Below, piece after piece: positions 1 to 64,000 of a DNA stretch of 64,000 nt (the stretch's first letter is position 1; the number at the start of each line of letters is the position of its first letter). The DNA is taken from positions 640,001 through 704,000 of the forward strand of contig CBDDFZ010000002.1 in assembly GCA_965227515.1 (NCBI GenBank), given 5' to 3'. The position numbers and the translations under genes were made by a program. This DNA is from Alphaproteobacteria bacterium. GTDB lineage: Bacteria; Pseudomonadota; Alphaproteobacteria; CALKHQ01. The notes beneath the pieces were generated by a model. It saw only the letters and a program-made list of their open reading frames with translations, was not told the DNA's origin and ran no database searches.

Positions 1-265
1 AAGCCGGCAGGCTGATGTAGGGCACCGCGGCGTCGTACCACAGGTCCGGATAGATGTAGGGCGCGATGTAGCGGTCGGTGATCGCCTCGAGCAGGTTGAG
101 ACTGGAAACGTGTGCGTCGGCCCAGATGCGCGCCGCCGGCCACGTGATGTCGTAGCCAAGCACCAGGATGGCCACGAAGGCGACCACCGCCAGCACGGAC
201 AGCAGCACGAACAGGTAGGCGATGATGCGCACTATCCAGACGATGACGTCGAGAACGATGCCCAT
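1..265 (-). CDS. Hypothetical membrane protein (3' end runs off the window)
   Basis: Manual translation from the ATG at 265 gives MGIVLDVIVWIVRIIAYLFVLLSVLAVVAFVAILVLGYDITWPAARIWADAH..., a long hydrophobic N-terminus with host-like codon usage and no stop before position 1. Confidence 0.65.
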   Translation of the reverse strand, partial: MGIVLDVIVWIVRIIAYLFVLLSVLAVVAFVAILVLGYDITWPAARIWADAHVSSLNLLEAITDRYIAPYIYPDLWYDAAVPYISLPA

Positions 266-365
266 GGCGTCATTCCATCCCTTTACGGAGCGGTGCGGCG
301 GGGACCCGCCGACGCGGCCTTAACCATAACATGGCCTGGACATTATTAGCATGCCGGGCCGGCAA

Positions 366-680
366 TCAGCCAAAGCCGTCGTCCTGGCCCAGCGACTGGA
401 GCCACAGCACAGCCTCGTGAATCACGTCCTGCACGGCGGTCAGGCCCAAATCCTCCATCCACGCGTTCCACACGTCGGCCGCCTGGAACAGCCACATCGA
501 CACCGGGTCCATCCACAGCGGCAGGTCGAACATGAAGGTGCGCAGCGGCTCTGACCCGAAGATCATGGCGACGATACTGCCGATGGCGACCAGGACCATC
601 GCCGAGCGAAGATTGGTTTCGGGCAGGTGCGCGTAGTCAATCTGCGCGCCGGGTTGCTGCCTGGTTACGTGATTGGCCAT
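366..680 (-). CDS. Small membrane protein, last gene of the O-acetylation operon
   Basis: ATG at 680 lies 10 nt after the MBOAT stop. The product MANHVTRQ...SAMVLVAIGSIVAMIFGSEPL...WLFQAADVWNAWMEDLGL has one TM segment plus amphipathic Trp-rich helices. Confidence 0.7.
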   Translation of the reverse strand: MANHVTRQQPGAQIDYAHLPETNLRSAMVLVAIGSIVAMIFGSEPLRTFMFDLPLWMDPVSMWLFQAADVWNAWMEDLGLTAVQDVIHEAVLWLQSLGQDDGFG

Positions 681-690
681 CGCATGCCAC

Positions 691-2103
691 TCAAAACTGG
701 AAATAGATGAACGGGGCCACGCCGTCCGGCCCCATGGCGCCGATGGCGACCACGCCCAGGCCGGCAATCAGCCCCTGCACCACCACCGGCATGCGGCTGA
801 GGCCGCGACTCACCGCCTCAGGCGCGTCGTGGCGGATGAACTGAATGCCCAGCCCCAGCACCACCAGCCCGATCACGAACGGCGTCGCCAGCCACATCGG
901 CTCGCTGCCGGTGACCATGAACTCCAGGTACTCCCACGCATAGCCGATGCTCTCCGCACGGAAGAAGATGAAGGCCAGCACCACGAAGTGGAAGGCGTAG
1001 ACCCAGCCGGCCAACCGCCATGCGAAGGCGCGGCGGGCCAGTTGCCGGCCGCGTGTCAGCGCGTTCTCCACCGCCAGCGCCAGCCCGTGCATCAGGCCCC
1101 AGACCACGAACGTCCACGCCGCCCCGTGCCAGATGCCGCCCAGCAGCATGGTCAGCAGCAGGTTGCGGCGGGTCTTCCAGGGCCCGTGCCGGTTGCCGCC
1201 CAGCGGGATGTAAAGGTAGTCGCGCAGCCAACTCGACAGCGAGATGTGCCAGCGCCGCCAGAACTCGCGGATGCTGCTGGCGCGATAGGGCTGGTCGAAG
1301 TTCTTGTCGAACCTGTAGCCCAGCATCGCCGCGATGCCGATGGCGATGTCGCTGTAGCCGCTGAAGTCGCAATAGATCTGCACCGCGTAGCCGTAGGCGC
1401 CGATCAGCAGGTCCAGGGTGCCGAACATCGTTGGGTCGAAGAACACATGGTCGACCAGCTCGGTCGCCAGGTAGTTGGCGATGATCATCTTCTTGAACAG
1501 GCCGATCAGCACCAGCACCACGCCCCACGACATCAGGATCGCGCTCGGGTCCGGCTTGGCGGTGATCTGCGGGATCAACGTGCTGGCGCGCACGATGGGG
1601 CCGGCGACGAGCTGGGGAAAGAACGAGATGTAGAGGAACACGTCCAGCGCCGACGAACTGGCGCGGATGTCGCGACGGTAGATGTCGACGATGTAGGAGA
1701 TGCCCTGGAAGGTGAAGAACGAGATGCCCACCGGCAGGATCACCGCCATGTAGGGCAGCTCGCGCTCCAGCCCCAGGCTAAAGAACAGGTCGTTCAACGA
1801 CTCGATGAAGAAATCGAAGTACTTGAAGAAGCCGAGCGCGCCCAGGTTGACCACGATGGCGGCGGCGAGCGTCCATTTGCGGACGGCGGCGGACTGGCTG
1901 CGGTCGATGATCAGCCCGGCGAGGTAGTTGAGCAGCGACGAGCCGGCCAGCAGGAAGCAGAACCGCCAGTCCCACGCCGCATAGAAGATGTAGCTGGCGG
2001 CAACCAGCACCACCTTGCGCCAGGCAAGCTGCGCCTTCAGCGCCCAACTGGCAAAGAACACGATCACGAAGAAGATCGCGAACTCGATCGTCGGGAACAG
2101 CAC
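691..2103 (-). CDS. MBOAT family O-acyltransferase (AlgI/PatA/DltB type)
   Basis: Motifs LPVGISFFTFQGISY, FFPQLVAGPIVR, DFSGYSDIAIG, FWRRWHISLSSWLRDYLYIPLGG and GIWHGA (catalytic His); C-terminal FIYFQF. Confidence 0.95.
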   Translation of the reverse strand: MLFPTIEFAIFFVIVFFASWALKAQLAWRKVVLVAASYIFYAAWDWRFCFLLAGSSLLNYLAGLIIDRSQSAAVRKWTLAAAIVVNLGALGFFKYFDFFIESLNDLFFSLGLERELPYMAVILPVGISFFTFQGISYIVDIYRRDIRASSSALDVFLYISFFPQLVAGPIVRASTLIPQITAKPDPSAILMSWGVVLVLIGLFKKMIIANYLATELVDHVFFDPTMFGTLDLLIGAYGYAVQIYCDFSGYSDIAIGIAAMLGYRFDKNFDQPYRASSIREFWRRWHISLSSWLRDYLYIPLGGNRHGPWKTRRNLLLTMLLGGIWHGAAWTFVVWGLMHGLALAVENALTRGRQLARRAFAWRLAGWVYAFHFVVLAFIFFRAESIGYAWEYLEFMVTGSEPMWLATPFVIGLVVLGLGIQFIRHDAPEAVSRGLSRMPVVVQGLIAGLGVVAIGAMGPDGVAPFIYFQF

Positions 2104-2244
2104 GGTCGCGGGCCTTCAGGCGAGCGGGCAGATGGCGGTCAGGCCGCCGCGGCCGAGCGGATGGCGCGCATTGGTGCGCACCGCCCTGTCACCCAGCCTG
2201 CCGCCCCCCGACATTGGATCACCCATCCCCCCATCGCGCCCGAA

Positions 2245-3759
2245 TCAAGGGGGCGCAATCCATTCGAAATCGGGCGTGCCGCCGATGCCGCCCGGGTTGG
2301 ACGGCGCGTTCGCCGGCACCGAGGATGCGGCACCCGGGGCGGGTTGCACCGATTGTGGCGCGACTGCGGGCTGCGTCGGGGCAGGGGTGACGGTCTGTGC
2401 CGACGTCGGGTTCTGGTAAGACTGGGTGCCGCCGCCCGAGGTCAGCGCGCGATACAGCATTTCCGCGCTGCGCTCATAGCCGGCGCGGGTCAGGTGCACA
2501 TGGTCGGTGCGGGCCAGCGGCGGGTCCATGACCGCCCATTCGTGCACGCTGCACGGGCCGCCCATCGCGGTCGACCAGTCCCAGAAATAATAGCCCATCT
2601 GGGTTGCCACCTGGCGCTGCACCTGGCGCACCATCGCCAGGCTGGGCGGCTGGTGCCAGCGGCACTGTTCCGGCTGCACGTTGTCGCCGCGGAACAGCTC
2701 GCGGTAGTACAGCGCTTCGTCGGCGCTCAGCGGGCGGCAGGCGAACTCGATGCTCTCGATATCGTCGCGCCGGCACGAGCTCGGCAGGCGCGCCGCGTCG
2801 GGCGAGCCGACCACCACGATGGCGGCCCCCGGGGCCGAGGCCTGGATGGTGCGCAACTGATTGGCGAAGGCGGCGGCATAGGCGTCGGGCGACAGGCTGT
2901 CGTCGAAGCCCTCGTTGGTGCCGAACGCCACGATCACCAGGTCGGGGTCCTTGGCCCGCAGCTCGGCGGTATAGGCGCTCAGATCCCAGCGATTGAATAT
3001 CTCGATGGTGGCGCCGACGATGCCGTAGCTCTCGAAGATCACGCCCGGCGCCTTGCGGCTGACCGACCACGAGGTCAGCCAGACCTCGCCGTCGCCTTCC
3101 GGCCGCAGCACGAGCTGGCGGCTGCCCTGGCGCACGTCGAGCTGGAACGTCTCGTGGTTGATGCCGTTGCCCCGGGTCGACCAGGTGCCGACCTTCTGGT
3201 TGTCGACCCAGATGCCGATGGAGCCGCCACTGGCGTGCATGAATGCGCCGATCTCGATGTGATCAAAGCCCTGTGCCTCGGTGCTCTGCAGGATCATCGT
3301 GTCCTGGCTGTCGCTGGAGAACACCCGCGCGCCGCTCAACGAATAGGGGCCGGCGGCATCGGAATGCCGGCTGTTGGCGATGCTCCAGCCCTCGGTCTGG
3401 GCCAGGTTCACCAGGTCGGGCTCGAAAGTGGCGTAGGGCAGGCCGGCCACCATCGCGCCGGGGCCGGCGCTGCCGTAGGCGCCCTGGAACAAGGCGCGCA
3501 GCCGGCCGGTGAACCGGTCACCGGCGGTGTGGCTGTCGCCGATCTGAATGATGCGGACGTGTTGCTGTTGGCCATTACGCAGCGCCTGCAGCGCGCGGGA
3601 CAGCGGCGCCAGGTTGGCGGCCGTGGGCAGCGGCGCGGTCGAGGCCGTGGTCTGGTACGGAATCTGGCCGGGCTGGGCGCTGCTGCCGCTGCGCGCGCCG
3701 CCGCAGCCGGCCATTGCCGCGACCATCACCACCAGGGAAAGTCGGCTGATCCAGGTCAT
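2245..3759 (-). CDS. SGNH/GDSL hydrolase lipoprotein (Ape1-like O-acetylesterase)
   Basis: Lipobox AMAGC; SGNH blocks IGDSHT, FGTNEG and DHVH; Pro/Gln-rich C-terminal tail. A GAGG RBS precedes the ATG at 3759. Confidence 0.85.
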   Translation of the reverse strand: MTWISRLSLVVMVAAMAGCGGARSGSSAQPGQIPYQTTASTAPLPTAANLAPLSRALQALRNGQQQHVRIIQIGDSHTAGDRFTGRLRALFQGAYGSAGPGAMVAGLPYATFEPDLVNLAQTEGWSIANSRHSDAAGPYSLSGARVFSSDSQDTMILQSTEAQGFDHIEIGAFMHASGGSIGIWVDNQKVGTWSTRGNGINHETFQLDVRQGSRQLVLRPEGDGEVWLTSWSVSRKAPGVIFESYGIVGATIEIFNRWDLSAYTAELRAKDPDLVIVAFGTNEGFDDSLSPDAYAAAFANQLRTIQASAPGAAIVVVGSPDAARLPSSCRRDDIESIEFACRPLSADEALYYRELFRGDNVQPEQCRWHQPPSLAMVRQVQRQVATQMGYYFWDWSTAMGGPCSVHEWAVMDPPLARTDHVHLTRAGYERSAEMLYRALTSGGGTQSYQNPTSAQTVTPAPTQPAVAPQSVQPAPGAASSVPANAPSNPGGIGGTPDFEWIAPP

Positions 3760-3766
3760 CGCTGCC

Positions 3767-4573
3767 TCACCCATCGCCGAGCGCCAGATTGAAGAACGAC
3801 AATTTGTCGGCCATCGTCCGCAGCAGCTCGCGCGCCAGCATGCTGTAGCCGCGGGCGGTGAAATGCACCCCGTCGTTGGCGCGCATCAGACGGTTGCGCC
3901 CGCTCTCGTCGACCAGATAGGCGGAATAGCCGCCATCGGGCCCGGTGGTCAGTTCCAACGTCGGCACGAACGTGGCGCCGCCGACGATGGACTGGGCCTC
4001 GTAGATGGTGTTCAGGTGGGCCATGTCGTCGGCCATGCTGGAACTGCGCACCGTCGGCAGGCCGACCCAGAAGGTCGGGATGCCGGCATCGCGCAGCACG
4101 CGCTGGAACTCGGCGACGCGGTCCTCGTAGACGGCGTTCCATTCCGGCGAGCCGAAGCTGAACTGGCGCTTGCCTTCGAAATAGACCGGCTGCGGGTCGT
4201 TCAGGCCGAAGCAGACCACCGCCACGTCGATCTCGCCGCCGGCGATGATCTCCCTGACCCGGGCCTCCCAGTCATAGAAGTCCGGCCGCGACAGCCCGGA
4301 GGAGACCTCGGTCCGGCGCAACACCTCGAACCGGTCGTCGCCTTGCAGCTCCCGGTAGAGGCCGGCCCAGATGCCGTCCGCCAGCGAGTCGCCCATGACG
4401 GCCACCCGGATACGCGCATCGGGCTCGCCGATCGCCACCGGGGCGCCGCCGTCCTGTCCCCAACCCGTTGCGCTGAAATTACATGCCAGAGCGGCGGTCA
4501 CCGCCGCTCGGCCAAGCCACCGGACCGCAAGCCGTCGTGCCGTGCGGTTCCCCTGTCGGTCTGGCACTCTCAT
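3767..4573 (-). CDS. DUF459/SGNH family protein (PatB-like periplasmic O-acetyltransferase)
   Basis: AGGAGG RBS before the ATG at 4573; signal peptide; motifs GDSLADG, SSGLSRPDFYDW, GLND, WVGLP and RANDGVHFT typical of DUF459. Confidence 0.85.
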   Translation of the reverse strand: MRVPDRQGNRTARRLAVRWLGRAAVTAALACNFSATGWGQDGGAPVAIGEPDARIRVAVMGDSLADGIWAGLYRELQGDDRFEVLRRTEVSSGLSRPDFYDWEARVREIIAGGEIDVAVVCFGLNDPQPVYFEGKRQFSFGSPEWNAVYEDRVAEFQRVLRDAGIPTFWVGLPTVRSSSMADDMAHLNTIYEAQSIVGGATFVPTLELTTGPDGGYSAYLVDESGRNRLMRANDGVHFTARGYSMLARELLRTMADKLSFFNLALGDG

Positions 4574-4750
4574 CCTCCTGGTGCGACGAGTCCAACCCTG
4601 CCCCGAGTCCAACTTGTCCGCAGGCATTTGCCGGCATGGGGCCGCAGCCGTCAAGACGGCTGACCGGAATTCTACCGGTCTGTCATGATGGCCCACATGG
4701 GCCGGGTGCCGCTGTCCCTGGACGACGCCCTGCCGGGTCGTGCCGTCCCC

Positions 4751-4791
4751 GGGTCCCTCCGCTGGGTCCCTTCCGCCGGGTTCCTTCCGCT
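4751..4791. repeat. Three-copy 13-14 bp tandem repeat
   Basis: GGGTCCCTCCGCT GGGTCCCTTCCGCC GGGTTCCTTCCGCT. Confidence 0.7.
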
Positions 4792-4962
4792 GGCGCCGCG
4801 CCGCACACGGCCGCTGCGGGTCCGGCATTGCCTGGTCGCTTTGGCCGCCACCTTCGGCGCGCCTGCGGGCCCATGCCGGACAGGTGCATGTGCCACAGAC
4901 CGGGCGCGATGGCAACGCGCACGACGTGCGGCTGGCGCGTTGCCCGCTTGAGACCAAGGCCA

Positions 4963-5018
4963 GGCCAAGCACGCATGGCCAAGCATACATGGCCAAGCAC
5001 ACATGGCCGGGCACACGT
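4963..5018. repeat. Four-copy 14 bp tandem repeat upstream of tRNA-Ser
   Basis: GGCCAAGCACGCAT GGCCAAGCATACAT GGCCAAGCACACAT GGCCGGGCACACGT. Confidence 0.85.
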
Positions 5019-5116
5019 GTGGACGCCGGCCGGCGGCGTTGCTATTTAGGGTTCGTGAACAGGCCCTGGCTAGGTTGCCTGCTCAGACCCTTGGGCGACG
5101 TGCGCACGCCCAATCC

Positions 5117-5206
5117 GGAGGGGTGGCCGAGTGGCTGAAGGCGCACGCTTGGAAAGCGTGTTTACGGGTGACCGTAACGCGGGTTCGAATCCCGCTCCCT
5201 CCGCCA
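5117..5206 (+). tRNA. tRNA-Ser (anticodon GGA)
   Basis: 90 nt from GGAGGGGTGGCCGAGTGG; anticodon arm CACGC-TT-GGA-AA-GCGTG, long variable arm, T-loop GGTTCGAATCC, encoded CCA end. Confidence 0.97.
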
Positions 5207-5723
5207 ACCGCCTTCGCTTCGCTGCGGCGCGATTGGCTTGCCGATCATGACGTCGCATTAGAGAAGCGGATGCCGCGCCGAATTCCGCCAGAACCTCATG
5301 CGCCGCGGCTCAGCGCATCCTCAGCGGTACATTTGGTCACGCCCGCCCAGCGTCTCAGACCATACACATGCCGTACCGCCACTGCCGATGCAGGCTGCCG
5401 CGCAGATGAGATTTGCCCGGGCGGCCATCCGGTTGCGTCCAGGGCACAGCACCACGCCCAACAGGACCTGATTGCCAAGCGTTGCAAGGATGGCGGCGGC
5501 GCATACAATGTTATGACAATTTTAACGCTCATTCGAGCCAATAGCCGGATATCTTGGCATGGCGAGATTACGTTGAACGGCACATCGGCGCTGGCATGAA
5601 AGCCGCGCGGGAACGGCGCCGTCGGCCATGCCGGAGCAAATGTCCGCAATTTGCCTAAAGTTTGATACGATGCGGTTGCTGGGACGTTTGCAGGAACGCG
5701 AAACGGGCAAGGAATCAGGTTAG

Positions 5724-8700
5724 ATGGCGATGGGTTCATCCGGCTTGGCGTGGGACCTCCGCGCCGATGGCATCTTCACGAACAACGACACGCCTTCTTG
5801 GCTGGACGCACCACGCAGCGAGGCGTCGGGGCACGCCGGTGCGCGTGACCGGCACGATGCTGGCGCGTTCAACGCCGCCGACCCGGTTGTCCATGACAGA
5901 GACGGCATTCAGCACGCAGCCGGCGCCGCCATGCCGGATCAGCGCGGCGGCGCGCACGGCAAGCCGGGCGGCATCGACCTGACCGCCGATGACCTTTTCG
6001 GGGACGAAATTGCAGCGCAAGCTGCCACCTCGATCCCGACCGCCCAACCGGCAGGCCCCGGCGCTGACGGCGCGGTCGACCTGACCAAGATCGACCTGAC
6101 GATGCTGGCGCCGACCGACGAGCAGTATTTCGACCTGCAATGGCATCTGGCCTCGCCCGGCGGCTACAACATCAACGTCGTCGACGTGTGGGACGACTAC
6201 ACCGGCGCCGGGGTGAAGGTGGCGGTGCTGGACCAGGGCATCGACGCCAGCCACGTCGACCTGAACGACAATTACGACTTCGCGGCCCAGTATAGTTCGG
6301 TCAACGGCTCAGCCGTCGGCACCCCGCAGACCAGCAACGACAATCACGGCACCGCGGTCGGCGGCGTCATCGGCGCCGAGGTGAATGGCGAGGGTGTGGT
6401 CGGCATCGCCTACGAGGCCGATCTGGTCAGCATCTATTCGCCGCTGAGCGGCACGGTCGGCCAGTTGATGTCGCAGGCCACCAACGCGTTCAACTACTAC
6501 GACAACTACGACATCCTGAACAACAGCTGGGGCTTCGGCAACTACTTCTACTATGGCACCAGCTACGCCTTCGTGGACAACTTCGACGTCTACACGGCGC
6601 CGGGCAATGCCCTGGCCAATGCCATCGCCAACGGGCGCGACGGCCTGGGCGCCATCGTCACCTTCGCCGCCGGCAACACTGGGCTGTACGGCGACGACGT
6701 CAACCTGCACAGCTTCCAGAACAGCCGCTTCACCATCGCCGCCGGCGCCACCCAGGAGAACGGCGAGATCGCGTCGTTCAGCACGCCGGGTGCGGCCGTG
6801 CTGGTGTCGGCGCCGGGCGTCAGCATCGCCACCACCGACCGCAGCGGGTCGGCGGGCTATGTGTCGTCCGACTACGTCTACATCAGCGGCACGTCGTTCT
6901 CATCGCCGGCCACCGCCGGTGTGGTCGCGCTGATGCTGGAGGCCAATCCAGGGCTCGGCTGGCGCGACGTGCAGGAGATCCTGGCCTACTCGTCGCGGGT
7001 CAGCGACGACAGCGACCCGACCTGGCGGACCAACGGCGCGAACGACTGGAATGGCGGCGGGCTGCATGTCAGCGACTTCTTCGGCTACGGCCTGATCGAC
7101 GCGGAGGCCGCCGTTCGGCTGGCCGAAAGCTGGGCCAAGACCAACACTTTGGCCAACGAGGTCAGCCTGTCCGGCACCAGCGCCCCCAGCCTGGCGATCC
7201 CGGACACCGGCCCGAATTCCTCGTCGCCCACCGCGGCGCCGACCGATCGCACGTTCCATGCCGCCAACGCGGTCTCGGACACGATCACGATCACCGAGGA
7301 CATCCGGGTCAACCATGTCGAGGTCGACCTTAACATCAGCCATACCCGCATCGGCGACCTGATGGTGCGGCTGGTCTCGCCGGACGGCACCGAGAGCCTG
7401 CTGCTCAGCCAGGCTGGCAAGGGTTCGCTCGGCGGCTTCGGCTCCACCCAGTCGGGCGTGAATTTCACCTTCACCTCGGTGTTTCACTGGGGCGAAAGCT
7501 CGGTGGGCGACTGGCGGCTGGAAGTGGCCGACCTGAACTCCTATGGCAGCGCCAGCGGCACCCTGGTGGACTGGACGCTGGTGCTCTATGGCGAGCCGGC
7601 CAGCGCCGACCAGACGCTGATCATGACCGATGAGTTCGCGGCGATGCTGGCCGCCGACCCGTCGCGCGGCACCTGGGAGCTGCAGGAGGGTCAGCACACC
7701 CTGAACCTGGCCGCGGTGACCACCGACGTTAGCCTGAACCTGAACCTCGGCGCGGATAACGTGCTGGACACCGCCAATGCCGCGGCGACGACATTCACAT
7801 TCGTTGCCGAGGCCGGCGTGGCGCTTGCCGGGCCTCCAGGCATTGCCAGCGCCAAGGGCGGCAAGGGTTCCGACGTCATCGTCGGCAACGATCTAGACAA
7901 TACGTTCGACGGCGGCAACGGCGCCGACACGATCAGCGGCGGCAACGGCAACGACGTCATCGGCGGCGGCAATGGCGCGGACGTGCTCAACGGCGACGAC
8001 GGCGACGATACGTTGTCCGGTAACAACGGCCCCGACACGTTGAACGGCGGCGACGGCGTCGACACGCTGATCGGCGGCAATGGCGACGATTGGCTGGACG
8101 GCGGTCTGGATGGCGACTGGCTGGCTGGCGGCCTGGGCGACGACACCTATTTTGTCGACGACAGCGGCGACAGCATCACTGAGTTCTTCGGTGAGGGCAG
8201 TGACTCGGTATTCACGACCGTGTCGTTTGCGCTGCGCGATCACAGCCAGTTTCTGGAAAAGCTAACCCTGACCGGCAGCGACGACATCGATGGCACCGGC
8301 AACGGGCGCGTCAACACCATCACCGGCAACGACGGCGACAACATCCTGAACGGTGCCTGGCACAATGACACGCTCATCGGCGGTGCCGGCAATGACACGT
8401 TCCTGGATGATCAGGGCAGCGATCGTTTCATTGGCGGCCTGGGTGACGACGTCTATTTCGTCGACGACGCTGGCGACCGGATCGTGGAGTACGAGGGCGA
8501 AGGGATCGAGCTGGTGAACGCGTCGGTATCGTTTGCGCTGCGCGATCACAGCCAGTTCTTGGAAAAGTTGACCCTGACCGGCAGCGACGACATCGATGGA
8601 ACCGGCAACGGGCGCGTCAACACCATCACCGGCAACGACGGCGACAACATTCTGAACGGTGCCTGGCACAATGACACGCTCATCGGCGGTGCGGGCAATG

Positions 8701-8966
8701 ACACGTTTGAGGACGACGAGGGCGACGATTTCTTTATCGGCGGCACGGGTAGCGACAGGTTCGTCTGGTCGGAAGGCGTTGACACGGTGGTCGACTACTC
8801 GAAGACCGAAGGGGATGTTCTGGTTCTGCAAGGTGCCGGCAACACCTTTGTGTCGACTGCTACCGGCACCGAGGTGCGCGATGCCTTGGACAACCTGATC
8901 ATGGTCCTGGATGGGTATGACCTCGGAACCGACGGCACACCCATCTTCGAGGAGTGGATCGTTTAG
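5724..8966 (+). CDS. Kexin/furin-like S8 serine protease with P-domain and C-terminal RTX Ca-binding repeats
   Basis: Catalytic motifs VAVLDQGID, NHGTAVGG, FAAGN and GTSFSSP; kexin-type LGWRDVQEIL and FGYGLIDA; P-domain HVEVDLNISHTRIGDLMVRLVSPDGT; many GGxGxDxL nonapeptides; no Sec signal. Confidence 0.9.
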   Translation: MAMGSSGLAWDLRADGIFTNNDTPSWLDAPRSEASGHAGARDRHDAGAFNAADPVVHDRDGIQHAAGAAMPDQRGGAHGKPGGIDLTADDLFGDEIAAQAATSIPTAQPAGPGADGAVDLTKIDLTMLAPTDEQYFDLQWHLASPGGYNINVVDVWDDYTGAGVKVAVLDQGIDASHVDLNDNYDFAAQYSSVNGSAVGTPQTSNDNHGTAVGGVIGAEVNGEGVVGIAYEADLVSIYSPLSGTVGQLMSQATNAFNYYDNYDILNNSWGFGNYFYYGTSYAFVDNFDVYTAPGNALANAIANGRDGLGAIVTFAAGNTGLYGDDVNLHSFQNSRFTIAAGATQENGEIASFSTPGAAVLVSAPGVSIATTDRSGSAGYVSSDYVYISGTSFSSPATAGVVALMLEANPGLGWRDVQEILAYSSRVSDDSDPTWRTNGANDWNGGGLHVSDFFGYGLIDAEAAVRLAESWAKTNTLANEVSLSGTSAPSLAIPDTGPNSSSPTAAPTDRTFHAANAVSDTITITEDIRVNHVEVDLNISHTRIGDLMVRLVSPDGTESLLLSQAGKGSLGGFGSTQSGVNFTFTSVFHWGESSVGDWRLEVADLNSYGSASGTLVDWTLVLYGEPASADQTLIMTDEFAAMLAADPSRGTWELQEGQHTLNLAAVTTDVSLNLNLGADNVLDTANAAATTFTFVAEAGVALAGPPGIASAKGGKGSDVIVGNDLDNTFDGGNGADTISGGNGNDVIGGGNGADVLNGDDGDDTLSGNNGPDTLNGGDGVDTLIGGNGDDWLDGGLDGDWLAGGLGDDTYFVDDSGDSITEFFGEGSDSVFTTVSFALRDHSQFLEKLTLTGSDDIDGTGNGRVNTITGNDGDNILNGAWHNDTLIGGAGNDTFLDDQGSDRFIGGLGDDVYFVDDAGDRIVEYEGEGIELVNASVSFALRDHSQFLEKLTLTGSDDIDGTGNGRVNTITGNDGDNILNGAWHNDTLIGGAGNDTFEDDEGDDFFIGGTGSDRFVWSEGVDTVVDYSKTEGDVLVLQGAGNTFVSTATGTEVRDALDNLIMVLDGYDLGTDGTPIFEEWIV
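8127..8738 (+). repeat. Internal tandem duplication of 2 x 306 bp (102 aa) in the RTX region
   Basis: The block FALRDHSQFLEKLTLTGSDDIDGTGNGRVNTITGNDGDNILNGAWHNDTLIGGAGNDTF occurs twice; nucleotide anchors at 8127/8433 and 8223/8529. Confidence 0.9.
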
Positions 8967-9055
8967 GTGTTGATCGCCCCTGGGCAATTTGCCCTTGCGG
9001 TGCACATGAATGGTGGGAGAATACGCATAGAAAACAGAGAGCGTCGGGCGCCTTT

Positions 9056-9877
9056 ATGAGCTTGAGAGTGGCAAGAACGCGCCTGATGGACAGCGTCAGG
9101 CTCGCCGAGGAACGTATCGCCGCCACCGTTGCCCGACCTCACGATTGCCCGATCTTCATATTTGGAAATCAGAAATCGGGTACCTCGGCGATTTCTGCGC
9201 TGCTTGCAAGAGCCACGGGAACGCGCCTGCAGCTTGATTTTCGCGGTGCAAGGGAACCCTATTTGACGCCCTTGCTGAATGGCCAAATCGATCTTGATGG
9301 GTACATCAGGCGCAACGCGTACGCATTCTCGGCGCCGATGATCAAGGAACCTGGCCTGACCTTTATTGCCAACCGCCTGGCTGAACGCTATCCGAACAGT
9401 CCCTGCGTTTTCATCGTCAGGAATCCGTTCGATAACATCCGCAGCATCTTGAATCGGCTGAAGCTGCGAGGGGACCTGCGACCCGATGAGGTGAACCTGA
9501 GGGCATTGCCGAATTCCACCTGGAGGGCCGTAGTTTCGGGTGGCGACCTGAACCTTTCGGGAAGCTATGTGGAGATACAGGCCCGGCGATGGAACAGGGC
9601 CGTGGATGAGTACCGCAAGGCATCAGGGCGTTTTGTCCTGGTCCGATATGAAGATTTCAACATTGCCAAGCAGGACGTTATTGCCGACCTGGCCGAACGG
9701 CTCGGCCTGACAGTCCGCCATTCGATCGTTGACGTGATGGATCGCGCGTTTCAGCCCAGAGGCTACGCCAGTGTCGATCTGCTGAGCTTCTTCGGCCCAA
9801 CCAACACAGCAAGGATCGCTGACATTTGTGCCGATGGACTGAACTTGTTCGGATATACGGCGCCTCAAACCAGTTGA
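9056..9877 (+). CDS. Sulfotransferase family protein
   Basis: 5'-PSB loop IFIFGNQKSGTSAI, IKEP, 3'-PB motif IVRNPFDNIRS and LVRYEDF. The start codon is uncertain (9056 chosen). Confidence 0.8.
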   Translation: MSLRVARTRLMDSVRLAEERIAATVARPHDCPIFIFGNQKSGTSAISALLARATGTRLQLDFRGAREPYLTPLLNGQIDLDGYIRRNAYAFSAPMIKEPGLTFIANRLAERYPNSPCVFIVRNPFDNIRSILNRLKLRGDLRPDEVNLRALPNSTWRAVVSGGDLNLSGSYVEIQARRWNRAVDEYRKASGRFVLVRYEDFNIAKQDVIADLAERLGLTVRHSIVDVMDRAFQPRGYASVDLLSFFGPTNTARIADICADGLNLFGYTAPQTS

Positions 9878-10046
9878 TCGCAGTAGGCGCAACAAAGCTC
9901 ACTTACCGCCGGGCCGGGCGTTCTCGACTTTGCGGTGCGCAAGCACCTGTCTGGAAAGCCACGGCCTCGCCCCGGGCTGAAGGACTGAAGAGCGCGCTAG
10001 CGGCCCGCATACTTGACGGCTGCGCCCGGCGCCTTGGAACGGCGCC

Positions 10047-11219
10047 TCATTGCTCGTCTCCAAGCCTGGCAAATCGCGTGATGCAGCCCCAGAAAATCCA
10101 TATCAGCGCGCCGGCCAAGAAGGACCCCGATGTCAGTGACACCTGAGACGCCTGATGTATCATGATCGCCAGCACCCAGGCCGATCCATATTGCGAATAT
10201 CTACATCGTCGGGACCAAAAGCCACGGTAAACCAATAATATGAGAACAATGATCGACACGAATCCCAATATGCCCGCTTCGTGCAAGATCGCTATGTAAT
10301 AGTTATGAACAGACAGGGTGATGACCCTGCCGTTATTCAAGGTTCTTTCCCAGCTACGGCGTGCCTCCACGCCGACGCCGGTCATTGGCCGCTCTGATAT
10401 CTGCTCCAGGGCGTAGTCCCACAACTTCGCCCTGCCGGTCTCCAGTGGCTTGCCCGTCGCAGCTTCCACCACGACACTCAGGCTTTGCGCTTGCTCCGTG
10501 CGCAGCCAAGAGGTGTAGTAGAATGACAGGCTCAGGAGCGATACCAGGACAACGCTGAACAAAGGAACGCCGGCGCCAATACGGCCGACTCGCCTGTTCA
10601 AGATGTAGTAGAAAATACCGAACGCCAGAAGGGCTACCAGTGCGCTTCGGCTCAGAGATAAAAACAAGCACGACAACGAGGAGGCCAGCATTACGGCCAT
10701 GGCCAAATTGACCTTCTCTCGATGGATATAAAATACGCCAAAGAACCCTACGCCGATCAATCCAAAAAGACCCAGGAAGTTACTGTGAAGCTGCCCGATA
10801 ACAAATCCCGTAACGATTCCCGACGACACGCGCTCAATCAGCAAGAAGATGCACTCGACCGACCAAACGACGATAAAAATGTTCTGCCAGTATGTTGACT
10901 CCCATTTCTGCATCGCGCAGAAACAGAATAATGTCGGCCCCAGCAGAATCTTGACGAAGATGTTTAGGTATTCCTGGGAGAATATGCTCAAACCGGGCGC
11001 CGGCGACATATAAACAGAGGAAATATACACGAATGAGCATAGCAACGATATCGCCAGGAAAATCACTGTTTCTCGATCGGCGGCACCGGTCTTCAGCATG
11101 TGCACGAATACGCGCGCCGCAATCGCCGCGAACGAGAATGCGACAAAATACAGACCGAAATTGTCTTCTTCGATCGTGCCGACGAGCAATAATGCAATCA
11201 GAGAGATGGCAAGGGGCAC
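10047..11219 (-). CDS. O-antigen ligase/Wzy-like polysaccharide polymerase
   Basis: About 10 TM segments; motifs LSRSALVA, TGRAKLW, RPMTGVG and VHNYYIAILHEAGILG (Wzy_C/WaaL); lower GC than flanking core genes. Confidence 0.85.
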   Translation of the reverse strand: MPLAISLIALLLVGTIEEDNFGLYFVAFSFAAIAARVFVHMLKTGAADRETVIFLAISLLCSFVYISSVYMSPAPGLSIFSQEYLNIFVKILLGPTLFCFCAMQKWESTYWQNIFIVVWSVECIFLLIERVSSGIVTGFVIGQLHSNFLGLFGLIGVGFFGVFYIHREKVNLAMAVMLASSLSCLFLSLSRSALVALLAFGIFYYILNRRVGRIGAGVPLFSVVLVSLLSLSFYYTSWLRTEQAQSLSVVVEAATGKPLETGRAKLWDYALEQISERPMTGVGVEARRSWERTLNNGRVITLSVHNYYIAILHEAGILGFVSIIVLILLVYRGFWSRRCRYSQYGSAWVLAIMIHQASQVSLTSGSFLAGALIWIFWGCITRFARLGDEQ

Positions 11220-11237
11220 GTTATCTTTCCCTACACA

Positions 11238-12407
11238 TCAGGCGTCGGAACACAGCTTATCGAACATCTCGCGGATGGGTTCTTGCTTCTGGACATCGAA
11301 GCACTCCTCCATCCTCTGTCGTCCGTTCATGCCAAGTTTGCGCCGCAGAGCAGGGTCCGTGTGGAGCAGCAACAGCGCCTCCGCGTGGCCGGCCACATCG
11401 CCGGGTTCGAAGAGTATGCCTGTGACGGAATCGACAACCGTCTCTACGACGCCGCCGCTGCTTCCTGTTACGACCGGAACGCCATAGGCCATGGCTTCGA
11501 GTACCGAGACGCCCAGTGCTTCCTCTTGTCCCGTTTTTCTCGATCTCTTGTTGTGAGCCGTGAATATGTCCGCTTCCTTCAGGAAGGACATCGCCGTTGC
11601 GTAAGAAACCGCACCGTGAAATGCCACTCGGTCTTGTAGTCCCGATCTCCGAACCAAATCTTCGCACTCAGACCTGAGAGCGCCGTCGCCGACCATTTCC
11701 AGACGGGCATCCAAGCCTTTCGCAACGGCCAAGCTGAAGGCCTGAATGGTCTCCCTGGGGCCTTTGAAATCCACCAATCTGCCAAGATAGAGAACGCGCA
11801 GGGGCGGCGGCTTGGACTCTGTCCGAGGCGACTTGTCCGTCAGATCCACGCCCAGATATCTCTTGAAGACCCGATCCTCTGAAAAACCAAAGTCACGGAG
11901 TTTCAACCGCGTGGCTTCGGAATTGGCGATAGCATGAATGACGTCTTTTATTCGCCTGACATTCCGTTTGTAGCTAAGGCCGTGCGCAGGAATTAGAGGA
12001 AAACTTTCAACCTTTCTGTCCCACGTAACGTCGTGGCCGTGGCAGTACGTTAGGCAAGTGACATTGGACTCACGCCACAGCTCACGCAGAAGAACGGCGG
12101 TCGTTAGGTAATGGCATAAGACATAAATCTTCGAGGACCCCAATCTCCCAAGGAGTTCCCTCAACCTGTTCACAATTTTTCGGCGGTGCATCTGCAACTG
12201 AAACTTCTTGGGGATGCGTCTGTTTGATCTCATGACAGTGTATGTCGGCATTTCGGCATTCTTGGACCAGCCGGCGGACGCGCCCAACAAGGCAACGAAG
12301 AGGGTGTCGCCACTCAGTTGCTTGTTCATCAGGTGCATCCACGCCTCCGAGTATGTCGGCTCGGTGAGCGATATGACGACAAGGGGGGCAGAGGTGTTTG
12401 GTGACAT
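11238..12407 (-). CDS. Glycosyltransferase family 4
   Basis: Motifs HGHDV, LYLGRLVDFKG and EALGVSVLEAMAYGVPVV (Ex7E). Confidence 0.9.
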   Translation of the reverse strand: MSPNTSAPLVVISLTEPTYSEAWMHLMNKQLSGDTLFVALLGASAGWSKNAEMPTYTVMRSNRRIPKKFQLQMHRRKIVNRLRELLGRLGSSKIYVLCHYLTTAVLLRELWRESNVTCLTYCHGHDVTWDRKVESFPLIPAHGLSYKRNVRRIKDVIHAIANSEATRLKLRDFGFSEDRVFKRYLGVDLTDKSPRTESKPPPLRVLYLGRLVDFKGPRETIQAFSLAVAKGLDARLEMVGDGALRSECEDLVRRSGLQDRVAFHGAVSYATAMSFLKEADIFTAHNKRSRKTGQEEALGVSVLEAMAYGVPVVTGSSGGVVETVVDSVTGILFEPGDVAGHAEALLLLHTDPALRRKLGMNGRQRMEECFDVQKQEPIREMFDKLCSDA

Positions 12408-13163
12408 TTGGCCTGCGGAAATTCAATAATTGCTATGCATATCAACTGTTTGAATTGGCGATTGAGAATACATCGACCGACGATGCGCCAGGCGGATTGT
12501 GCGGGTTATTCCGGGTGTCGTGGATGGCCAGGCGCTGTTCATCCCTGCTCAGACACTCCCGGTCAATAATCGCTCAGAGGTTTCGTGGTTTGTGCGCCAT
12601 CGTCGTCCGGCAGAGCGCTACCAAAACGGCCCCTCGACGTCCCTTGATGGACTGTCGCTCCAACCAACCTACCTGCCAGCCACTGCGCGTCGCCGATGTA
12701 CCTACGTCAGTATGCGACATCGACGTTACGTACATCAGGCATCGCCGGCGTGCCAACTCATTTCGCCGCGACGTGGTGTGGAACGCCGCGCCCAGAACCG
12801 GCAAGGCTTGAGCTCATCGTTCCGAACTGTGGGCCCTTGGATTTTGCCTGGGTCGCACCATGCGGTGGGCGGAACCGTGGCCCATGCAGCGGTGATGTGC
12901 GCACGCCTTTTTGATGGCTGTGGGAGGTGATATGGAATGGCCTTTGCACTAGTCGTTAGAACTCCAGGGCGCTGGTGCGTTTTCAACGGGGGCGTGTCTG
13001 GGGGGGGTGTGTCTGGGGCTGTCGAAACCGGCTGCAGCCCGGCACGTCGTTGACGCGGGGGAGCGGGGGAATTGACCGGGAATCGGAAATCCCAAATCGA
13101 GGTGCAGTCGAAGACCTCGATAAGAACGCTATGTTCGTCCGCCGAGCAGGAGGCTGAATAGGT

Positions 13164-15083
13164 ATGTGGCGAGGTCGTGACCAGCGTTGCAGGGGGGGCC
13201 TGCGTTGGTTTGGTGTCTACGGAAAGATCGCATTGGCGTGTGGTCTGCTTTCGATCGGTGCCGCGTTCGCCAGTTTGCCAGTCGCAATGGCGCAGAGTGG
13301 GGACCTTCGCGCGGATCTGGAGGCGGCATACGCGGACGGCGACCTGAGTGTTCGCGAGCAACTTGCGTCGATGATGGCGGCCGGCGAAGGCGGGCCCGTC
13401 GATGCCGAGGGCGCGCGGTCGATCTACGAGGTTGCGGCCGCTGAGGGTGAGGGTTGGGCGATGGCGCCGCTGGCCCGGATGATGATCGCGGGCGCGGGCG
13501 GTGTTGCCGATGCAGCCGGCGCCCGGGACCTCGTGGCGGCATCGTACGCGCACGGCAATGACGGTGTGGCGTCGCAGCTGGCCTACATGCTTCGCGAGGG
13601 CATTGGCGGCCCTGCCGACCCCACCGAAGCGCGCGCCATCTACGGGGCATTGGTCGCGTCAGGCGAGGACTGGGCGCGCAATCCGCTTGCGTCGATGATG
13701 GCGGCCGGCGAGGGCGGCCCTGCCGATGCCGAGGGCGCGCGGTCGATCTACGAGGTTGCGGCTGCCGCGGGTGAGGGTTGGGCAGTTGCGCCGCTGGCCC
13801 GGATGATGATCGCGGGTGCGGGCGGTGCTGCCGACCCGGCCGGCGCGCGGGACCTCGTGGTGGCATCGTACGCGGACGGTAATGATGGCGTGGCGTCGCA
13901 GCTGGCCTATATGCTCCGTGAGGGCATTGGCGGCCCTGCCGACCCCGCCGAGGCGCGCGCCATCTATGAGGCGTTGGTCGCGTCAGGCGAACACTGGGCC
14001 CGCAATCCGCTGGCGTCGATGATGGCGGCCGGCCAGGGCGGCCCCGTCGATGCAGAGGGCGCGCGGTCGATCTACGAGGTTGCGGCCGCGGAAGGGGCGG
14101 GCTGGGCAGTGGCGCCGCTGGCCCGAATGATGATCGCGGGCGCGGGTGGCGCTGCCGATCCGGCCGGCGCGCGGGACCTCGTGGAGGCATCGTACGCGGA
14201 CGGTAACGACAGTGTGGCGTCGCAGCTGGCCTACATGCTTCGCGAGGGCATTGGCGGCCCTGCCGACCCCGCCGAAGCGCGCGCCATCTACGAGGCATTG
14301 GTGGCGTCAGGCGAGGACTGGGCCCGCAATTCGCTGGCGTCGATGATGGCAGCCGGCGAGGGCGGCCCCGTCGATGCCGAGGGCGCAAGGTCGATCTACG
14401 AGGTTGCGGCCGCGGAAGGCGCGGGTTGGGCAGTGGCGCCGTTGGCCCGGATGATGATTACGGGCGCCGGTGGCGCTGCCGACCCGGCAGGCGCGCGGGA
14501 CCTCGTGGAGGCATCGTACGCGGACGGCAACGATGGTGTGGCGTCGCAGCTGGCCTACATGCTTCGCGAGGGCATTGGCGGCCCTGCCGATCCCACCGAA
14601 GCGCGCGCCATCTATGAGGTATTGGTGGCGAACGATCAGGCCTGGGCCGCGCATCCGCTCGTCCAAATGCTGGAGAAAGGTGAGGGCGGCCCGCGCGATC
14701 CAGCGCGCGCACTAAGCCTGCTGCACAGTCTCGTTGACGAAGGTCACGATGAATTATACGGCAGGCTTGGCTGGCTTTATCAAAACAGATGGCCAGATCT
14801 GACCTGGCGTGAGTCGATTGAGTATTATCGACTCTTCGCGACGGACGATGAGCATCATGATCAGTTGCTAAGATTGGTTTTTGGCGCTGACAAGAATGCG
14901 TTGGTCGCGATAACCCAGACCTTGCTTGCCGAGAAGGGTTCTTACGACGGCAGTGTCGATGGGCTGTTAACGCGCTCTACGATCGCTGCCATCTACCGAT
15001 ATTGCGTGCGACAAGATTTGGAGGATTGCGATGTCGTGGCGCTACCCAGGCCGGCGATTCTGCATCTGTTGACAGGCTCATGA
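13164..15083 (+). CDS. Secreted Sel1-like repeat protein with C-terminal peptidoglycan-binding-like domain
   Basis: Signal-like N-terminus (...SLPVAMA|QSG); 36-aa Sel1-type units (LAxMxxxGxGGPxDxxxARxxYExAA); C-terminal QTLLAEKGSYDGSVDGLLTRSTIAAI resembles PG_binding_1. Confidence 0.8.
   Translation: MWRGRDQRCRGGLRWFGVYGKIALACGLLSIGAAFASLPVAMAQSGDLRADLEAAYADGDLSVREQLASMMAAGEGGPVDAEGARSIYEVAAAEGEGWAMAPLARMMIAGAGGVADAAGARDLVAASYAHGNDGVASQLAYMLREGIGGPADPTEARAIYGALVASGEDWARNPLASMMAAGEGGPADAEGARSIYEVAAAAGEGWAVAPLARMMIAGAGGAADPAGARDLVVASYADGNDGVASQLAYMLREGIGGPADPAEARAIYEALVASGEHWARNPLASMMAAGQGGPVDAEGARSIYEVAAAEGAGWAVAPLARMMIAGAGGAADPAGARDLVEASYADGNDSVASQLAYMLREGIGGPADPAEARAIYEALVASGEDWARNSLASMMAAGEGGPVDAEGARSIYEVAAAEGAGWAVAPLARMMITGAGGAADPAGARDLVEASYADGNDGVASQLAYMLREGIGGPADPTEARAIYEVLVANDQAWAAHPLVQMLEKGEGGPRDPARALSLLHSLVDEGHDELYGRLGWLYQNRWPDLTWRESIEYYRLFATDDEHHDQLLRLVFGADKNALVAITQTLLAEKGSYDGSVDGLLTRSTIAAIYRYCVRQDLEDCDVVALPRPAILHLLTGS
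13362..14645 (+). repeat. About four near-identical 324-bp (108 aa) intragenic tandem repeats
   Basis: The anchor GCGTCGATGATGGC recurs at 13365, 13689, 14013 and 14337. Confidence 0.95.
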
Positions 15084-15088
15084 TTTCT

Positions 15089-15109
15089 CGGGAAGGCTGG
15101 GCCTTCCCG
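15089..15109. terminator. GC-rich hairpin between convergent genes
   Basis: CGGGAAGGC-TGG-GCCTTCCCG, a perfect 9-bp stem 5 nt after the Sel1 gene stop. Confidence 0.5.
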
Positions 15110-15216
15110 CGCCTGACCGGAGGCCCTGACCGCTTTCGCTGCTGATCCAGCATGCGCCCCGGCTGCGCGGCCCGATCACATCGGGGTCGGCCAGGCGCAT
15201 CTATTGGCTTAGCAGG

Positions 15217-16386
15217 CTACTGAGTCGAGGGCTTCCACACGGCAGTACGTTTCCCCAAGATCACCCGCGCAACTGCCCACGCCGCTGCAATGTGGACATA
15301 CGACAAGTAGAAGACAAGATAGATGGGGCGGATGCGCCGCTTCTTGATCTCAAGAAACCAGCCGGCCAGAGCCACCACCGTCCATATCACGAACGCAATC
15401 AATAGAAGATATGCGTACCAACTCACGCCAGACAATAAGCCCGTAACCAAGCCTAGAACTGCTAGCGGTAACGCAAACCAACGCAATACACGCCCCGACA
15501 TGAGATGAAACGAAAACCAGCCGCTCTTCAGCGGATTCAGGATTGCAGGCCGGCATATGACCGAGAAAAATGCCCGTGATATTGTCCTGACACGCCGTGA
15601 GAAGTCCTGTGACGAGGACAGTTTATAATCCTCATACGTGACGGCCCTAGGTTCCATTTCAATGCGGAACCCCTTCAGGACCGCATCGAACGCAATTATG
15701 CCATCCTGGGTCGCCCCCGCCGGAATGGGGTTTTCTATTGGATACAATTCTCGCCACATGGCGAAGTTGCCGCCCTGAACGTAACAAAGAGACGATACGC
15801 GCGTCAGATTTTGCTTCAAGAAGTTCTCATACTTGTAGAACAGGCTTTGTCCTTGGCTTGCGTCGAGAGACGAACCTTTTGAGTGTATTTCCAGCCCGCA
15901 CGCCACCCCCACTTTGGGCTGCGTCAATCGGTTGACAAGATGCAAGATTGTGTCCGGTTCCAGCATCGCATCGGCGTCGCTGAAAACCAAAACTTCGCTG
16001 GATAGGTTCCTGATTGCGTCAAGTAAGGCCGCTTCCTTTCCCACCCGCTCATGCGACACCGCAATTTCCACCGGAAACCGGAACTTTATCTTCTTCAGAG
16101 TCGACGAAATGACGTTCTCGGTTTCGTCGGTGCAACCATCCAAGACAAATACAATGGTGAGGGCGCCAGGATAATGTATCTTCGCCAAATTCTCTAATTT
16201 GGCTGGAATGATATCGGCGATGTTATGGCCCGGAATCAGGAGGGTTGCGCCAGGATATTTCTTCGGGGGAATCACATCTTCTTTCCTATTTATTACACCG
16301 CTCGCGACAACGATAAAGGTTAGCAAAGGATAAAGTACATAAACAAAAAGGACCAGGAAAAGCAGAAATAGGGAGATGGCCAACAT
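15217..16386 (-). CDS. Glycosyltransferase family 2 (membrane-anchored, CesA/IcaA-like fold)
   Basis: N-terminal TM; motifs LLIPGHN, LDGCTD, GKEAAL, FSDADA (DxD) and RRVR; C-terminal TM helices; low GC. Confidence 0.88.
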   Translation of the reverse strand: MLAISLFLLFLVLFVYVLYPLLTFIVVASGVINRKEDVIPPKKYPGATLLIPGHNIADIIPAKLENLAKIHYPGALTIVFVLDGCTDETENVISSTLKKIKFRFPVEIAVSHERVGKEAALLDAIRNLSSEVLVFSDADAMLEPDTILHLVNRLTQPKVGVACGLEIHSKGSSLDASQGQSLFYKYENFLKQNLTRVSSLCYVQGGNFAMWRELYPIENPIPAGATQDGIIAFDAVLKGFRIEMEPRAVTYEDYKLSSSQDFSRRVRTISRAFFSVICRPAILNPLKSGWFSFHLMSGRVLRWFALPLAVLGLVTGLLSGVSWYAYLLLIAFVIWTVVALAGWFLEIKKRRIRPIYLVFYLSYVHIAAAWAVARVILGKRTAVWKPSTQ

Positions 16387-16911
16387 TCCATGCGCCTCCA
16401 GTTTGGCAAGCCTTCGCCGTCGCCCGCGATTGACGTTGGGCCGTTTCCTCCCAGAAATATTCGATGTTCAGGCAGTCAAGCTCACGAGCGCTGTCGCCAA
16501 GATTTGACTGGCCTGAACTGTAAACCGAACCGTGCGCGGCTTCTTCTTTTTGTGCGCGGAGGCGCGCATCGTGACATTCCGTGACCGGTGGATATCGCCC
16601 GGAAACAAGGCTCCCTGCGCCGGTCCTCTACCTTGCTGCGTACCCCATTGCTGCCATGACTGATGTCACAGAGCGAGAGCGTCGCCGCGGGCAATCGGTC
16701 CGGCTGGCAATCGGCGGCCGTCCAGTCGGCGACGGCCGCGCCCAAGCACTTCGCGATCATCGTGGCGACGCCCCCATGGTGCGTTCGAGGTTGGAAGATC
16801 GGCCCCGCGGGGTCAATAGGTTCGTGACGGCATGGCGACGACAGGCGTCCCTTCCGTCGGGCGTGCGCGTAAGCCGCAAACACAGGAGAGATCTGCTTGT
16901 GGGTTGGTGCG

Positions 16912-18192
16912 CTAGCCAACTGGGAAAAACCCCAGTCGGGCTCGAACGACGAATGCGGCACAAATATTCTGCAAGCTGACGCCCACGGCGGTGCCGATGG
17001 CCGTGCCGACCGCGCCAAACTGATCGGTAAGAAGGAACAGCACTATCAAGGTCAGGACGGCAGAACATGCCGTTGTGATTTGGTAGTCTTTTTCGTGGCC
17101 GGTCATCGTGAGCAGATGCCCCACGGAGCCCGTTGCGACATTGACGAATTGCCCCCAAATCAGAATTTGTAAAAATATTGACGCGTTCTCATAACCGTCG
17201 CCAAAGAATGACATGATGAAACCAGCGAACAGACTGGCCAAAATGACCGCCGGGAGTGTCAGGGCGATAAGCGCTCGACTGACGTTTCTAGCGAGATTGG
17301 CCAACTGCGCGACGTTCTGGGCTGCCCACAGTTCCGAATAGCGCGGGGCAACAATCATATTCATGACCATAAGCCCGAAACTAAAAAACAGGGCGAGACG
17401 ATGCGCGGAGGAAAAATAGGCGAGTTCCGTACTGGAAACAAAAATGCCTGCAACGATGACTCCAGACCAATGAACAAGTACTTGCATGCATCCCGCAAGC
17501 CATAAATGTGCGGCGGAAGTGGCGAGTGGCGCGTCCCGTAGGCTGGGGAGAAAGAATCTGTTTTTCATTACTTTGAACCAGAACAAAACAGATGATATCG
17601 AAATCAACAATGACGAAAAGAAATAAAACATTGCGGCATCGGATATATCGGGGATATAGCCAAGCATTACATGTGATCCGAACAATAATAGGAAAATGGA
17701 GTACGGGCCCAAATTTTGATAAACGACAGATATGACACTCCTGTTCTTGGATAACATGGCCGATGATATGTAGAAATGGATAGCGGTCATCGGGATGGTC
17801 AAAAAGAACCATTTTAGCGGCGCAGACAGTGCTGGCTCGCTGAATATTTTTGTCGAAATTATATCGCTCAGAACGAACAATAGCACCGCAAGGGTGGAGG
17901 AAAATATTCCGATCCACACCAGCCCCCGGTTCATTTTGGTCTGTCGGACATTTTCATCAGTTTCCGACGTGAGCGTCCGCAGGATCACCAAATCGAGTCC
18001 GAGCCGGGACGCCACGTTCAAAATGATGATTATCGAAAGGCCGAGAAGAAAATTGCCAGCCTGATCTTTCGTGAAATAGTTAGTGATGGAGATCGTTAGT
18101 ATCAGGCCAATGACCGCCGACAGCATTTTTGCTGCGGCGGTCAGTAGAAAGCGATGGACAATCTTCCTGCTGAGAATATTTGAGATTGTCAT
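16912..18192 (-). CDS. Wzx-type oligosaccharide flippase (MATE superfamily)
   Basis: About 12 TM segments; motifs RLGLDLVILR, APRYSELW, ATGSVGHLLTMTGHEK and FGAVGTAIGT; start MTISNILSRK at 18192; among the AT-richest stretches in the window. Confidence 0.85.
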   Translation of the reverse strand: MTISNILSRKIVHRFLLTAAAKMLSAVIGLILTISITNYFTKDQAGNFLLGLSIIIILNVASRLGLDLVILRTLTSETDENVRQTKMNRGLVWIGIFSSTLAVLLFVLSDIISTKIFSEPALSAPLKWFFLTIPMTAIHFYISSAMLSKNRSVISVVYQNLGPYSIFLLLFGSHVMLGYIPDISDAAMFYFFSSLLISISSVLFWFKVMKNRFFLPSLRDAPLATSAAHLWLAGCMQVLVHWSGVIVAGIFVSSTELAYFSSAHRLALFFSFGLMVMNMIVAPRYSELWAAQNVAQLANLARNVSRALIALTLPAVILASLFAGFIMSFFGDGYENASIFLQILIWGQFVNVATGSVGHLLTMTGHEKDYQITTACSAVLTLIVLFLLTDQFGAVGTAIGTAVGVSLQNICAAFVVRARLGFFPVG

Positions 18193-18579
18193 GCTGTGGT
18201 CCGATGGAAATTGGCCAGTGTGCGGCGCGTCTGATGCAGGATCATGCGCAAGAGCGCGGAGCCCAGGTATCGCGCCGTTGTCGTCGTCCAGATCCTGGCC
18301 TCGCGTGCCACGCTGTCGAGGCCGGTCGCTTCCGAGGGCAGGTCCGTTTCGGCAAGGGAGGAACGATCTCCGGCTGCTTGCGAGCGCGAAACCCACATAC
18401 ATCTTTTTGCAATGCGGGAGAATACCGCAGTGCAGCATGATGCCGGTCATAGGTAGTCATAGGCGGTGTGGGGTCGCGGACGCGCGGCGGGGCCACGTTC
18501 CTATGCAATCAAGGGGCGTCCGTGCCCCTCCTCGTTTCAAGTGTACTCTGCTGTGCCGTTGTCGCGGCCGCCACTTGGG

Positions 18580-19401
18580 TCAGGACGCCGTGGCGCCGCG
18601 CTCGACCATGATACGGAGCACCTCGTCGCCGTCGCGCCGCCACCAGTCCAGGTCGGAGAAAATCTCCACCTCGTTCAGGCCGTCGAAGCCCTGGGCCTCG
18701 ACCATGGCGCGGATGCCGGGAATGTCGATCACCCCGTCGCCCATCATGCCGCGGTCGGTCAGCATGTCGCGGGTCGGCACCAGCCAGTCGCAGATGTGGA
18801 ACGCCAGCAGGCGCTGCTTGCCGGCGCGCGCGATCTGGCCGGCCAACTCGGGGTCCCACCAGATGTGATAGACGTCGGCGGCGACCCCGATGCCGTCGCC
18901 GAGCTGGTCGCAGATGTCGAGCGCCTGGCGCAGCGTGTTCACGCAGGCGCGGTCGGCGGCGTACATCGGATGCAGCGGTTCGATGGCGACCGGCATGCCG
19001 GCCTGGCGGGCGTGGTCCAGGGTGCGGGCCAGTCCCTCAGTCACCATGGCGCGGGCGCCGTGGATATCGCGCGAGCCGGGGGCCAACCCGCCGACCACCA
19101 TCACCAGGCAGGCCGCCCCGATGGCCGCCGCCTCATCCACCGCGCGGCGGTTGTCGTCGAGCACGGCGTCGCTCAGCGCGCCATCGGCGGTGAACATGCC
19201 GCCGCGGCACAGGCCTGAGACCTTGAGTCCGGCGTCCTTGATCATCCGCGCGCCCTCGTCGACGCCGGCTTCCTGCAGCTTGTCGCGCCAGGGCGCGATG
19301 CCGCCGATGCCGTGGCGCACGCAGCCCTCGATGCACTGTCGCAGGCTCCACTGCAGCTTGACGGTGGCCGTGTTCAGCGACAGTTCGGCGGCGCTCGGCA
19401 C
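18580..19401 (-). CDS. Sugar phosphate isomerase/epimerase family TIM-barrel protein (AP endonuclease 2 fold)
   Basis: GTG start 2 nt after the upstream stop; motifs LSLNTATV, IEPLHPMYAADR, DVYHIWWD, FHICDW, RGMMGDGVID and EVEIFS. Confidence 0.85.
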   Translation of the reverse strand: MPSAAELSLNTATVKLQWSLRQCIEGCVRHGIGGIAPWRDKLQEAGVDEGARMIKDAGLKVSGLCRGGMFTADGALSDAVLDDNRRAVDEAAAIGAACLVMVVGGLAPGSRDIHGARAMVTEGLARTLDHARQAGMPVAIEPLHPMYAADRACVNTLRQALDICDQLGDGIGVAADVYHIWWDPELAGQIARAGKQRLLAFHICDWLVPTRDMLTDRGMMGDGVIDIPGIRAMVEAQGFDGLNEVEIFSDLDWWRRDGDEVLRIMVERGATAS

Positions 19402-19403
19402 CC

Positions 19404-20564
19404 CTAGAACTCCATCCCACGAGCCGCGAACACGGTGCGGGCGCGTGCCGCCGCCTTGTCGGCATCGACGAACAGGTTCGCCGCCGCCGCTAGCCGCACG
19501 ACCTCGGCCAGGTGCAGGGTGGAGCGCGCGCTCTCCTGCCCGCCGACCATGGTGAAGTGGTCCTGGTGTCCGTTCAGATAGGCCAGGAACACCACGCCGG
19601 TCTTGTAGAACCGGGTCGGCGCGCGAAAGATGTGGCGCGACAGCGGAACGGTCGGGTCGAACGCTGCGCTGTAGGCGGCGTGGTCGTCCTTCGCCAGCGC
19701 GGTCAGCGCGGTGCTGGCGGCGCTCGCGATCGGGTCGAAGATGCCGAGCAGGGCGTCGGAATAGCCTTCCTCGTCGCCGGCGATCAGGTCCGGGTAGTTG
19801 AAGTCGTCGCCGGTGTACATGCGCACGCCCTTGGGCAGGCGCCGGCGCATGGCGATCTCCTTCTCGGCGGAGAGGAGAGAGACCTTGATGCCGTCGATCT
19901 TGTCGGCGTTGTCGTTGATGACGCCGAGCGCGGTTTCCATCGCCGCCATATGGTCGCCATTGCCCCAATAGCCTTCCAGCGCCGGGTCGAACATCTCGCC
20001 CAGCCAGTGCAGGATCGCCGGCTGCTGCAGGCCGGAGAGCACGCGCCCATAGACGCGGGCATAGTCGTCGGGGCCGGCCGCCGCCTTGGTCAGCGCGCGC
20101 GAGGCCATCATGATCACCCGCGATCCGGCGGCTTCAACCGCCTCGCACTGCATCTCATAGGCGGCGATCACGTCGTCGACGGTCACGTCGGGGCCGGGCG
20201 CCAGATGGTCGGTACCGGCGCCCGACGCGATCAAATGGCCGCCCGCTTTGGCCTCGCGCACCGAGCGCTTGATCAGCTCCAGCGATGCGTTCCAGTCCAG
20301 CCCCATGCCGCGCTGTGCCGTGTCCATCGCCTCGGCTACGCCCAGGCCCAGCGACCAGAGGTGGTGGCGGAACGCCAGGGTCGCGTCCCAGTCGATGGCA
20401 ACGTCCAGCCACGGGTCGATGTCGGCCAGCGGGTCGGCCACCACATGGGCGGCGGAATAGGCCACGCGGGTCCAGTCCCCACCGGTCTCGGGCGCCGGCG
20501 CATCGTCGAGGATCACCGTCGAGATCGAGCCGTCGGGCTCGGGCAGTTTCAGGGTCACGGACAT
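19404..20564 (-). CDS. DUF993 / dihydrodipicolinate-synthase-like aldolase family protein
   Basis: Motifs AYSAAHVVADPLA, GVAEAMDTAQRGMGLDW, ILHWLGEMFDPAL, IDGIKVSLL (putative Schiff-base Lys) and MYTGDDFNY. Confidence 0.85.
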   Translation of the reverse strand: MSVTLKLPEPDGSISTVILDDAPAPETGGDWTRVAYSAAHVVADPLADIDPWLDVAIDWDATLAFRHHLWSLGLGVAEAMDTAQRGMGLDWNASLELIKRSVREAKAGGHLIASGAGTDHLAPGPDVTVDDVIAAYEMQCEAVEAAGSRVIMMASRALTKAAAGPDDYARVYGRVLSGLQQPAILHWLGEMFDPALEGYWGNGDHMAAMETALGVINDNADKIDGIKVSLLSAEKEIAMRRRLPKGVRMYTGDDFNYPDLIAGDEEGYSDALLGIFDPIASAASTALTALAKDDHAAYSAAFDPTVPLSRHIFRAPTRFYKTGVVFLAYLNGHQDHFTMVGGQESARSTLHLAEVVRLAAAANLFVDADKAAARARTVFAARGMEF

Positions 20565-20567
20565 TGA

Positions 20568-21719
20568 TCAGATCTCCAGTTCGGGGACGTCGAGCCAGCG
20601 GCCTTCCTTCCAGCTCTGCATGCCCAGTTCGGCCAGTTGCACGCCCTTCGCACCTTCCTTGAAAGTGTACGACCAGGGCGCGTCTTCCGCCACATGGCGC
20701 AGGAAGCCCTCCCACTGCACCTTGAAGCCATTGTCGAAGTCGGTGTTGTCCGGCACGTCCTCCCAGCTCTCGAAGAAGTCGAGCGCCTGGGGCTGGTCCG
20801 GGTTCCACACCGGCTTCGGCGTGTTCATGCGGTGCTGGGTGCGGCAGTCGTGCAGCCCGGCGACGGCGGAGCCGTGGGTGCCGTCGACCTGGAACGTCAC
20901 CAGGTCGTCGCGGCGCACCCGCACGCACCAGCTCGAATTGATGTGGGCGACGATGCCGCCGGCGAGCTTGAAGGTGGCGTAGGCGGCGTCGTCGGCGGTC
21001 GCGTTGTAGCGGTGGCCGTTCTCGTCCCAGCGCTCGGGAATATGGGTGGCGCCCAGGCACGACACCGCTTCGACGGGCGCGATCACGTTGTCCAGCACAT
21101 AGCGCCAGTGGCACAGCATGTCGGAGATGATGCCGCCGCCGTCCTCGGCGCGATAGTTCCAGCTCGGCCGCTGCGCCGGCATGTAATCGCCCTCGAACAC
21201 CCAGTAGCCGAACTCGCCGCGGACCGACAGGATGCGCCCGAAGAACCCGGCGTCGCGCAGCCGCTTCAGCTTGATCAGGCCGGGCAGATCCAGCTTGTCG
21301 TGGACGATGCCGTTCTTGATGCCGGCCTTCTTGGCATAGGCGGCGACGTCGACCGCGTCCGCCAGGGTCTCGGAGATCGGCTTTTCGCAATAGACGTGCT
21401 TGCCGGCATCGATCGCCTTCTTCAGCAGCGACGGCCGTAGCCCGGTCGAGGCCGCGTCAAAGAACACCTCGTCGTCGGGGTTGGCCAGGGCCGCATCCAG
21501 ATCGGTGGTGAAGCGCTCGACACCGCTCGCGCGCGCCAGCGCCTCGACTTTGTCGGCGTTGCGCCCGACCAGAATGGGGTCCGGCACCAGCGCGGTGCCG
21601 TCGGACAGCGCCAGGCCGCCCTGGTCGCGGATCGCCAGCACGGAGCGCATCAGGTGCTGGTTCATCCCCATGCGTCCGGTCACGCCGTGCATGATGATGC
21701 CGATGCGCTTCTGCTTCAT
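20568..21719 (-). CDS. Gfo/Idh/MocA family oxidoreductase
   Basis: Motifs IIMHGVTGRMG, GKHVYCEKP, GEFGYWVFEG and GGGIISDMLCHW. Confidence 0.92.
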   Translation of the reverse strand: MKQKRIGIIMHGVTGRMGMNQHLMRSVLAIRDQGGLALSDGTALVPDPILVGRNADKVEALARASGVERFTTDLDAALANPDDEVFFDAASTGLRPSLLKKAIDAGKHVYCEKPISETLADAVDVAAYAKKAGIKNGIVHDKLDLPGLIKLKRLRDAGFFGRILSVRGEFGYWVFEGDYMPAQRPSWNYRAEDGGGIISDMLCHWRYVLDNVIAPVEAVSCLGATHIPERWDENGHRYNATADDAAYATFKLAGGIVAHINSSWCVRVRRDDLVTFQVDGTHGSAVAGLHDCRTQHRMNTPKPVWNPDQPQALDFFESWEDVPDNTDFDNGFKVQWEGFLRHVAEDAPWSYTFKEGAKGVQLAELGMQSWKEGRWLDVPELEI

Positions 21720-21735
21720 GTGAGGGTCTCCTGGG

Positions 21736-22455
21736 TCATTGGTCTTGCGTTTGCGAGGGTGGGGGCGGGCGCAGGAAACGGACGACGAGTTCGCTCACGT
21801 CCTCCTTGCGCCGCTCGATCCATGCGTCGTCGATGGACACGCCGAACACGACGCGCAGGGTGTGCTTGTTGGACACCGGGAAATAGCAAAGCGAGGCGAT
21901 GGTGATGTAGAGCTCGACCGGGTCGATGCCGTCGCGGAACACGCCCTCGGCGACGCCCCGGTCCAGCACCCGGCGCAATTCCTCGATCAACGGCGACTGG
22001 ATGATGCCGACATCCACGATCTGGCGCACCGTCTCGCCGCCACGCAGGTTCTCGGTGTTCAGCATCGAGATGAACCACGGCTTGGCGCGGAAGTGGTCGA
22101 GCGTGAAGTGGACCAGGGCGCGGATCGCCGCCTCCGGCGCGCGGTTGCGCAGCTCGAGCTGCTGCTCGCCCTGGCGGATCTGCACATAGGCCTCGCGCAG
22201 GGCGGCGGTATAGAGCGCGTCCTTGTCGCCGAAGTAGTTGTAGAGCATCGGCTTCGAAACGCCGGCCCGCTGCGCGATGGTGTCGATCCGCGCACCGGCA
22301 TGGCCCTGCTCCGAGAACTCGACCAGGGCGGCCTCCAGAATGGCGCGCTGGGTTGCGGCGGCGTCGCGCTTCGGGCGGCGGCGTGGCGAGGCCGGACCGT
22401 CGTCCATGGCCTCGGGCGCCATGCCAGCAACGTCATCCTGGCGGTTCGCGGCCAT
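21736..22455 (-). CDS. TetR family regulator (RutR/NicS-like)
   Basis: HTH ILEAALVEFSEQGHAGARIDTIAQRAGVSKPMLYNYFGDK; LNTENL in the C-domain. Confidence 0.9.
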   Translation of the reverse strand: MAANRQDDVAGMAPEAMDDGPASPRRRPKRDAAATQRAILEAALVEFSEQGHAGARIDTIAQRAGVSKPMLYNYFGDKDALYTAALREAYVQIRQGEQQLELRNRAPEAAIRALVHFTLDHFRAKPWFISMLNTENLRGGETVRQIVDVGIIQSPLIEELRRVLDRGVAEGVFRDGIDPVELYITIASLCYFPVSNKHTLRVVFGVSIDDAWIERRKEDVSELVVRFLRPPPPSQTQDQ

Positions 22456-22458
22456 CGC

Positions 22459-23988
22459 TCAGGCCCGTCCCTGGGGGCGCAACAGGCGCTGCATGCCGGC
22501 GCTGGCGCCCTGGCGCACCCGGCGGATGCTGAACAGGATCGACAGCACGATGACGGCGGCGAACACCGCCGACACCGGCCGGGTGAAGAACGGCTCCAGG
22601 CTGCCGTCGGACAGGATCAGGCCGCGGCGCAGGCTCTTGTCGAGCAGGGTGCCCAGGATGATGCCCAGAACCAGCGGCGCCATCGGGTACTTCATCAGCC
22701 GCAGCACGAAGCCCAGCAAGCCGAACGCCACCATGACCACGATCTCGAACGGCCGCTGGGTCAGCGCGTAGGGGCCAATGACGCAAAGCGAGAACACCAG
22801 CGGCATCAGGTATTCGCGCGGCACCCGCAGCACCAGCACGAAGATCGGGCTCAGCAGGATGCCGAACAGCGCGATGGCGGCGGTCGCCAGCACCAGCATC
22901 ACCGAGACCATGTAAATGAAATCCGGCCGCTCCAGCATGATCATCGGGCCAGGCTGGACGCCGTGGATGAACAGGGCGGCGATCAGCACGGCGGCGGGCG
23001 CGGACCCGGGCACCGCCAGCGTCAGCGCCGGGATCAGCGCGCCCGGCACGACCGCGCTGTTGCCGGTTTCCGCGGCGGTCAGGGCCTCGGTCGAGCCCTT
23101 GCCGAACATCTTGCGCTCCTTGGAAAGGCGGCGCGCGACGGCGTAGGACGACCATGCGCCGATGTCCTCGCCGACGCCAGGAATGATGCCGACCATGGTG
23201 CCGATGACGCCGGAGCGCGCGACGGTGAACTTGTAGCGCCACAGGTCGATCAGGCGCGGCAACTGCCACTCGAGGAACGACTTCGTCCGCGCGAGCTGGC
23301 CCTTGGGCCGCCACATCACGGTCAGTACCTCGGCGAAGCCGAACGCGCCGACCATGGCCGGGATCAGCCCGATGCCGCCGTTCAACTGCTCCAGCCCCAT
23401 GTTGAAGCGGACGTGGGAATGGATGCCCTCCGACCCGATCATCGCCACCATCAGGCCGAGCAGGCCGGCGATGTAGCCCTTCAGTGGGGTCGGCCCGCCA
23501 GTCAGCTGCCCGGAAATGACGATGCCGAACACCGCCAGCCAGAAGAACTCGTAGGAGCCGAAGTTCAGCGCGGCCTCAGCCAGCGGCGGCGCCAGCATGA
23601 CCAGCAGTGCGATGCCGACCAACGTGCCCAGCGCGGAGCCGGCGGTGGCCAGGCCCATGGCGTATTGGGCACGGCCCTGTTGCGCCAGCGGATACCCGTC
23701 CAGCGCCGTGGCTGCGCTGGCGGGGGTGCCGGGGATGTTGAGCAGGATCGCGCTGCGCGACCCGCCGTAGATGGCGCCGACATACATGCAGATCAGCACC
23801 GTGATCGCGGTGTCGCGCTCCAGTGTGTAGGTCAGCGTTGTCAGCAGGGCGACGCCCATGGTCGCGGTCAGGCCCGGCAGGGAGCCGATGACGATGCCGA
23901 GCAGCGTCGCCCAGGCGACGTGCAGCAACAGCATCGGCGTAATCAGTGTGCCGAATGCGTCGAAGAAGGCGCCGAACCCCTCGATCAC
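22459..23988 (-). CDS. tctA: Tripartite tricarboxylate transporter large permease TctA
   Basis: Motifs IGSLPGLTATMGVALL, YGGSRSAILLNIPGTPAS and AAETGNSA; GTG start overlaps the tctB stop. Confidence 0.92.
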   Translation of the reverse strand: MIEGFGAFFDAFGTLITPMLLLHVAWATLLGIVIGSLPGLTATMGVALLTTLTYTLERDTAITVLICMYVGAIYGGSRSAILLNIPGTPASAATALDGYPLAQQGRAQYAMGLATAGSALGTLVGIALLVMLAPPLAEAALNFGSYEFFWLAVFGIVISGQLTGGPTPLKGYIAGLLGLMVAMIGSEGIHSHVRFNMGLEQLNGGIGLIPAMVGAFGFAEVLTVMWRPKGQLARTKSFLEWQLPRLIDLWRYKFTVARSGVIGTMVGIIPGVGEDIGAWSSYAVARRLSKERKMFGKGSTEALTAAETGNSAVVPGALIPALTLAVPGSAPAAVLIAALFIHGVQPGPMIMLERPDFIYMVSVMLVLATAAIALFGILLSPIFVLVLRVPREYLMPLVFSLCVIGPYALTQRPFEIVVMVAFGLLGFVLRLMKYPMAPLVLGIILGTLLDKSLRRGLILSDGSLEPFFTRPVSAVFAAVIVLSILFSIRRVRQGASAGMQRLLRPQGRA

Positions 23989-24539
23989 GGCAGCCTCACC
24001 AGGAAGGCGTAGCGGAACAGCAGCGACACCGCGGCGGCGCAGGCGGCGGCGAAGACGACCGCGATCGCCACGCCGATCCAGCGGTCGCGCGCCGGCTTGG
24101 CGGCGTCCCAGGTGAAGTGGATGGTGAAGCCGGCAATGAAGATGCCGGTGGCCAGCATGAACGGCATGTTGCCCACCAGGACCACGGCATAGACGATGCA
24201 GTATCCGGTGGCGGCCAGCAGGGCGCGCCAACTCGGCGCCTCGGCTGCCTTGTCGTTGGCGGCGCCAGCATCGACTTTGGTATCGCCGGCCTCGTTGTCA
24301 GCCACATCGTCGGCCAAATCGTCCGGCGCCTCGCCGCGCCCGGCGGACGAGAACAGCAAGGCTGCGCACAGCATCATCGCCCCGCCCAGGATCATCGGCA
24401 GCAGGCCGGGAATGCTGGCCGGATGGATGTCGCGGATTTCCAGCCGGTCCATGGTGTAGCCGCCGATCAGCATCGCCAGCCCCAGCGCGAACAGGACGCA
24501 GGCCATGATCTTGTCGGCGCGTGCGGCGGCGAACGGCAC
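23985..24539 (-). CDS. tctB: Tripartite tricarboxylate transporter small permease TctB
   Basis: 4-5 TM segments, PGLLP motif, C-terminal FRYAFLVRLP; located between tctC and tctA. Confidence 0.85.
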   Translation of the reverse strand: MPFAAARADKIMACVLFALGLAMLIGGYTMDRLEIRDIHPASIPGLLPMILGGAMMLCAALLFSSAGRGEAPDDLADDVADNEAGDTKVDAGAANDKAAEAPSWRALLAATGYCIVYAVVLVGNMPFMLATGIFIAGFTIHFTWDAAKPARDRWIGVAIAVVFAAACAAAVSLLFRYAFLVRLP

Positions 24540-24580
24540 CCGAACCTCTTCAGCTCAGTTCAAACGGGTTTCGGCAAGGA

Positions 24581-24616
24581 AAGCGCACCGCTGCCACCCG
24601 GGGCAACGGCGCGCTT
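24581..24616 (-). terminator. Intercistronic hairpin after tctC
   Basis: AAGCGCACCGCTGCC...GGCAACGGCGCGCTT; the stem mismatches become G-U pairs on the minus (mRNA) strand. Confidence 0.5.
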
Positions 24617-24650
24617 GCCAACGAACCATGCAATCGATTGCGCGGCCCGA

Positions 24651-25670
24651 TTACTCGGACGGGCAGTCGATCCCGATCTCCGACGGCGAGATCACGTTCT
24701 CGCCGCGGGTGACCCGGGCGCAGGCTTCCATGATGACGACCGGCATCGCCACTTCCAGGGCCGCGTCGCCGTAGGACGGCGAGAACACGGCGCCGCGCTC
24801 GGACGCGTAGGCGGCCAGCTCCGGCGAGGTCATGATCACGTCCTGCCAGACCTGGTTGACGGTCTCATAGACCTCGTCGGGTGCGCCGACCGGAATGAAC
24901 ACGCCGAAATAGTCCTTGGCGATCGGCATGTCGGGCAGCCAGTCGGTGATCGGCGGAATCGGGTCCAGGCCCTCGATCAGCAGCGCCTCGTCGGAGAGCA
25001 CGGCGAGCGCGCGGATGCGGCCGGCCTTGATCATCTCGGTCTGCTCCACCGCAAGCTGGGTGGTCGCGACGACCTCGCCGCTGGCCGCCGCCAGCACCGC
25101 CGGGTTGCCGCCGTCGTAGGTGACCATGCGCGCGCCGAACTCGGCACCGGAGGCCTCCTCCAGCGCCGCCAGCGCCATGCCGCCCGACGAGTTGACGCCG
25201 GCGGTGCCGACCGTGACACCTTCGCCTTTCAGCGCCTCAAGCAGCGCGCCGAAATCCTGATACTCCGAATCGGCATTGACGCTGACCACCGGCACGTTGG
25301 CGACGTGCAGGTAGATCACGTAGTCCTCGATGGAGGTGTTCTCGATCAGGCCGGTGATGGCGTAGGTGGCATTGTTGGCGATGGCATTGGCGGTCCAGGT
25401 GTAGCCGTCGCGCGGCGCGTCGAGCGCGGCCTTGGTGCCGATGGAGCCGGAGGCGCCGGGCTGGTTGACCACCACCACCGCGGTGCCAAGGGCTTCTTCC
25501 AGCAACGGGGCGACGACGCGGGTGACCTGGTCGGTGGACCCGCCGGCTGACCACGGCACGATGATGTTGATCGGCTGCTCCGGCACCCATTCGGCGACGG
25601 CGGCCTGTCCGAACGCGATGGCGGCAGCGCCGACGGCAACGGTACGGATCGCGTATTTCATTGAATTCAT
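24651..25670 (-). CDS. tctC: Tripartite tricarboxylate transporter substrate-binding protein TctC (Bug family)
   Basis: Signal peptide; motifs INIIVPWSAGGSTD, VVNQPGASGSIG, DGYT and YDGGNPA. Confidence 0.92.
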   Translation of the reverse strand: MNSMKYAIRTVAVGAAAIAFGQAAVAEWVPEQPINIIVPWSAGGSTDQVTRVVAPLLEEALGTAVVVVNQPGASGSIGTKAALDAPRDGYTWTANAIANNATYAITGLIENTSIEDYVIYLHVANVPVVSVNADSEYQDFGALLEALKGEGVTVGTAGVNSSGGMALAALEEASGAEFGARMVTYDGGNPAVLAAASGEVVATTQLAVEQTEMIKAGRIRALAVLSDEALLIEGLDPIPPITDWLPDMPIAKDYFGVFIPVGAPDEVYETVNQVWQDVIMTSPELAAYASERGAVFSPSYGDAALEVAMPVVIMEACARVTRGENVISPSEIGIDCPSE

Positions 25671-25689
25671 TGGTGATTCCTCCCTTTAC

Positions 25690-25707
25690 TTACTTACTGG
25701 TAGGTAA
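25690..25707. promoter_or_regulatory. Palindromic candidate TetR operator upstream of tctC
   Basis: TTACTTAC-TG-GTAGGTAA (7/8 inverted match), AT-rich, about 20 nt upstream of the tctC start. Confidence 0.55.
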
Positions 25708-25912
25708 CATAGCTCTTTGGTTGGCCCCTTGGCAACGGGCGCGACGGCACCGGTGGGCTGGTATCGGCACCAATGCTGGCCTATGACGCATTTGTCGGTG
25801 GGCCCCGGCTGACCATGGGGGTTCACGCGACGGGGAATCATTGCGCGCGCGTCCGTCCGGCGCGGCGCAGCGAGGTGGCGAGTTCGATGGCGCACCCAAC
25901 GCCGGTTGCCGC

Positions 25913-27061
25913 GTGACCAAGGTTTTGCATGTCATTTCCGACCTGGGGGCCGGCGGGGCGGAGCGCGCGCTGGCCGGGCTGGTCGCCGACCGCGTGGCCG
26001 GGGCCGGCCTGGAGCATCGCGTGCTTTGCCTGCGCGAGGGCGGCTTTTATGCCCCGATGGTGGAGGCGGCGGGCGCCGGACCGGACGTGATCGGCGGCGA
26101 CGGCCTGGGCGCGGTGCCGCGCTGGATCGCGGGCGTCCGTGCTGCCGTCCGCCGGATGCGCCCACAGATCGTGCAGAGCTGGATGTATTACGCCAACGTC
26201 ATCGCCTATGGCGCCTTGCGCACCATGCGGCGCCAGGGCGGCGCCCGCCTGGTCTGGGGCATCCGCTGCTCGGACATGGACCTGGACCGCTACCCATCCA
26301 GCCTGCGGCGCGCGGTCAGGATCGGTGCCCGCCTGTCGGGCAAGGTCGACTGCATCGTCGCCAATTCGCACGCCGGGCGGCAGGCGCATCTGGCCCTGGG
26401 CTACGCCGGGGACAGGTTTCGGGTGATCGAGAACGGCTTCGACACCGCCAAATTCCGCCCGGACCCGGCGCTGCGGGCGGCGACCCGGCGCGAACTCGGT
26501 CTGGACGACGATGCGTTCGCGGTCGGCATCGTAGCGCGGGTCGACCCGATGAAGGACTATCCGGCCTTCCTTGCCGCGCTGGAGCGGGTGCCTAACGCCG
26601 TTGGTGTTGCGGTGGGGGCGGGGACGGAAGCGCTGGTCGGGCCGGCCAACTTCCGTGGCATCGGCCGCCAGTCCGACAGTCAGCGCTATCACAACGCGTT
26701 CGACGTGCTGGTGTCGTGCTCGGCGTTCGGCGAGGGCATGTCGAACGCCATCGGCGAGGCGATGGCCTGCGGCTGTCCGGTGGTCGCCACCGACGTGGGG
26801 GATGCCAGGCGCATGCTGACGGGCGGGGACGACCTGCCGCCGGCAGGCGAGATCGTCGCGCCGGGGGATGCTGGCGCGCTCGGCGACCGTCTGGCGGTGC
26901 TGATGGCCGATCCGGCGCGCGCGCGGGCGTTGGGCGAGGCCGGGCACGCGCGGGTGATGGCGCACTACACGCTGGAGCAGTGCACGCGCCGCTACGCGGC
27001 TCTATACGAGGAGCTTGCCGGCCCCCTAGCGCCAACGGCACGGGGTCAGCCTGCAGATTAG
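25913..27061 (+). CDS. Glycosyltransferase family 4
   Basis: Motifs KVLHVISDLGAGGAE, QSWMYYAN, ARVDPMKD and EGMSNAIGEAMACGCPVVATDVG; GTG start at 25913. Confidence 0.92.
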   Translation: MTKVLHVISDLGAGGAERALAGLVADRVAGAGLEHRVLCLREGGFYAPMVEAAGAGPDVIGGDGLGAVPRWIAGVRAAVRRMRPQIVQSWMYYANVIAYGALRTMRRQGGARLVWGIRCSDMDLDRYPSSLRRAVRIGARLSGKVDCIVANSHAGRQAHLALGYAGDRFRVIENGFDTAKFRPDPALRAATRRELGLDDDAFAVGIVARVDPMKDYPAFLAALERVPNAVGVAVGAGTEALVGPANFRGIGRQSDSQRYHNAFDVLVSCSAFGEGMSNAIGEAMACGCPVVATDVGDARRMLTGGDDLPPAGEIVAPGDAGALGDRLAVLMADPARARALGEAGHARVMAHYTLEQCTRRYAALYEELAGPLAPTARGQPAD

Positions 27062-27188
27062 ACTTCAGTCGATGCAGACTCTGCGCCAAGTGTAAGTAGA
27101 GCGTCGGGCGCTAGACCTGCAACATGCTCAGGCTCGATAACTGATCGGGCCGGACCTGGCCGCAAGTCGCGGAGAATAAACACCCCCC

Positions 27189-27330
27189 CCATTGTTATCC
27201 TTGGCCGAGGCCAAGCGAAGCGTTGGGCGAGTGCCGAGGATCCATCCCGCCGTTCGCGCGATGCGGACCATGGATCCTCGACGCGACGCGCGGAACAAGT
27301 TCCAGGCGCGCCGGTCAAGGATGACAATGG
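27189..27330. repeat. Palindromic intergenic element, family A, copy 1 (GTCATCC...GGATGAC type)
   Basis: Terminal IR CCATTGTTATCCTTGGCCG / CGGTCAAGGATGACAATGG; inner IR GTGCCGAGGATCCAT / ATGGATCCTCGACGC; homologous copy at 61500-61679. Confidence 0.85.
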
Positions 27331-27396
27331 TGTTGGTGACGGGGCGTAGACACCTAGTACCGATGCAGATGCAATACTTACGTCCCGTGCTCTAAC

Positions 27397-28869
27397 CTAG
27401 AACGGCGCGATCTCGGAGATCGTGAACGTGGCCGGCGGGAAGTCGCCTTCCACCGGTTCGAAGGTGCCGAGCCAGACGTGATAGGTGCCGGACTCCGGCC
27501 GCGCAAACTCGACCGCCGCATTGAAGTTGACGTCCGGGTTCCAGTCGTCGTTGCAGTACACCTCGCCGCTCGGCGACAGCACCACGATGGTGGTGTCAGC
27601 CGGGCTGGCCACCGAGAAATAGAGCGGCCACTGCCCGGCCTGGAAATTGACCGTGAAGTCCGGGACCATGTCGATGAAGCCGAAGCAGTCCGCGCGCACG
27701 AACTCGGCCAGCTCGCCACCGCCCGCGACAGCTTCCCACTGCATCGGGTCGGGCTGGAAGTCGGTCAGCAGATCGACGACCTCGAAGTTCGGCGGGCCGA
27801 TGTTCACGCGGTGGTCGTTGTCGTTGTAGCGCACCTGATTGTTGGTGATGGCATCGATCCAGTCCGTGTAGGCGGACACCCGCGTATAGACGCCATAGTT
27901 GATGCCGCACGCGCCAGAGTCGTCGTTCGTGCCCCAGCTGACCACGCCGACCTGGGTGTAGATGCCGTTGTCGTCGCGGATCTGCAGCGGGCCGCCGCTG
28001 TCGCCATTGCACGAGTCGCGGTGGGTCGCTGGGTCGCCGGCGCACACCACGGTGTTGGGGAAGCTCGCCGCGCCATGGTCGCGGGCGCATTCGGCGTTCG
28101 ACACCACCGGAACCGCCGCCGCCAGCAACTGGGTCGGCAGATAGATCGGGTTCTGCTGCTGGGTGCCGGTGAACGTGGAGGCGCCCGTGCTGCCGGGGTG
28201 GTTGGGGGCCCCGTTGGCTGCCGATCCGATGACCCGGCCGAACAGACCCGGTTGGCGGCGGTCAGCTCGGCCCCAGCCGGTGACCACCGCACGGTCCGCG
28301 TTCTCGAGCAGCAACGGTTCGCTCTGCGGCGTGGCGAGCTGCACCGTCGGCGCATCGATTGGCTGGGCCAGCTCCAGGATGGCGATATCGTCGACGCCCA
28401 ATTCGTGGCTCAGATAGCCCTCGTGCACGAAGATGCGGTTGATCGCCGTCGTCCGGCCGTCGCCGTTCAGGTCGGCCGAGCCGTAGTAGACCACCATGTT
28501 CTCAGGCTCGATGCGCATGCCGGCGAGCACCACGCAGTGGGCCGCGGTCAGCACATAGCGGTCGGCGATCAGGCTGCCGCCGCAGATCAGGCCGTTGGAG
28601 GGTGGGGAGCCTGCGCGCACCAGCCCGACCTGCCACGGGTAGTCCGCGATCCGCACGGGCGAGCCGCCGAACACCCGCTCCGGCGCATCCTCGGCCAGTT
28701 CGCCGCCATCGAGGTCGGCATTGTCGGCCGGTGCGTCCTGGGCCAACGCGGCACCGCTCAACGCGAGTGTCGCCGCGACGCCGGCCCATATCAGGCGCCG
28801 CAAAAGCGGGGTGCCGGTCTGCCCGGCCGCGTCGCCTGCCGTGTGTTCGCTATAAGGTGCAAGCGCCAT
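27397..28869 (-). CDS. Secreted trypsin-like serine protease (S1) with C-terminal PPC-like beta domain
   Basis: Signal peptide, acidic pro-segment ending PER|VFGG, and motifs LTAAHC, DDIAILEL and DSCNGDSGGPL; C-terminal DTTIVVLSPSGEVYCNDD...SGTYHVWLG. Confidence 0.92.
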   Translation of the reverse strand: MALAPYSEHTAGDAAGQTGTPLLRRLIWAGVAATLALSGAALAQDAPADNADLDGGELAEDAPERVFGGSPVRIADYPWQVGLVRAGSPPSNGLICGGSLIADRYVLTAAHCVVLAGMRIEPENMVVYYGSADLNGDGRTTAINRIFVHEGYLSHELGVDDIAILELAQPIDAPTVQLATPQSEPLLLENADRAVVTGWGRADRRQPGLFGRVIGSAANGAPNHPGSTGASTFTGTQQQNPIYLPTQLLAAAVPVVSNAECARDHGAASFPNTVVCAGDPATHRDSCNGDSGGPLQIRDDNGIYTQVGVVSWGTNDDSGACGINYGVYTRVSAYTDWIDAITNNQVRYNDNDHRVNIGPPNFEVVDLLTDFQPDPMQWEAVAGGGELAEFVRADCFGFIDMVPDFTVNFQAGQWPLYFSVASPADTTIVVLSPSGEVYCNDDWNPDVNFNAAVEFARPESGTYHVWLGTFEPVEGDFPPATFTISEIAPF

Positions 28870-29860
28870 GACTTTCTTCCCTTCCATCCAATCGCTTTTC
28901 CAGGTCGGCAATAAGGTCGTCGAGCACCATGGCAGAGGCGCCCGAAGGGTAGAGTTGCCGCATGTCGCACAGCGCCGTCAGCCGCTCGACCGGGTCCGAT
29001 GTGCTGAGCGCCGACAACAGGGTGTAGGCCTCAAGCTGCCACACCGGGTCCTGCGGGAACATCTGGTCAACGACGCTCGGCGGCATCAGGTAGACGTCGG
29101 TCTCCAGAGAGGAGTTCGACCACGGCACCTGCTCGCCGTTGGTTTCCAGACGCACCATGCGGCGCACGTCGCGCACGATGTCTTCCATCCGCCGTACCGG
29201 CTGTTCCAGCGCCTGCAGAAATGCCGCTGTGAACGGGCTGTTGCGCCCGCGCCCGTCGGACGCCGTGCTGCCGCTGGCCGCGGCGAACATGATCAGGCTG
29301 AACGACGTATCGGGCACGTCCATTTGCGCCAGGCCGTAGTGTGGCAGCGACTTGCCGTCCGCCAGGGCCGAAGGCAGCGCGTTGTTGCGGCACGCATCCA
29401 GGATGATGATGCTGGTCACGTTGCTGCGGCTGGTCATCTGGCGCACCAGCGCGGAGGCCGAATAGGCCATGTCGGGCAATTCCTCGGCGAAGTTCAGCGC
29501 CTTGTCGTCGACCGGAATCAGGTAGTTCTCGCCCTGGTATTGGGCGCCGTGGCCGGCAAAGAAGATGACCGCCAGATCGCCGTCCTGCAGCTTGGCCTCG
29601 AACTCGTTGAACAGGGTGGTCATCTGGGCGCGGGTGACGTCCAGCTGGGCGCCGCCGCCGTGGATGTCGAAGCCCAGGTCGGCTAGCCGCGCCGCGATGT
29701 CGGTCGCGTCGTTACCCGGGTTCACCAGGTCGTCCGCCTGCATGAAGTTCGAATTGCCGATGACAAGGGCTACGCGTTCCGCCTGGGCGACGCTGCAAAA
29801 CCCGATCAGCATTCCAATGGCAAGCGCTGCCAGCCGGATCATCTCAACTGACGTTCTCAT
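28850..29860 (-). CDS. Secreted caspase-family (C14) cysteine protease
   Basis: Signal peptide ...SVAQA|ERVALVIGNS; catalytic FFAGHG and ILDACRNN; GRNSPFT and QVPW; overlaps the trypsin gene start. Confidence 0.9.
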   Translation of the reverse strand: MRTSVEMIRLAALAIGMLIGFCSVAQAERVALVIGNSNFMQADDLVNPGNDATDIAARLADLGFDIHGGGAQLDVTRAQMTTLFNEFEAKLQDGDLAVIFFAGHGAQYQGENYLIPVDDKALNFAEELPDMAYSASALVRQMTSRSNVTSIIILDACRNNALPSALADGKSLPHYGLAQMDVPDTSFSLIMFAAASGSTASDGRGRNSPFTAAFLQALEQPVRRMEDIVRDVRRMVRLETNGEQVPWSNSSLETDVYLMPPSVVDQMFPQDPVWQLEAYTLLSALSTSDPVERLTALCDMRQLYPSGASAMVLDDLIADLEKRLDGREESHGACTL

Positions 29861-30143
29861 AGTCCCGGTCCAAGGATCGCCTAAGGTTCAGGATCGATTG
29901 AGTTACCGGGGGGCGCCGCCCATCGATATTGCATGATTGGCGGTGGTGCGTCAAAGCCCCCCCAATTGGTCCCCACTGGCGCACCGATACCCCATATGGC
30001 GGGCGATTGTGGCATGCGTGTGGGCAATCGGCGGCGGTTGCGGGGTGTTGTCGCGGGGTGTCTCGGTCGCTTCCGCCGTATGGCGCGACGCGCGACGATG
30101 TGCGATTCTGGGTGCCGGTATTCCACACCTGGAGGCAGCCAGA

Positions 30144-31262
30144 ATGATCGTCGGAACGGTGAAGGAGATCAAGAACCACGAGTATCGGGTGGGCCTGACA
30201 CCGGAAAGCGTCGCCGAACTTGTTGCGCATGACCATCAGGTGCTGGTGGAGGCCGGGGCCGGCGGCGGCATCGGCGCGGGCGACGACGCCTATCGCGCTG
30301 CGGGCGGTGAGGTGGTCGATAGCGCCGCCACGGTGTTCGAGCGTGCCGAACTGGTGGTCAAGGTGAAAGAGCCGCAGCCGGGCGAACGCGCCATGTTGCG
30401 GCGCGGGCAGGTGCTGTTCACCTATCTGCACTTGGCGCCGGACCCGGAGCAGACCAAGGACCTGGTCGCGTCCGGTGCCGTGTGCATCGCCTACGAGACT
30501 GTCACCGACCGGTCGGGCGGCCTGCCGTTGCTGAAGCCGATGAGCCAGGTCGCCGGCCGCATGTCGGTGCAGGCCGGCGCCACCGCGCTGGAGAAGGCCC
30601 ATGGCGGGCGCGGCATCCTGCTTGGCGGCGTGCCGGGCGTGGCACCGGCCAAGGTGGTGGTCATCGGCGGCGGCGTGGTCGGCTTCAACGCGGCCCAGAT
30701 GGCGGTCGGCCTGGGCGCCAATGTCGACATTCTGGACCGCGACCCGGAGGTGCTGGAGCGCCTCGGCATCTATTTCGAGGCGCGCGCCAACACCCGGTTC
30801 TCCAACCGCTCCAACCTGTCGGAGTGCGTTGCCGCCGCCGACCTGGTGATCGGCGCGGTGCTGGTGGCCGGTGCCGCGGCGCCGAAGCTGGTCAGCCGCG
30901 CCATGCTTTCGACCATGAAGCCGGGCTCGGTGCTGGTCGACGTCGCCATCGACCAGGGCGGCTGTTTCGAGACGTCGCATCCGACCACCCATGCCGAGCC
31001 GACCTTCGTGGTCGATGGCGTGGTGCACTATTGCGTCGCCAACATGCCGGGCGGGGTCGCGCGCACCTCAACCTATGCGCTCAACAACGTGACGCTGCCC
31101 CATGCGCTGGCCATTGCCGACAAGGGCTGGACAGCGGCGCTGCGCGACAACACGCACCTGCTGAACGGCCTCAACGTCTGGGACGGCCACGTGACCTGTG
31201 CGCCGGTGGCGCGCGAACTGGGCTACGAGCACGTGCCGGCGACCCAGGCGGTGGCGGCCTGA
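30144..31262 (+). CDS. ald: Alanine dehydrogenase
   Basis: [41 protein letters not shown] and HYCVANMPG; GGAGG RBS. Confidence 0.96.
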
Positions 31263-31274
31263 CGGAGCCGGACT

Positions 31275-32255
31275 TTGAGCGCCGCCGCCGACCGAAGGCT
31301 GTCGCCCGTCTGTGCGTTCGATATCGCCGCCGACGGCAGTGCCCGTGCGGTCGACGACCCATGGCCCAGCGCCGAGCCGGGGGAGGGCGCGAGCTACAGA
31401 TGGGTCCATTGCGACCTGGCCGACCCGGCCTTCGACGGCTGGGCCCGCGACAGCTTGCCTGCCATTGCCGCCATGGCGCTGATCCAGGACGAGACCCGGC
31501 CGCGCTGCGACCGCCACATGGATGGCATTCTGCTCAACCTGCGTGGGGTCAATCTCAACCCCGGCGCGGAGGCCGACGACATGGTGTCGTTGCGCGCCTG
31601 GGTGACGCCGACCCTGGTGGTCAGTGCGCGCAAGCGCCGGGTCTACGCCATCGACGCCATCCGCGTTCGTGCGCTGGAGGATGACGCGCCGCCGGGGGTC
31701 GGTGCTTTCCTGGCCGACCTGACCAAGGGGCTGGTCGACCGCATCGAGACGGTGTCGCTGGCGCTCGAGGACGAGACCGACGACCTGGAGGACCGCATGT
31801 ACGAGGCGCCGCGCGAGATCAGCGCCGCGGTCACGCCGTTGCGCCACTCCATCATCAAGCTCCGGCGCTTCGTCGGGCCGCAGCGCGAGGCGATGCTGCG
31901 GCTCGCCGTCCTGGACCCGCCGCTGGCGGCCGAGACCGATCGCACGCTGCTGCATGAAATCGGCAACCGTGCCACTCGCATCGTCGAGGAGCTGGACGCC
32001 AACCGCGACCGGCTGACGGCCATGCGCGACCACATCGAGGCACAGCACGCGGCCTCGATGAGCCGCAACAACTACGTGCTGTCCGTGGTGGCGGCGATCT
32101 TCCTGCCGCTGGGGTTCCTGACCGGGCTGTTCGGGGTGAATGTCGGCGGCATGCCGGGTGTCGACTGGGCCTGGGCGTTCGCCCTGCTGACGGTCGCGAT
32201 GGTCTTGATCGGCGTCGGGCTGTTCGTGGTGTTCCGACTGGCGAAATGGTTGTGA
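31275..32255 (+). CDS. zntB: CorA/ZntB family metal transporter
   Basis: Motifs [16 protein letters not shown] and [20 protein letters not shown] (GVN variant typical of ZntB). Confidence 0.88.
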
Positions 32256-32716
32256 TGAGCGCGATGAAGACACCGAATCCCGACTACGCCGAACGGCTGC
32301 GCGCCAGCTTCGCGCGGCAGGGCTTGATGACCACCCTGGGCGCTGAGCTGGGCGAAATCGGGCCGGGGGCGTGCGACGTCGTGCTGCCGTACAGCGAGCG
32401 GGTCACCCAGCAGCACGGCTTCTTCCACGGCGGGGCCATCGGCGCCATCGCCGATGTCGCCTGCGGCTACGCCGGCTTCACCCTGGTCGATGTCGGCTCG
32501 ACCATGCTGACGGTGGAGTACAAGCTGAACCTGGTGGCACCGGGGCGCGGCGAGCGCCTGATCGCTCGCGGGCGAGTGCTCCGCCCCGGGCGGTCGCTGT
32601 GCGTCGTGGAGGGGAGGGTGTACGGCGTCATCGACGGCGCGGAGAAGCTGTGCGCCGTCTCGCTGCAGACGATGATGCGAATCGACCAGCCGGCCGACGG
32701 CTCGATGCCGGATTGA
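32255..32716 (+). CDS. PaaI family thioesterase
   Basis: QQHGFFHGGAIGAIADVACG and LTVEYKLNL hotdog-fold motifs. Confidence 0.9.
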   Translation: MSAMKTPNPDYAERLRASFARQGLMTTLGAELGEIGPGACDVVLPYSERVTQQHGFFHGGAIGAIADVACGYAGFTLVDVGSTMLTVEYKLNLVAPGRGERLIARGRVLRPGRSLCVVEGRVYGVIDGAEKLCAVSLQTMMRIDQPADGSMPD

Positions 32717-32748
32717 TCCGAGCAGGCACCGGCGGCACGGATAACGCT

Positions 32749-33798
32749 ATGCCCACTGCCATAGGCCACGAGGCACTGCGGACTTTCGCCTGTTCGTACT
32801 ACCAGGCATGCGGCCTGACTTTGCCCGATGCGGCCCTGGTCGCGGATACCCTTGTGCAGGCCGACTTGTGGGGGCACTCCTCCCATGGAGTCTTGCGCCT
32901 GGGATGGTACGGCGCGCGCCTGCGCAGCGGTGCGACCCGCGCCACGGCCAACCCGAATGCCGTCATGCAGGCCGGCGCGCTCTGCGTTCTCGACGGAGAA
33001 AATGCCATGGGGCAGGTAGTCGCCGACCGCGCGATGGCGATGGCCATCGACGCGGCGAAGGCGCATGGCGTCGGGGCGGTCTCCGTGCGCAACTCCGGTC
33101 ATTTCGGCACAGCCATGTATTTCACGCGGCAGGCGGCGCGCGCCGGTTGCATTGGCTTCATGTCGACCAACGCCAGTCCGGCGATGGCACCATGGGGCGG
33201 TCGCACGGCGGAGGTCGGCACCAACCCGTGGTCGATTGCGGCACCGGCTGGCAGCCATCCGCCGATGATGCTGGACATAGCCAATACGGCCGTTGCGCGC
33301 GGCAAGCTACACGCGGCCAAGGATCGAGGCGACGCGATCCCCGGGGATTGGGCGCTCGATGCCGAAGGCCAGGCGACGGTCGACGCCGCCGCCGGCATAG
33401 CCGGCAGCCTGTTGCCGATGGGCGGCCACAAGGGATACGCGATTGCCGTGATGATGGACGTCATCTCCGGCGTCTTGTCGGGCAGCGCGTTCGGAGGTGC
33501 CGTGACCGGACCCTACAATCCGGAGGGCACCAGCGGGGCGGGCCATCTGGCGCTGGCGATCGATGTGGCGGGCTGCCGGCCCTTGGCCGCGTTCGAGGCC
33601 GACATGGACCGCTTGATTGCGCAACTCAAGGCGGCACCCAAGGCCCGCGACTGCGATGAGATATTCTATCCCGGTGAGCGCGAGGCGCGTGCCGACGCGC
33701 GCCACCGGGCCAACGGCCTGACGATCAGTGACGCTACGTGGCGCACGTTGGAGGAGGAAGCGGCCGTCGCGGGTATCGCGCCGCCCGACCCGGTCTGA
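32749..33798 (+). CDS. Ldh_2 family oxidoreductase (AllD/ComC/YbiC-like)
   Basis: Motifs GHSSHGVLRL, NSGHFG, GTNPWS, LDIA and GGHKGYAIA. Confidence 0.9.
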   Translation: MPTAIGHEALRTFACSYYQACGLTLPDAALVADTLVQADLWGHSSHGVLRLGWYGARLRSGATRATANPNAVMQAGALCVLDGENAMGQVVADRAMAMAIDAAKAHGVGAVSVRNSGHFGTAMYFTRQAARAGCIGFMSTNASPAMAPWGGRTAEVGTNPWSIAAPAGSHPPMMLDIANTAVARGKLHAAKDRGDAIPGDWALDAEGQATVDAAAGIAGSLLPMGGHKGYAIAVMMDVISGVLSGSAFGGAVTGPYNPEGTSGAGHLALAIDVAGCRPLAAFEADMDRLIAQLKAAPKARDCDEIFYPGEREARADARHRANGLTISDATWRTLEEEAAVAGIAPPDPV

Positions 33799-33813
33799 CG
33801 GACCAGGTCGTCG

Positions 33814-34278
33814 CTACTCGCAGGCGTTGCCGGGCATCAGCACGCCGCTCGACTGCACCGTGCCGACGGTGGTGAACAGCGTCATGTCGTTGCCGTCCAT
33901 GGCGACCGGGCCGCAGGTCTGCTCGCCCGACTCATGGATCACGCACAGCTCGTCTGACTCGGCCATCCAGCCCAGGCGATAGATGCCGTCGTCATGGCCG
34001 TCATAACCGACCATCACGCCGTCGTCGCCGAAGTACTCGCAGACCTGCATGCCATCGGCCAGCGTGCCGACCATCGACATGCCGCCGATGATCTGGCCCA
34101 GCGCAATCGAAGGTGCGCCGCCGCCGCTCGCCGGATTGAGCGCGGCCTCGGGAAAGTTGACGCCGCGTGTGCTGCCGCTGCTGCCAGCCGTGCCGCTGCG
34201 CCCGGTGCTCTGACAGGCCGCGGTGAAAAGAATGGCGCTTGCGGCAAGCGCAATGCCGAATGTGCGATGAAGGGCCAT
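33814..34278 (-). CDS. Hypothetical lipoprotein (paralog 2)
   Basis: GGAGG RBS; lipobox FTAAC; four Cys shared with the upstream paralog. Confidence 0.8.
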   Translation of the reverse strand: MALHRTFGIALAASAILFTAACQSTGRSGTAGSSGSTRGVNFPEAALNPASGGGAPSIALGQIIGGMSMVGTLADGMQVCEYFGDDGVMVGYDGHDDGIYRLGWMAESDELCVIHESGEQTCGPVAMDGNDMTLFTTVGTVQSSGVLMPGNACE

Positions 34279-34363
34279 AGCCGCCTCCCAAAAGATCACC
34301 CCCGGAGACGACTATGGCGCCGATATCTTTACCGCCGGTTAACCGATTCTTGCGGTTCCTTAA

Positions 34364-34414
34364 TCAGCAGGAATTGCCCCTCAACAAGAATTGCCCCTCA
34401 GCAAGAATTCCCGG
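34364..34414 (-). repeat. Three 17-bp tandem copies of the lipoprotein gene's 3' end
   Basis: TCAGCAGGAATTGCCCC TCAACAAGAATTGCCCC TCAGCAAGAATTCCCGG. Confidence 0.85.
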
Positions 34415-34787
34415 GGCGCATGGTGCCCTCGGCGTTCATGTCGCCCGTGGCGGCATCGAAATAGGCGACCCGGTTGCCGACGACAGTGACCCGCTTGCAC
34501 GAGCGGAACGAGCCGCCGCCCGCGATGCAGAGCTGCTCGTTCTCCACCGTCCAGTTGAACGTGGTGCCGCCCTCGTCATACCCGATGAGCTGGCCATTGG
34601 CGCTGTAGTACTCGCAGAATGGCGACCCGTCCGCCTGGGTGCCGCGCACGGAGTTGTTGGACAGCACCTGCTGCAGCGACGGCGTCGGCTGGGCGAATGT
34701 CGTCTGCACCGGGGCATCGCCGCAGCCGGCCAGGGTGCCGGTCGCGGCCAGCAGGGCCGCTCCGGCAACGGATTTGAGCACGTACAT
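34398..34787 (-). CDS. Hypothetical lipoprotein (paralog 1)
   Basis: Lipobox LAGC; GTQADGSPFCEYY...LCI...C...PGNSC, alignable to 33814-34278. Confidence 0.82.
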   Translation of the reverse strand: MYVLKSVAGAALLAATGTLAGCGDAPVQTTFAQPTPSLQQVLSNNSVRGTQADGSPFCEYYSANGQLIGYDEGGTTFNWTVENEQLCIAGGGSFRSCKRVTVVGNRVAYFDAATGDMNAEGTMRPGNSC

Positions 34788-34887
34788 CGGTGGGTCCCCT
34801 CATAGGTTCTTGTTTCGATGTCCTATACTGACAAGCTGCGGCCCTGCGGTCCATGGCGTTGCGCAACGTCGCGCCGCAGCGTCCCGC

Positions 34888-36021
34888 TCAGCCCGTCAGC
34901 ACGATGGTGCTGTCCGGTGCCCAGGTCAGGCCGATCTCGGCACCCGGCGCCAGACCCTCCGCCGCCATGGCGGACGCATTCGGCGCACTGACCGTGATCA
35001 GGCGCCCGCCGGGCAGTTCGACGTGGCTGACCACGCTGGTCCCCAGATAGGCGGCCTCGCGCACGATGGCGTGGCTGGCATTGGTCCCGTTGGTCGGGTC
35101 GAGGGTGCCGGCCGGGCCGATGTGAAAGCGTTCCGGGCGCACCGCCAGCCACACGGCGCTGCCGGGCGACGGCGCCGGTGCGCTGCCGTCGATGGCGGCC
35201 TGTACCGGCCGCTCCAGCTCGGGGCAGGCGACCGTGATGCGGCCTTCCTCCACCGCCTCCACCGTGCCCTCGAACTGGTTGATGGTGCCCACGAAGTCGG
35301 CGACGAAGCGACTGGCCGGGCGCTCGTAGATGTCGGCCGGCGCGCCGATCTGCGCGATCTGGCCGGCGTTCATCACCCCGATGCGCGAGGCGACGCCCAT
35401 CGCCTCCTCCTGGTCGTGTGTGACGATGACGAAGGTGATGCCGACTTCGGCCTGCAGGCGCTTCAGCTCGAACTGCATGTCGGCGCGCAGCTTGCGGTCC
35501 AGCGCCGACAGCGGCTCGTCCAGCAGCAGCACCTTCGGCCGCTTGACCAGCGCGCGGGCGAGCGCGACGCGCTGGCGCTGGCCGCCGGAAAGCTGGTCCG
35601 GCTTGCGGTTGTCGAAGCCCTCCAGCCGCACCATCGCCAGGGCGGCGGCGACCCGGTCGCGGATTTCGGCCGACGGTGTGCCGCTGACCCTGAGCCCATA
35701 GGCGACGTTCTGCCAGACCGTCATGTAGGGGAACACCGCGTAGGACTGGAACACCATGTTGACCGGCCGGCGGTTCGGCGGCACGCCGGTCATGTCCTGG
35801 CCGTCCAGCATCACCGACCCGGAATCCGGGGTCTCGAACCCGGCCAGCATGCGCAACAACGTGGTCTTGCCGCAGCCGGACGGTCCCAGCAGCGCGAAGA
35901 ACTCGTTGCGCTTGATCGTCAGCGACACGTCGTCGACCGCGGTCATCGCGCCGAACGCCTTGCGTGCCGCGCGGACCTCGATGATCGCCGATCCCGCCAC
36001 GGTGTCCATGTGACCGCTCAT
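34888..36021 (-). CDS. potA: Spermidine/putrescine ABC transporter ATP-binding protein
   Basis: GPSGCGKT, LSGGQRQR, LLLDEPL, VTHDQEEA and a C-terminal TOBE-like domain. Confidence 0.9.
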   Translation of the reverse strand: MSGHMDTVAGSAIIEVRAARKAFGAMTAVDDVSLTIKRNEFFALLGPSGCGKTTLLRMLAGFETPDSGSVMLDGQDMTGVPPNRRPVNMVFQSYAVFPYMTVWQNVAYGLRVSGTPSAEIRDRVAAALAMVRLEGFDNRKPDQLSGGQRQRVALARALVKRPKVLLLDEPLSALDRKLRADMQFELKRLQAEVGITFVIVTHDQEEAMGVASRIGVMNAGQIAQIGAPADIYERPASRFVADFVGTINQFEGTVEAVEEGRITVACPELERPVQAAIDGSAPAPSPGSAVWLAVRPERFHIGPAGTLDPTNGTNASHAIVREAAYLGTSVVSHVELPGGRLITVSAPNASAMAAEGLAPGAEIGLTWAPDSTIVLTG

Positions 36022-36950
36022 GACGGCGTCTCCTCTGCGGTGGCCTTCGCCGCATCCGTTTCGGCCCGCGTCACCGGCGATTGCATCCTGAGTGCGAGCA
36101 CGGTCAGCACCAGGGTGATGACGATCAGCACGGTGGAGGCGGCGTTGACCTCGGGCGTCACGCTGAAACGGACCATCGAGTAGATCTTGATCGGCAAGGT
36201 CGGCGTGTCGGGACCGGCGGTGAAGAAGGTGATCACGAAGTCGTCCAGCGACAGTGTGAAGGCCAGCAGGGCGCCGGCGATCAGCCCCACCTTCATGTGC
36301 GGCAGCACGATGGAGCGGAACGTCTGCCACTCGCTGGCCCCAAGGTCGCGCGACGCCTCCACCAGCGATTGGTCGAAGCTGGCCAGCCGGGCGCGCACCA
36401 CCACGGCGACGAACGGGAAGCAGAACGCGATGTGCGCGGCGGTGATGGCGGAAAGGTTGAGCGGCCAGGGCGCGTTCTGCGCGCAGTCCAACAGGCCGCC
36501 GCCGCCCCCGCTTTCACCCACCGGCGAGCACTCGAACCAGCCGATGCGGGTGAAGAACACCATCATCGCCACGCCCAGGCAGATCTCCGGGATCACGATG
36601 GGTAGCGCGTTCAGCCCTTCGAACACCGGCTTGAACGGGAAACGGAAGCGATGGAGCGCCAGCGCCACAAGCCCGCCGATAACGGTCGACACCACCGTCG
36701 CCACCAGCGCGATGGTCATGGAGTTGGCGAACGCCTCGATCAGGCTGTCGTTCTCGGCGGCGGCCTCGTAGTACTTCAGGGTGAAGCCGTTCCAGACGAT
36801 GTTGCGCCGGCTGTCGTTGAAGCTGAACGCCACCAGCGTGATGATCGGCAGGTACAGGAACACCAGCGTCACCAGCATGACCGCGCGGACCCAGCGCTTG
36901 CGCGCGAAGTCGAGCGGGCCGGGCGGCGGCTTCCTGCGGAACGGCTTCAT
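36018..36950 (-). CDS. potC: Spermidine/putrescine ABC transporter permease
   Basis: FLYLPI..SFN, EASRDLGA, FTLSLDDF and TPEVNAAS. Confidence 0.88.
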   Translation of the reverse strand: MKPFRRKPPPGPLDFARKRWVRAVMLVTLVFLYLPIITLVAFSFNDSRRNIVWNGFTLKYYEAAAENDSLIEAFANSMTIALVATVVSTVIGGLVALALHRFRFPFKPVFEGLNALPIVIPEICLGVAMMVFFTRIGWFECSPVGESGGGGGLLDCAQNAPWPLNLSAITAAHIAFCFPFVAVVVRARLASFDQSLVEASRDLGASEWQTFRSIVLPHMKVGLIAGALLAFTLSLDDFVITFFTAGPDTPTLPIKIYSMVRFSVTPEVNAASTVLIVITLVLTVLALRMQSPVTRAETDAAKATAEETPS

Positions 36951-37867
36951 CGGCGACCTTCCCGCCGCTCGCGCTTTCGACTGGCCAGGCTGTGCAGGGC
37001 CAGCGCGCCGAAGGTGGCATACAGCAACAGGAACGAGAGCGCCGCCCCGAACGGCCAGTTGTTGGCGGCGCTGAACTGACGCTCGATGACGTTGGCGATC
37101 ATCGAGTCCTCGGTGCCGCCCAGCAGCTCCGGCGTCAGGAACGAGCCCAGGGCGGGGATGAACACCAGGATGGTGCCGGAGATGATGCCGGGCAGCGCCA
37201 GCGGCACCACCACGCTGAAGAAGGTGCGGGCCTGGCTGGCGCCCAAGTCCAGGCTTGCCTCCAGATAGGACTTGTCCATCCGCTCGACCGCGGCATAGAG
37301 CGGCAGCACCATGAACGGCAGGTGCACGTAGACCAGCCCGATCAGCACGCCGATCCAGTTGTACAGCATGGCCAACGGCTCGAATTCGCCGAGCACGGTC
37401 TCGTTGCCGAGTCCGAGCCAGACCATCACGCCGTCAACCTGTTCCCACACCCATTCCAGGCCGAAATTGACGTGGCCACGGGTGCGGAATACCGCGATCA
37501 GCGCATAGGTGCGGATCAGAAGGTTGGTCCAGAACGGCAGGATGATCGCCAGCAGCAGCAACGGCTTCCAGCGCGGCGGTGCGTACGCGATGCACAGCGC
37601 CACCGGCAGGCCAAGCATCAGGCAGATCAGCGTGGTCAGCGCGCCCATCCACAACGAGCGGCCGAAAATCTGCAGGTACTCGGGCTGGAACGCCCGCAGG
37701 TACTGGTCCAGGTCCCAGTCGATCGACACCTCGACCAGGTCGACCTGCTCGCCGAAGCTGAGCACCCACACCAGCGACAGCGGGATCAGGAAGAACAGTA
37801 CCAGCCAGACCGCGGCCGGCGACATCAGCACGGCGAAGGCGCCCGGTGCCCGCCGCCAGTTCTCCAT
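36947..37867 (-). CDS. potB: Spermidine/putrescine ABC transporter permease
   Basis: LPFWTNLLIRTYA, LPFMVLPLY, EASLDLGA and NWPFGAALS. Confidence 0.88.
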   Translation of the reverse strand: MENWRRAPGAFAVLMSPAAVWLVLFFLIPLSLVWVLSFGEQVDLVEVSIDWDLDQYLRAFQPEYLQIFGRSLWMGALTTLICLMLGLPVALCIAYAPPRWKPLLLLAIILPFWTNLLIRTYALIAVFRTRGHVNFGLEWVWEQVDGVMVWLGLGNETVLGEFEPLAMLYNWIGVLIGLVYVHLPFMVLPLYAAVERMDKSYLEASLDLGASQARTFFSVVVPLALPGIISGTILVFIPALGSFLTPELLGGTEDSMIANVIERQFSAANNWPFGAALSFLLLYATFGALALHSLASRKRERREGRR

Positions 37868-37928
37868 CGTCAGGTCGCCGCCTGTTTCGGCCGGGGTGTG
37901 CCCATCGGCGTGGACGCGTCCGTTGCGG

Positions 37929-40900
37929 CTATTCGGCCGGTGCGTCGACCATGCGGCCGGCCCGTCCCTGTTTCGACCGCGCCTCGATGGTGGCGACGAA
38001 CAGCGACATCAGCGGCGGCACGATGGCCAGCGTCAGCACCGCCGACAGCATCAGGCCGCCGACCACCACCGAACCCAGCCCGCGATAGAGTTCCGAGCCG
38101 GCGCCGGGGAACAGCACCAGCGGCAGCATGCCGAACACGCTGGTCAGGGTCGACATAAAGATCGGCCGGATACGGTTCTTGGTCGCGTGGGTGATGGCGT
38201 CGTCGGGCGCCATGCCCTCGACCCTGATGTTGTACAGGGTCTGGTGGACCAGCAGGATGGCGTTGTTGACGACGATGCCGATCAGGATGACGAAGCCCAG
38301 CATGGTCAGCATGTCCAGCTTCTGGTCCTGATAGAGGTTGAGGACCGCCAAGCCCATCAGGCCGCCGGCCGCCGCCACCGGCACCGCCAGCATGATGATG
38401 ACCGGGTACAAGAAGCTCTCGAACAGCACGGCCATCACCAGGTAGACGATGGCGACCGCCATCAACAGGTTCAGCACCAGCGCGTCCCAGGTCTGGGTCA
38501 GCTTGTCGGCCGTGCCCGACAGCGAGAACTGCACGTCGCCGACCTGGTTTTGCGCCTGCATCGGCTCGACCACGTTGGCGCGGACCTGGTTCATCGCCGC
38601 TTCCAGCGGCACCGCTGCATTGGGCGTGATCTGGAGCGTGACCGTGCGGCTGCGCTCAAGGTGGCGAATCTCGGTCGGGCCAGCGGTGAACTCGACCCGG
38701 GCCAGCGAGCTGACAGGCACGATCTCGCCATCGGCGGTCACCACCGGCAAGGCGCCGATCTGCTGGGTGGAGGTGGCCCCATCGCCCTGGCCGGCAAGCA
38801 CCAGGTCGACGCGCTCGTTGCCCACGGTGACCTGGGCGACTCGCAAGCCGTCGTTGAAGGCATCGACCGTCAGGCCCAGGTCGAGCGCGGTCACACCATT
38901 GTCGGCCAGCCGCATCCGGTCCGGATAGACCCGCACTTCGGGCGCGCCCAGCGTCAGGTCCGGCAGCGGGCGGATCTGGTTGCCCTGGTCCATCGGCAGC
39001 ACGCCCATGGTCATGCCGAACGATTGCTGCGCCAGGCCCAGGATCTGCTCCAGGTCGCCGCCGGAAATATCCAGGTCGATGGTGCGCCCGCCGCCGACGC
39101 CACGGCCGAACAGCGACGGCTGGAAGAAGAAGCCGAAGGTGCCTGGCTCCTGGAACACCGCGTTGCGCATGATCGGGATCAGCTCGGCCGCGCGATCCTC
39201 CTCGGCCGACGCGCCGCCGACGAACGCGCCGCCGCCGAAGGCGACCGCGAAGAACGCCTCGAACGCCGGGACCTCGGCGGTCGACTCGTATGGGCTCTCG
39301 CCATAGGCCCAGTACTGCCGCGTCCCGTCCTCGATCCGCTCCAGGATGCCGGAGGTGGTCTCGACGTTGTAGCCCGGCGGCGGCAGCACGACGCCGAAGA
39401 TGAAATTCTGGTTGCCGGTGGGCAGATAGTCCAGCGCCGGCCGGAACACGACCACGAACAGGCCGGCCAGCACCGTGATGACCGCGACCATGCCGAGGGC
39501 GAACAGCTTCGACCGTACCACGAACCGCGCAAACCGCGTCGCAAGCGACACGAACCCGCGGCCGAAATCGTCGATACCCGGCAGCCGGAACGTCGAGCCA
39601 CCGCTGATGTTGCCGGCCAGCAGGCGGTTGGAGAGCGCCGGGATCACGGTGATCGCGACCACCAGCGACAGCAACACCGAGACCGAGATCGCCACCGCAA
39701 TGTCGCGGAATAACTGGCCGACCTCCTGCTCCATGGTCAGGATCGGCACGAACACCAGCACGGTGGTGAGCGCCGACACCAGCACCGCGCCCCACACCTG
39801 GGACGCGCCCTTGTAGGCGGCCTCGAACTTGGAGAGCCCCTCCTGGCGCAATCGGTAGATGTTTTCCAGCACCACGATGGCGGCGTCGACCACCATGCCG
39901 ACCGAGAACGCGATGCCGGCCAGCGAGACCACGTTCAGCGAGCGGCCGAACGCGGCCATGGCGACGAAGGCGCCGACCACCGACACCGGGATCGCCAGCG
40001 TCACCACCAGGGTCGCCCGCCACGAGCGCAGGAACACCATCAGCACGATGGCGGCCAGGATGCCGCCGAACAGGATGTTGGACCGAACCAGGTCGATGGC
40101 GCTGTCGATGTACTCGGTCTCGTCGTAGACCTGCTGCAAGGTCAGCCCGGCTTCGGGCACCACCCGCGCGTTCAGTTCGTCGACGGCGGCGCGCACGCCC
40201 TCCATGGTCTGGATGACGTTGGCGCCGGCCTCGCGCACCGCGTTGAACACCAGTGCCGACTCGCCGAAGAAGCGGATTTCGGCGCCCGGCTCGTGATAGG
40301 CGAAGAACACCTCCGCCACGTCGCCGACGGTCACCCGGCCGACCCGGCCGCCCTCGTCGCTGTCGCTGCGCAGCAGCACCGCGCGCACGGCCTCCGGCGT
40401 GTTGAGCTCGCCCTCGGTGCGCACCGTGTAACGGCGCTTGCCCTCGTCGACATCGCCGGCCGACAGTGAGGAATTGGCGGCGCGCAGGGCAGCGACCACC
40501 TGGCTGACCGTCAGCCGGTATTCCGCCAGCAGGCGCGGGTTGACCTCGATCCTCAGCTCACGGGTCTCGCCGCCATAGACATTAACGCCACCGACGCCGT
40601 CCACCCGCTCGATGCGCTCGGCGATGATGTCCTCGACGAAGTCGCCGAACGTGTGCATCGGCTGCTCGACGCCATCCAGGCGGCGCAGGATGAACCAGGC
40701 GATGGCGTTGTCGTCCTGGCCGGCGGTGCTGAGCGTGGGCTCGCTGGCCTCGTCGGGATAGTTGGACACCCTGTCCAGCCGGTTGGAGACCAGCAGCAGG
40801 GCCTTGTCCATGTCCTGGCCGACGGTGAACTCCAGGGTGATCTCGCCCTCGCCGTTCTTCGAGGCGCTGGTGATGCGTTGCAGGCCCTCGATGCCCTTCA

Positions 40901-41111
40901 GCACCTCTTCCTGCTCGTTGACGATCTCGCGCTCGATCTCTGCTGGCGCCGCGCCGGGCCATTGGGTCGTGACGTTGATCACCGGCTGGCGCACGTCGGG
41001 CGCGAGCTGGATCGGGATCGTGGTCAGCGCCAGATAGCCGAACAGCAGCACCAGCAGGACCGCGGCGATAACCGCGACCGGCCGGGTGATCGAAAAGCGG
41101 ATCAGGTCCAT
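37929..41111 (-). CDS. RND efflux permease (AcrB/AcrD/AcrF family)
   Basis: 1060 aa; GMVVDAAIVVLENI, GIVVNNAILLV and RIRPIFMSTLTSVFGMLPL. Confidence 0.95.
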   Translation of the reverse strand: MDLIRFSITRPVAVIAAVLLVLLFGYLALTTIPIQLAPDVRQPVINVTTQWPGAAPAEIEREIVNEQEEVLKGIEGLQRITSASKNGEGEITLEFTVGQDMDKALLLVSNRLDRVSNYPDEASEPTLSTAGQDDNAIAWFILRRLDGVEQPMHTFGDFVEDIIAERIERVDGVGGVNVYGGETRELRIEVNPRLLAEYRLTVSQVVAALRAANSSLSAGDVDEGKRRYTVRTEGELNTPEAVRAVLLRSDSDEGGRVGRVTVGDVAEVFFAYHEPGAEIRFFGESALVFNAVREAGANVIQTMEGVRAAVDELNARVVPEAGLTLQQVYDETEYIDSAIDLVRSNILFGGILAAIVLMVFLRSWRATLVVTLAIPVSVVGAFVAMAAFGRSLNVVSLAGIAFSVGMVVDAAIVVLENIYRLRQEGLSKFEAAYKGASQVWGAVLVSALTTVLVFVPILTMEQEVGQLFRDIAVAISVSVLLSLVVAITVIPALSNRLLAGNISGGSTFRLPGIDDFGRGFVSLATRFARFVVRSKLFALGMVAVITVLAGLFVVVFRPALDYLPTGNQNFIFGVVLPPPGYNVETTSGILERIEDGTRQYWAYGESPYESTAEVPAFEAFFAVAFGGGAFVGGASAEEDRAAELIPIMRNAVFQEPGTFGFFFQPSLFGRGVGGGRTIDLDISGGDLEQILGLAQQSFGMTMGVLPMDQGNQIRPLPDLTLGAPEVRVYPDRMRLADNGVTALDLGLTVDAFNDGLRVAQVTVGNERVDLVLAGQGDGATSTQQIGALPVVTADGEIVPVSSLARVEFTAGPTEIRHLERSRTVTLQITPNAAVPLEAAMNQVRANVVEPMQAQNQVGDVQFSLSGTADKLTQTWDALVLNLLMAVAIVYLVMAVLFESFLYPVIIMLAVPVAAAGGLMGLAVLNLYQDQKLDMLTMLGFVILIGIVVNNAILLVHQTLYNIRVEGMAPDDAITHATKNRIRPIFMSTLTSVFGMLPLVLFPGAGSELYRGLGSVVVGGLMLSAVLTLAIVPPLMSLFVATIEARSKQGRAGRMVDAPAE

Positions 41112-41134
41112 GGCTGAATGGCCCCCGTCCTAGC

Positions 41135-42238
41135 CTAGCTCTCGCCAACCATGACAGGCTGGCCCGGCTGCAGGCGTTCGTTGCCGCGGATGATCGCCAG
41201 GTCGCCGGCGGCGAGCCCGGACAGTACCTGGAACCGGTCGCCGTCCGCCTCGCCAAGCTGCACCGGCCGGATCTGGGCGGTGCCGTCGGCGACGACGAAG
41301 ACGATGGTGCCCTGGGGGCTGGCGATCACCGCATCCTTGTGCACGGTGACCACGCTGACGTTCTCGCCGGCCGGCAAGTTCACGGTGACCGACTGGTTCG
41401 ACGCCAGTTCCTTGTTGGTCGGGCCGAACGTGGGGCTGAACCGGACCAGCCGGGTGCGGGTCAGCGGGTTTTCCTCCGGCACGATGGCGCGCAGCACGGC
41501 CGTGTGCTCGGTGCGGTCGTCCAGCACGATCCGCACGTTGGTGCCCACCGACAGCCCTTGCAGGCGGGCCGTCGGCACGTCGGCCTCCACCTCCAGATCC
41601 TGGTCGTTGACCAGACGGACCACGGGCTGGCCCAAATTCAGGAAGTCGCCGTCGGTGATATAGAGTTCCGCCACCACGCCGGGGAACGGCGCGGTGATCG
41701 TGCTGTCGGTCAGGTTCTCGGTCGCCAGCTCCAGTTCGGCCGCGGCCCTCAACACCATCGCCTCGGCGCGGCGCACATCGCTGCGCGCGGCCGCCGTCAC
41801 CGCGACCTGGCTGTCGTAGTTCGCCTGGTTGAACGCCGCCGACGAGCGCAGATTGGCCAGCCGCGCGAGCTCACGCTCGGCCTGGGTCAATAGCGCCTGT
41901 GCCGCCTCGACCGCCGCTTCCTGCTCGGTCTGCGCGGCGGTGGCCAAGTCGACCGCCATCGCCAGCCGGGCGGTGTCCAGCACCGCCAGCACGTCGCCGA
42001 TCTGGACCCGGCTGCCGACATCGACCTCGACGGCTTCCACCGGACCGCCGACCCGCGCCGCGACGTCGCCGACCTGGCGCGAAATCAGGCGGCCGCTGAC
42101 CGGCAGGGTCTGCGTCATCATCCCGTCGACCACCTCGTCGACGACCACCAGCGCGGCCTGCTGGGCAAGCCCCGCCCCGGCGGTGGCCGCCAGGGCCGCA
42201 GCCGCAATCAGTGGTGCCAGGATCAGTCGCATGCGCAT
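41135..42238 (-). CDS. RND efflux periplasmic adaptor (MFP)
   Basis: Signal peptide, lipoyl halves, alpha-hairpin, ITAPFPGVV and GLAAGDLAIIRG. Confidence 0.9.
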   Translation of the reverse strand: MRMRLILAPLIAAAALAATAGAGLAQQAALVVVDEVVDGMMTQTLPVSGRLISRQVGDVAARVGGPVEAVEVDVGSRVQIGDVLAVLDTARLAMAVDLATAAQTEQEAAVEAAQALLTQAERELARLANLRSSAAFNQANYDSQVAVTAAARSDVRRAEAMVLRAAAELELATENLTDSTITAPFPGVVAELYITDGDFLNLGQPVVRLVNDQDLEVEADVPTARLQGLSVGTNVRIVLDDRTEHTAVLRAIVPEENPLTRTRLVRFSPTFGPTNKELASNQSVTVNLPAGENVSVVTVHKDAVIASPQGTIVFVVADGTAQIRPVQLGEADGDRFQVLSGLAAGDLAIIRGNERLQPGQPVMVGES

Positions 42239-42455
42239 GCCGGTTTGCCTCGTCAAGACCGTCGATTTATGCCTGCACAATCCATTCCAACAATCGCCAA
42301 CCTGCAGGCGGGTCGACGACCAACGGCACACCGGCATTTCCAGTGTTGTGAGCGCGTGCAGGCCGGCATCTGTTCCGGGCACATGCACCGAATGGGCATA
42401 TGCCATGAAAGGATGCGGTCGCACCGTGCCGAGCAATTCGTGTAGCATATAGCGT

Positions 42456-43403
42456 ATGGGGACACGACTATACAGCCATCCTTGCTTCGCCGATCACGAT
42501 ACCGGGCCGCACCATCCGGAGCAGCCCGACCGTGTGCGCGTGATCGAGGATGCATTGGCCGATCCGGCCTTCGACAAGCTTGAGCGGGTGACGCCGCCGG
42601 AGGCGGGCGTCGACACCATCGCGCTGCTGCATCCGCGCGACTTCGTGGAGGCGGCGCTGAAGGCGATGCCGGCCGAGGGGCTGGCGGCGTTCGATGCCGA
42701 CACCATCGTCTCGCCGGGCAGTCACGAGGCGGTGCTGCGCGCCATCGGCGGGGTGTGCGACGCGGTGGACGCGGTGGTGACGGGCGATGCCGACAACGCC
42801 TTCTGCGCCGTGCGGCCGCCGGGCCACCATGCCGAGGCCGCGCGCGCCATGGGGTTCTGCGTGTTCAACGCCGTCGCCATCGCCGCGCGCCACGCCCAGG
42901 TCAATCACGACCTCGGCCGGGTCGCGGTGGTCGACTTCGACGTTCATCACGGCAACGGCACCCAGGCCCTGTTCTGGGACCACGAGACGCTGTTCTACGG
43001 CTCCACCCACCAGTGGCCGTTCTATCCGGGTACCGGCGACCGCTCGGAGACCGGGGTCGGCAACATCGCCAACGCGCCGTTGTCGGCCGGCGCCGATTCA
43101 GCCCTGTTCCGCAAGGCGATGGACGAGCGCATCCTGCCGGCGCTGCATGCATTCAAGCCGGAACTGCTGATCGTATCGGCCGGGTTCGATGCCCATCGCG
43201 ACGACCCGTTGGGCGGCTTGCGGCTGGAGACCGAGGACTTCACCTGGGTCACCGAACGGCTGTGCGACGTGGCCGACGACTGCTGCGACGGGCGGGTGGT
43301 GTCGGCCCTGGAAGGCGGCTATGACCTGGACGCGCTGGCCGACAGCGCGGCGGTCCATGTCGCCGCCCTGATGGCCGCCGCCGAAAGATCCGGAGCACAC
43401 TGA
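42456..43403 (+). CDS. Histone deacetylase family protein
   Basis: HPEQPDR, RPPGHHA, GFC, DFDVHHGNGTQ, SAGFDAH and LEGGY. Confidence 0.95.
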   Translation: MGTRLYSHPCFADHDTGPHHPEQPDRVRVIEDALADPAFDKLERVTPPEAGVDTIALLHPRDFVEAALKAMPAEGLAAFDADTIVSPGSHEAVLRAIGGVCDAVDAVVTGDADNAFCAVRPPGHHAEAARAMGFCVFNAVAIAARHAQVNHDLGRVAVVDFDVHHGNGTQALFWDHETLFYGSTHQWPFYPGTGDRSETGVGNIANAPLSAGADSALFRKAMDERILPALHAFKPELLIVSAGFDAHRDDPLGGLRLETEDFTWVTERLCDVADDCCDGRVVSALEGGYDLDALADSAAVHVAALMAAAERSGAH

Positions 43404-43682
43404 ATGAGTGACAAGACCGCTGCCGCGCAGCCCACCGGCGGAGAACTGCCGGATGACATCCAGCAGATGACCTTCGAGCAGGCGCTCGCGGCGCTGGAGG
43501 AGATCGTGAAGGCGCTCGAATCGGGCGATGGCGGGCTCGACGACGCCATTGCCGCCTATGAGCGCGGCGCGCTGTTGAAGCGCCATTGCGAGACCAAGCT
43601 GCGTGAGGCCGAGGCCAAGGTGCAGAAGATCACATTGGGCGCCGACGGGTCGGTCTCCGCCCAACCCGCAGACTTCGAATGA
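43404..43682 (+). CDS. xseB: Exodeoxyribonuclease VII small subunit
   Basis: MTFEQALAALEEIVKALESG..LDDAIAAYERG..LREAEAKV; lies upstream of ispA. Confidence 0.95.
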   Translation: MSDKTAAAQPTGGELPDDIQQMTFEQALAALEEIVKALESGDGGLDDAIAAYERGALLKRHCETKLREAEAKVQKITLGADGSVSAQPADFE

Positions 43683-43701
43683 GCAGCCCCGCCGCAGCAA
43701 C

Positions 43702-44628
43702 ATGAGCACTGACCTGGCGGCGGCGCTGGACCGCACGTCCGCTGCCGTCGATGCCGACCTGGAAGCCTGCCTGCCGCGCGGGGCCAGTGGTTCTGCCAGT
43801 GGTTCTACCAGTGGTTCTGGGGGGCGCATGGGCCGGCTGGCCGATGCGATGCGCCATTCGGTCTTCGCCGGCGGCAAGCGGTTGCGCCCGTTCCTGGTGA
43901 TCGAGACCGCGCGCATGCTGGGGGCAGAGGGTGCCGCCGTCCTGCGCACCGCCAGCGCGGTGGAGATGATCCACGCCTATTCGCTGATCCACGACGACCT
44001 GCCGGCGATGGACGACGCCGACCTCCGGCGCGGCAAGCCGAGCTGCCATGTCGCGTTCGACGAGGCGACCGCGATCCTGGCCGGCGACGCCTTGCAGGCG
44101 CTGGCGTTTGAGGTGCTGGCCGCGCCAGAGCCGATCACGGATGCCGCCATGCGGGCAGCCCTGGTCCATGGGTTGGGCCGGGCGGCCGGCGCGCTCGGCA
44201 TGTGCGGCGGTCAGATGATCGACCTGGCGTCGGAGGGCGAGGCGCTGACCCGCGCGGAGCTTGAAGATTTGCAGGCGCGCAAAACAGGTGCGCTGATCGC
44301 GTTCGCCTGCGATGCCGGCGCGATCCTGGCCGGCGCGAACGAGGGCGACCGCGCGGCGGTGGGCCGTTATGCCGAGGTGCTGGGCCGCGCCTTTCAGATC
44401 GCCGACGACGTGCTGGACGCCAGCGGCGATGCGGCTGCGATGGGCAAGGCCGCCGGTGCCGACAGCGATGCCGGCAAGGCGACCTTCGTCGCCGTGCTCG
44501 GGCTGGACAATGCCCGCGCCGAGGCCCGACGACTCGCCGACGATGCCGCCGCTGCGCTGGCGCCCTTCGGGTGCCGCGCCGACCTGCTCCGCGCCGCCGC
44601 CGATTTCGCGGTCAATCGCTCCAACTAG
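43702..44628 (+). CDS. ispA: Farnesyl diphosphate synthase / geranyltranstransferase
   Basis: GGKRLRP, SLIHDDLPAMD, RRGKP, GQMID, KTGAL and FQIADDVLD. Confidence 0.95.
   Translation: MSTDLAAALDRTSAAVDADLEACLPRGASGSASGSTSGSGGRMGRLADAMRHSVFAGGKRLRPFLVIETARMLGAEGAAVLRTASAVEMIHAYSLIHDDLPAMDDADLRRGKPSCHVAFDEATAILAGDALQALAFEVLAAPEPITDAAMRAALVHGLGRAAGALGMCGGQMIDLASEGEALTRAELEDLQARKTGALIAFACDAGAILAGANEGDRAAVGRYAEVLGRAFQIADDVLDASGDAAAMGKAAGADSDAGKATFVAVLGLDNARAEARRLADDAAAALAPFGCRADLLRAAADFAVNRSN
43783..43818 (+). repeat. In-frame 3 x 12 bp repeat within ispA
   Basis: GCCAGTGGTTCT GCCAGTGGTTCT ACCAGTGGTTCT encodes ASGS ASGS TSGS. Confidence 0.9.
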
Positions 44629-44648
44629 CGGCCTCTGAAACGCCGAAA

Positions 44649-44796
44649 TCCCCCTCACCCTCCCATCCGGCTGCGCCGGACGGGTCCCTCCCTCTCCCAC
44701 AGGGGGAGAGGGACCAGGTTGCGCGTCAGATAGCCCCTCCTCCCCGTGCGGGAGAGGGAGGGGCCCAGACCGATAGGTCTGGGAGGGTGAGGGGGA
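44649..44796. repeat. Palindromic intergenic element, family B (CCCCTCACCC...GGGTGAGGGG type)
   Basis: Perfect 17-bp terminal IR TCCCCCTCACCCTCCCA / TGGGAGGGTGAGGGGGA, with internal hairpins CCCTCTCCC-ACAGG-GGGAGAGGG and TCCGGC-TGC-GCCGGA. Confidence 0.85.
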
Positions 44797-44833
44797 CGTC
44801 ACATGGGCTGCCGTGGAAAGGCGGCTGGTCTCG

Positions 44834-45583
44834 TCACCACGGCATCGTGCCGCTGTTGGCGGAGAACGTGCCGGTCGGGCCGTCGGGACCGATCAGCGCC
44901 ATGTGGACCGGGTGGCGCGCGCCTTGCTCGACCGTCTGAGTGCCCTGAAAGCTGTTCAGGTCGGTCGCCGTGAAGCCGGGGCAGACCGCGTTGACCTTGA
45001 TGCCGCTGTCTTCAAGGTCGATGGCCAACGCCAGCGTCACCGCGTTGAATGCGGTCTTGGACGACGAGTAGACGCCGTATTTGTCCCGGTTCGGGCTGTC
45101 GGGCTGGGACTGGATCGCCAGCGAGCCGGCGCCGCTGGAGACATTGACGATGCGCCCGGCCGGTGCCGCGCGCAGCAACGGCAGCATGGCCTGGGTCAAG
45201 GCGAGCGGCCCGAACACGTTGGTCTGGAAAACCGCGCGCACCTCATCGAGAGAAGCGGTGCTGAGATGGTTCCCCTCGAGAATCTGCTCGAACGGCAACC
45301 CAGGTGCCCCGGTATGCGCGATGCCGGCATTGTTCACCAGCACGTCGAGCCTGCCGTACGCGCTGCGCACATGCGCCGCCGCGGCCGCGATCGAGGCGCC
45401 GTCGGTGACGTCGAGTTGGATGGGATGGGCGCCTTCACGGATGCTGTCGGCCGCGGCCTTTCCCTTCCCGAGATCGCGCGAACCGACCAGGATAGTGAGC
45501 CCAGCGGCGGCCAGGTCCTTGGCGATTTGTAGGCCGATGCCCTTGTTGGCTCCGGTGACCAGGGCAACGCGATTGTCGTGCAT
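44834..45583 (-). CDS. SDR family oxidoreductase (carbonyl reductase-like)
   Basis: TGANKGIG, LVNNAGI, NVSS, YSSSK and VCPGFTATDLN. Confidence 0.93.
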   Translation of the reverse strand: MHDNRVALVTGANKGIGLQIAKDLAAAGLTILVGSRDLGKGKAAADSIREGAHPIQLDVTDGASIAAAAAHVRSAYGRLDVLVNNAGIAHTGAPGLPFEQILEGNHLSTASLDEVRAVFQTNVFGPLALTQAMLPLLRAAPAGRIVNVSSGAGSLAIQSQPDSPNRDKYGVYSSSKTAFNAVTLALAIDLEDSGIKVNAVCPGFTATDLNSFQGTQTVEQGARHPVHMALIGPDGPTGTFSANSGTMPW

Positions 45584-45641
45584 GGTAGTCTCCTGATTGG
45601 ATCTGACGCGGGCTGACGCTGCCCGAGATGAAATCAACAAT

Positions 45642-45682
45642 ACGGAATGATGTTCCGTTTAAGATACGGAACGATGTTCCGA
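45642..45682. promoter_or_regulatory. Tandem palindromic TetR operators between divergent SDR and TetR genes
   Basis: ACGGAATGATGTTCCGT (45642-45658) and ACGGAACGATGTTCCGA (45666-45682), 24 bp apart. Confidence 0.8.
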
Positions 45683-45698
45683 ATATCAAGGGGCCGAG

Positions 45699-46307
45699 GT
45701 GACGACCGGGAAGACGAACCAGGATGTGGGGGAGGGGCTGCCGGGCCGCGCTTTGAGGGCCGACGCGCGGCGCAGCACGGATGCGCTGCTGGAAGCGGCC
45801 AAGACCGTGTTCGCGACATCGGGCGTCGATGCCCCGGTGCGAGAGATCGCGGCCAAAGCGGGCGTCGGCATCGGGACGGTCTACCGCAACTTCCCGCAGC
45901 GCTCGGACCTCATCGCTGCCGTGTTTCGCCGCGAGGTCGATGCCTTCGCCGAGGCAGGGCAGGGGTTCGCCGACACGCATCCACCGTTCGATGCACTCGT
46001 CCAGTGGGCGCAGCGTTACATGGCATTTCTCACCACCAAGCGCGGCCTCGCTGCGGCGCTGTACTCGAACGATCCGGCGTACGAGGCGCTGCCCGGCTAT
46101 TTCCGCGACCGGCTGGAGCCAGTCACGCAGGCGTTGCTGGCCAGGGCGGTGGAGGCTGGCGAAGTACGCGCCGATGTCGAGCCATGGGAGTTGCTGCGTG
46201 CCATCGGCAGCCTCGCCGCGACGGCGGAAGCCAGCGGCGCGGAAACAGCGCGGCGCATGATCGCGTTGTTGCTAGACGGGCTGCGCTATGGCGCGGGCGC
46301 GAATTAG
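45699..46307 (+). CDS. TetR/AcrR family regulator
   Basis: LRADARR..LLEAA..F...G, EIAAKAGVGIGTVYRNFP and LLLDGLR. Confidence 0.92.
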   Translation: MTTGKTNQDVGEGLPGRALRADARRSTDALLEAAKTVFATSGVDAPVREIAAKAGVGIGTVYRNFPQRSDLIAAVFRREVDAFAEAGQGFADTHPPFDALVQWAQRYMAFLTTKRGLAAALYSNDPAYEALPGYFRDRLEPVTQALLARAVEAGEVRADVEPWELLRAIGSLAATAEASGAETARRMIALLLDGLRYGAGAN

Positions 46308-47275
46308 CCCTTCTTCTCGCCCACCGCGATCAGGCAGTCGCCGTGGCCGGTGAGGCCGGCAAGGCAGAGCCAGGGGAACAGCAGGCCGCGCCACAGGCCC
46401 ATCAGCCCCATCACCAGCAGCGGGTTGCGCAGCGCGCGCAGGGGCTTCGGCGGGCGGGCGAACAGGGCGGCGACGGTGGACTGGGTGACCCAGATTGCAG
46501 GGGTCTGGGTGCGCACCGGCCGCGCCGCGAACCCGGTACGGCCCAGCGCGTCGGCCACGTCCTGCGCGCGGAAGTGGGTGATGTGGAACGGCACGTGCCA
46601 GTTGATCCACATCTTGCCGAACACGCCACGGAACCAGCTCCTGGCGTTCGGGCAACTGATCCAGACCTGGCCGCCCGGCGCCAGCAGCCGATGGATGTCG
46701 CGCAGCATGGCGTCGGGGTCCAGCGCGTGCTCCAGCACCTGGCTGATCACGATGACGTCGTAGCGGTGCGGCGGGTCGAAGTCGGCCAGATCGGCCTCGT
46801 GCACTTCGAACCCCTTGTCGCGGGCGGCGGCGGCGGCGACCGGGTTGAACTCCAGCCCGTCGGCGCGGAACCCGTTGCCGCGGTAGGCGACCATCTTGCG
46901 CCCCTCGTTGCAGCCGACGTCGAGCAGCCGGTTGCGGTCGGGCGCCGGCGGGCGCCATGCCTCGAACGAGATGTCGCCGTCGATGGCCAGGAATGCACGG
47001 TAGAGCGGCCCGCTCAGCAGCTTGGCGCGCAGCCGGGTATAGAGCCCATCCTTGGACCCGCCGAAATTGTAGTGCTTGGCGTAGAGGTCCTTTAGCTCGT
47101 CCGCTGTCGGGCGCGGCATGGTCTGTTCCAGCCCGCAGGCGTCGCAGCGCACGATGTCATAGGCGGCTTCGACCCCGAAGCGGGTGTCGCGCACGCCGAC
47201 CAGCACGGGCGAGAAGCTGTCGCCGTCGCACACCGCACACACGGTCCGGGGATTGGCCTCGGGCGCCGCGCTCAT
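46304..47275 (-). CDS. Class I SAM-dependent methyltransferase with N-terminal Zn ribbon (glycan-associated)
   Basis: CAVC...CDAC, LLDVGCNEG, VLEHALDP and WHVPFHITHF; overlaps the GT2 stop. Confidence 0.85.
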   Translation of the reverse strand: MSAAPEANPRTVCAVCDGDSFSPVLVGVRDTRFGVEAAYDIVRCDACGLEQTMPRPTADELKDLYAKHYNFGGSKDGLYTRLRAKLLSGPLYRAFLAIDGDISFEAWRPPAPDRNRLLDVGCNEGRKMVAYRGNGFRADGLEFNPVAAAAARDKGFEVHEADLADFDPPHRYDVIVISQVLEHALDPDAMLRDIHRLLAPGGQVWISCPNARSWFRGVFGKMWINWHVPFHITHFRAQDVADALGRTGFAARPVRTQTPAIWVTQSTVAALFARPPKPLRALRNPLLVMGLMGLWRGLLFPWLCLAGLTGHGDCLIAVGEKKG

Positions 47276-48213
47276 CGGTCGAGATAGGCCCGGTACTTGG
47301 TCGACATCGCCGAGTTCGGGTCCTTCAGCTCGGTCAGCTTCAGGCTGATCTGGTACTCGTGGAACGCACGCAGCAGGCAGTAGCGGAAGCCGATGCGGCC
47401 ATCCAGGAAGCCCATCTTGAATACGTACATGTAGAGGAACACGCACACCGAGCGCGCCGGCAGGTGGCGGTAGGCGAAGTTCTTCAGCGCCCGCCTGCGT
47501 CCCGGCCCCTTGGATCGGATATCGGCCTTGATGGCTTCCGTCCCGCGCCCGGTCAGCCGCCGGTGCACCTCCACCGCCTCCAGGCTGGTGTAGACGTTAT
47601 GGCGGTCCAGATAGCGCTCGATGCCCTTGTAGTCGTGGTGGACGAAGTGGTTCTTCAGGTAGCCGCTGTCGCCGTCCACCACCATGTGCTCGTGGACGAT
47701 GCGGTCCTCATAGCGGGCACGGCCACGCCGGAACAGCCGGAGCTGGTAATCGGGGTACATGCCGCCGTGCTTGATCCACTTGCCGGCGAACAGGTTCTGG
47801 CGCGCGATGTAGTAGCCGGCGGGCCCGTCGTCCCGCCACGCGCGGATGACCTCCTGGATCTCCGCCGCCAGTTCCGGCGTCACCCGCTCGTCGGCGTCGA
47901 CCCACAAGATCCAGTCGTGGGAGAAGTCGATGTTCTCGATTGCCCAGTTCTTGTGCACCGAGAACACGTCGAACACCCGCTGCTCGACGCGCGCACCCGC
48001 CGCGCGGGCGAGATCCAGCGTGCTGTCGTCGCTGTAGCTGTCGTAGACGATGACCTCGTCGGCAAAGGCGACGCAGGCCAGGCAGTCGGCCAGGTTGCGT
48101 TCTTCGTTCTTGGTCGGCACCACCACCGACAGCGGAGCCCTGGGCGTGTCGGTGTGGCGCGCAGTTGTCGCGGGTGTGGCGGCGTCTTCCAGCCGTGTCA
48201 TCGATCCATCCAT
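47272..48213 (-). CDS. Glycosyltransferase family 2 (KdtX/WaaE-like)
   Basis: VVVPTKNEERNL, DSYSDD, WVDADE, YPDYQLRLF, VHE and GFLDG. Confidence 0.92.
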   Translation of the reverse strand: MDGSMTRLEDAATPATTARHTDTPRAPLSVVVPTKNEERNLADCLACVAFADEVIVYDSYSDDSTLDLARAAGARVEQRVFDVFSVHKNWAIENIDFSHDWILWVDADERVTPELAAEIQEVIRAWRDDGPAGYYIARQNLFAGKWIKHGGMYPDYQLRLFRRGRARYEDRIVHEHMVVDGDSGYLKNHFVHHDYKGIERYLDRHNVYTSLEAVEVHRRLTGRGTEAIKADIRSKGPGRRRALKNFAYRHLPARSVCVFLYMYVFKMGFLDGRIGFRYCLLRAFHEYQISLKLTELKDPNSAMSTKYRAYLDR

Positions 48214-48331
48214 GGGGGCATGCTAACCCGCGAGCAGGAAACGACTCTTAAACGCAGATGGCCTGTTGTAGTCCTTACGCGCGGCATTCGCGACCCTGAC
48301 TCGGCCCCCGAAAGCATCCGGACCCCGGCAG

Positions 48332-50143
48332 ATGTGCGGCATCAACCTGATCTTTGGCTATGGCGACGACGCCCCGCCGGTCGACGAGGCCGCGGTGCTG
48401 GCGACCCGCGATGCCATGCAGCCGCGCGGGCCGGACGGTGCCGGCCTGTGGGTCGACGAGGGCAGGCGGGTCGGCCTGGGCCACCGGCGGCTGGCGATCA
48501 TCGACCTCAGCGAGGCCGGCGCGCAGCCGATGCACACCGCCGATGGCAAGCTGACCATCACCTACAACGGCGAGATCTACAATTACCGCGAACTGAAGGC
48601 TGAGCTGGAGGCGGAGGGCGTCGCGTTCCACTCCGACAGCGATACCGAGGTGATGCTCCACCTCTATCGCCGCGACGGCCCGGCGATGTTGGAGTGCCTG
48701 CGCGGCATGTTCGCGCTGGCGATCTGGGACGCCGACAAGCAGGGCATGCTGCTGGCGCGCGACCCGTTCGGCATCAAGCCGCTCTACATGGCCGACGACG
48801 GGCGCACGCTGAGCGCCGCGAGCCAGGTGAAGGCGCTGATCGCGGGCGGGGTGGCGCCGGGTTCGGCGAACCCCGCCGGTCATGTCGGGTTCTTCCTGCT
48901 CGGCTACGTGCCGGAGCCGCATACGCTCCACGCCAACATCACCGCGTTGCCGGCCGGGCACTGGCGCTGGATTGACCGCAATGGCGGCGACCGCACCGAG
49001 TGCTATGCCGATATCGCGCGCATCGTCACCGAGGCGACGCCGGCCACCGACAGCGCCAATCTGGCCGCCGCCCTGGCGGACAGCGTGACGGCCCATCTGG
49101 TCGCCGACGTGCCGGTCGGCGTGTTCCTGTCCGCCGGGCTCGATTCCACCACCATCGCCGCGCTGGCGACCCAGTCCGCCAAGACCAGCCTGCGCACGGT
49201 CACCCTGGGGTTCGAGGAGTTCAAGGGCAGCATTCACGACGAGGTGCCGCTGGCCGAAGAGATGGCGCGTGCGCTGGGCAGCGATCACACAACGGTCTGG
49301 GTTTCCGGCAGCGATTTTGCCGAGGCGGCCAGCGATGTGCTGGCGGCAATGGACCAGCCCTCCATCGACGGCGTGAACAGCTATTTCGTCGCCAAGGTGA
49401 CGGCCGGCACCGGGCTGAAGGTGGCGCTGTCCGGCCTGGGCGGCGACGAGCTGTTCGCGGGCTATCCGAGCTTCCAGCAGGTGCCGGCCCTGGTCTCCCG
49501 CTTCGGCTGGCTGGGGCGGATGGGCGGACCGGCGCGCCTGTTGCGGCGGCTGACGGCGCCGGTCGCAGGTCGCCTGACCTCGCCGAAATATGCCGGCGTG
49601 GCCGAATACGCCGACAGCATCGCGCGCGGCTATTTCCTGCGCCGCAGCCTCTATATGCCGTGGGAGTTGGCGAGCGTTTTGGACCGCGACATGGTCCGCC
49701 AGGGACTTGCCGACCTGGGCCTGGACGCGCGCATGGCGCGAACCGCCAATGGGGCGCGACCGCGCCAGGCGCTGTCGGCGCTGGAACTCTCCTGGTACAT
49801 GCGCAGCCAACTGTTGCGCGACGCCGACTGGGCCGGCATGGCCCATTCGCTGGAGGTCAGGGTGCCGCTGGTCGACATCGCGCTGTTGCGTACGGTGACG
49901 CCGCTGATCGCAAGCCGGAACCCACCGGGCAAGCGCGACATGGCGGCGGCCCCGGCCACCCCGTTGCCCGACGCCATCCTCAACCGCCCGAAGACCGGTT
50001 TCTCGGTTCCGGTGCGCGACTGGCTGATGCAGGGCGCGCTGGCGGATGCCGCCGCAACAGCCGACTCCAATGCCCAACGGGGCCTGCGCGGCTGGTCTCA
50101 GCACGTCTATCGTCACGCGGCGGGTCAAGGTGTGCTCGGTTGA
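48332..50143 (+). CDS. asnB: Asparagine synthase (glutamine-hydrolysing) family amidotransferase
   Basis: MCGI, RGPDG, GHRRLAIIDL, NGEIYN, FLSAGLDS, LSGLGGDELFAGY and LEVRVP. Confidence 0.92.
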   Translation: MCGINLIFGYGDDAPPVDEAAVLATRDAMQPRGPDGAGLWVDEGRRVGLGHRRLAIIDLSEAGAQPMHTADGKLTITYNGEIYNYRELKAELEAEGVAFHSDSDTEVMLHLYRRDGPAMLECLRGMFALAIWDADKQGMLLARDPFGIKPLYMADDGRTLSAASQVKALIAGGVAPGSANPAGHVGFFLLGYVPEPHTLHANITALPAGHWRWIDRNGGDRTECYADIARIVTEATPATDSANLAAALADSVTAHLVADVPVGVFLSAGLDSTTIAALATQSAKTSLRTVTLGFEEFKGSIHDEVPLAEEMARALGSDHTTVWVSGSDFAEAASDVLAAMDQPSIDGVNSYFVAKVTAGTGLKVALSGLGGDELFAGYPSFQQVPALVSRFGWLGRMGGPARLLRRLTAPVAGRLTSPKYAGVAEYADSIARGYFLRRSLYMPWELASVLDRDMVRQGLADLGLDARMARTANGARPRQALSALELSWYMRSQLLRDADWAGMAHSLEVRVPLVDIALLRTVTPLIASRNPPGKRDMAAAPATPLPDAILNRPKTGFSVPVRDWLMQGALADAAATADSNAQRGLRGWSQHVYRHAAGQGVLG

Positions 50144-50203
50144 CACCTCTCGCGCGGTTGTCCACAGTCCGGCCAGCATTCTCGCGCGTCGGAGGAATGA
50201 TCG

Positions 50204-51577
50204 GTGCCGATTGGGAATCGCCGTCAAGTCGCGGAGGCCACGTGCCGCGCCGGGCTTCTGAAGGGTGCGCGTTGTGGCGGCGCGCTCGCACTGATCGCAG
50301 GCGTGGCGCTGTTCGCGCCGCCGGCCCTTGCGATCACCGCCGAGGAGTTCCTTGCCTCGCCGGGCGCGCAGGCGTTCACCGACGGGCGCTACCAGGACGC
50401 GATTGACGGGTTCGAGGCGCTGTTGGTCGACAACCCCGGCGACCCGACGATCCGTCGGTACATCGCCATCGCCTACCAGCAACTGGGCGACCACCAGGCC
50501 GCGGTCGACACCCTGGACAGTGCCATCGCCGATTCGCCCGGCACGGTGGCCCTGCATTATTATCGCGCGCTGTCGCGGCTTGAACTGGGCGATGCCGATG
50601 GCGCGGTCGACGATCTGAACCAGGTCGTGGCGCTGGAGCCGAGCGGCCTCTATGCGCAGCAGGCGGCGACGTCCCTGGCGGCCCTGGGGGCGGGCGACGG
50701 CACGGTGCCCGCCCTGGGCGACCGGCCCTGGGATGCCTCGCTGGAAGTTGGCCTCCAATACGATTCCAACGTGCCCTCCGCGGCCAGCGACGCTCCGGGA
50801 CCGAAGGCGGCGTTTCGCGCCTATGAGGCGCTGTCGGGCGCGTACCGCTTCGACCTGAGCGACACGGTCGAGCTGGAAGCGAGCGGCGACGCGTATCTGA
50901 GCCAGCACTTGAAGGCCGACCTCAACGACTTCGACGTGATGTCCGGCACCATCGGCCTGGCCGGCCGCTATGCCGACTTCGTCGGCGAGCTGCCGTTTGC
51001 CCTGGAGACCGCCTACGAGCTGAACGGCACCCTGCTGGATGGCGAGCTGTTCAGCTATTCCCATTCGCTGCGCACGTCGGCGGTGGCCGCCATCCAGGAG
51101 ATATGGCTGGCGGAAGTGTTCCACGAGATTTCGCTGAACGAGTTCACCAACAACGGCGAACTCGGCACCGTCACCTCGCGCGATGCCATCCGCAACGATG
51201 TCGGCACCCGCCAGTACGTGTTCGTCGACGGGCGCGAGAGCTACGTGTTCGCCGGCTATACCTTCGGCCGCAATCTGGCGTCTGGCAGCAACTTCGATTT
51301 CTACAGCCATGAGGTGGAGATCGGCGGCGTGGCCCAGGTGACCGATGCCATCCAGATCGACGGCACCGCGACCTACACCTACCAGCACTATCCGAACTTC
51401 ATCGGCACCACGACGCGCAGTACCGACCAGTATGAGTTCTCGCTGGGGGCCACCACCGAGATCTTCGACAATGTCGATCTGTCGGCTGGCTGGACCTACA
51501 CGGACGAGAACTCGTCGATCCAGTCATTGGATTACAATCGCCATATCGGCACGATTTCGATAGGATACACGTTCTGA
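50204..51577 (+). CDS. TPR + outer-membrane beta-barrel protein (Slam/DUF560-like)
   Basis: Signal peptide (..APPALA), three to four TPR-like helical pairs, barrel onset WDASLEVGLQYDSNV, alternating aromatic strands, C-terminal ISIGYTF (BAM signal). Confidence 0.75.
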   Translation: MPIGNRRQVAEATCRAGLLKGARCGGALALIAGVALFAPPALAITAEEFLASPGAQAFTDGRYQDAIDGFEALLVDNPGDPTIRRYIAIAYQQLGDHQAAVDTLDSAIADSPGTVALHYYRALSRLELGDADGAVDDLNQVVALEPSGLYAQQAATSLAALGAGDGTVPALGDRPWDASLEVGLQYDSNVPSAASDAPGPKAAFRAYEALSGAYRFDLSDTVELEASGDAYLSQHLKADLNDFDVMSGTIGLAGRYADFVGELPFALETAYELNGTLLDGELFSYSHSLRTSAVAAIQEIWLAEVFHEISLNEFTNNGELGTVTSRDAIRNDVGTRQYVFVDGRESYVFAGYTFGRNLASGSNFDFYSHEVEIGGVAQVTDAIQIDGTATYTYQHYPNFIGTTTRSTDQYEFSLGATTEIFDNVDLSAGWTYTDENSSIQSLDYNRHIGTISIGYTF

Positions 51578-51682
51578 GGGGCCATATGGAGCCATGAGGG
51601 TTCCGGTCATGCGGTCGGCGAGAGAGCAGGCGCCGGCGGCACGGACGATGCGAGAGCTGAGCCTGAAAAAGGCCCGAGGTGA

Positions 51683-52000
51683 ATGATGACGATGTATGGA
51701 AGCAGACTGGCGGTTCTGGGGATCGCGGCGGCATTCGCGCTGGCACCCGTTGCCGCGTCGGCACAGTCCGGAAATGACGCCAACGGCAACGGATCGAGTG
51801 TCGATGAACGGATCGACCTGGCGCTTGGCACGCTGGGCAACTTCGGCAATCTCGATCTGGCCAAGTTCCTGACCGAGATTCCCGACCTGCCGCGGCCCAA
51901 TCACGGCCCGCAGCCATTCCTGCAGCAGCCGGAAGACGCGCAGATCGACTTCACGCCGCCCGGCACCACGGATTCCATCACGCCACGCGGTGTGAAGTAA
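51683..52000 (+). CDS. Small secreted hypothetical protein
   Basis: GAGG RBS; signal peptide RLAVLGIAAAFALAPVAASA|QSG; host-like codon usage. Confidence 0.75.
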   Translation: MMTMYGSRLAVLGIAAAFALAPVAASAQSGNDANGNGSSVDERIDLALGTLGNFGNLDLAKFLTEIPDLPRPNHGPQPFLQQPEDAQIDFTPPGTTDSITPRGVK

Positions 52001-52180
52001 CCCTTATTGGGGTGACGGTTGCGGCATCGCCGGTCGTCGCGTACGGCCGGCGTCGACCCAACATTTCGCCAGATTGATTGTATGAAGTGATATTGCCCCG
52101 AACGGGGCCATGCGACGCCGCATCGGCGGCCCATGTCCGCCAGCGTTTGCCGGGCGGGCCGCGCCTGTTACGATGGCCTG

Positions 52181-52231
52181 CCCTTTGCGTGGGGCCACCC
52201 TTGGCCTGGGGACTACCCTTGGCTTCGGGCC
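52181..52231. repeat. Three imperfect 17-18 bp direct repeats upstream of the ECF sigma gene
   Basis: CCCTTTGCGTGGGGCCA CCCTTGGCCTGGGGACTA CCCTTGGCTTCGGGCC. Confidence 0.6.
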
Positions 52232-52248
52232 GGGACGTCGCATTCAAT

Positions 52249-52276
52249 TGAACCGGATCGCGCTTTGGAACGACCA
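52249..52276 (+). promoter_or_regulatory. Candidate ECF-type (autoregulatory) promoter
   Basis: TGAACC-N16-CGACCA about 40 nt upstream of the sigma start, resembling the general ECF AAC/CGW consensus. Confidence 0.4.
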
Positions 52277-52313
52277 CTCCAATAGCGGCTCCGGTCAGAG
52301 TGGATAGAATACG

Positions 52314-52877
52314 GTGAACGCCAATCCCTCAGACGCGGAACTGCTGAGCCGGGTTGCGGCACAAGACCGTCAGGCCATTGGCCCTCTGTATGAACGGTTT
52401 CAGCGTCGCATTTTCCGGTATCTGGTCCGCATGGTGAAGGACGAAGGGATGGCCGAAGATCTGGTCAACGAGGTGTTTCTGGATGTCTGGCGCGGCGCCG
52501 GCCGGTTCGAAGGCCGTTCCTCGCCGTCTTCCTGGATGTTCTCGATTGCCCACAACAAGGCGGTCAGCGCGTTGCGGCGTCGGCGGGAGGCTTCTCTCGA
52601 CGAGGACGACGCAGCGGCGATCGAAGACGACGCGGCTCTTCCCGACCAGACCGTTCACGAAGACGACGTGCGGAAAATGATGAGGAGGTACCTTGACAAG
52701 CTGTCACCCGAGCACAAGGCGGTAATCGAGCTCACCTACTACCAGGAGCTTTCGATCAAAGAGATCGCGGAAATCGTCGACTGCCCGGAAAACACGGTCA
52801 AGACCAGGATGTTCCACGCAAGAAAGCGCCTGCGCGAAATGATGGGATCGCGCATGAGCCGGGAAAACGTATCATGA
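52314..52877 (+). CDS. ECF sigma-70 family RNA polymerase sigma factor
   Basis: Region 2 AEDLVNEVFLDVWR...WMFSIAHNK; region 4 LSIKEIAEIVDCPENTVKTRMFHAR. Confidence 0.95.
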   Translation: MNANPSDAELLSRVAAQDRQAIGPLYERFQRRIFRYLVRMVKDEGMAEDLVNEVFLDVWRGAGRFEGRSSPSSWMFSIAHNKAVSALRRRREASLDEDDAAAIEDDAALPDQTVHEDDVRKMMRRYLDKLSPEHKAVIELTYYQELSIKEIAEIVDCPENTVKTRMFHARKRLREMMGSRMSRENVS

Positions 52878-53599
52878 CCGACAACCGCACCACAGCCGCA
52901 GAGCGCCAGCAGTCGCTGGAAGAGCTTCTCCCCTGGTATATCAACGGCACGCTCTCTGAGCGCGAAAGCGCCGAGGTCGAAGCCTGGCTGGCCGAGGATG
53001 CCGACGCCCGCGCACTCGTTGACGAGATGCGCCTGGAAAGCGTCGTTACCCGTGCCGCCAACGATGAGATCGCTGGGCCGAGCCCGGCGTCCTTCGACAA
53101 CCTGATGGCGATGATCGACGCCGAAAGCCCGGCAGAGCAGGCCGCACCCGTGGCCCAGGCTCGCCCGGCCGTGCGCCCCAGTCTGATCGAACGGCTGACC
53201 GGTTGGTTGCCGACCCCGTCGCTGAAGGCAGCCGGTGCGCTGGCCGGTGTCGTGCTGGTGGCCCAGGCGGTCGCGATCGCGGTGCTGGTCTCGTCCGGGC
53301 CGGCCGACCAGGCCGATCCGGCCCAGGGCGACGCGAACAACAACTTCATCACCGCCAGCGATGGCACGGGCGCGGCCATTGATGGCCCGGCGCTGCTGGT
53401 CATGTTCGACGAGGCGACGACCATGGGTGACGTGGCGGGATTGCTGGACGCCAACGCCCTGCGCATTGTCAACGGCCCCGAGGCCGGGTTCTACACGGTG
53501 GTGCTGACGGCGGAGGGCGCCGATGCGGCGACCGCCGAGGCGCTGGCCGCGACGCTGGCGGAAGATCCCCGGGTGCAGTTCGCGTCGGTCACGAATTGA
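52874..53599 (+). CDS. Membrane-anchored anti-sigma factor with periplasmic propeptide-like domain
   Basis: ATGA overlap with the sigma gene; N-terminal ELLPWYINGTLS..E...VEAWL (anti-sigma domain lacking the HxxxCxxC Zn ligands); one TM; about 70-aa C-terminal alpha/beta domain. Confidence 0.85.
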   Translation: MTDNRTTAAERQQSLEELLPWYINGTLSERESAEVEAWLAEDADARALVDEMRLESVVTRAANDEIAGPSPASFDNLMAMIDAESPAEQAAPVAQARPAVRPSLIERLTGWLPTPSLKAAGALAGVVLVAQAVAIAVLVSSGPADQADPAQGDANNNFITASDGTGAAIDGPALLVMFDEATTMGDVAGLLDANALRIVNGPEAGFYTVVLTAEGADAATAEALAATLAEDPRVQFASVTN

Positions 53600-53753
53600 T
53601 CAGGGGCGACCCGGCACGCCAAGACTGACATATTGTAGGCGGAATTCAGGGGGCTAGATAGGTTGATCTGGCCCCACGCCGCACCGGCCGATGGCGGCAG
53701 CGCCGCCAACCGGATGTAACCCTGCCGGCGCGGCCAATCATAGTGAGGCGATC

Positions 53754-55064
53754 ATGTTCGACATTGGACGACGCGCGATTGCTCTGCTTTGCACCCTGAT
53801 GCTCATCGTGGCGTCGGTGCCGGTGTGGGTGCCGACAGTGGATGCCCAGACAACGGGCGGCGCCACGGCGGTGCCGCCGAACCTGCCGCCCAACAATCCG
53901 CCCGGCAACGACGATATCACCCGTCCACCGGGTCCAACCGTGCTGGATGACGCCATCATCCCGCCGAGCCTGCCCGGCGGCGGTCCGCTTGAGTTGCCCC
54001 CCGGTAGCTTCGTCGACCGGCAAGTGATGATCACCATTCCCGCCAGCGCGCCGCCCGGCACTGGGCAGGCCATTGCGCAGGGCCAGGGTTTCGGCGTGAT
54101 CCGCGAGTTCAATGTCAACTCGCTCGGCCTGCGCGCGCTGGTGCTGAGCCTGCCGGGCGATTTGGACATTCCCTCCGCGGTCGATTTCCTGCTGCTGATC
54201 GGCGGGGTCAACTCCGCGCAGCCGGTCTATCGGCATAGCCTGGCGGCCGGGCCGCAATACGCGCTGGACACGCTGCGCGTGCCGGCCGCACACCAATATG
54301 CGACCGGCAACCAGATCCTGGTGGCGGTGATCGATTCCGGTGTCGACGCCAATCATCCCGCGCTGGCCGGCCGGGTGGTGGGCGTCACCGACTTTTCCGG
54401 CAGCGGCGGACGCCCCGACAATCACGGCACCGCGGTCGCCGGCATCATCGCCGGCAGCGGCCAAGTGACCGGCATCGCGCCCGGCGCCAGCATTCTTGCC
54501 GTTACCGCGTTCAGCCCGCAGGGCGGCGGTGGCGAAGGCACCTCCGACCGCATCGTGCAGGCGGTCGACTTCGCCATCCTGTCCGGCGCCGACGTCATCA
54601 ACATGAGCTTCTCCGGCCCCAACGACCCGTTGCTGAACCAGACCGTGCAGCGCGCGATTGCCGGCGGCATCGTGGCCGTCGCGGCGGCGGGCAATGGTGG
54701 CCCGTCGAGCGGGCCGAGCTGGCCGGCGGCCATCCCCGGCGTTATCGCGGTCACCGCCACGGACCCGAACGACCAGCTCTATGGCAATGCGACGCGCGGC
54801 AGCTTCGTCAGCCTGGCGGCACCGGGCGTGCAGGTGCTCTGCGTTACCGCCGGCGGCGGTTTCGGCCTGTTGTCCGGCACGTCGATGGCGGCGGCCCATG
54901 TCAGCGGGCTGGCGGCCCTGATCCTGGAGCGCAATCGCGGCGCCAGCCCGGCGCAGGTGCTCGCCATCTTGCAGGCCTCGGCGCGGGACCTGGGCGCACC
55001 GGGACGCGACGCCGAGTTCGGCTACGGGCGGATCGATGCGTTGGGGGCGGTGCAGGGCCTCTAG
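53754..55064 (+). CDS. Secreted S8 subtilisin-like serine protease
   Basis: Signal peptide, Pro-rich linker, prodomain; VAVIDSGVD, NHGTAVAG, AAAGN and GTSMAAAHV. Confidence 0.93.
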   Translation: MFDIGRRAIALLCTLMLIVASVPVWVPTVDAQTTGGATAVPPNLPPNNPPGNDDITRPPGPTVLDDAIIPPSLPGGGPLELPPGSFVDRQVMITIPASAPPGTGQAIAQGQGFGVIREFNVNSLGLRALVLSLPGDLDIPSAVDFLLLIGGVNSAQPVYRHSLAAGPQYALDTLRVPAAHQYATGNQILVAVIDSGVDANHPALAGRVVGVTDFSGSGGRPDNHGTAVAGIIAGSGQVTGIAPGASILAVTAFSPQGGGGEGTSDRIVQAVDFAILSGADVINMSFSGPNDPLLNQTVQRAIAGGIVAVAAAGNGGPSSGPSWPAAIPGVIAVTATDPNDQLYGNATRGSFVSLAAPGVQVLCVTAGGGFGLLSGTSMAAAHVSGLAALILERNRGASPAQVLAILQASARDLGAPGRDAEFGYGRIDALGAVQGL

Positions 55065-55075
55065 GACGGCCCGAT

Positions 55076-56173
55076 ATGCAGCGCGTGTTCGGCGGGCTCC
55101 TGGCCGCGGCCGGGCTGTTGCTGGCGGGCTATGCGGCGCTTGCCGAGCCCGGTGACACGGCGTGGACCGCGCCCGCGTTCCCCGGGCTCGGCCCACCCCC
55201 GGCCCCCGCCGACAACCCGACGACCGAGGCCAAGGTCACGCTCGGGCGCTTCCTGTTCTACGACAGCCGCCTGTCCGGGCCGGGCTATATGTCGTGCGGC
55301 ACCTGCCACCAGCCGGCGCTGGGCTTTGCCGAGGATCGCCGGCAGGCCATCGGCATCACAGGTGAGCGGCATCCGCGCAACACGCCGGGGCTGGCCAATG
55401 TCGGCTATTTCCCGGTGCTGACCTGGGCCGATCCGACCGCGACCGCGCTGGAAACGCAATCGTCGACGCCGCTGTTCGGCACCCATCCGGTGGAAATGAT
55501 GGCCGCGCCGCGCCGGGCCGAAATCCTGCTCAGGTTCAGCACCGACGGCACCTATCGCCGCCTGTTCGCGGCAGCCTTTCCCGAGGCGCCGGATGCGGTG
55601 GATTTCGAACACATCCAGATGGCGCTGGCGGCGTTCCAGCGCACGCTGATTTCGGCCGACAGCCCCTATGACCGGCATGCCGCCGATCCGATGTCCGGCG
55701 CCATGGACGCGGCGGCGGTGCGCGGCATGGAGCTGTTCATGAGCGACCGGCTGGGCTGCGCCGGCTGCCATGCGCCGCCGTTCTTCACCGACACCGCCTA
55801 TCACAACACCGGGCTCTATGACGAGGACGGCGCGGGCGCGCTGCCGGAAGGCAACCAGGGCATCGTCGAGTACACCGGCGACCCGGCCGACATGGGGCGG
55901 TTCCGCACCCCCAGCCTGCGCAATGTGGCGGTGACCGGCCCCTACATGCACGACGGCTCGGTGGCGACGTTGGAGGAGGCGGTCGACCACTATGCCGCCG
56001 GCGGACGCGCCGGCTCGCCCTTGACCGATCCGCTGGTGACCGGGTTTGCGCTCGATGCTGGCGAGCGCGCCGACCTGGTCGCGTTCCTTGAGGCGCTGAC
56101 CGACGAGACGTTCCTGACCAACCCCGCGATCCAGTCGCCGTTCCGGTATCAACCGGAAGCGCTGGGCGACTGA
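55076..56173 (+). CDS. Di-heme cytochrome c peroxidase superfamily protein (MbnH/MauG-like)
   Basis: Signal peptide; two CxxCH motifs (CGTCH, CAGCH); LGRFLFYD.RLS, RNTPGLANV, LTWAD and FRTPSLRNVAVTGPYMHDGS. Confidence 0.88.
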   Translation: MQRVFGGLLAAAGLLLAGYAALAEPGDTAWTAPAFPGLGPPPAPADNPTTEAKVTLGRFLFYDSRLSGPGYMSCGTCHQPALGFAEDRRQAIGITGERHPRNTPGLANVGYFPVLTWADPTATALETQSSTPLFGTHPVEMMAAPRRAEILLRFSTDGTYRRLFAAAFPEAPDAVDFEHIQMALAAFQRTLISADSPYDRHAADPMSGAMDAAAVRGMELFMSDRLGCAGCHAPPFFTDTAYHNTGLYDEDGAGALPEGNQGIVEYTGDPADMGRFRTPSLRNVAVTGPYMHDGSVATLEEAVDHYAAGGRAGSPLTDPLVTGFALDAGERADLVAFLEALTDETFLTNPAIQSPFRYQPEALGD

Positions 56174-56198
56174 TCGGCGTTCTCGGCCGAAGGGTCGA

Positions 56199-56273
56199 CG
56201 TAGCCTGGGTGAAGCGTCAGCGCAACCCAGGGACAGCCAAACCCGGGTTTCACGTCGTTCCACCCGGGCTACG
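56199..56273. repeat. GTAG-family REP pair (REPIN-like)
   Basis: CGTAGCCTGGGTGAAGCGTCAGCGCAACCCAGG ... CCCGGGTTTCACGTCGTTCCACCCGGGCTACG: two inverted hairpin units, each flanked by GTAG/CTAC. Confidence 0.8.
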
Positions 56274-56288
56274 ATCCGAGTACCAATC

Positions 56289-59054
56289 CTACCGCGCCAG
56301 GAAGTCCTTCGTCGCCGCCACCGCGTCGGCGAGGCCGACCCGCTCCACCGCCACGCCCTCGGGGAAGGCGCCGAGCAGGCGCGTCGGCGTCATCGGGTCC
56401 AGCAGCACGAACACGCCATGGTCGTCGGCGCGGCGCACCAGCCGCCCGAACGCCTGTTTCAGGCGCAGGCGGGTGAGCATGTCGTCATAGGCGCGACGCT
56501 CGCCGCCGCCCTCGACGAACGCCTCGCGACGGGCGCGGTGCGCGATGCTGGGCCGTGGCCAGGGCACGCGATCGAACACCAGCAGGCGCAGCGCGCGGCC
56601 CGGCACGTCGACCCCGTCGCGAACCGCGTCCGTGCCGAGCAGGCAGGTGGTCTCCTCGGCCCGGAAGATGTCGATCAGGGTGGCGGCATCCATCGCGTCG
56701 ACATGCTGGGCCAGCAAGTCGATGCGGTGCTGCGCCAGTGGGCCTGCGATCTTCTGATGCACCGCGCGCAGCCGGCTGATCGCGGTGAACAGGCCAAGCC
56801 CGCCGCCGCCCGAGGCAACGAACAGCTCGCGGTAGGCGGCGGCGACCTGGTCCAGGTCGTCCTTGCGCACGTCGGTGACGATGAAGACCTTGGTCTGCGC
56901 CGGGTAGTCGAACGGGGACACCACCTTGGCGCGCTGTGCCGGGTCGGGCAGGTGAACCGCGCCGACCCGCGCCTCCGCCTCGTGCCAGTCCAATTCGGGC
57001 GCGCCGGAGCCGTCGGTCAGCGTCGCCGAGGTGACGACGACCCCATGCGCCTCGCGCAGCACCGCGTCGGCCAGCGGCGCGGTCGGGTCCAGCCAGTGGC
57101 GGTAGTAGCCCACGTCGGCATCGCTGCCGCCGATCCGCTCGATGGTCAGCCAGTCGATGAAGCGCGGGTCGGGCTCGGACGAAAGGGCCGCCAGCATGTC
57201 GATCCACGCCGGCAGCATAGTGTCGGCGCGGCGGCCGAGTGCACGCACCGCCGCTTCCAGCCGGGTGCGCGTGGTGGTGTCCAGCGCGTCGGCTTCCTCG
57301 TCCAGCCGGGCGGCGAAGCGGGCGGCAAGCGCGCGCAGCGGCTTCACCAGGTCCTTCAGCGCGGTGGCGAGCCCGGTGGCGGCCTCCAGCAGCGCTTCCT
57401 CCACCGGGCGCACATCGCATTCCAGGCTGTAGGGCGAACGCGGATCGACACGGGCGTAGACCTGGCGGCGGACCAGGTGCAGCAGGTACTCGGCCGGGCC
57501 GTCCGGGCGTCCGTCGGCCAGCCGCTGGTGCCAGCCTTCGCCGGGCAGCACCACGGCGGCGGCAATGGCGGCGTTCAGGTGCTTCTCCGCCGTTGGATCG
57601 TCCAGCGTCAGCTCGCCATAGCGGTTGCGCAGGCCGCGCATGCGGCTGCGGCTCTGGCGCGCCTCCGAGCCCCTGATCCAGCGCCTCAGGTCGGCGCCCT
57701 CCTGCCCCGAAAGGTGGGCGCAGAACACGTTGTCGGCGGCGTCGAACAGGTGGTGGCCCTCGTCGAACACCAGGCGGGTCGGCAGCCTGGTGTCGTCCAT
57801 GCCGCCAAGGGCGGCCTGGGTCATCACCAGCGCGTGGTTGGCGATCACCAGGTCCGCGCGCCGTGCCCGCCGTACCGAGCGCTCGATGAAGCAGCGCCCA
57901 TAGTGGGGGCACGCGGAATAGATGCACTCGCCGCGCCGGTCGGAAAGGCCCAGCGTGCGCCCGCGCCCGACCAGCCCCGGCAGCCAGCCCGGCAGGTCGC
58001 CGCCGACCATGTCGCCGTCGCGGGTCGCGGCGGTCCAGCGCGCCATCAGGCCCAGCGCGGGGGCGACGCCGGGGTTCATGGCGATGCTGTTGCTGGCGTC
58101 CTCCAGGTTCAAGAGGCAGAGGTAGTTCTCGCGCCCCTTGCGGGTGACCACGTGGACCGAGCGCTCGACGGGGTCGGGGTACAGGCGCACCAGTTCCTGG
58201 TCGATCTGGCGCTGCAGATTGCGGGTGAAAGTGCTGATCCACACCGGCGCGCCATTGCGCTCCGCCCACAGGCTGGCCGGCGCGATGTAGCCCAGGGTCT
58301 TGCCGGTGCCGGTCCCGGCCTCGGCCACCACCAGGGCGGTCGCCTCCGGGTCGTGACGGGTCTGGAACGCGCCGGCGACGGCGGAGGCGTAGCTGGCCTG
58401 CTGCGGGCGCGCCTCGGCGGTGCTGCCCAGCATGTCGGCGAGCCGGGTGCGCGCCTCGTCGGGGTCGACGGGCAGGTCGCGCGGCGGTGTGTCCGGCGCC
58501 TCGCCATCCCATTGCGGCAGCCGGCGCCACACCGCCATCGACGATTGCGCGCGTTCCGGGCGCACCGGGCCGCCCAGCGCCTGCACGATGTAGGGTGCCC
58601 ACGGCCAGCCGCCGCGGCCCATCATCATGGCGATGCCGGCGGCATCGACATCGGCGGTCTCCACGATTTCGGCCAGCAGCGCGTCGGCGATGCGCAGCAA
58701 CGCTTCGGCGGCCGATTGCAGGTCGGTCGGCAGTGGCAGGTCGAGCGCTGCGGCGAGGCCGCGCGGCGTCGGCAGCACCGTCACCGCGGGACGGACGAAG
58801 GCGAACAGCTCCAACACGTCGAACGCACCGTCGAGCGAGATGTCCAGACGCCGCGCCGTTGCCGCCTTGTGACAGCACAATATCGGCGCGCCGTCGGCCA
58901 TCACCGTCTTCAGCCGCTGGGCAAGGGCCGCCAGGTCGCCGGTGCTGCTGCGTGCCGGTGTCGCCACCGCCCCCTGGTCGAACGCCACCGCCACCGCCAT
59001 CCAATCGGTGCGGGGTGCGGTGCGCCGATCGGCGAAGGCCTGTTCTGACTGCAT
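56289..59054 (-). CDS. dinG: DinG/YoaA family ATP-dependent DNA helicase
   Basis: Q motif ARPQQ, EAGTGTGKT, KGRENYLC, Fe-S Cys cluster CIYSACPHYGRC, DEGHH, TSATL, GVDVPG and KQAFGRLVR. Start uncertain. Confidence 0.9.
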   Translation of the reverse strand: MQSEQAFADRRTAPRTDWMAVAVAFDQGAVATPARSSTGDLAALAQRLKTVMADGAPILCCHKAATARRLDISLDGAFDVLELFAFVRPAVTVLPTPRGLAAALDLPLPTDLQSAAEALLRIADALLAEIVETADVDAAGIAMMMGRGGWPWAPYIVQALGGPVRPERAQSSMAVWRRLPQWDGEAPDTPPRDLPVDPDEARTRLADMLGSTAEARPQQASYASAVAGAFQTRHDPEATALVVAEAGTGTGKTLGYIAPASLWAERNGAPVWISTFTRNLQRQIDQELVRLYPDPVERSVHVVTRKGRENYLCLLNLEDASNSIAMNPGVAPALGLMARWTAATRDGDMVGGDLPGWLPGLVGRGRTLGLSDRRGECIYSACPHYGRCFIERSVRRARRADLVIANHALVMTQAALGGMDDTRLPTRLVFDEGHHLFDAADNVFCAHLSGQEGADLRRWIRGSEARQSRSRMRGLRNRYGELTLDDPTAEKHLNAAIAAAVVLPGEGWHQRLADGRPDGPAEYLLHLVRRQVYARVDPRSPYSLECDVRPVEEALLEAATGLATALKDLVKPLRALAARFAARLDEEADALDTTTRTRLEAAVRALGRRADTMLPAWIDMLAALSSEPDPRFIDWLTIERIGGSDADVGYYRHWLDPTAPLADAVLREAHGVVVTSATLTDGSGAPELDWHEAEARVGAVHLPDPAQRAKVVSPFDYPAQTKVFIVTDVRKDDLDQVAAAYRELFVASGGGGLGLFTAISRLRAVHQKIAGPLAQHRIDLLAQHVDAMDAATLIDIFRAEETTCLLGTDAVRDGVDVPGRALRLLVFDRVPWPRPSIAHRARREAFVEGGGERRAYDDMLTRLRLKQAFGRLVRRADDHGVFVLLDPMTPTRLLGAFPEGVAVERVGLADAVAATKDFLAR

Positions 59055-59198
59055 CGACGTCCTGTGCTGTGTCGCGCTGCCATGGGCACGCGACATGATG
59101 CCGGCAACGTGACCGCCTTATGCGTGGCGCCAGCCGATGTGGGTAATCGACGTTGCCGACCGGCCAATGGTACCATCCCGGCCATGTATAGCACCCGG

Positions 59199-60035
59199 AT
59201 GCAGCAGACGGAGATGGAACCTGCCGCGCGCAAAGCGGCGCGCATGTGCGCCGCCGTATGCTGTCTCGTGCTCGGCCTGGCGGCGCCGGCCGGCGCGGTC
59301 GACCTGCTGGAGGGCCTGGACCCCGGCGGCGCCGGCGTGGTGGTCGACGTGATCGACGGCGACACGGTGGTGCTGGACGATGGCCGCGAGGTGCGGATGG
59401 TCGGCACCCAGGCGCCGAAGCTGCCGCTGGGCCGCACGAACTTCCCGGAATGGCCGCTGGCGGACGAGGCCCGCGACTACCTGATAGCCATCGCGCTGGG
59501 CGAGACGGTCGAGCTCGGTTATGGCGGCCTGCGGATGGATCGGCACGGGCGGGTGCTGGCGCATATGTTCCGGGCCGACAACGGGCTGTGGCTGCAGGGC
59601 GAAATGCTGGAGCAGGGCCTGGCGCGGGTCTACACCTTCCCAGACAACCGCAGCGTGGTCGACGACCTGCTGGAACGGGAACGCGCGGCGCGTGAGGCCG
59701 GGCGCGGCATCTGGCAGCTCGACTACTACGCCATTCGCACGCCGGACGAGCTGGTCGACGGCACGGACGACTATGTCGGCACGTTCCAGCTCGTGGAGGG
59801 CGTGGTGGTCGACGCAGCCGACGTGCGCGGCCGTATTTTCGTCAATTTCGGTGACGACTACAGAACCGATTTCACTATTGTCATCGAACCGGAATTCAGC
59901 GATGCGTTCGACGATGCCGACTATGACCCGCTGGACCTGCCCGGCACGCGTGTGCGGGTGCGCGGTTGGGTCGACGAGTGGAACGGACCCAGCATTGACG
60001 TGACCCATCCGGAACAGATCGAGGTGCTGGAATGA
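59199..60035 (+). CDS. Secreted thermonuclease (SNase) family protein with C-terminal OB-fold
   Basis: VIDGDT, VRMVGTQAP, DRHGRVLA, GLARV and GRGIW; C-terminal FVNFG.D...DFT and VRVRGWV. Start uncertain. Confidence 0.88.
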   Translation: MQQTEMEPAARKAARMCAAVCCLVLGLAAPAGAVDLLEGLDPGGAGVVVDVIDGDTVVLDDGREVRMVGTQAPKLPLGRTNFPEWPLADEARDYLIAIALGETVELGYGGLRMDRHGRVLAHMFRADNGLWLQGEMLEQGLARVYTFPDNRSVVDDLLERERAAREAGRGIWQLDYYAIRTPDELVDGTDDYVGTFQLVEGVVVDAADVRGRIFVNFGDDYRTDFTIVIEPEFSDAFDDADYDPLDLPGTRVRVRGWVDEWNGPSIDVTHPEQIEVLE

Positions 60036-61447
60036 TGCGGCTGGCCTGGTTGTTGGCCCTGGTCTGTGTGGCGCTGGCCGGCTGCAGCGCGCCGTCGCGT
60101 TCCGTTTCGGTCGCCACTACAAGTTCCAGCTCGGGCATCGAGGGCGACCTGCCGGGTGGCGTCAGCAGTGCGGCGGCCGAACGCATCTTCGCCCAACAGC
60201 ATCCGGAGTTGCTGGCGGACTATGGCGGTCTGTACGAGAACCCGACGGTGCTTGCCTACATCAACCGCATTGGCGACAGGGTGCGCGCCCACACGCCGCT
60301 CAGCGGGTCACAGCTGCAGTATTTCGTGCTGAACTCGGGCACGCCCAATGCGTTCGCGGTGGCCGGCGGCCGGCTCTACCTCACGCGCGGGCTGATCGCG
60401 TTGATGAGCTCGGATGCCGAGCTGGCCGCGGTGCTGGGCCACGAGATGGCGCATCTGGTCGAGCGGCACTCGCTGGAGCGCTACGACATCGAGGTGTCGG
60501 CGCAGCAGGAGGGCAGCGAAGCCGCCAACCAGCGCATCCTGGGCTTCAGCCGGCAGCAGGAACTGGAGGCCGACAGCGTGGGCCTGGAGTTCCTGGCCGC
60601 CGCCGGCTATCGCACCGACGCCGCTGCCGAGATCCTGGCGAAGATGCAGGCCATGGACCTGCTGGCCACCGGAGACGGCTTTGCCGGCGGCCTGGCCTTC
60701 CAGGAAACGCACCCCACGTTCGGGGCCCGCACCCTGCAGCTCATGCAGCTCATCGGTACTACCGACAGCGCGGCGCCTGCGGCCGCCGATGGCCGCGACA
60801 ATTATCTTTCCATGATCGACGGCCTGCCGTTCGGCGATACCGGCGCATCCGGGTTCATTTCCGGGCGCCGTTTCATCAACCCGCAGTACAATGTGGCCTT
60901 CACCGCGCCCGACGGGTTTCAGATCGGCCAGTCGGGCGGCAGCGCCTTCGGCCTGGGGCCGAACAACGCAACCGTCATCTTCCGGGCGTTCGAGAACACC
61001 GAGCCCGGCACCGTGTCGGCCTATCTCGACCGCCGTTTCGCCGATTTGGACGATCAGCCCGCCGAGACCCAGGCCATCAACGGCATGCAGACGGCGATGC
61101 TGGCGTTCCGCAAGCCGGACGGCACCGAAAGTTTCCAGATCGCCGCCATGCAGCTGGACCCCGATACGCTGGCGGTCGTGATCATGCTTGGCGGCCCGGA
61201 ATTGCTGGGCGCGGACTCCCCGTTCCTGGAGGCCGTGCGCAGCGTCGAGCCCAATCCGCAGGGCGCGGTGACACCGCCCGAGCCCGGCCGGATCAGGGTG
61301 GTGACGGTCGCGCCGGGCCAGACCGTGGCGAGCCTGGCCGCGCAGATGGGGGTGTCGGGCGATCGCGAGGGGCTGTTCAGGGTGTTGAACGGTCTGACCA
61401 GCGCGGAAGACGTGACGCCGGGCCAGCGGGTCAAGCTGGTCCAGTAA
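60032..61447 (+). CDS. M48 family metalloprotease lipoprotein with C-terminal LysM-like domain
   Basis: Lipobox LAGC; PNAFA, LGHEMAH (HExxH), FSRQQELEAD and THP; C-terminal VTVAPGQTVASLA..PGQRVKLV. Confidence 0.9.
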   Translation: MMRLAWLLALVCVALAGCSAPSRSVSVATTSSSSGIEGDLPGGVSSAAAERIFAQQHPELLADYGGLYENPTVLAYINRIGDRVRAHTPLSGSQLQYFVLNSGTPNAFAVAGGRLYLTRGLIALMSSDAELAAVLGHEMAHLVERHSLERYDIEVSAQQEGSEAANQRILGFSRQQELEADSVGLEFLAAAGYRTDAAAEILAKMQAMDLLATGDGFAGGLAFQETHPTFGARTLQLMQLIGTTDSAAPAAADGRDNYLSMIDGLPFGDTGASGFISGRRFINPQYNVAFTAPDGFQIGQSGGSAFGLGPNNATVIFRAFENTEPGTVSAYLDRRFADLDDQPAETQAINGMQTAMLAFRKPDGTESFQIAAMQLDPDTLAVVIMLGGPELLGADSPFLEAVRSVEPNPQGAVTPPEPGRIRVVTVAPGQTVASLAAQMGVSGDREGLFRVLNGLTSAEDVTPGQRVKLVQ

Positions 61448-61499
61448 GATAGGGTCGTTCGCGGATAGACCGGGATCGTCATCGCGATCTAACATCACC

Positions 61500-61679
61500 T
61501 TGTCATCCTTGGCCCGAGCCCCCGGCCGGAGGCGGGGCGAGGTGCCGAGGATCCATGGCTCCGCCATCACCGTATGGTGCCTCTACGGACAAGACCTTTG
61601 CGGCCAACATTTGGCGCGCTGGGGCGCCATGGACCCTCGACGCGTCGCGCCCCACTGGCGCGCCGGTCAAGGGTGACAA
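61500..61679. repeat. Palindromic intergenic element, family A, copy 2
   Basis: TTGTCATCCTTGGCC...GTGCCGAGGATCCATGGC...GCCATGGACCCTCGACGC...GGTCAAGGGTGACAA; same arms as 27189-27330. Confidence 0.85.
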
Positions 61680-61719
61680 CGAGCCTTTTTTGATCAGATT
61701 CGGCGCAAGCTGACCCGGC

Positions 61720-62592
61720 TCACACCTCGATCACGTCAACCACATTGCCATCGGGCTGAAAGCAGGCCGCGACCAGCGTGCCGCCGCGCCCGCATCCGCC
61801 GTCCAACGTCGTCGTGTGCTCGGTCTGCACCACGCCCTGGTCGGCGGGATCATAGCCGCGCACCACCCGCCGGAAGCCTGCGTAAGGGCCGTTCAGCCGG
61901 TCGAACAGGTCGGCCCGCCACCAGAAACTGTCGGCCTGCGCTTCCAGCGGCTTGTCGGGGTCGATGCCGGCGCTGACGAAGAGCAGGCCGTCCTCCGCCG
62001 TTATCGCCGCCCGCTTCAGGGACGAGAACAGCACGTCGTGGCCTGCCGCGGTGCGCACGTTCTCGCGCAACTGGCCGGTCCAGCGGGTGATGCTTGTCGC
62101 ACTCTCCCGCGCGATCTCGCGCGCGCGGCCCGGGTCGCCGCCATAGGCCGCCAGGGTGTGGGCGACACCGTGCTCCAGCACCCAGTGCACCACGGCCGGC
62201 GGGTCGGGCGCGAACTGCAGCTGCAGCAGCTTCTGCCACATCTCCTCCTGGGCACCGCGCAGGTGGATGACATGCTCGGGCTCGGCGCCGCGCCGGGCGA
62301 GGAACGCGATGCGGAAGCGCAGGATCTGGTCGATGGTCGCTTGCACCGCCGTGCCGCCGATCATGTTGCCGAGATAGACCATGCGGTCGCCGGCGCGCAG
62401 TTTCGGCCACAGTTCCCGGTGCAGCGCAGTCAGCTGGTGCACGTCTGCGAAGACCGCGCCAACCGCCCAGACGCGGCCTTCCGCGCCCAATTGAGCGATC
62501 GAGGCGGGAGGGGATGTGTCGTCCGGTGGCGTGGGGTCCTTGGCGGGCTGCATCGGGGGGACATGCGCTGTCGTGGACGTTGGCGCATTCAC
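61720..62592 (-). CDS. Metallophosphoesterase-fold protein with degenerate metal ligands
   Basis: Motif spacing matches PPP/ApaH phosphatases, but the motifs read GAVFAD, LGNMIG, RGAQEE, FVSAG and VRGYD. Confidence 0.75.
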   Translation of the reverse strand: MNAPTSTTAHVPPMQPAKDPTPPDDTSPPASIAQLGAEGRVWAVGAVFADVHQLTALHRELWPKLRAGDRMVYLGNMIGGTAVQATIDQILRFRIAFLARRGAEPEHVIHLRGAQEEMWQKLLQLQFAPDPPAVVHWVLEHGVAHTLAAYGGDPGRAREIARESATSITRWTGQLRENVRTAAGHDVLFSSLKRAAITAEDGLLFVSAGIDPDKPLEAQADSFWWRADLFDRLNGPYAGFRRVVRGYDPADQGVVQTEHTTTLDGGCGRGGTLVAACFQPDGNVVDVIEV

Positions 62593-62659
62593 GCCAACAA
62601 CTCAGAATTGTCATGTTAGCGCATTTTTTCCGATCCGCCTCAGATTCGGCGAACGGCGG

Positions 62660-64000
62660 TTACTCCACCGTGACCGATTTCGCCAGGTTGCGCGGCTGGT
62701 CGACGTCGGTGCCCTTCAGCACCGCGGTGTGGTAGGCGAGGAGTTGCACCGGCACGGTGTAGAGGATCGGGGCGACGATGGGGTCGACGGTCGGCATGGT
62801 CAGCGAGGCCGCCACTTGGCCGGCGAAGGCATCCACGCCCGCCGCGTCGCTGATCAGCACCACACGGCCGCCGCGCGCGATGGTCTCCTGCACGTTGCTG
62901 GCGGTCTTGTCGAACAGGTCGTCGTGGGGCGCGATCACGATCACCGGCACGGTGTCGTCGATCAGCGCGATCGGCCCGTGCTTCATCTCGCCGGCGGCAT
63001 AGCCCTCGGCGTGGATGTAGGAGATTTCCTTCAGTTTCAGCGCGCCTTCCAGCGCGATGGGGTAGGCGGCGCCGCGCCCCAGATAGAGCACGTCGCGGGC
63101 ATCGGTCAGCAGATGCGCGATCTCGGTGCAGGCCTCTTCCTCGGCCAGCACCTCGGCCATTCGGGCCGGCACTTCGGTCAGCCCCATGGCCAGCGCAGCC
63201 GCCGTCTTCTCGTCGATGGCGCCGCGCGCGCGGGCCGTCGCAATGGCCAGGCAGGCGAGCACGGTGAGCTGGGTGGTGAAGGCCTTGGTCGAGGCGACAC
63301 CGATCTCAGGGCCGGCATAGGTGGGCAGCACCACGTCGGAGGCGCGCGCGATGGTGCTTTCCGGCACGTTGACCACCGAGACGATGCGCTGGCCCTGGTC
63401 GCGGCAGTAGCCGAGGGCCGCCAGCGTGTCGGCGGTCTCGCCCGACTGCGACACGAAGATCGCGGCCCCGCCGCGTTCCAGCGGCGCCTCGCGATAGCGG
63501 AACTCCGACGCGATATCGACGTCGACCGGCAGCCGCGCGATGCGCTCGAACCAGTATTTCGCGACCAGGCAGGCGTAGTAGGCGGTGCCGCAGGCGGTCA
63601 GCGTCAGCCGGGAGATTTCAGCCAGGTCGAAGGGCAGGGGCGGCAGTGAGATCTGGCCGGTGCCGGCATTGACGAAGCTGTGCAGGGTGTCGCCGATGAC
63701 CGCCGGCTGCTCGTGGATTTCCTTGGCCATGAAATGGCGGTGGTTGCCCTTGCCGATCAGCGCGCCGCTCAGCGCGGTCTGGCGGATTTCACGCTCGACC
63801 GGCTGGCCCTCGGCATCGAAGATTTCCGCCGCGTCGGTGCCGATGACGGCCCAGTCGCCCTCTTCGAGGTAGGAGATGCGGTCGGTCAGCGGGGCCAGCG
63901 CCAGCGCGTCGGAACCGATGTACATCTCGCCGTCGCCATAGCCGATGGCGAGCGGGCTGCCGCGCCGGGCGCAGATCAGGCTGCCGGAATGGCCGGCGAA
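62660..64000 (-). CDS. glmS: Glutamine--fructose-6-phosphate transaminase (5' part outside the window)
   Basis: HFMAKEIHEQP, SQSGETADT, AGPEIGVASTKAFT, LKLKEISYIHAEGY and C-terminal DQPRNLAKSVTVE. Confidence 0.97.
   Translation of the reverse strand, partial: FAGHSGSLICARRGSPLAIGYGDGEMYIGSDALALAPLTDRISYLEEGDWAVIGTDAAEIFDAEGQPVEREIRQTALSGALIGKGNHRHFMAKEIHEQPAVIGDTLHSFVNAGTGQISLPPLPFDLAEISRLTLTACGTAYYACLVAKYWFERIARLPVDVDIASEFRYREAPLERGGAAIFVSQSGETADTLAALGYCRDQGQRIVSVVNVPESTIARASDVVLPTYAGPEIGVASTKAFTTQLTVLACLAIATARARGAIDEKTAAALAMGLTEVPARMAEVLAEEEACTEIAHLLTDARDVLYLGRGAAYPIALEGALKLKEISYIHAEGYAAGEMKHGPIALIDDTVPVIVIAPHDDLFDKTASNVQETIARGGRVVLISDAAGVDAFAGQVAASLTMPTVDPIVAPILYTVPVQLLAYHTAVLKGTDVDQPRNLAKSVTVE

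Follow-up and report, generated by a model that had tools for sequence, protein, structure and literature searches.

A 64,000-nucleotide stretch of an alphaproteobacterial genome (the window) encodes, on the + strand and in this order, an ECF sigma factor, a single-pass anti-sigma factor and a secreted S8 subtilase. The periplasmic domain of the anti-sigma factor suggests, at the family level, a resemblance to the prodomain of the protease next to it, and the three-gene unit suggests gene switching via a dedicated protease. We tentatively describe it as a conserved, probably self-activating ECF module in which this domain serves as a docking or recognition element for the co-encoded protease rather than as an active-site plug, a reading whose chance of being right we place slightly short of even. 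It draws on gene order, folds, family-level prodomain likeness, synteny and a conserved promoter motif, as well as on a modelled complex that passed its controls.

The sigma factor gene (52314–52877, +; GTG start) encodes a protein of 187 aa matching Sigma70_r2 (PF04542, E = 8.6e-19) and Sigma70_r4_2 (PF08281, E = 4.4e-16). Only regions sigma-2 and sigma-4 were present, as in ECF (group 4) sigma factors. The protein scored 113.5 bits against TIGR02937, above the cut-off of 42.9, and 225.5 bits against PRK12515, the nearest NCBIfam model, slightly below the cut-off of 236. Its TGA stop codon and the anti-sigma ATG share the sequence ATGA, and neither a terminator nor a sigma-70 promoter was found in the gaps between the genes of the module.

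A candidate ECF-type promoter (52249–52274, +) was located 40 nt upstream of the sigma start codon, with TGAACC as the −35 element (52249–52254), a 16-nt spacer and CGAC as the −10 element (52271–52274). The pattern [TC]GAACC-N15-17-[CA]G[AT]C occurred 17–43 nt upstream of the sigma gene in 26 of the 41 homologous loci surveyed, and the strict form TGAACC-N16-CGAC in 19 of the 41. According to the supplement of the ECF33 classification, the target promoter of this group has the −35 element TGAACCTTT, with the core TGAACC(TTT), and a −10 element with AC (PMC7826278). The window promoter, TGAACCGGA-...-CGAC, contains the ECF33 −35 core and lacks the TTT extension, the agreement being a sequence match only. 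Searching the window for TGAACCTTT with up to two mismatches revealed no enrichment (62 matches vs. 57 expected). Genome-wide, TGAACC-N16-CGAC gave 85 matches compared to 17 for the backwards control; these were too numerous and unspecific, and prediction of regulon targets from the motif was dropped. A downstream MbnH-like gene was ruled out as a member of the module, as it followed the S8 gene in none of 10 relatives examined.

The anti-sigma factor (52874–53599, +; 241 aa) starts at the ATG within the sigma stop overlap. Homologues were numerous, with 1598 representatives at E ≤ 0.001, mostly 210–250 aa long and aligned over the full length; a word-based search returned only the query itself, and phmmer against PDB sequences gave no match at E ≤ 10. 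The cytoplasmic part, residues 8–84 (52895–53125, +), is a probable class-I anti-sigma domain, helical and without zinc ligands, and its residues 11–83 matched the folds of RsiW (5wuq_C, Z = 6.7) and MucA (8z6g_A, Z = 6.5). Similarity to zf-HC2 (PF13490) was weak (E = 0.0021; 18.6 bits, below the cut-off of 22.2), and 52 of 117 homologues matched this family. The first-pass annotation had stated that the HxxxCxxC zinc ligands are missing, and it was correct: the window protein has VEAWLAEDADA at this place, and the motif was found in 11 of the 117 homologues.

A long helix in the AlphaFold2 model, residues 115–140 (53216–53293, +), corresponds to the membrane span, and Q131 within it was kept in 105 of 117 homologues. 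It is followed by a juxtamembrane motif, [YF]xTASG (FITASDG in the window, residues 158–164; 53345–53365, +), defined from column counts in the 117 homologues: Y/F in 104, T in 85, A in 97, S/T in 97 and G in 79. The low pLDDT of this linker indicates that it is probably flexible, and we consider it a candidate cleavage or recognition site. The remaining residues, 173–241 (53390–53596, +), form a periplasmic domain reaching the free C-terminus; its modelled elements are b173–178, a184–193, b196–203, b206–211, a218–230 and b234–240, with pLDDT above 90.

The third gene encodes an S8 subtilase zymogen, with a longest open reading frame of 457 aa (53691–55064, +). The public gene call (P0151) places the start at M22 of this frame, position 53754, which gives a protein of 436 aa with a signal peptide and is probably the true start. 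The protein matched Pfam Peptidase_S8 (PF00082 family, E = 2.6e-46), subtilisin BPN' variants in a phmmer search (E = 1.2e-38) and pro-subtilisin E (3whi) in Foldseek (E = 5.9e-30). In P0151 numbering, the signal peptide region was assigned by inspection to residues 1–32 (53754–53849, +; helix 3–20, then ...VDAQ), the prodomain to residues 86–159 (54009–54230, +) and the catalytic domain to residues 169–436 (54258–55061, +). The prodomain was modelled with pLDDT above 90 as b86–96, a103–110, b114–121, b126–132, a139–147 and b154–159. The triad consists of D194 (54333–54335), H224 (54423–54425) and S377 (54882–54884), all on the + strand, aligned with D32, H64 and S221 of subtilisin BPN'; the Asp-His-Ser order and oxyanion Asn typical of S8 peptidases are both present, and the triad and N314 were invariant across 96 aligned relatives. 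The coordinates, codons and invariance thus bear out the earlier description of overlapping sigma and anti-sigma genes followed by a secreted S8 protease with an intact triad.

The anti-sigma periplasmic domain and the protease's own prodomain shared the b-a-b-b-a-b order of elements in the models. PF22148, the fervidolysin N-terminal prodomain, was the only Pfam family recurring on the periplasmic domain, being detected on 17 of 117 anti-sigma homologues (best E = 2e-6) and on 7 of 38 isolated domains; its score in an orthologue adjoining an S8 gene (L005), 24.2 bits, exceeded the cut-off of 21. PF22148 and PF00082 occurred together on 15 of the 120 listed protease relatives. An hhalign comparison of the domain with the neighbouring protease returned a single match, placing columns 19–83 on residues 89–155 in register with the prodomain, which provides modest support (probability 55.6, E = 1.2e-4). 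Prodomains were also among the top fold matches: PC1/3 (Z = 7.8), pro-subtilisin E (Z = 7.5), EpiP (Z = 6.9) and POIA1 (Z = 6.8). The prodomain-like character of the domain, noticed in the first-pass annotation from its secondary-structure pattern, therefore stands for the family, while the fold and profile comparison agreed in part: prodomains ranked high and L005 exceeded the PF22148 cut-off, but the window's own copy had no Pfam match, even at E ≤ 10.

The window protease's own prodomain likewise had no Pfam match. Against PDB sequences, a profile of the isolated anti-sigma domain produced only two rows, both at chance level (E = 0.49 and 1.5), fervidolysin not among them. A plain HMM of the domain gave no domain score of at least 10 bits on the 120 protease relatives, all scores being below 6; three reached at least 5 bits, as did no reversed sequence, and the best-scoring rows fell partly on the prodomain and partly on a C-terminal part of the catalytic domain. 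S6, ACT, RAM and RRM domains matched the fold equally well (Z = 6–7.6, the usual top score of small models). In favour of the likeness, a minority of the members (14% and 11%) of the two nearest named ESM Atlas clusters (scores 0.91 and 0.89) have PF22148.

Such ties with many unrelated b-a-b-b-a-b domains, together with the missing Pfam match of the window's anti-sigma domain and the weak profile and HMM searches, are what would be expected if the protease were an output only, the main member of the regulon, with a ferredoxin-like domain that senses an unrelated periplasmic cue and resembles prodomains through a common fold. ECF operons often carry target genes. The ECF33 account, in the sections at hand, gives the subtilase only as conserved context (PMC7826278), which also fits this alternative. 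However, a common fold does not readily accommodate the recurrence of PF22148 alone on both the domain and the partner protease family, or an hhalign match in register with the neighbour's prodomain, and we regard the alternative as unlikely.

Linkage of the two genes was surveyed in a sample of Pseudomonadota genomes at 41 homologous loci of full length, 14 from a class sample and 27 further ones from a phylum sample, spanning 15 family labels and at least two classes, with kin that are not independent of one another. An S8 gene was found within 1.5 kb at 37 of the 41 loci. In the class sample it was downstream and on the same strand at all 14, and in the phylum sample it was within 1.5 kb at 23 of 27. 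One more locus (L057) probably also has an S8 gene, truncated at the contig end. Two loci (L063 and L065) carry a secreted caspase-like C14 peptidase directly after the anti-sigma gene and no S8 gene, so that the partner is a protease even there. The weakest match (L064) had no recognisable neighbour, only two open reading frames without a Pfam match. In contrast, among anti-sigma loci that matched only in the N-terminal domain, an S8 gene was present at 1 of 16. The 5.5 Mb genome contains four S8 genes and encodes the anti-sigma periplasmic domain once only. The adjacency is therefore not due to chance, and the survey of sigma, anti-sigma and S8 co-occurrence suggested earlier showed tight linkage. 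A protease beside the domain at 39 loci with the C14 cases counted, plus the probable S8 gene, further weighs against a role as output only.

The predicted complex of the periplasmic domain with the protease had an ipSAE of 0.62 (0.64, 0.62 and 0.61 in separate runs), and the best control scored 0.00, another result that an output-only protease would not lead one to expect. Of 157 solved complexes, 116 attained the mark applied, as did 2 of 215 mismatched pairs. All contacts (100%) were shared among the runs, with a partner pLDDT of at least 85. Contacts included an invariant GP...G hairpin (203–206) and residue 223, adjoining the catalytic H224, whereas anti-sigma residues 238–241 made confident contacts with protease residues 369–371 (BPN' 213–215). 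No confident contacts were predicted at the equivalents of the S1–S4 strands, nor at those of the two helices on which prodomains dock. The pose itself may be wrong, as the interface leans on residues 166–169 at the chosen start of the construct; the modelled chain covered the periplasmic domain without the linker. The domain lies C-terminal to the linker, and given the geometry of the subtilisin cleft, a prime-side pose would thread the linker through the cleft with the polarity of a substrate.

These contacts are at odds with the suggestion, made from the sequence at first pass, of a propeptide decoy on the anti-sigma factor, its free C-terminus lying in the S1–S4 cleft of the matured protease and acting as a bait or a product-like inhibitor. 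In the hhalign register, the anti-sigma chain stops at the position of Y159, within the conserved AQPNY of the protease and ahead of those residues that would fill S4–S1. The end was at this distance in 85 of 117 homologues, which leaves the chain some four residues before the inferred P1. The decoy is thus left unsupported, because the model does not place the C-terminus in the cleft and the domain ends where the active-site tail of a prodomain would start; of the interaction proposed, only an association with the S8 protease was supported by the model. A family C-terminal consensus, V.F[VA].P.., does resemble V..AQPNY of the prodomain, and longer tails after the last strand in a few distant members (L060, ...AEPIDPGSQP; L061; L062) could reach the cleft. 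Still, we judge a decoy of this kind to be very improbable.

Another possibility is that the domain acts in trans as a second prodomain, inhibiting or folding the exported subtilase at the inner membrane, while sigma is freed by another signal or by titration without cleavage. Subtilase prodomains are chaperone-inhibitors, and the prodomain homology, the synteny and the control-passing complex model apply equally to such a function. On the other hand, the domain lacks the tail behind tight inhibition, the modelled contacts avoid the S1–S4 equivalents, the protease already has a prodomain of its own, and S8 is replaced by a C14 peptidase at two loci. A tethered inhibitor or folding helper appears to us improbable on this balance.

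Under the docking reading, the domain would be a tail-less relative of fervidolysin-type prodomains. It shares with these (PF22148, subtilisin BPN'/E and I9-type) the b-a-b-b-a-b fold and is encoded beside a subtilase. Prodomains form the N-terminus of the protease, lie ahead of the catalytic part on the same chain and are removed on maturation, whereas the anti-sigma copy is the C-terminus of a separate membrane protein. It also lacks a tail in S4–S1, as seen in the hhalign register, the homologue ends and the complex model. Its predicted pose differs from the canonical one on two surface helices of subtilisin, known from the 1SPB literature; reference structures are 1SPB, 1SCJ and 3WHI for the subtilisin BPN'/E propeptide and 1V5I for POIA1.

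The docking reading implies the following sequence of events. The protease would leave the cytoplasm in zymogen form, carrying its own prodomain. Once matured, it would bind the anti-sigma domain and cut the anti-sigma factor on the periplasmic side, the site-1 cut, possibly in the [YF]xTASG linker that leads from the membrane to the domain. The RseP-type site-2 protease of the genome, which has one M50 gene of this kind, would then release sigma, and sigma would transcribe its own operon from TGAACC-N16-CGAC, yielding more protease. We infer in vivo binding, cleavage and its location, the order in which the steps follow one another, and a signal that triggers maturation of the protease. Positive feedback by a protease in sigma's own operon would run away unless otherwise limited.

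A more specific version would make these modules protease-coupled ECF switches. In it, the anti-sigma factor took a copy of the partner subtilase's prodomain as a tail-less docking handle, the subtilase became its private site-1 protease, and sigma reports mature periplasmic protease with positive feedback; prime-side docking feeds [YF]xTASG into the cleft, and some lineages swapped the partner for a caspase-like peptidase. We find this whole chain doubtful, though conceivable. The C14 partners have no I9-like prodomain, and prodomain mimicry is therefore not the whole story.

To our knowledge, most ECF sigma groups lack an assigned input signal. In ECF33, the one studied member is without this anti-sigma factor. 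If the domain is a prodomain-derived handle, it would supply a testable route of signal input for a module whose anti-sigma factors number 1598 representatives. The short list of site-1 proteases would then gain subtilases and perhaps also caspase-like peptidases, and the prodomain fold would be seen in a new role, bringing a protease to its substrate. A possible yield is compact, orthogonal transcription switches triggered by proteases, ECF33 sigma factors being already described as synthetic parts in the accessible text of the publications found.

The gene triad itself is known. ECF33 subgroups s2 and s3 are described as proteobacterial, the sigma gene being followed by those of a single-helix anti-sigma factor (+1) and of a subtilase (+2) (PMC7826278); the window has this arrangement, with one membrane helix in the anti-sigma factor. 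The suspicion that the triad might already be catalogued was thus well founded, and the module probably belongs to ECF33s2/s3, an assignment resting on gene context and promoter only. That classification calls the anti-sigma factor a zinc-finger type and, in the sections at hand, mentions neither its periplasmic domain nor a role of the protease (PMC7826278). The studied member, EcfQ (s1), is without such anti-sigma and subtilase neighbours, unlike the window module. In Bradyrhizobium japonicum, its paralogue blr3042 is the leading gene of a tricistronic operon, blr3042-3044, the comparison covering operon structure only (PMC3420878). A delta-blr3042 mutant is reported there to have no phenotype, and the gene is called enigmatic (PMC3420878); the absence of a phenotype weighs against the docking reading. 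Other ECF33 publications found concerned synthetic-biology uses or unrelated subjects, as far as their accessible text goes. No published account of a prodomain/subtilase mechanism for anti-sigma control was found, subscription journals lying outside the search, and the prodomain-like docking mechanism was likewise not found described.

Regulated proteolysis of single-pass anti-sigma factors is established for RseA, with DegS and RseP, and for RsiW, with PrsW and RasP. The window module resembles these systems in pairing an ECF sigma factor with a single-pass, probably class-I anti-sigma factor in a genome with an RseP-type protease, and a periplasmic protease is likely the first cutter. It differs in that the candidate site-1 protease is a subtilase of the same operon (a caspase-like peptidase at two loci), and in that the anti-sigma factor bears a domain related to the prodomain of that protease. 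We know of neither feature in the RseA and RsiW systems. Signalling through RsgI of Clostridium thermocellum likewise needs proteolysis in the periplasmic domain of the anti-sigma factor; according to the available text, RsgI is cut by autoproteolysis and takes polysaccharide binding as its input (PMC10328401), whereas the window module encodes a separate protease.

The three genes of the module lie on the forward strand. An ECF sigma factor of 187 aa with a GTG start (52314–52877; Pfam Sigma70_r2, E = 8.6e-19, and Sigma70_r4_2, E = 4.4e-16; closest NCBIfam model PRK12515, 225.5 bits, cut-off 236) is followed by an anti-sigma factor of 241 aa (52874–53599), whose ATG overlaps the sigma TGA as ATGA and which gave a weak zf-HC2 match below the Pfam cut-off (E = 0.0021). 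The S8 protease (53691–55064; Peptidase_S8, E = 2.6e-46) is a 457 aa open reading frame, in which the public gene call P0151 (436 aa), whose numbering is used here, starts at M22 (53754); this start plausibly gives the protease a signal peptide. Residues D194, H224, N314 and S377 were invariant across 96 aligned relatives, and the catalytic residues among them aligned with the subtilisin BPN' triad (phmmer, E = 1.2e-38). No terminator-like or sigma-70-like site was found in the spaces between the three genes.

An AlphaFold2 model of the anti-sigma factor, computed from an alignment of 117 of the best 120 matches (A1; P0005, P0047 and P0089 excluded), had a mean pLDDT of 85.2. It comprises a helical N-terminal domain (residues 8–84), a single long helix (115–140), a poorly ordered linker and a C-terminal domain with pLDDT above 90 and the elements β173–178, α184–193, β196–203, β206–211, α218–230 and β234–240. 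Midway along the membrane helix, 105 of the 117 homologues share a glutamine, Q131 (53264–53266), which is unusual in a simple anchor; it could be a factor in site-2 protease recognition. The protease model was computed from 96 of 120 listed relatives (A3; 24 excluded because they covered too little or differed strongly in length) and shows a signal helix, then a proline-rich disordered region (27–77), a prodomain (β86–96, α103–110, β114–121, β126–132, α139–147, β154–159) and the catalytic domain. Its top Foldseek match was unprocessed pro-subtilisin E (376 columns, E = 5.9e-30). The order of elements in the prodomain is that of the anti-sigma C-terminal domain, and the shared pattern which the first-pass annotation had read from the two sequences is thus reproduced in both models.

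The fold alone decides nothing on a prodomain origin. The fold search with the anti-sigma model returned the PC1/3 prodomain on furin (Z 7.8), pro-subtilisin E (Z 7.5), the subtilisin prosegment (Z 6.9), EpiP (Z 6.9) and POIA1 (Z 6.8), but ribosomal S6, ACT, RAM and RRM domains scored equally well, and by the tool's own warning Z 7–8 is the usual top score for any model.

The sequence evidence for prodomain likeness is more specific, yet indirect. The fervidolysin N-terminal prodomain family PF22148 matched 17 of the 117 anti-sigma homologues (best E = 2e-6), next to zf-HC2 in 52 and any other Pfam family in at most two. It likewise matched 7/38 isolated C-terminal domains excised from genome loci (A2; best E = 1.5e-6; next family 2/38) and reached 24.2 bits, against a cut-off of 21, in an anti-sigma orthologue with an adjoining S8 gene (L005). 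Among the 120 listed relatives of the window protease, 15 are annotated with PF22148 as well. Comparison of the A2 and A3 profiles with hhalign gave a single match, domain columns 19–83 on protease residues 89–155 (probability 55.6, E = 1.2e-4), which places strands on strands and helices on helices of the neighbour's prodomain. An ESM Atlas search with anti-sigma residues 165–241 provided a lead only, the two closest named clusters (scores 0.91 and 0.89) carrying PF22148 on 14% and 11% of their members. No Pfam match at E ≤ 10 was obtained for the window's own anti-sigma C-terminal domain or for the N-termini of both nearby proteases, the A2 profile found no real match among PDB sequences, and a plain HMM of A2 scored below 6 bits on every one of the 120 protease relatives. 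Judged from these profile matches, the window's domain is likely homologous to fervidolysin-type prodomains, the homology being not proven for this copy.

The anti-sigma architecture is widespread: a threshold of E ≤ 0.001 gives 1598 representatives and one of E ≤ 1e-10 gives 206, mostly of 210–250 aa and aligned end to end. In a class sample of 401 genomes, 51 matched A1 at E ≤ 1e-5 (a count in which the unpublished G242, left out of everything else, is included) and only 14 over the full length; tblastn with the window proteins found S8 downstream in the same orientation at 14/14 full-length loci, versus 1/16 fetched loci in which the anti-sigma matched only in its N-terminal domain. A phylum sample of 401 genomes (E ≤ 1e-12) gave 30 matching genomes and 27 new loci, 23 of them, L040 and L041 included, with S8 inside the 1.5-kb flanks; the remaining four are L057, L063, L064 and L065. 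The co-occurrence of sigma, anti-sigma and S8 genes raised in the first-pass annotation is borne out. The S8-linked loci carry 15 family labels, from the window's class and from further classes in the phylum; genomes that are related do not count as independent samples. At L057, a long ORF past the anti-sigma gene, truncated by the contig end, combines a prodomain-like stretch with the subtilase D and H motifs (BLASTP, E = 0.011) and is probably a subtilase. In one close relative (L022 / L008, G002:C83), the anti-sigma gene matches in two pieces that overlap but differ in frame (residues 4–99 and 90–237), the cause being a frameshift or else a misassembly of this 350-contig genome. The window's genome has four S8 genes, one copy of the anti-sigma domain and one M50 site-2 protease. 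Another of the four S8 genes has its catalytic domain at 6204–7091 of the window (+ strand; 142.8 bits) in a 1080-aa open frame, and no anti-sigma of the module's family adjoins it. That the protease accompanies the full-length anti-sigma as a mere output is an unlikely reading in our estimate.

Among distant members of the family, two loci carry a caspase-like Peptidase_C14 gene directly 3' of the anti-sigma gene (L063:107–1486 and L065:638–1492, both on the minus strand; E = 1.3e-37 and 2.2e-39, respectively). Its products have a signal peptide and YYAGHG and DACRNNPF motifs, and the partner protease appears to have been exchanged here, C14 for S8. The weakest match, L064, had no recognisable neighbour gene at its locus. 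The C14 loci favour the general notion of a private protease, and at the same time they caution against taking prodomain mimicry as the full explanation.

The first-pass annotation had proposed a propeptide decoy whose free C-terminus would sit in the S1–S4 cleft of the mature subtilase. In the hhalign register, the anti-sigma end RVQFASVTN-COOH falls on protease GVNSAQPVY, so that the chain stops at the position of conserved Y159 in AQPNY, ahead of RHSL, the expected lead-in to the maturation site. In 85 of the 117 homologues the chain runs exactly five residues beyond F236 (consensus V.F[VA].P..); a few distant members (L060–L062) have longer C-terminal tails. The shared end point and length point to a prodomain-type family that has no tail to fill the active site. 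A domain of this kind could act as a tethered inhibitor or chaperone of the protease, which we regard as improbable.

A complex model of protease residues 164–436 (A3) with anti-sigma residues 165–241 (A1) gave an ipSAE of 0.62 (0.64, 0.62 and 0.61), whereas none of three controls exceeded 0.00; the mark of 0.62 was attained by 116/157 solved complexes and 2/215 mismatched pairs. Contacts agreed 100% between runs, with partner pLDDT of at least 85. Confident contacts involve protease residues 166–167, 169, 223, 237, 338, 360, 362 and 365–372 (by alignment BPN' 3–4, 6, 63, 80, 182, 204, 206 and 209–216) and anti-sigma residues 175, 177, 203–204, 206, 235–236 and 238–241. In BPN' numbering, the modelled interface is formed by the mature N-terminus and the 205–217 hairpin beside His64, and it avoids helices 104–116 and 133–144 and strands 100–104 and 125–129. 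In the 1SPB and 1SCJ structures, prodomains reportedly dock on these helices, with the tail on these strands. As the contacts lie off the canonical docking site, the result is not mere memory of solved prodomain complexes; the modelled pose may still be wrong, since it leans on the first residues of the construct. With the chain ending at the Y159 position and the contacts predicted elsewhere, the decoy with its tail in the cleft is a reading we consider very unlikely.

Outside the folded parts, conservation is highest in the linker motif [YF]xTASG, about 10 residues before strand 1. The domain is C-terminal to the linker, and a position beside the prime side would allow the linker to run through the cleft in substrate polarity. 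We tentatively favour a scheme in which the C-terminal domain would be a docking handle for the partner protease, which would make the site-1 cut of the anti-sigma; RseP would then act, the sigma factor would be released and the module would activate itself. The genes and look-alike domains described in the first-pass annotation stand, and its interpretation is supported in part, without the tail in the cleft. We class the module as a putative proteolytically controlled ECF anti-sigma type. The literature searched contained no relevant paper on the domain–protease link or on any mechanism.

Outside the module, a TPR-plus-beta-barrel outer-membrane protein with a weak EpsL-like tail (50204–51577, + strand) and a secreted 105-aa protein of no family (51683–52000, + strand) are conserved ahead of the sigma gene within the window's own family alone (L010, L011, L022). 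The stretch 47272–50143 encodes a family-2 glycosyltransferase, on the minus strand, and a glutamine-dependent asparagine synthase; these two genes and the EpsL-like barrel hint that an exopolysaccharide locus adjoins the module. An MbnH-family di-haem enzyme (55076–56173, + strand; TIGR04039, 394.3 bits against a cut-off of 362.85; CCP_MauG, E = 6.9e-45) begins 11 nt past the S8 stop. This arrangement is not conserved, as 0/10 relatives examined had an MbnH-like gene after S8.

A candidate promoter, TGAACC-N16-CGAC, is located at 52249–52274, 40 nt before the sigma start. The pattern [TC]GAACC-N15–17-[CA]G[AT]C was present 17–43 nt 5' of the sigma gene at 26/41 loci, and its strict form TGAACC-N16-CGAC at 19/41; a 27th match (L056) was discounted as misplaced. 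The strict motif is too common in the window's GC-rich genome for regulon prediction. The candidate shares the -35 core TGAACC and the AC of the -10, though not the TTT extension, with the ECF33 promoter (-35 TGAACCTTT, -10 with AC), interpreted as self-regulation in the part of the supplement of Casas-Pastor et al. 2021 (PMC7826278) consulted here.

Part of what is described here is already known: the gene triad is catalogued, and Pfam matches the domain in some members. As the first-pass annotation had suspected, the consulted ECF33 entry (PMC7826278 supplement) lists a proteobacterial group whose +1 gene is a zinc-finger anti-sigma with one helix and which, in s2 and s3, has a subtilase at +2; this description makes no mention of an anti-sigma periplasmic domain. 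According to the sections consulted of PMC3420878, the only studied ECF33 member is EcfQ of B. japonicum, whose neighbours differ from those of the module; its paralogue blr3042 is the first gene of the tricistronic operon blr3042–3044, and its deletion had no phenotype. A sub-clade of seven loci (L015–L019, L057, L058) lacks TGAACC-N16-CGAC and may belong to another ECF group; there, the gene 5' of sigma ends in a shared Y.WR..A.d..G..i..S before the stop, recalling the 'secreted repeat domain' context of some ECF26 subgroups. At L040 and L041, S8 precedes the sigma gene, in the same orientation, rather than following the anti-sigma, a position like that of the -1 subtilase in some ECF26 subgroups, as described in the consulted part of the supplement (PMC7826278).
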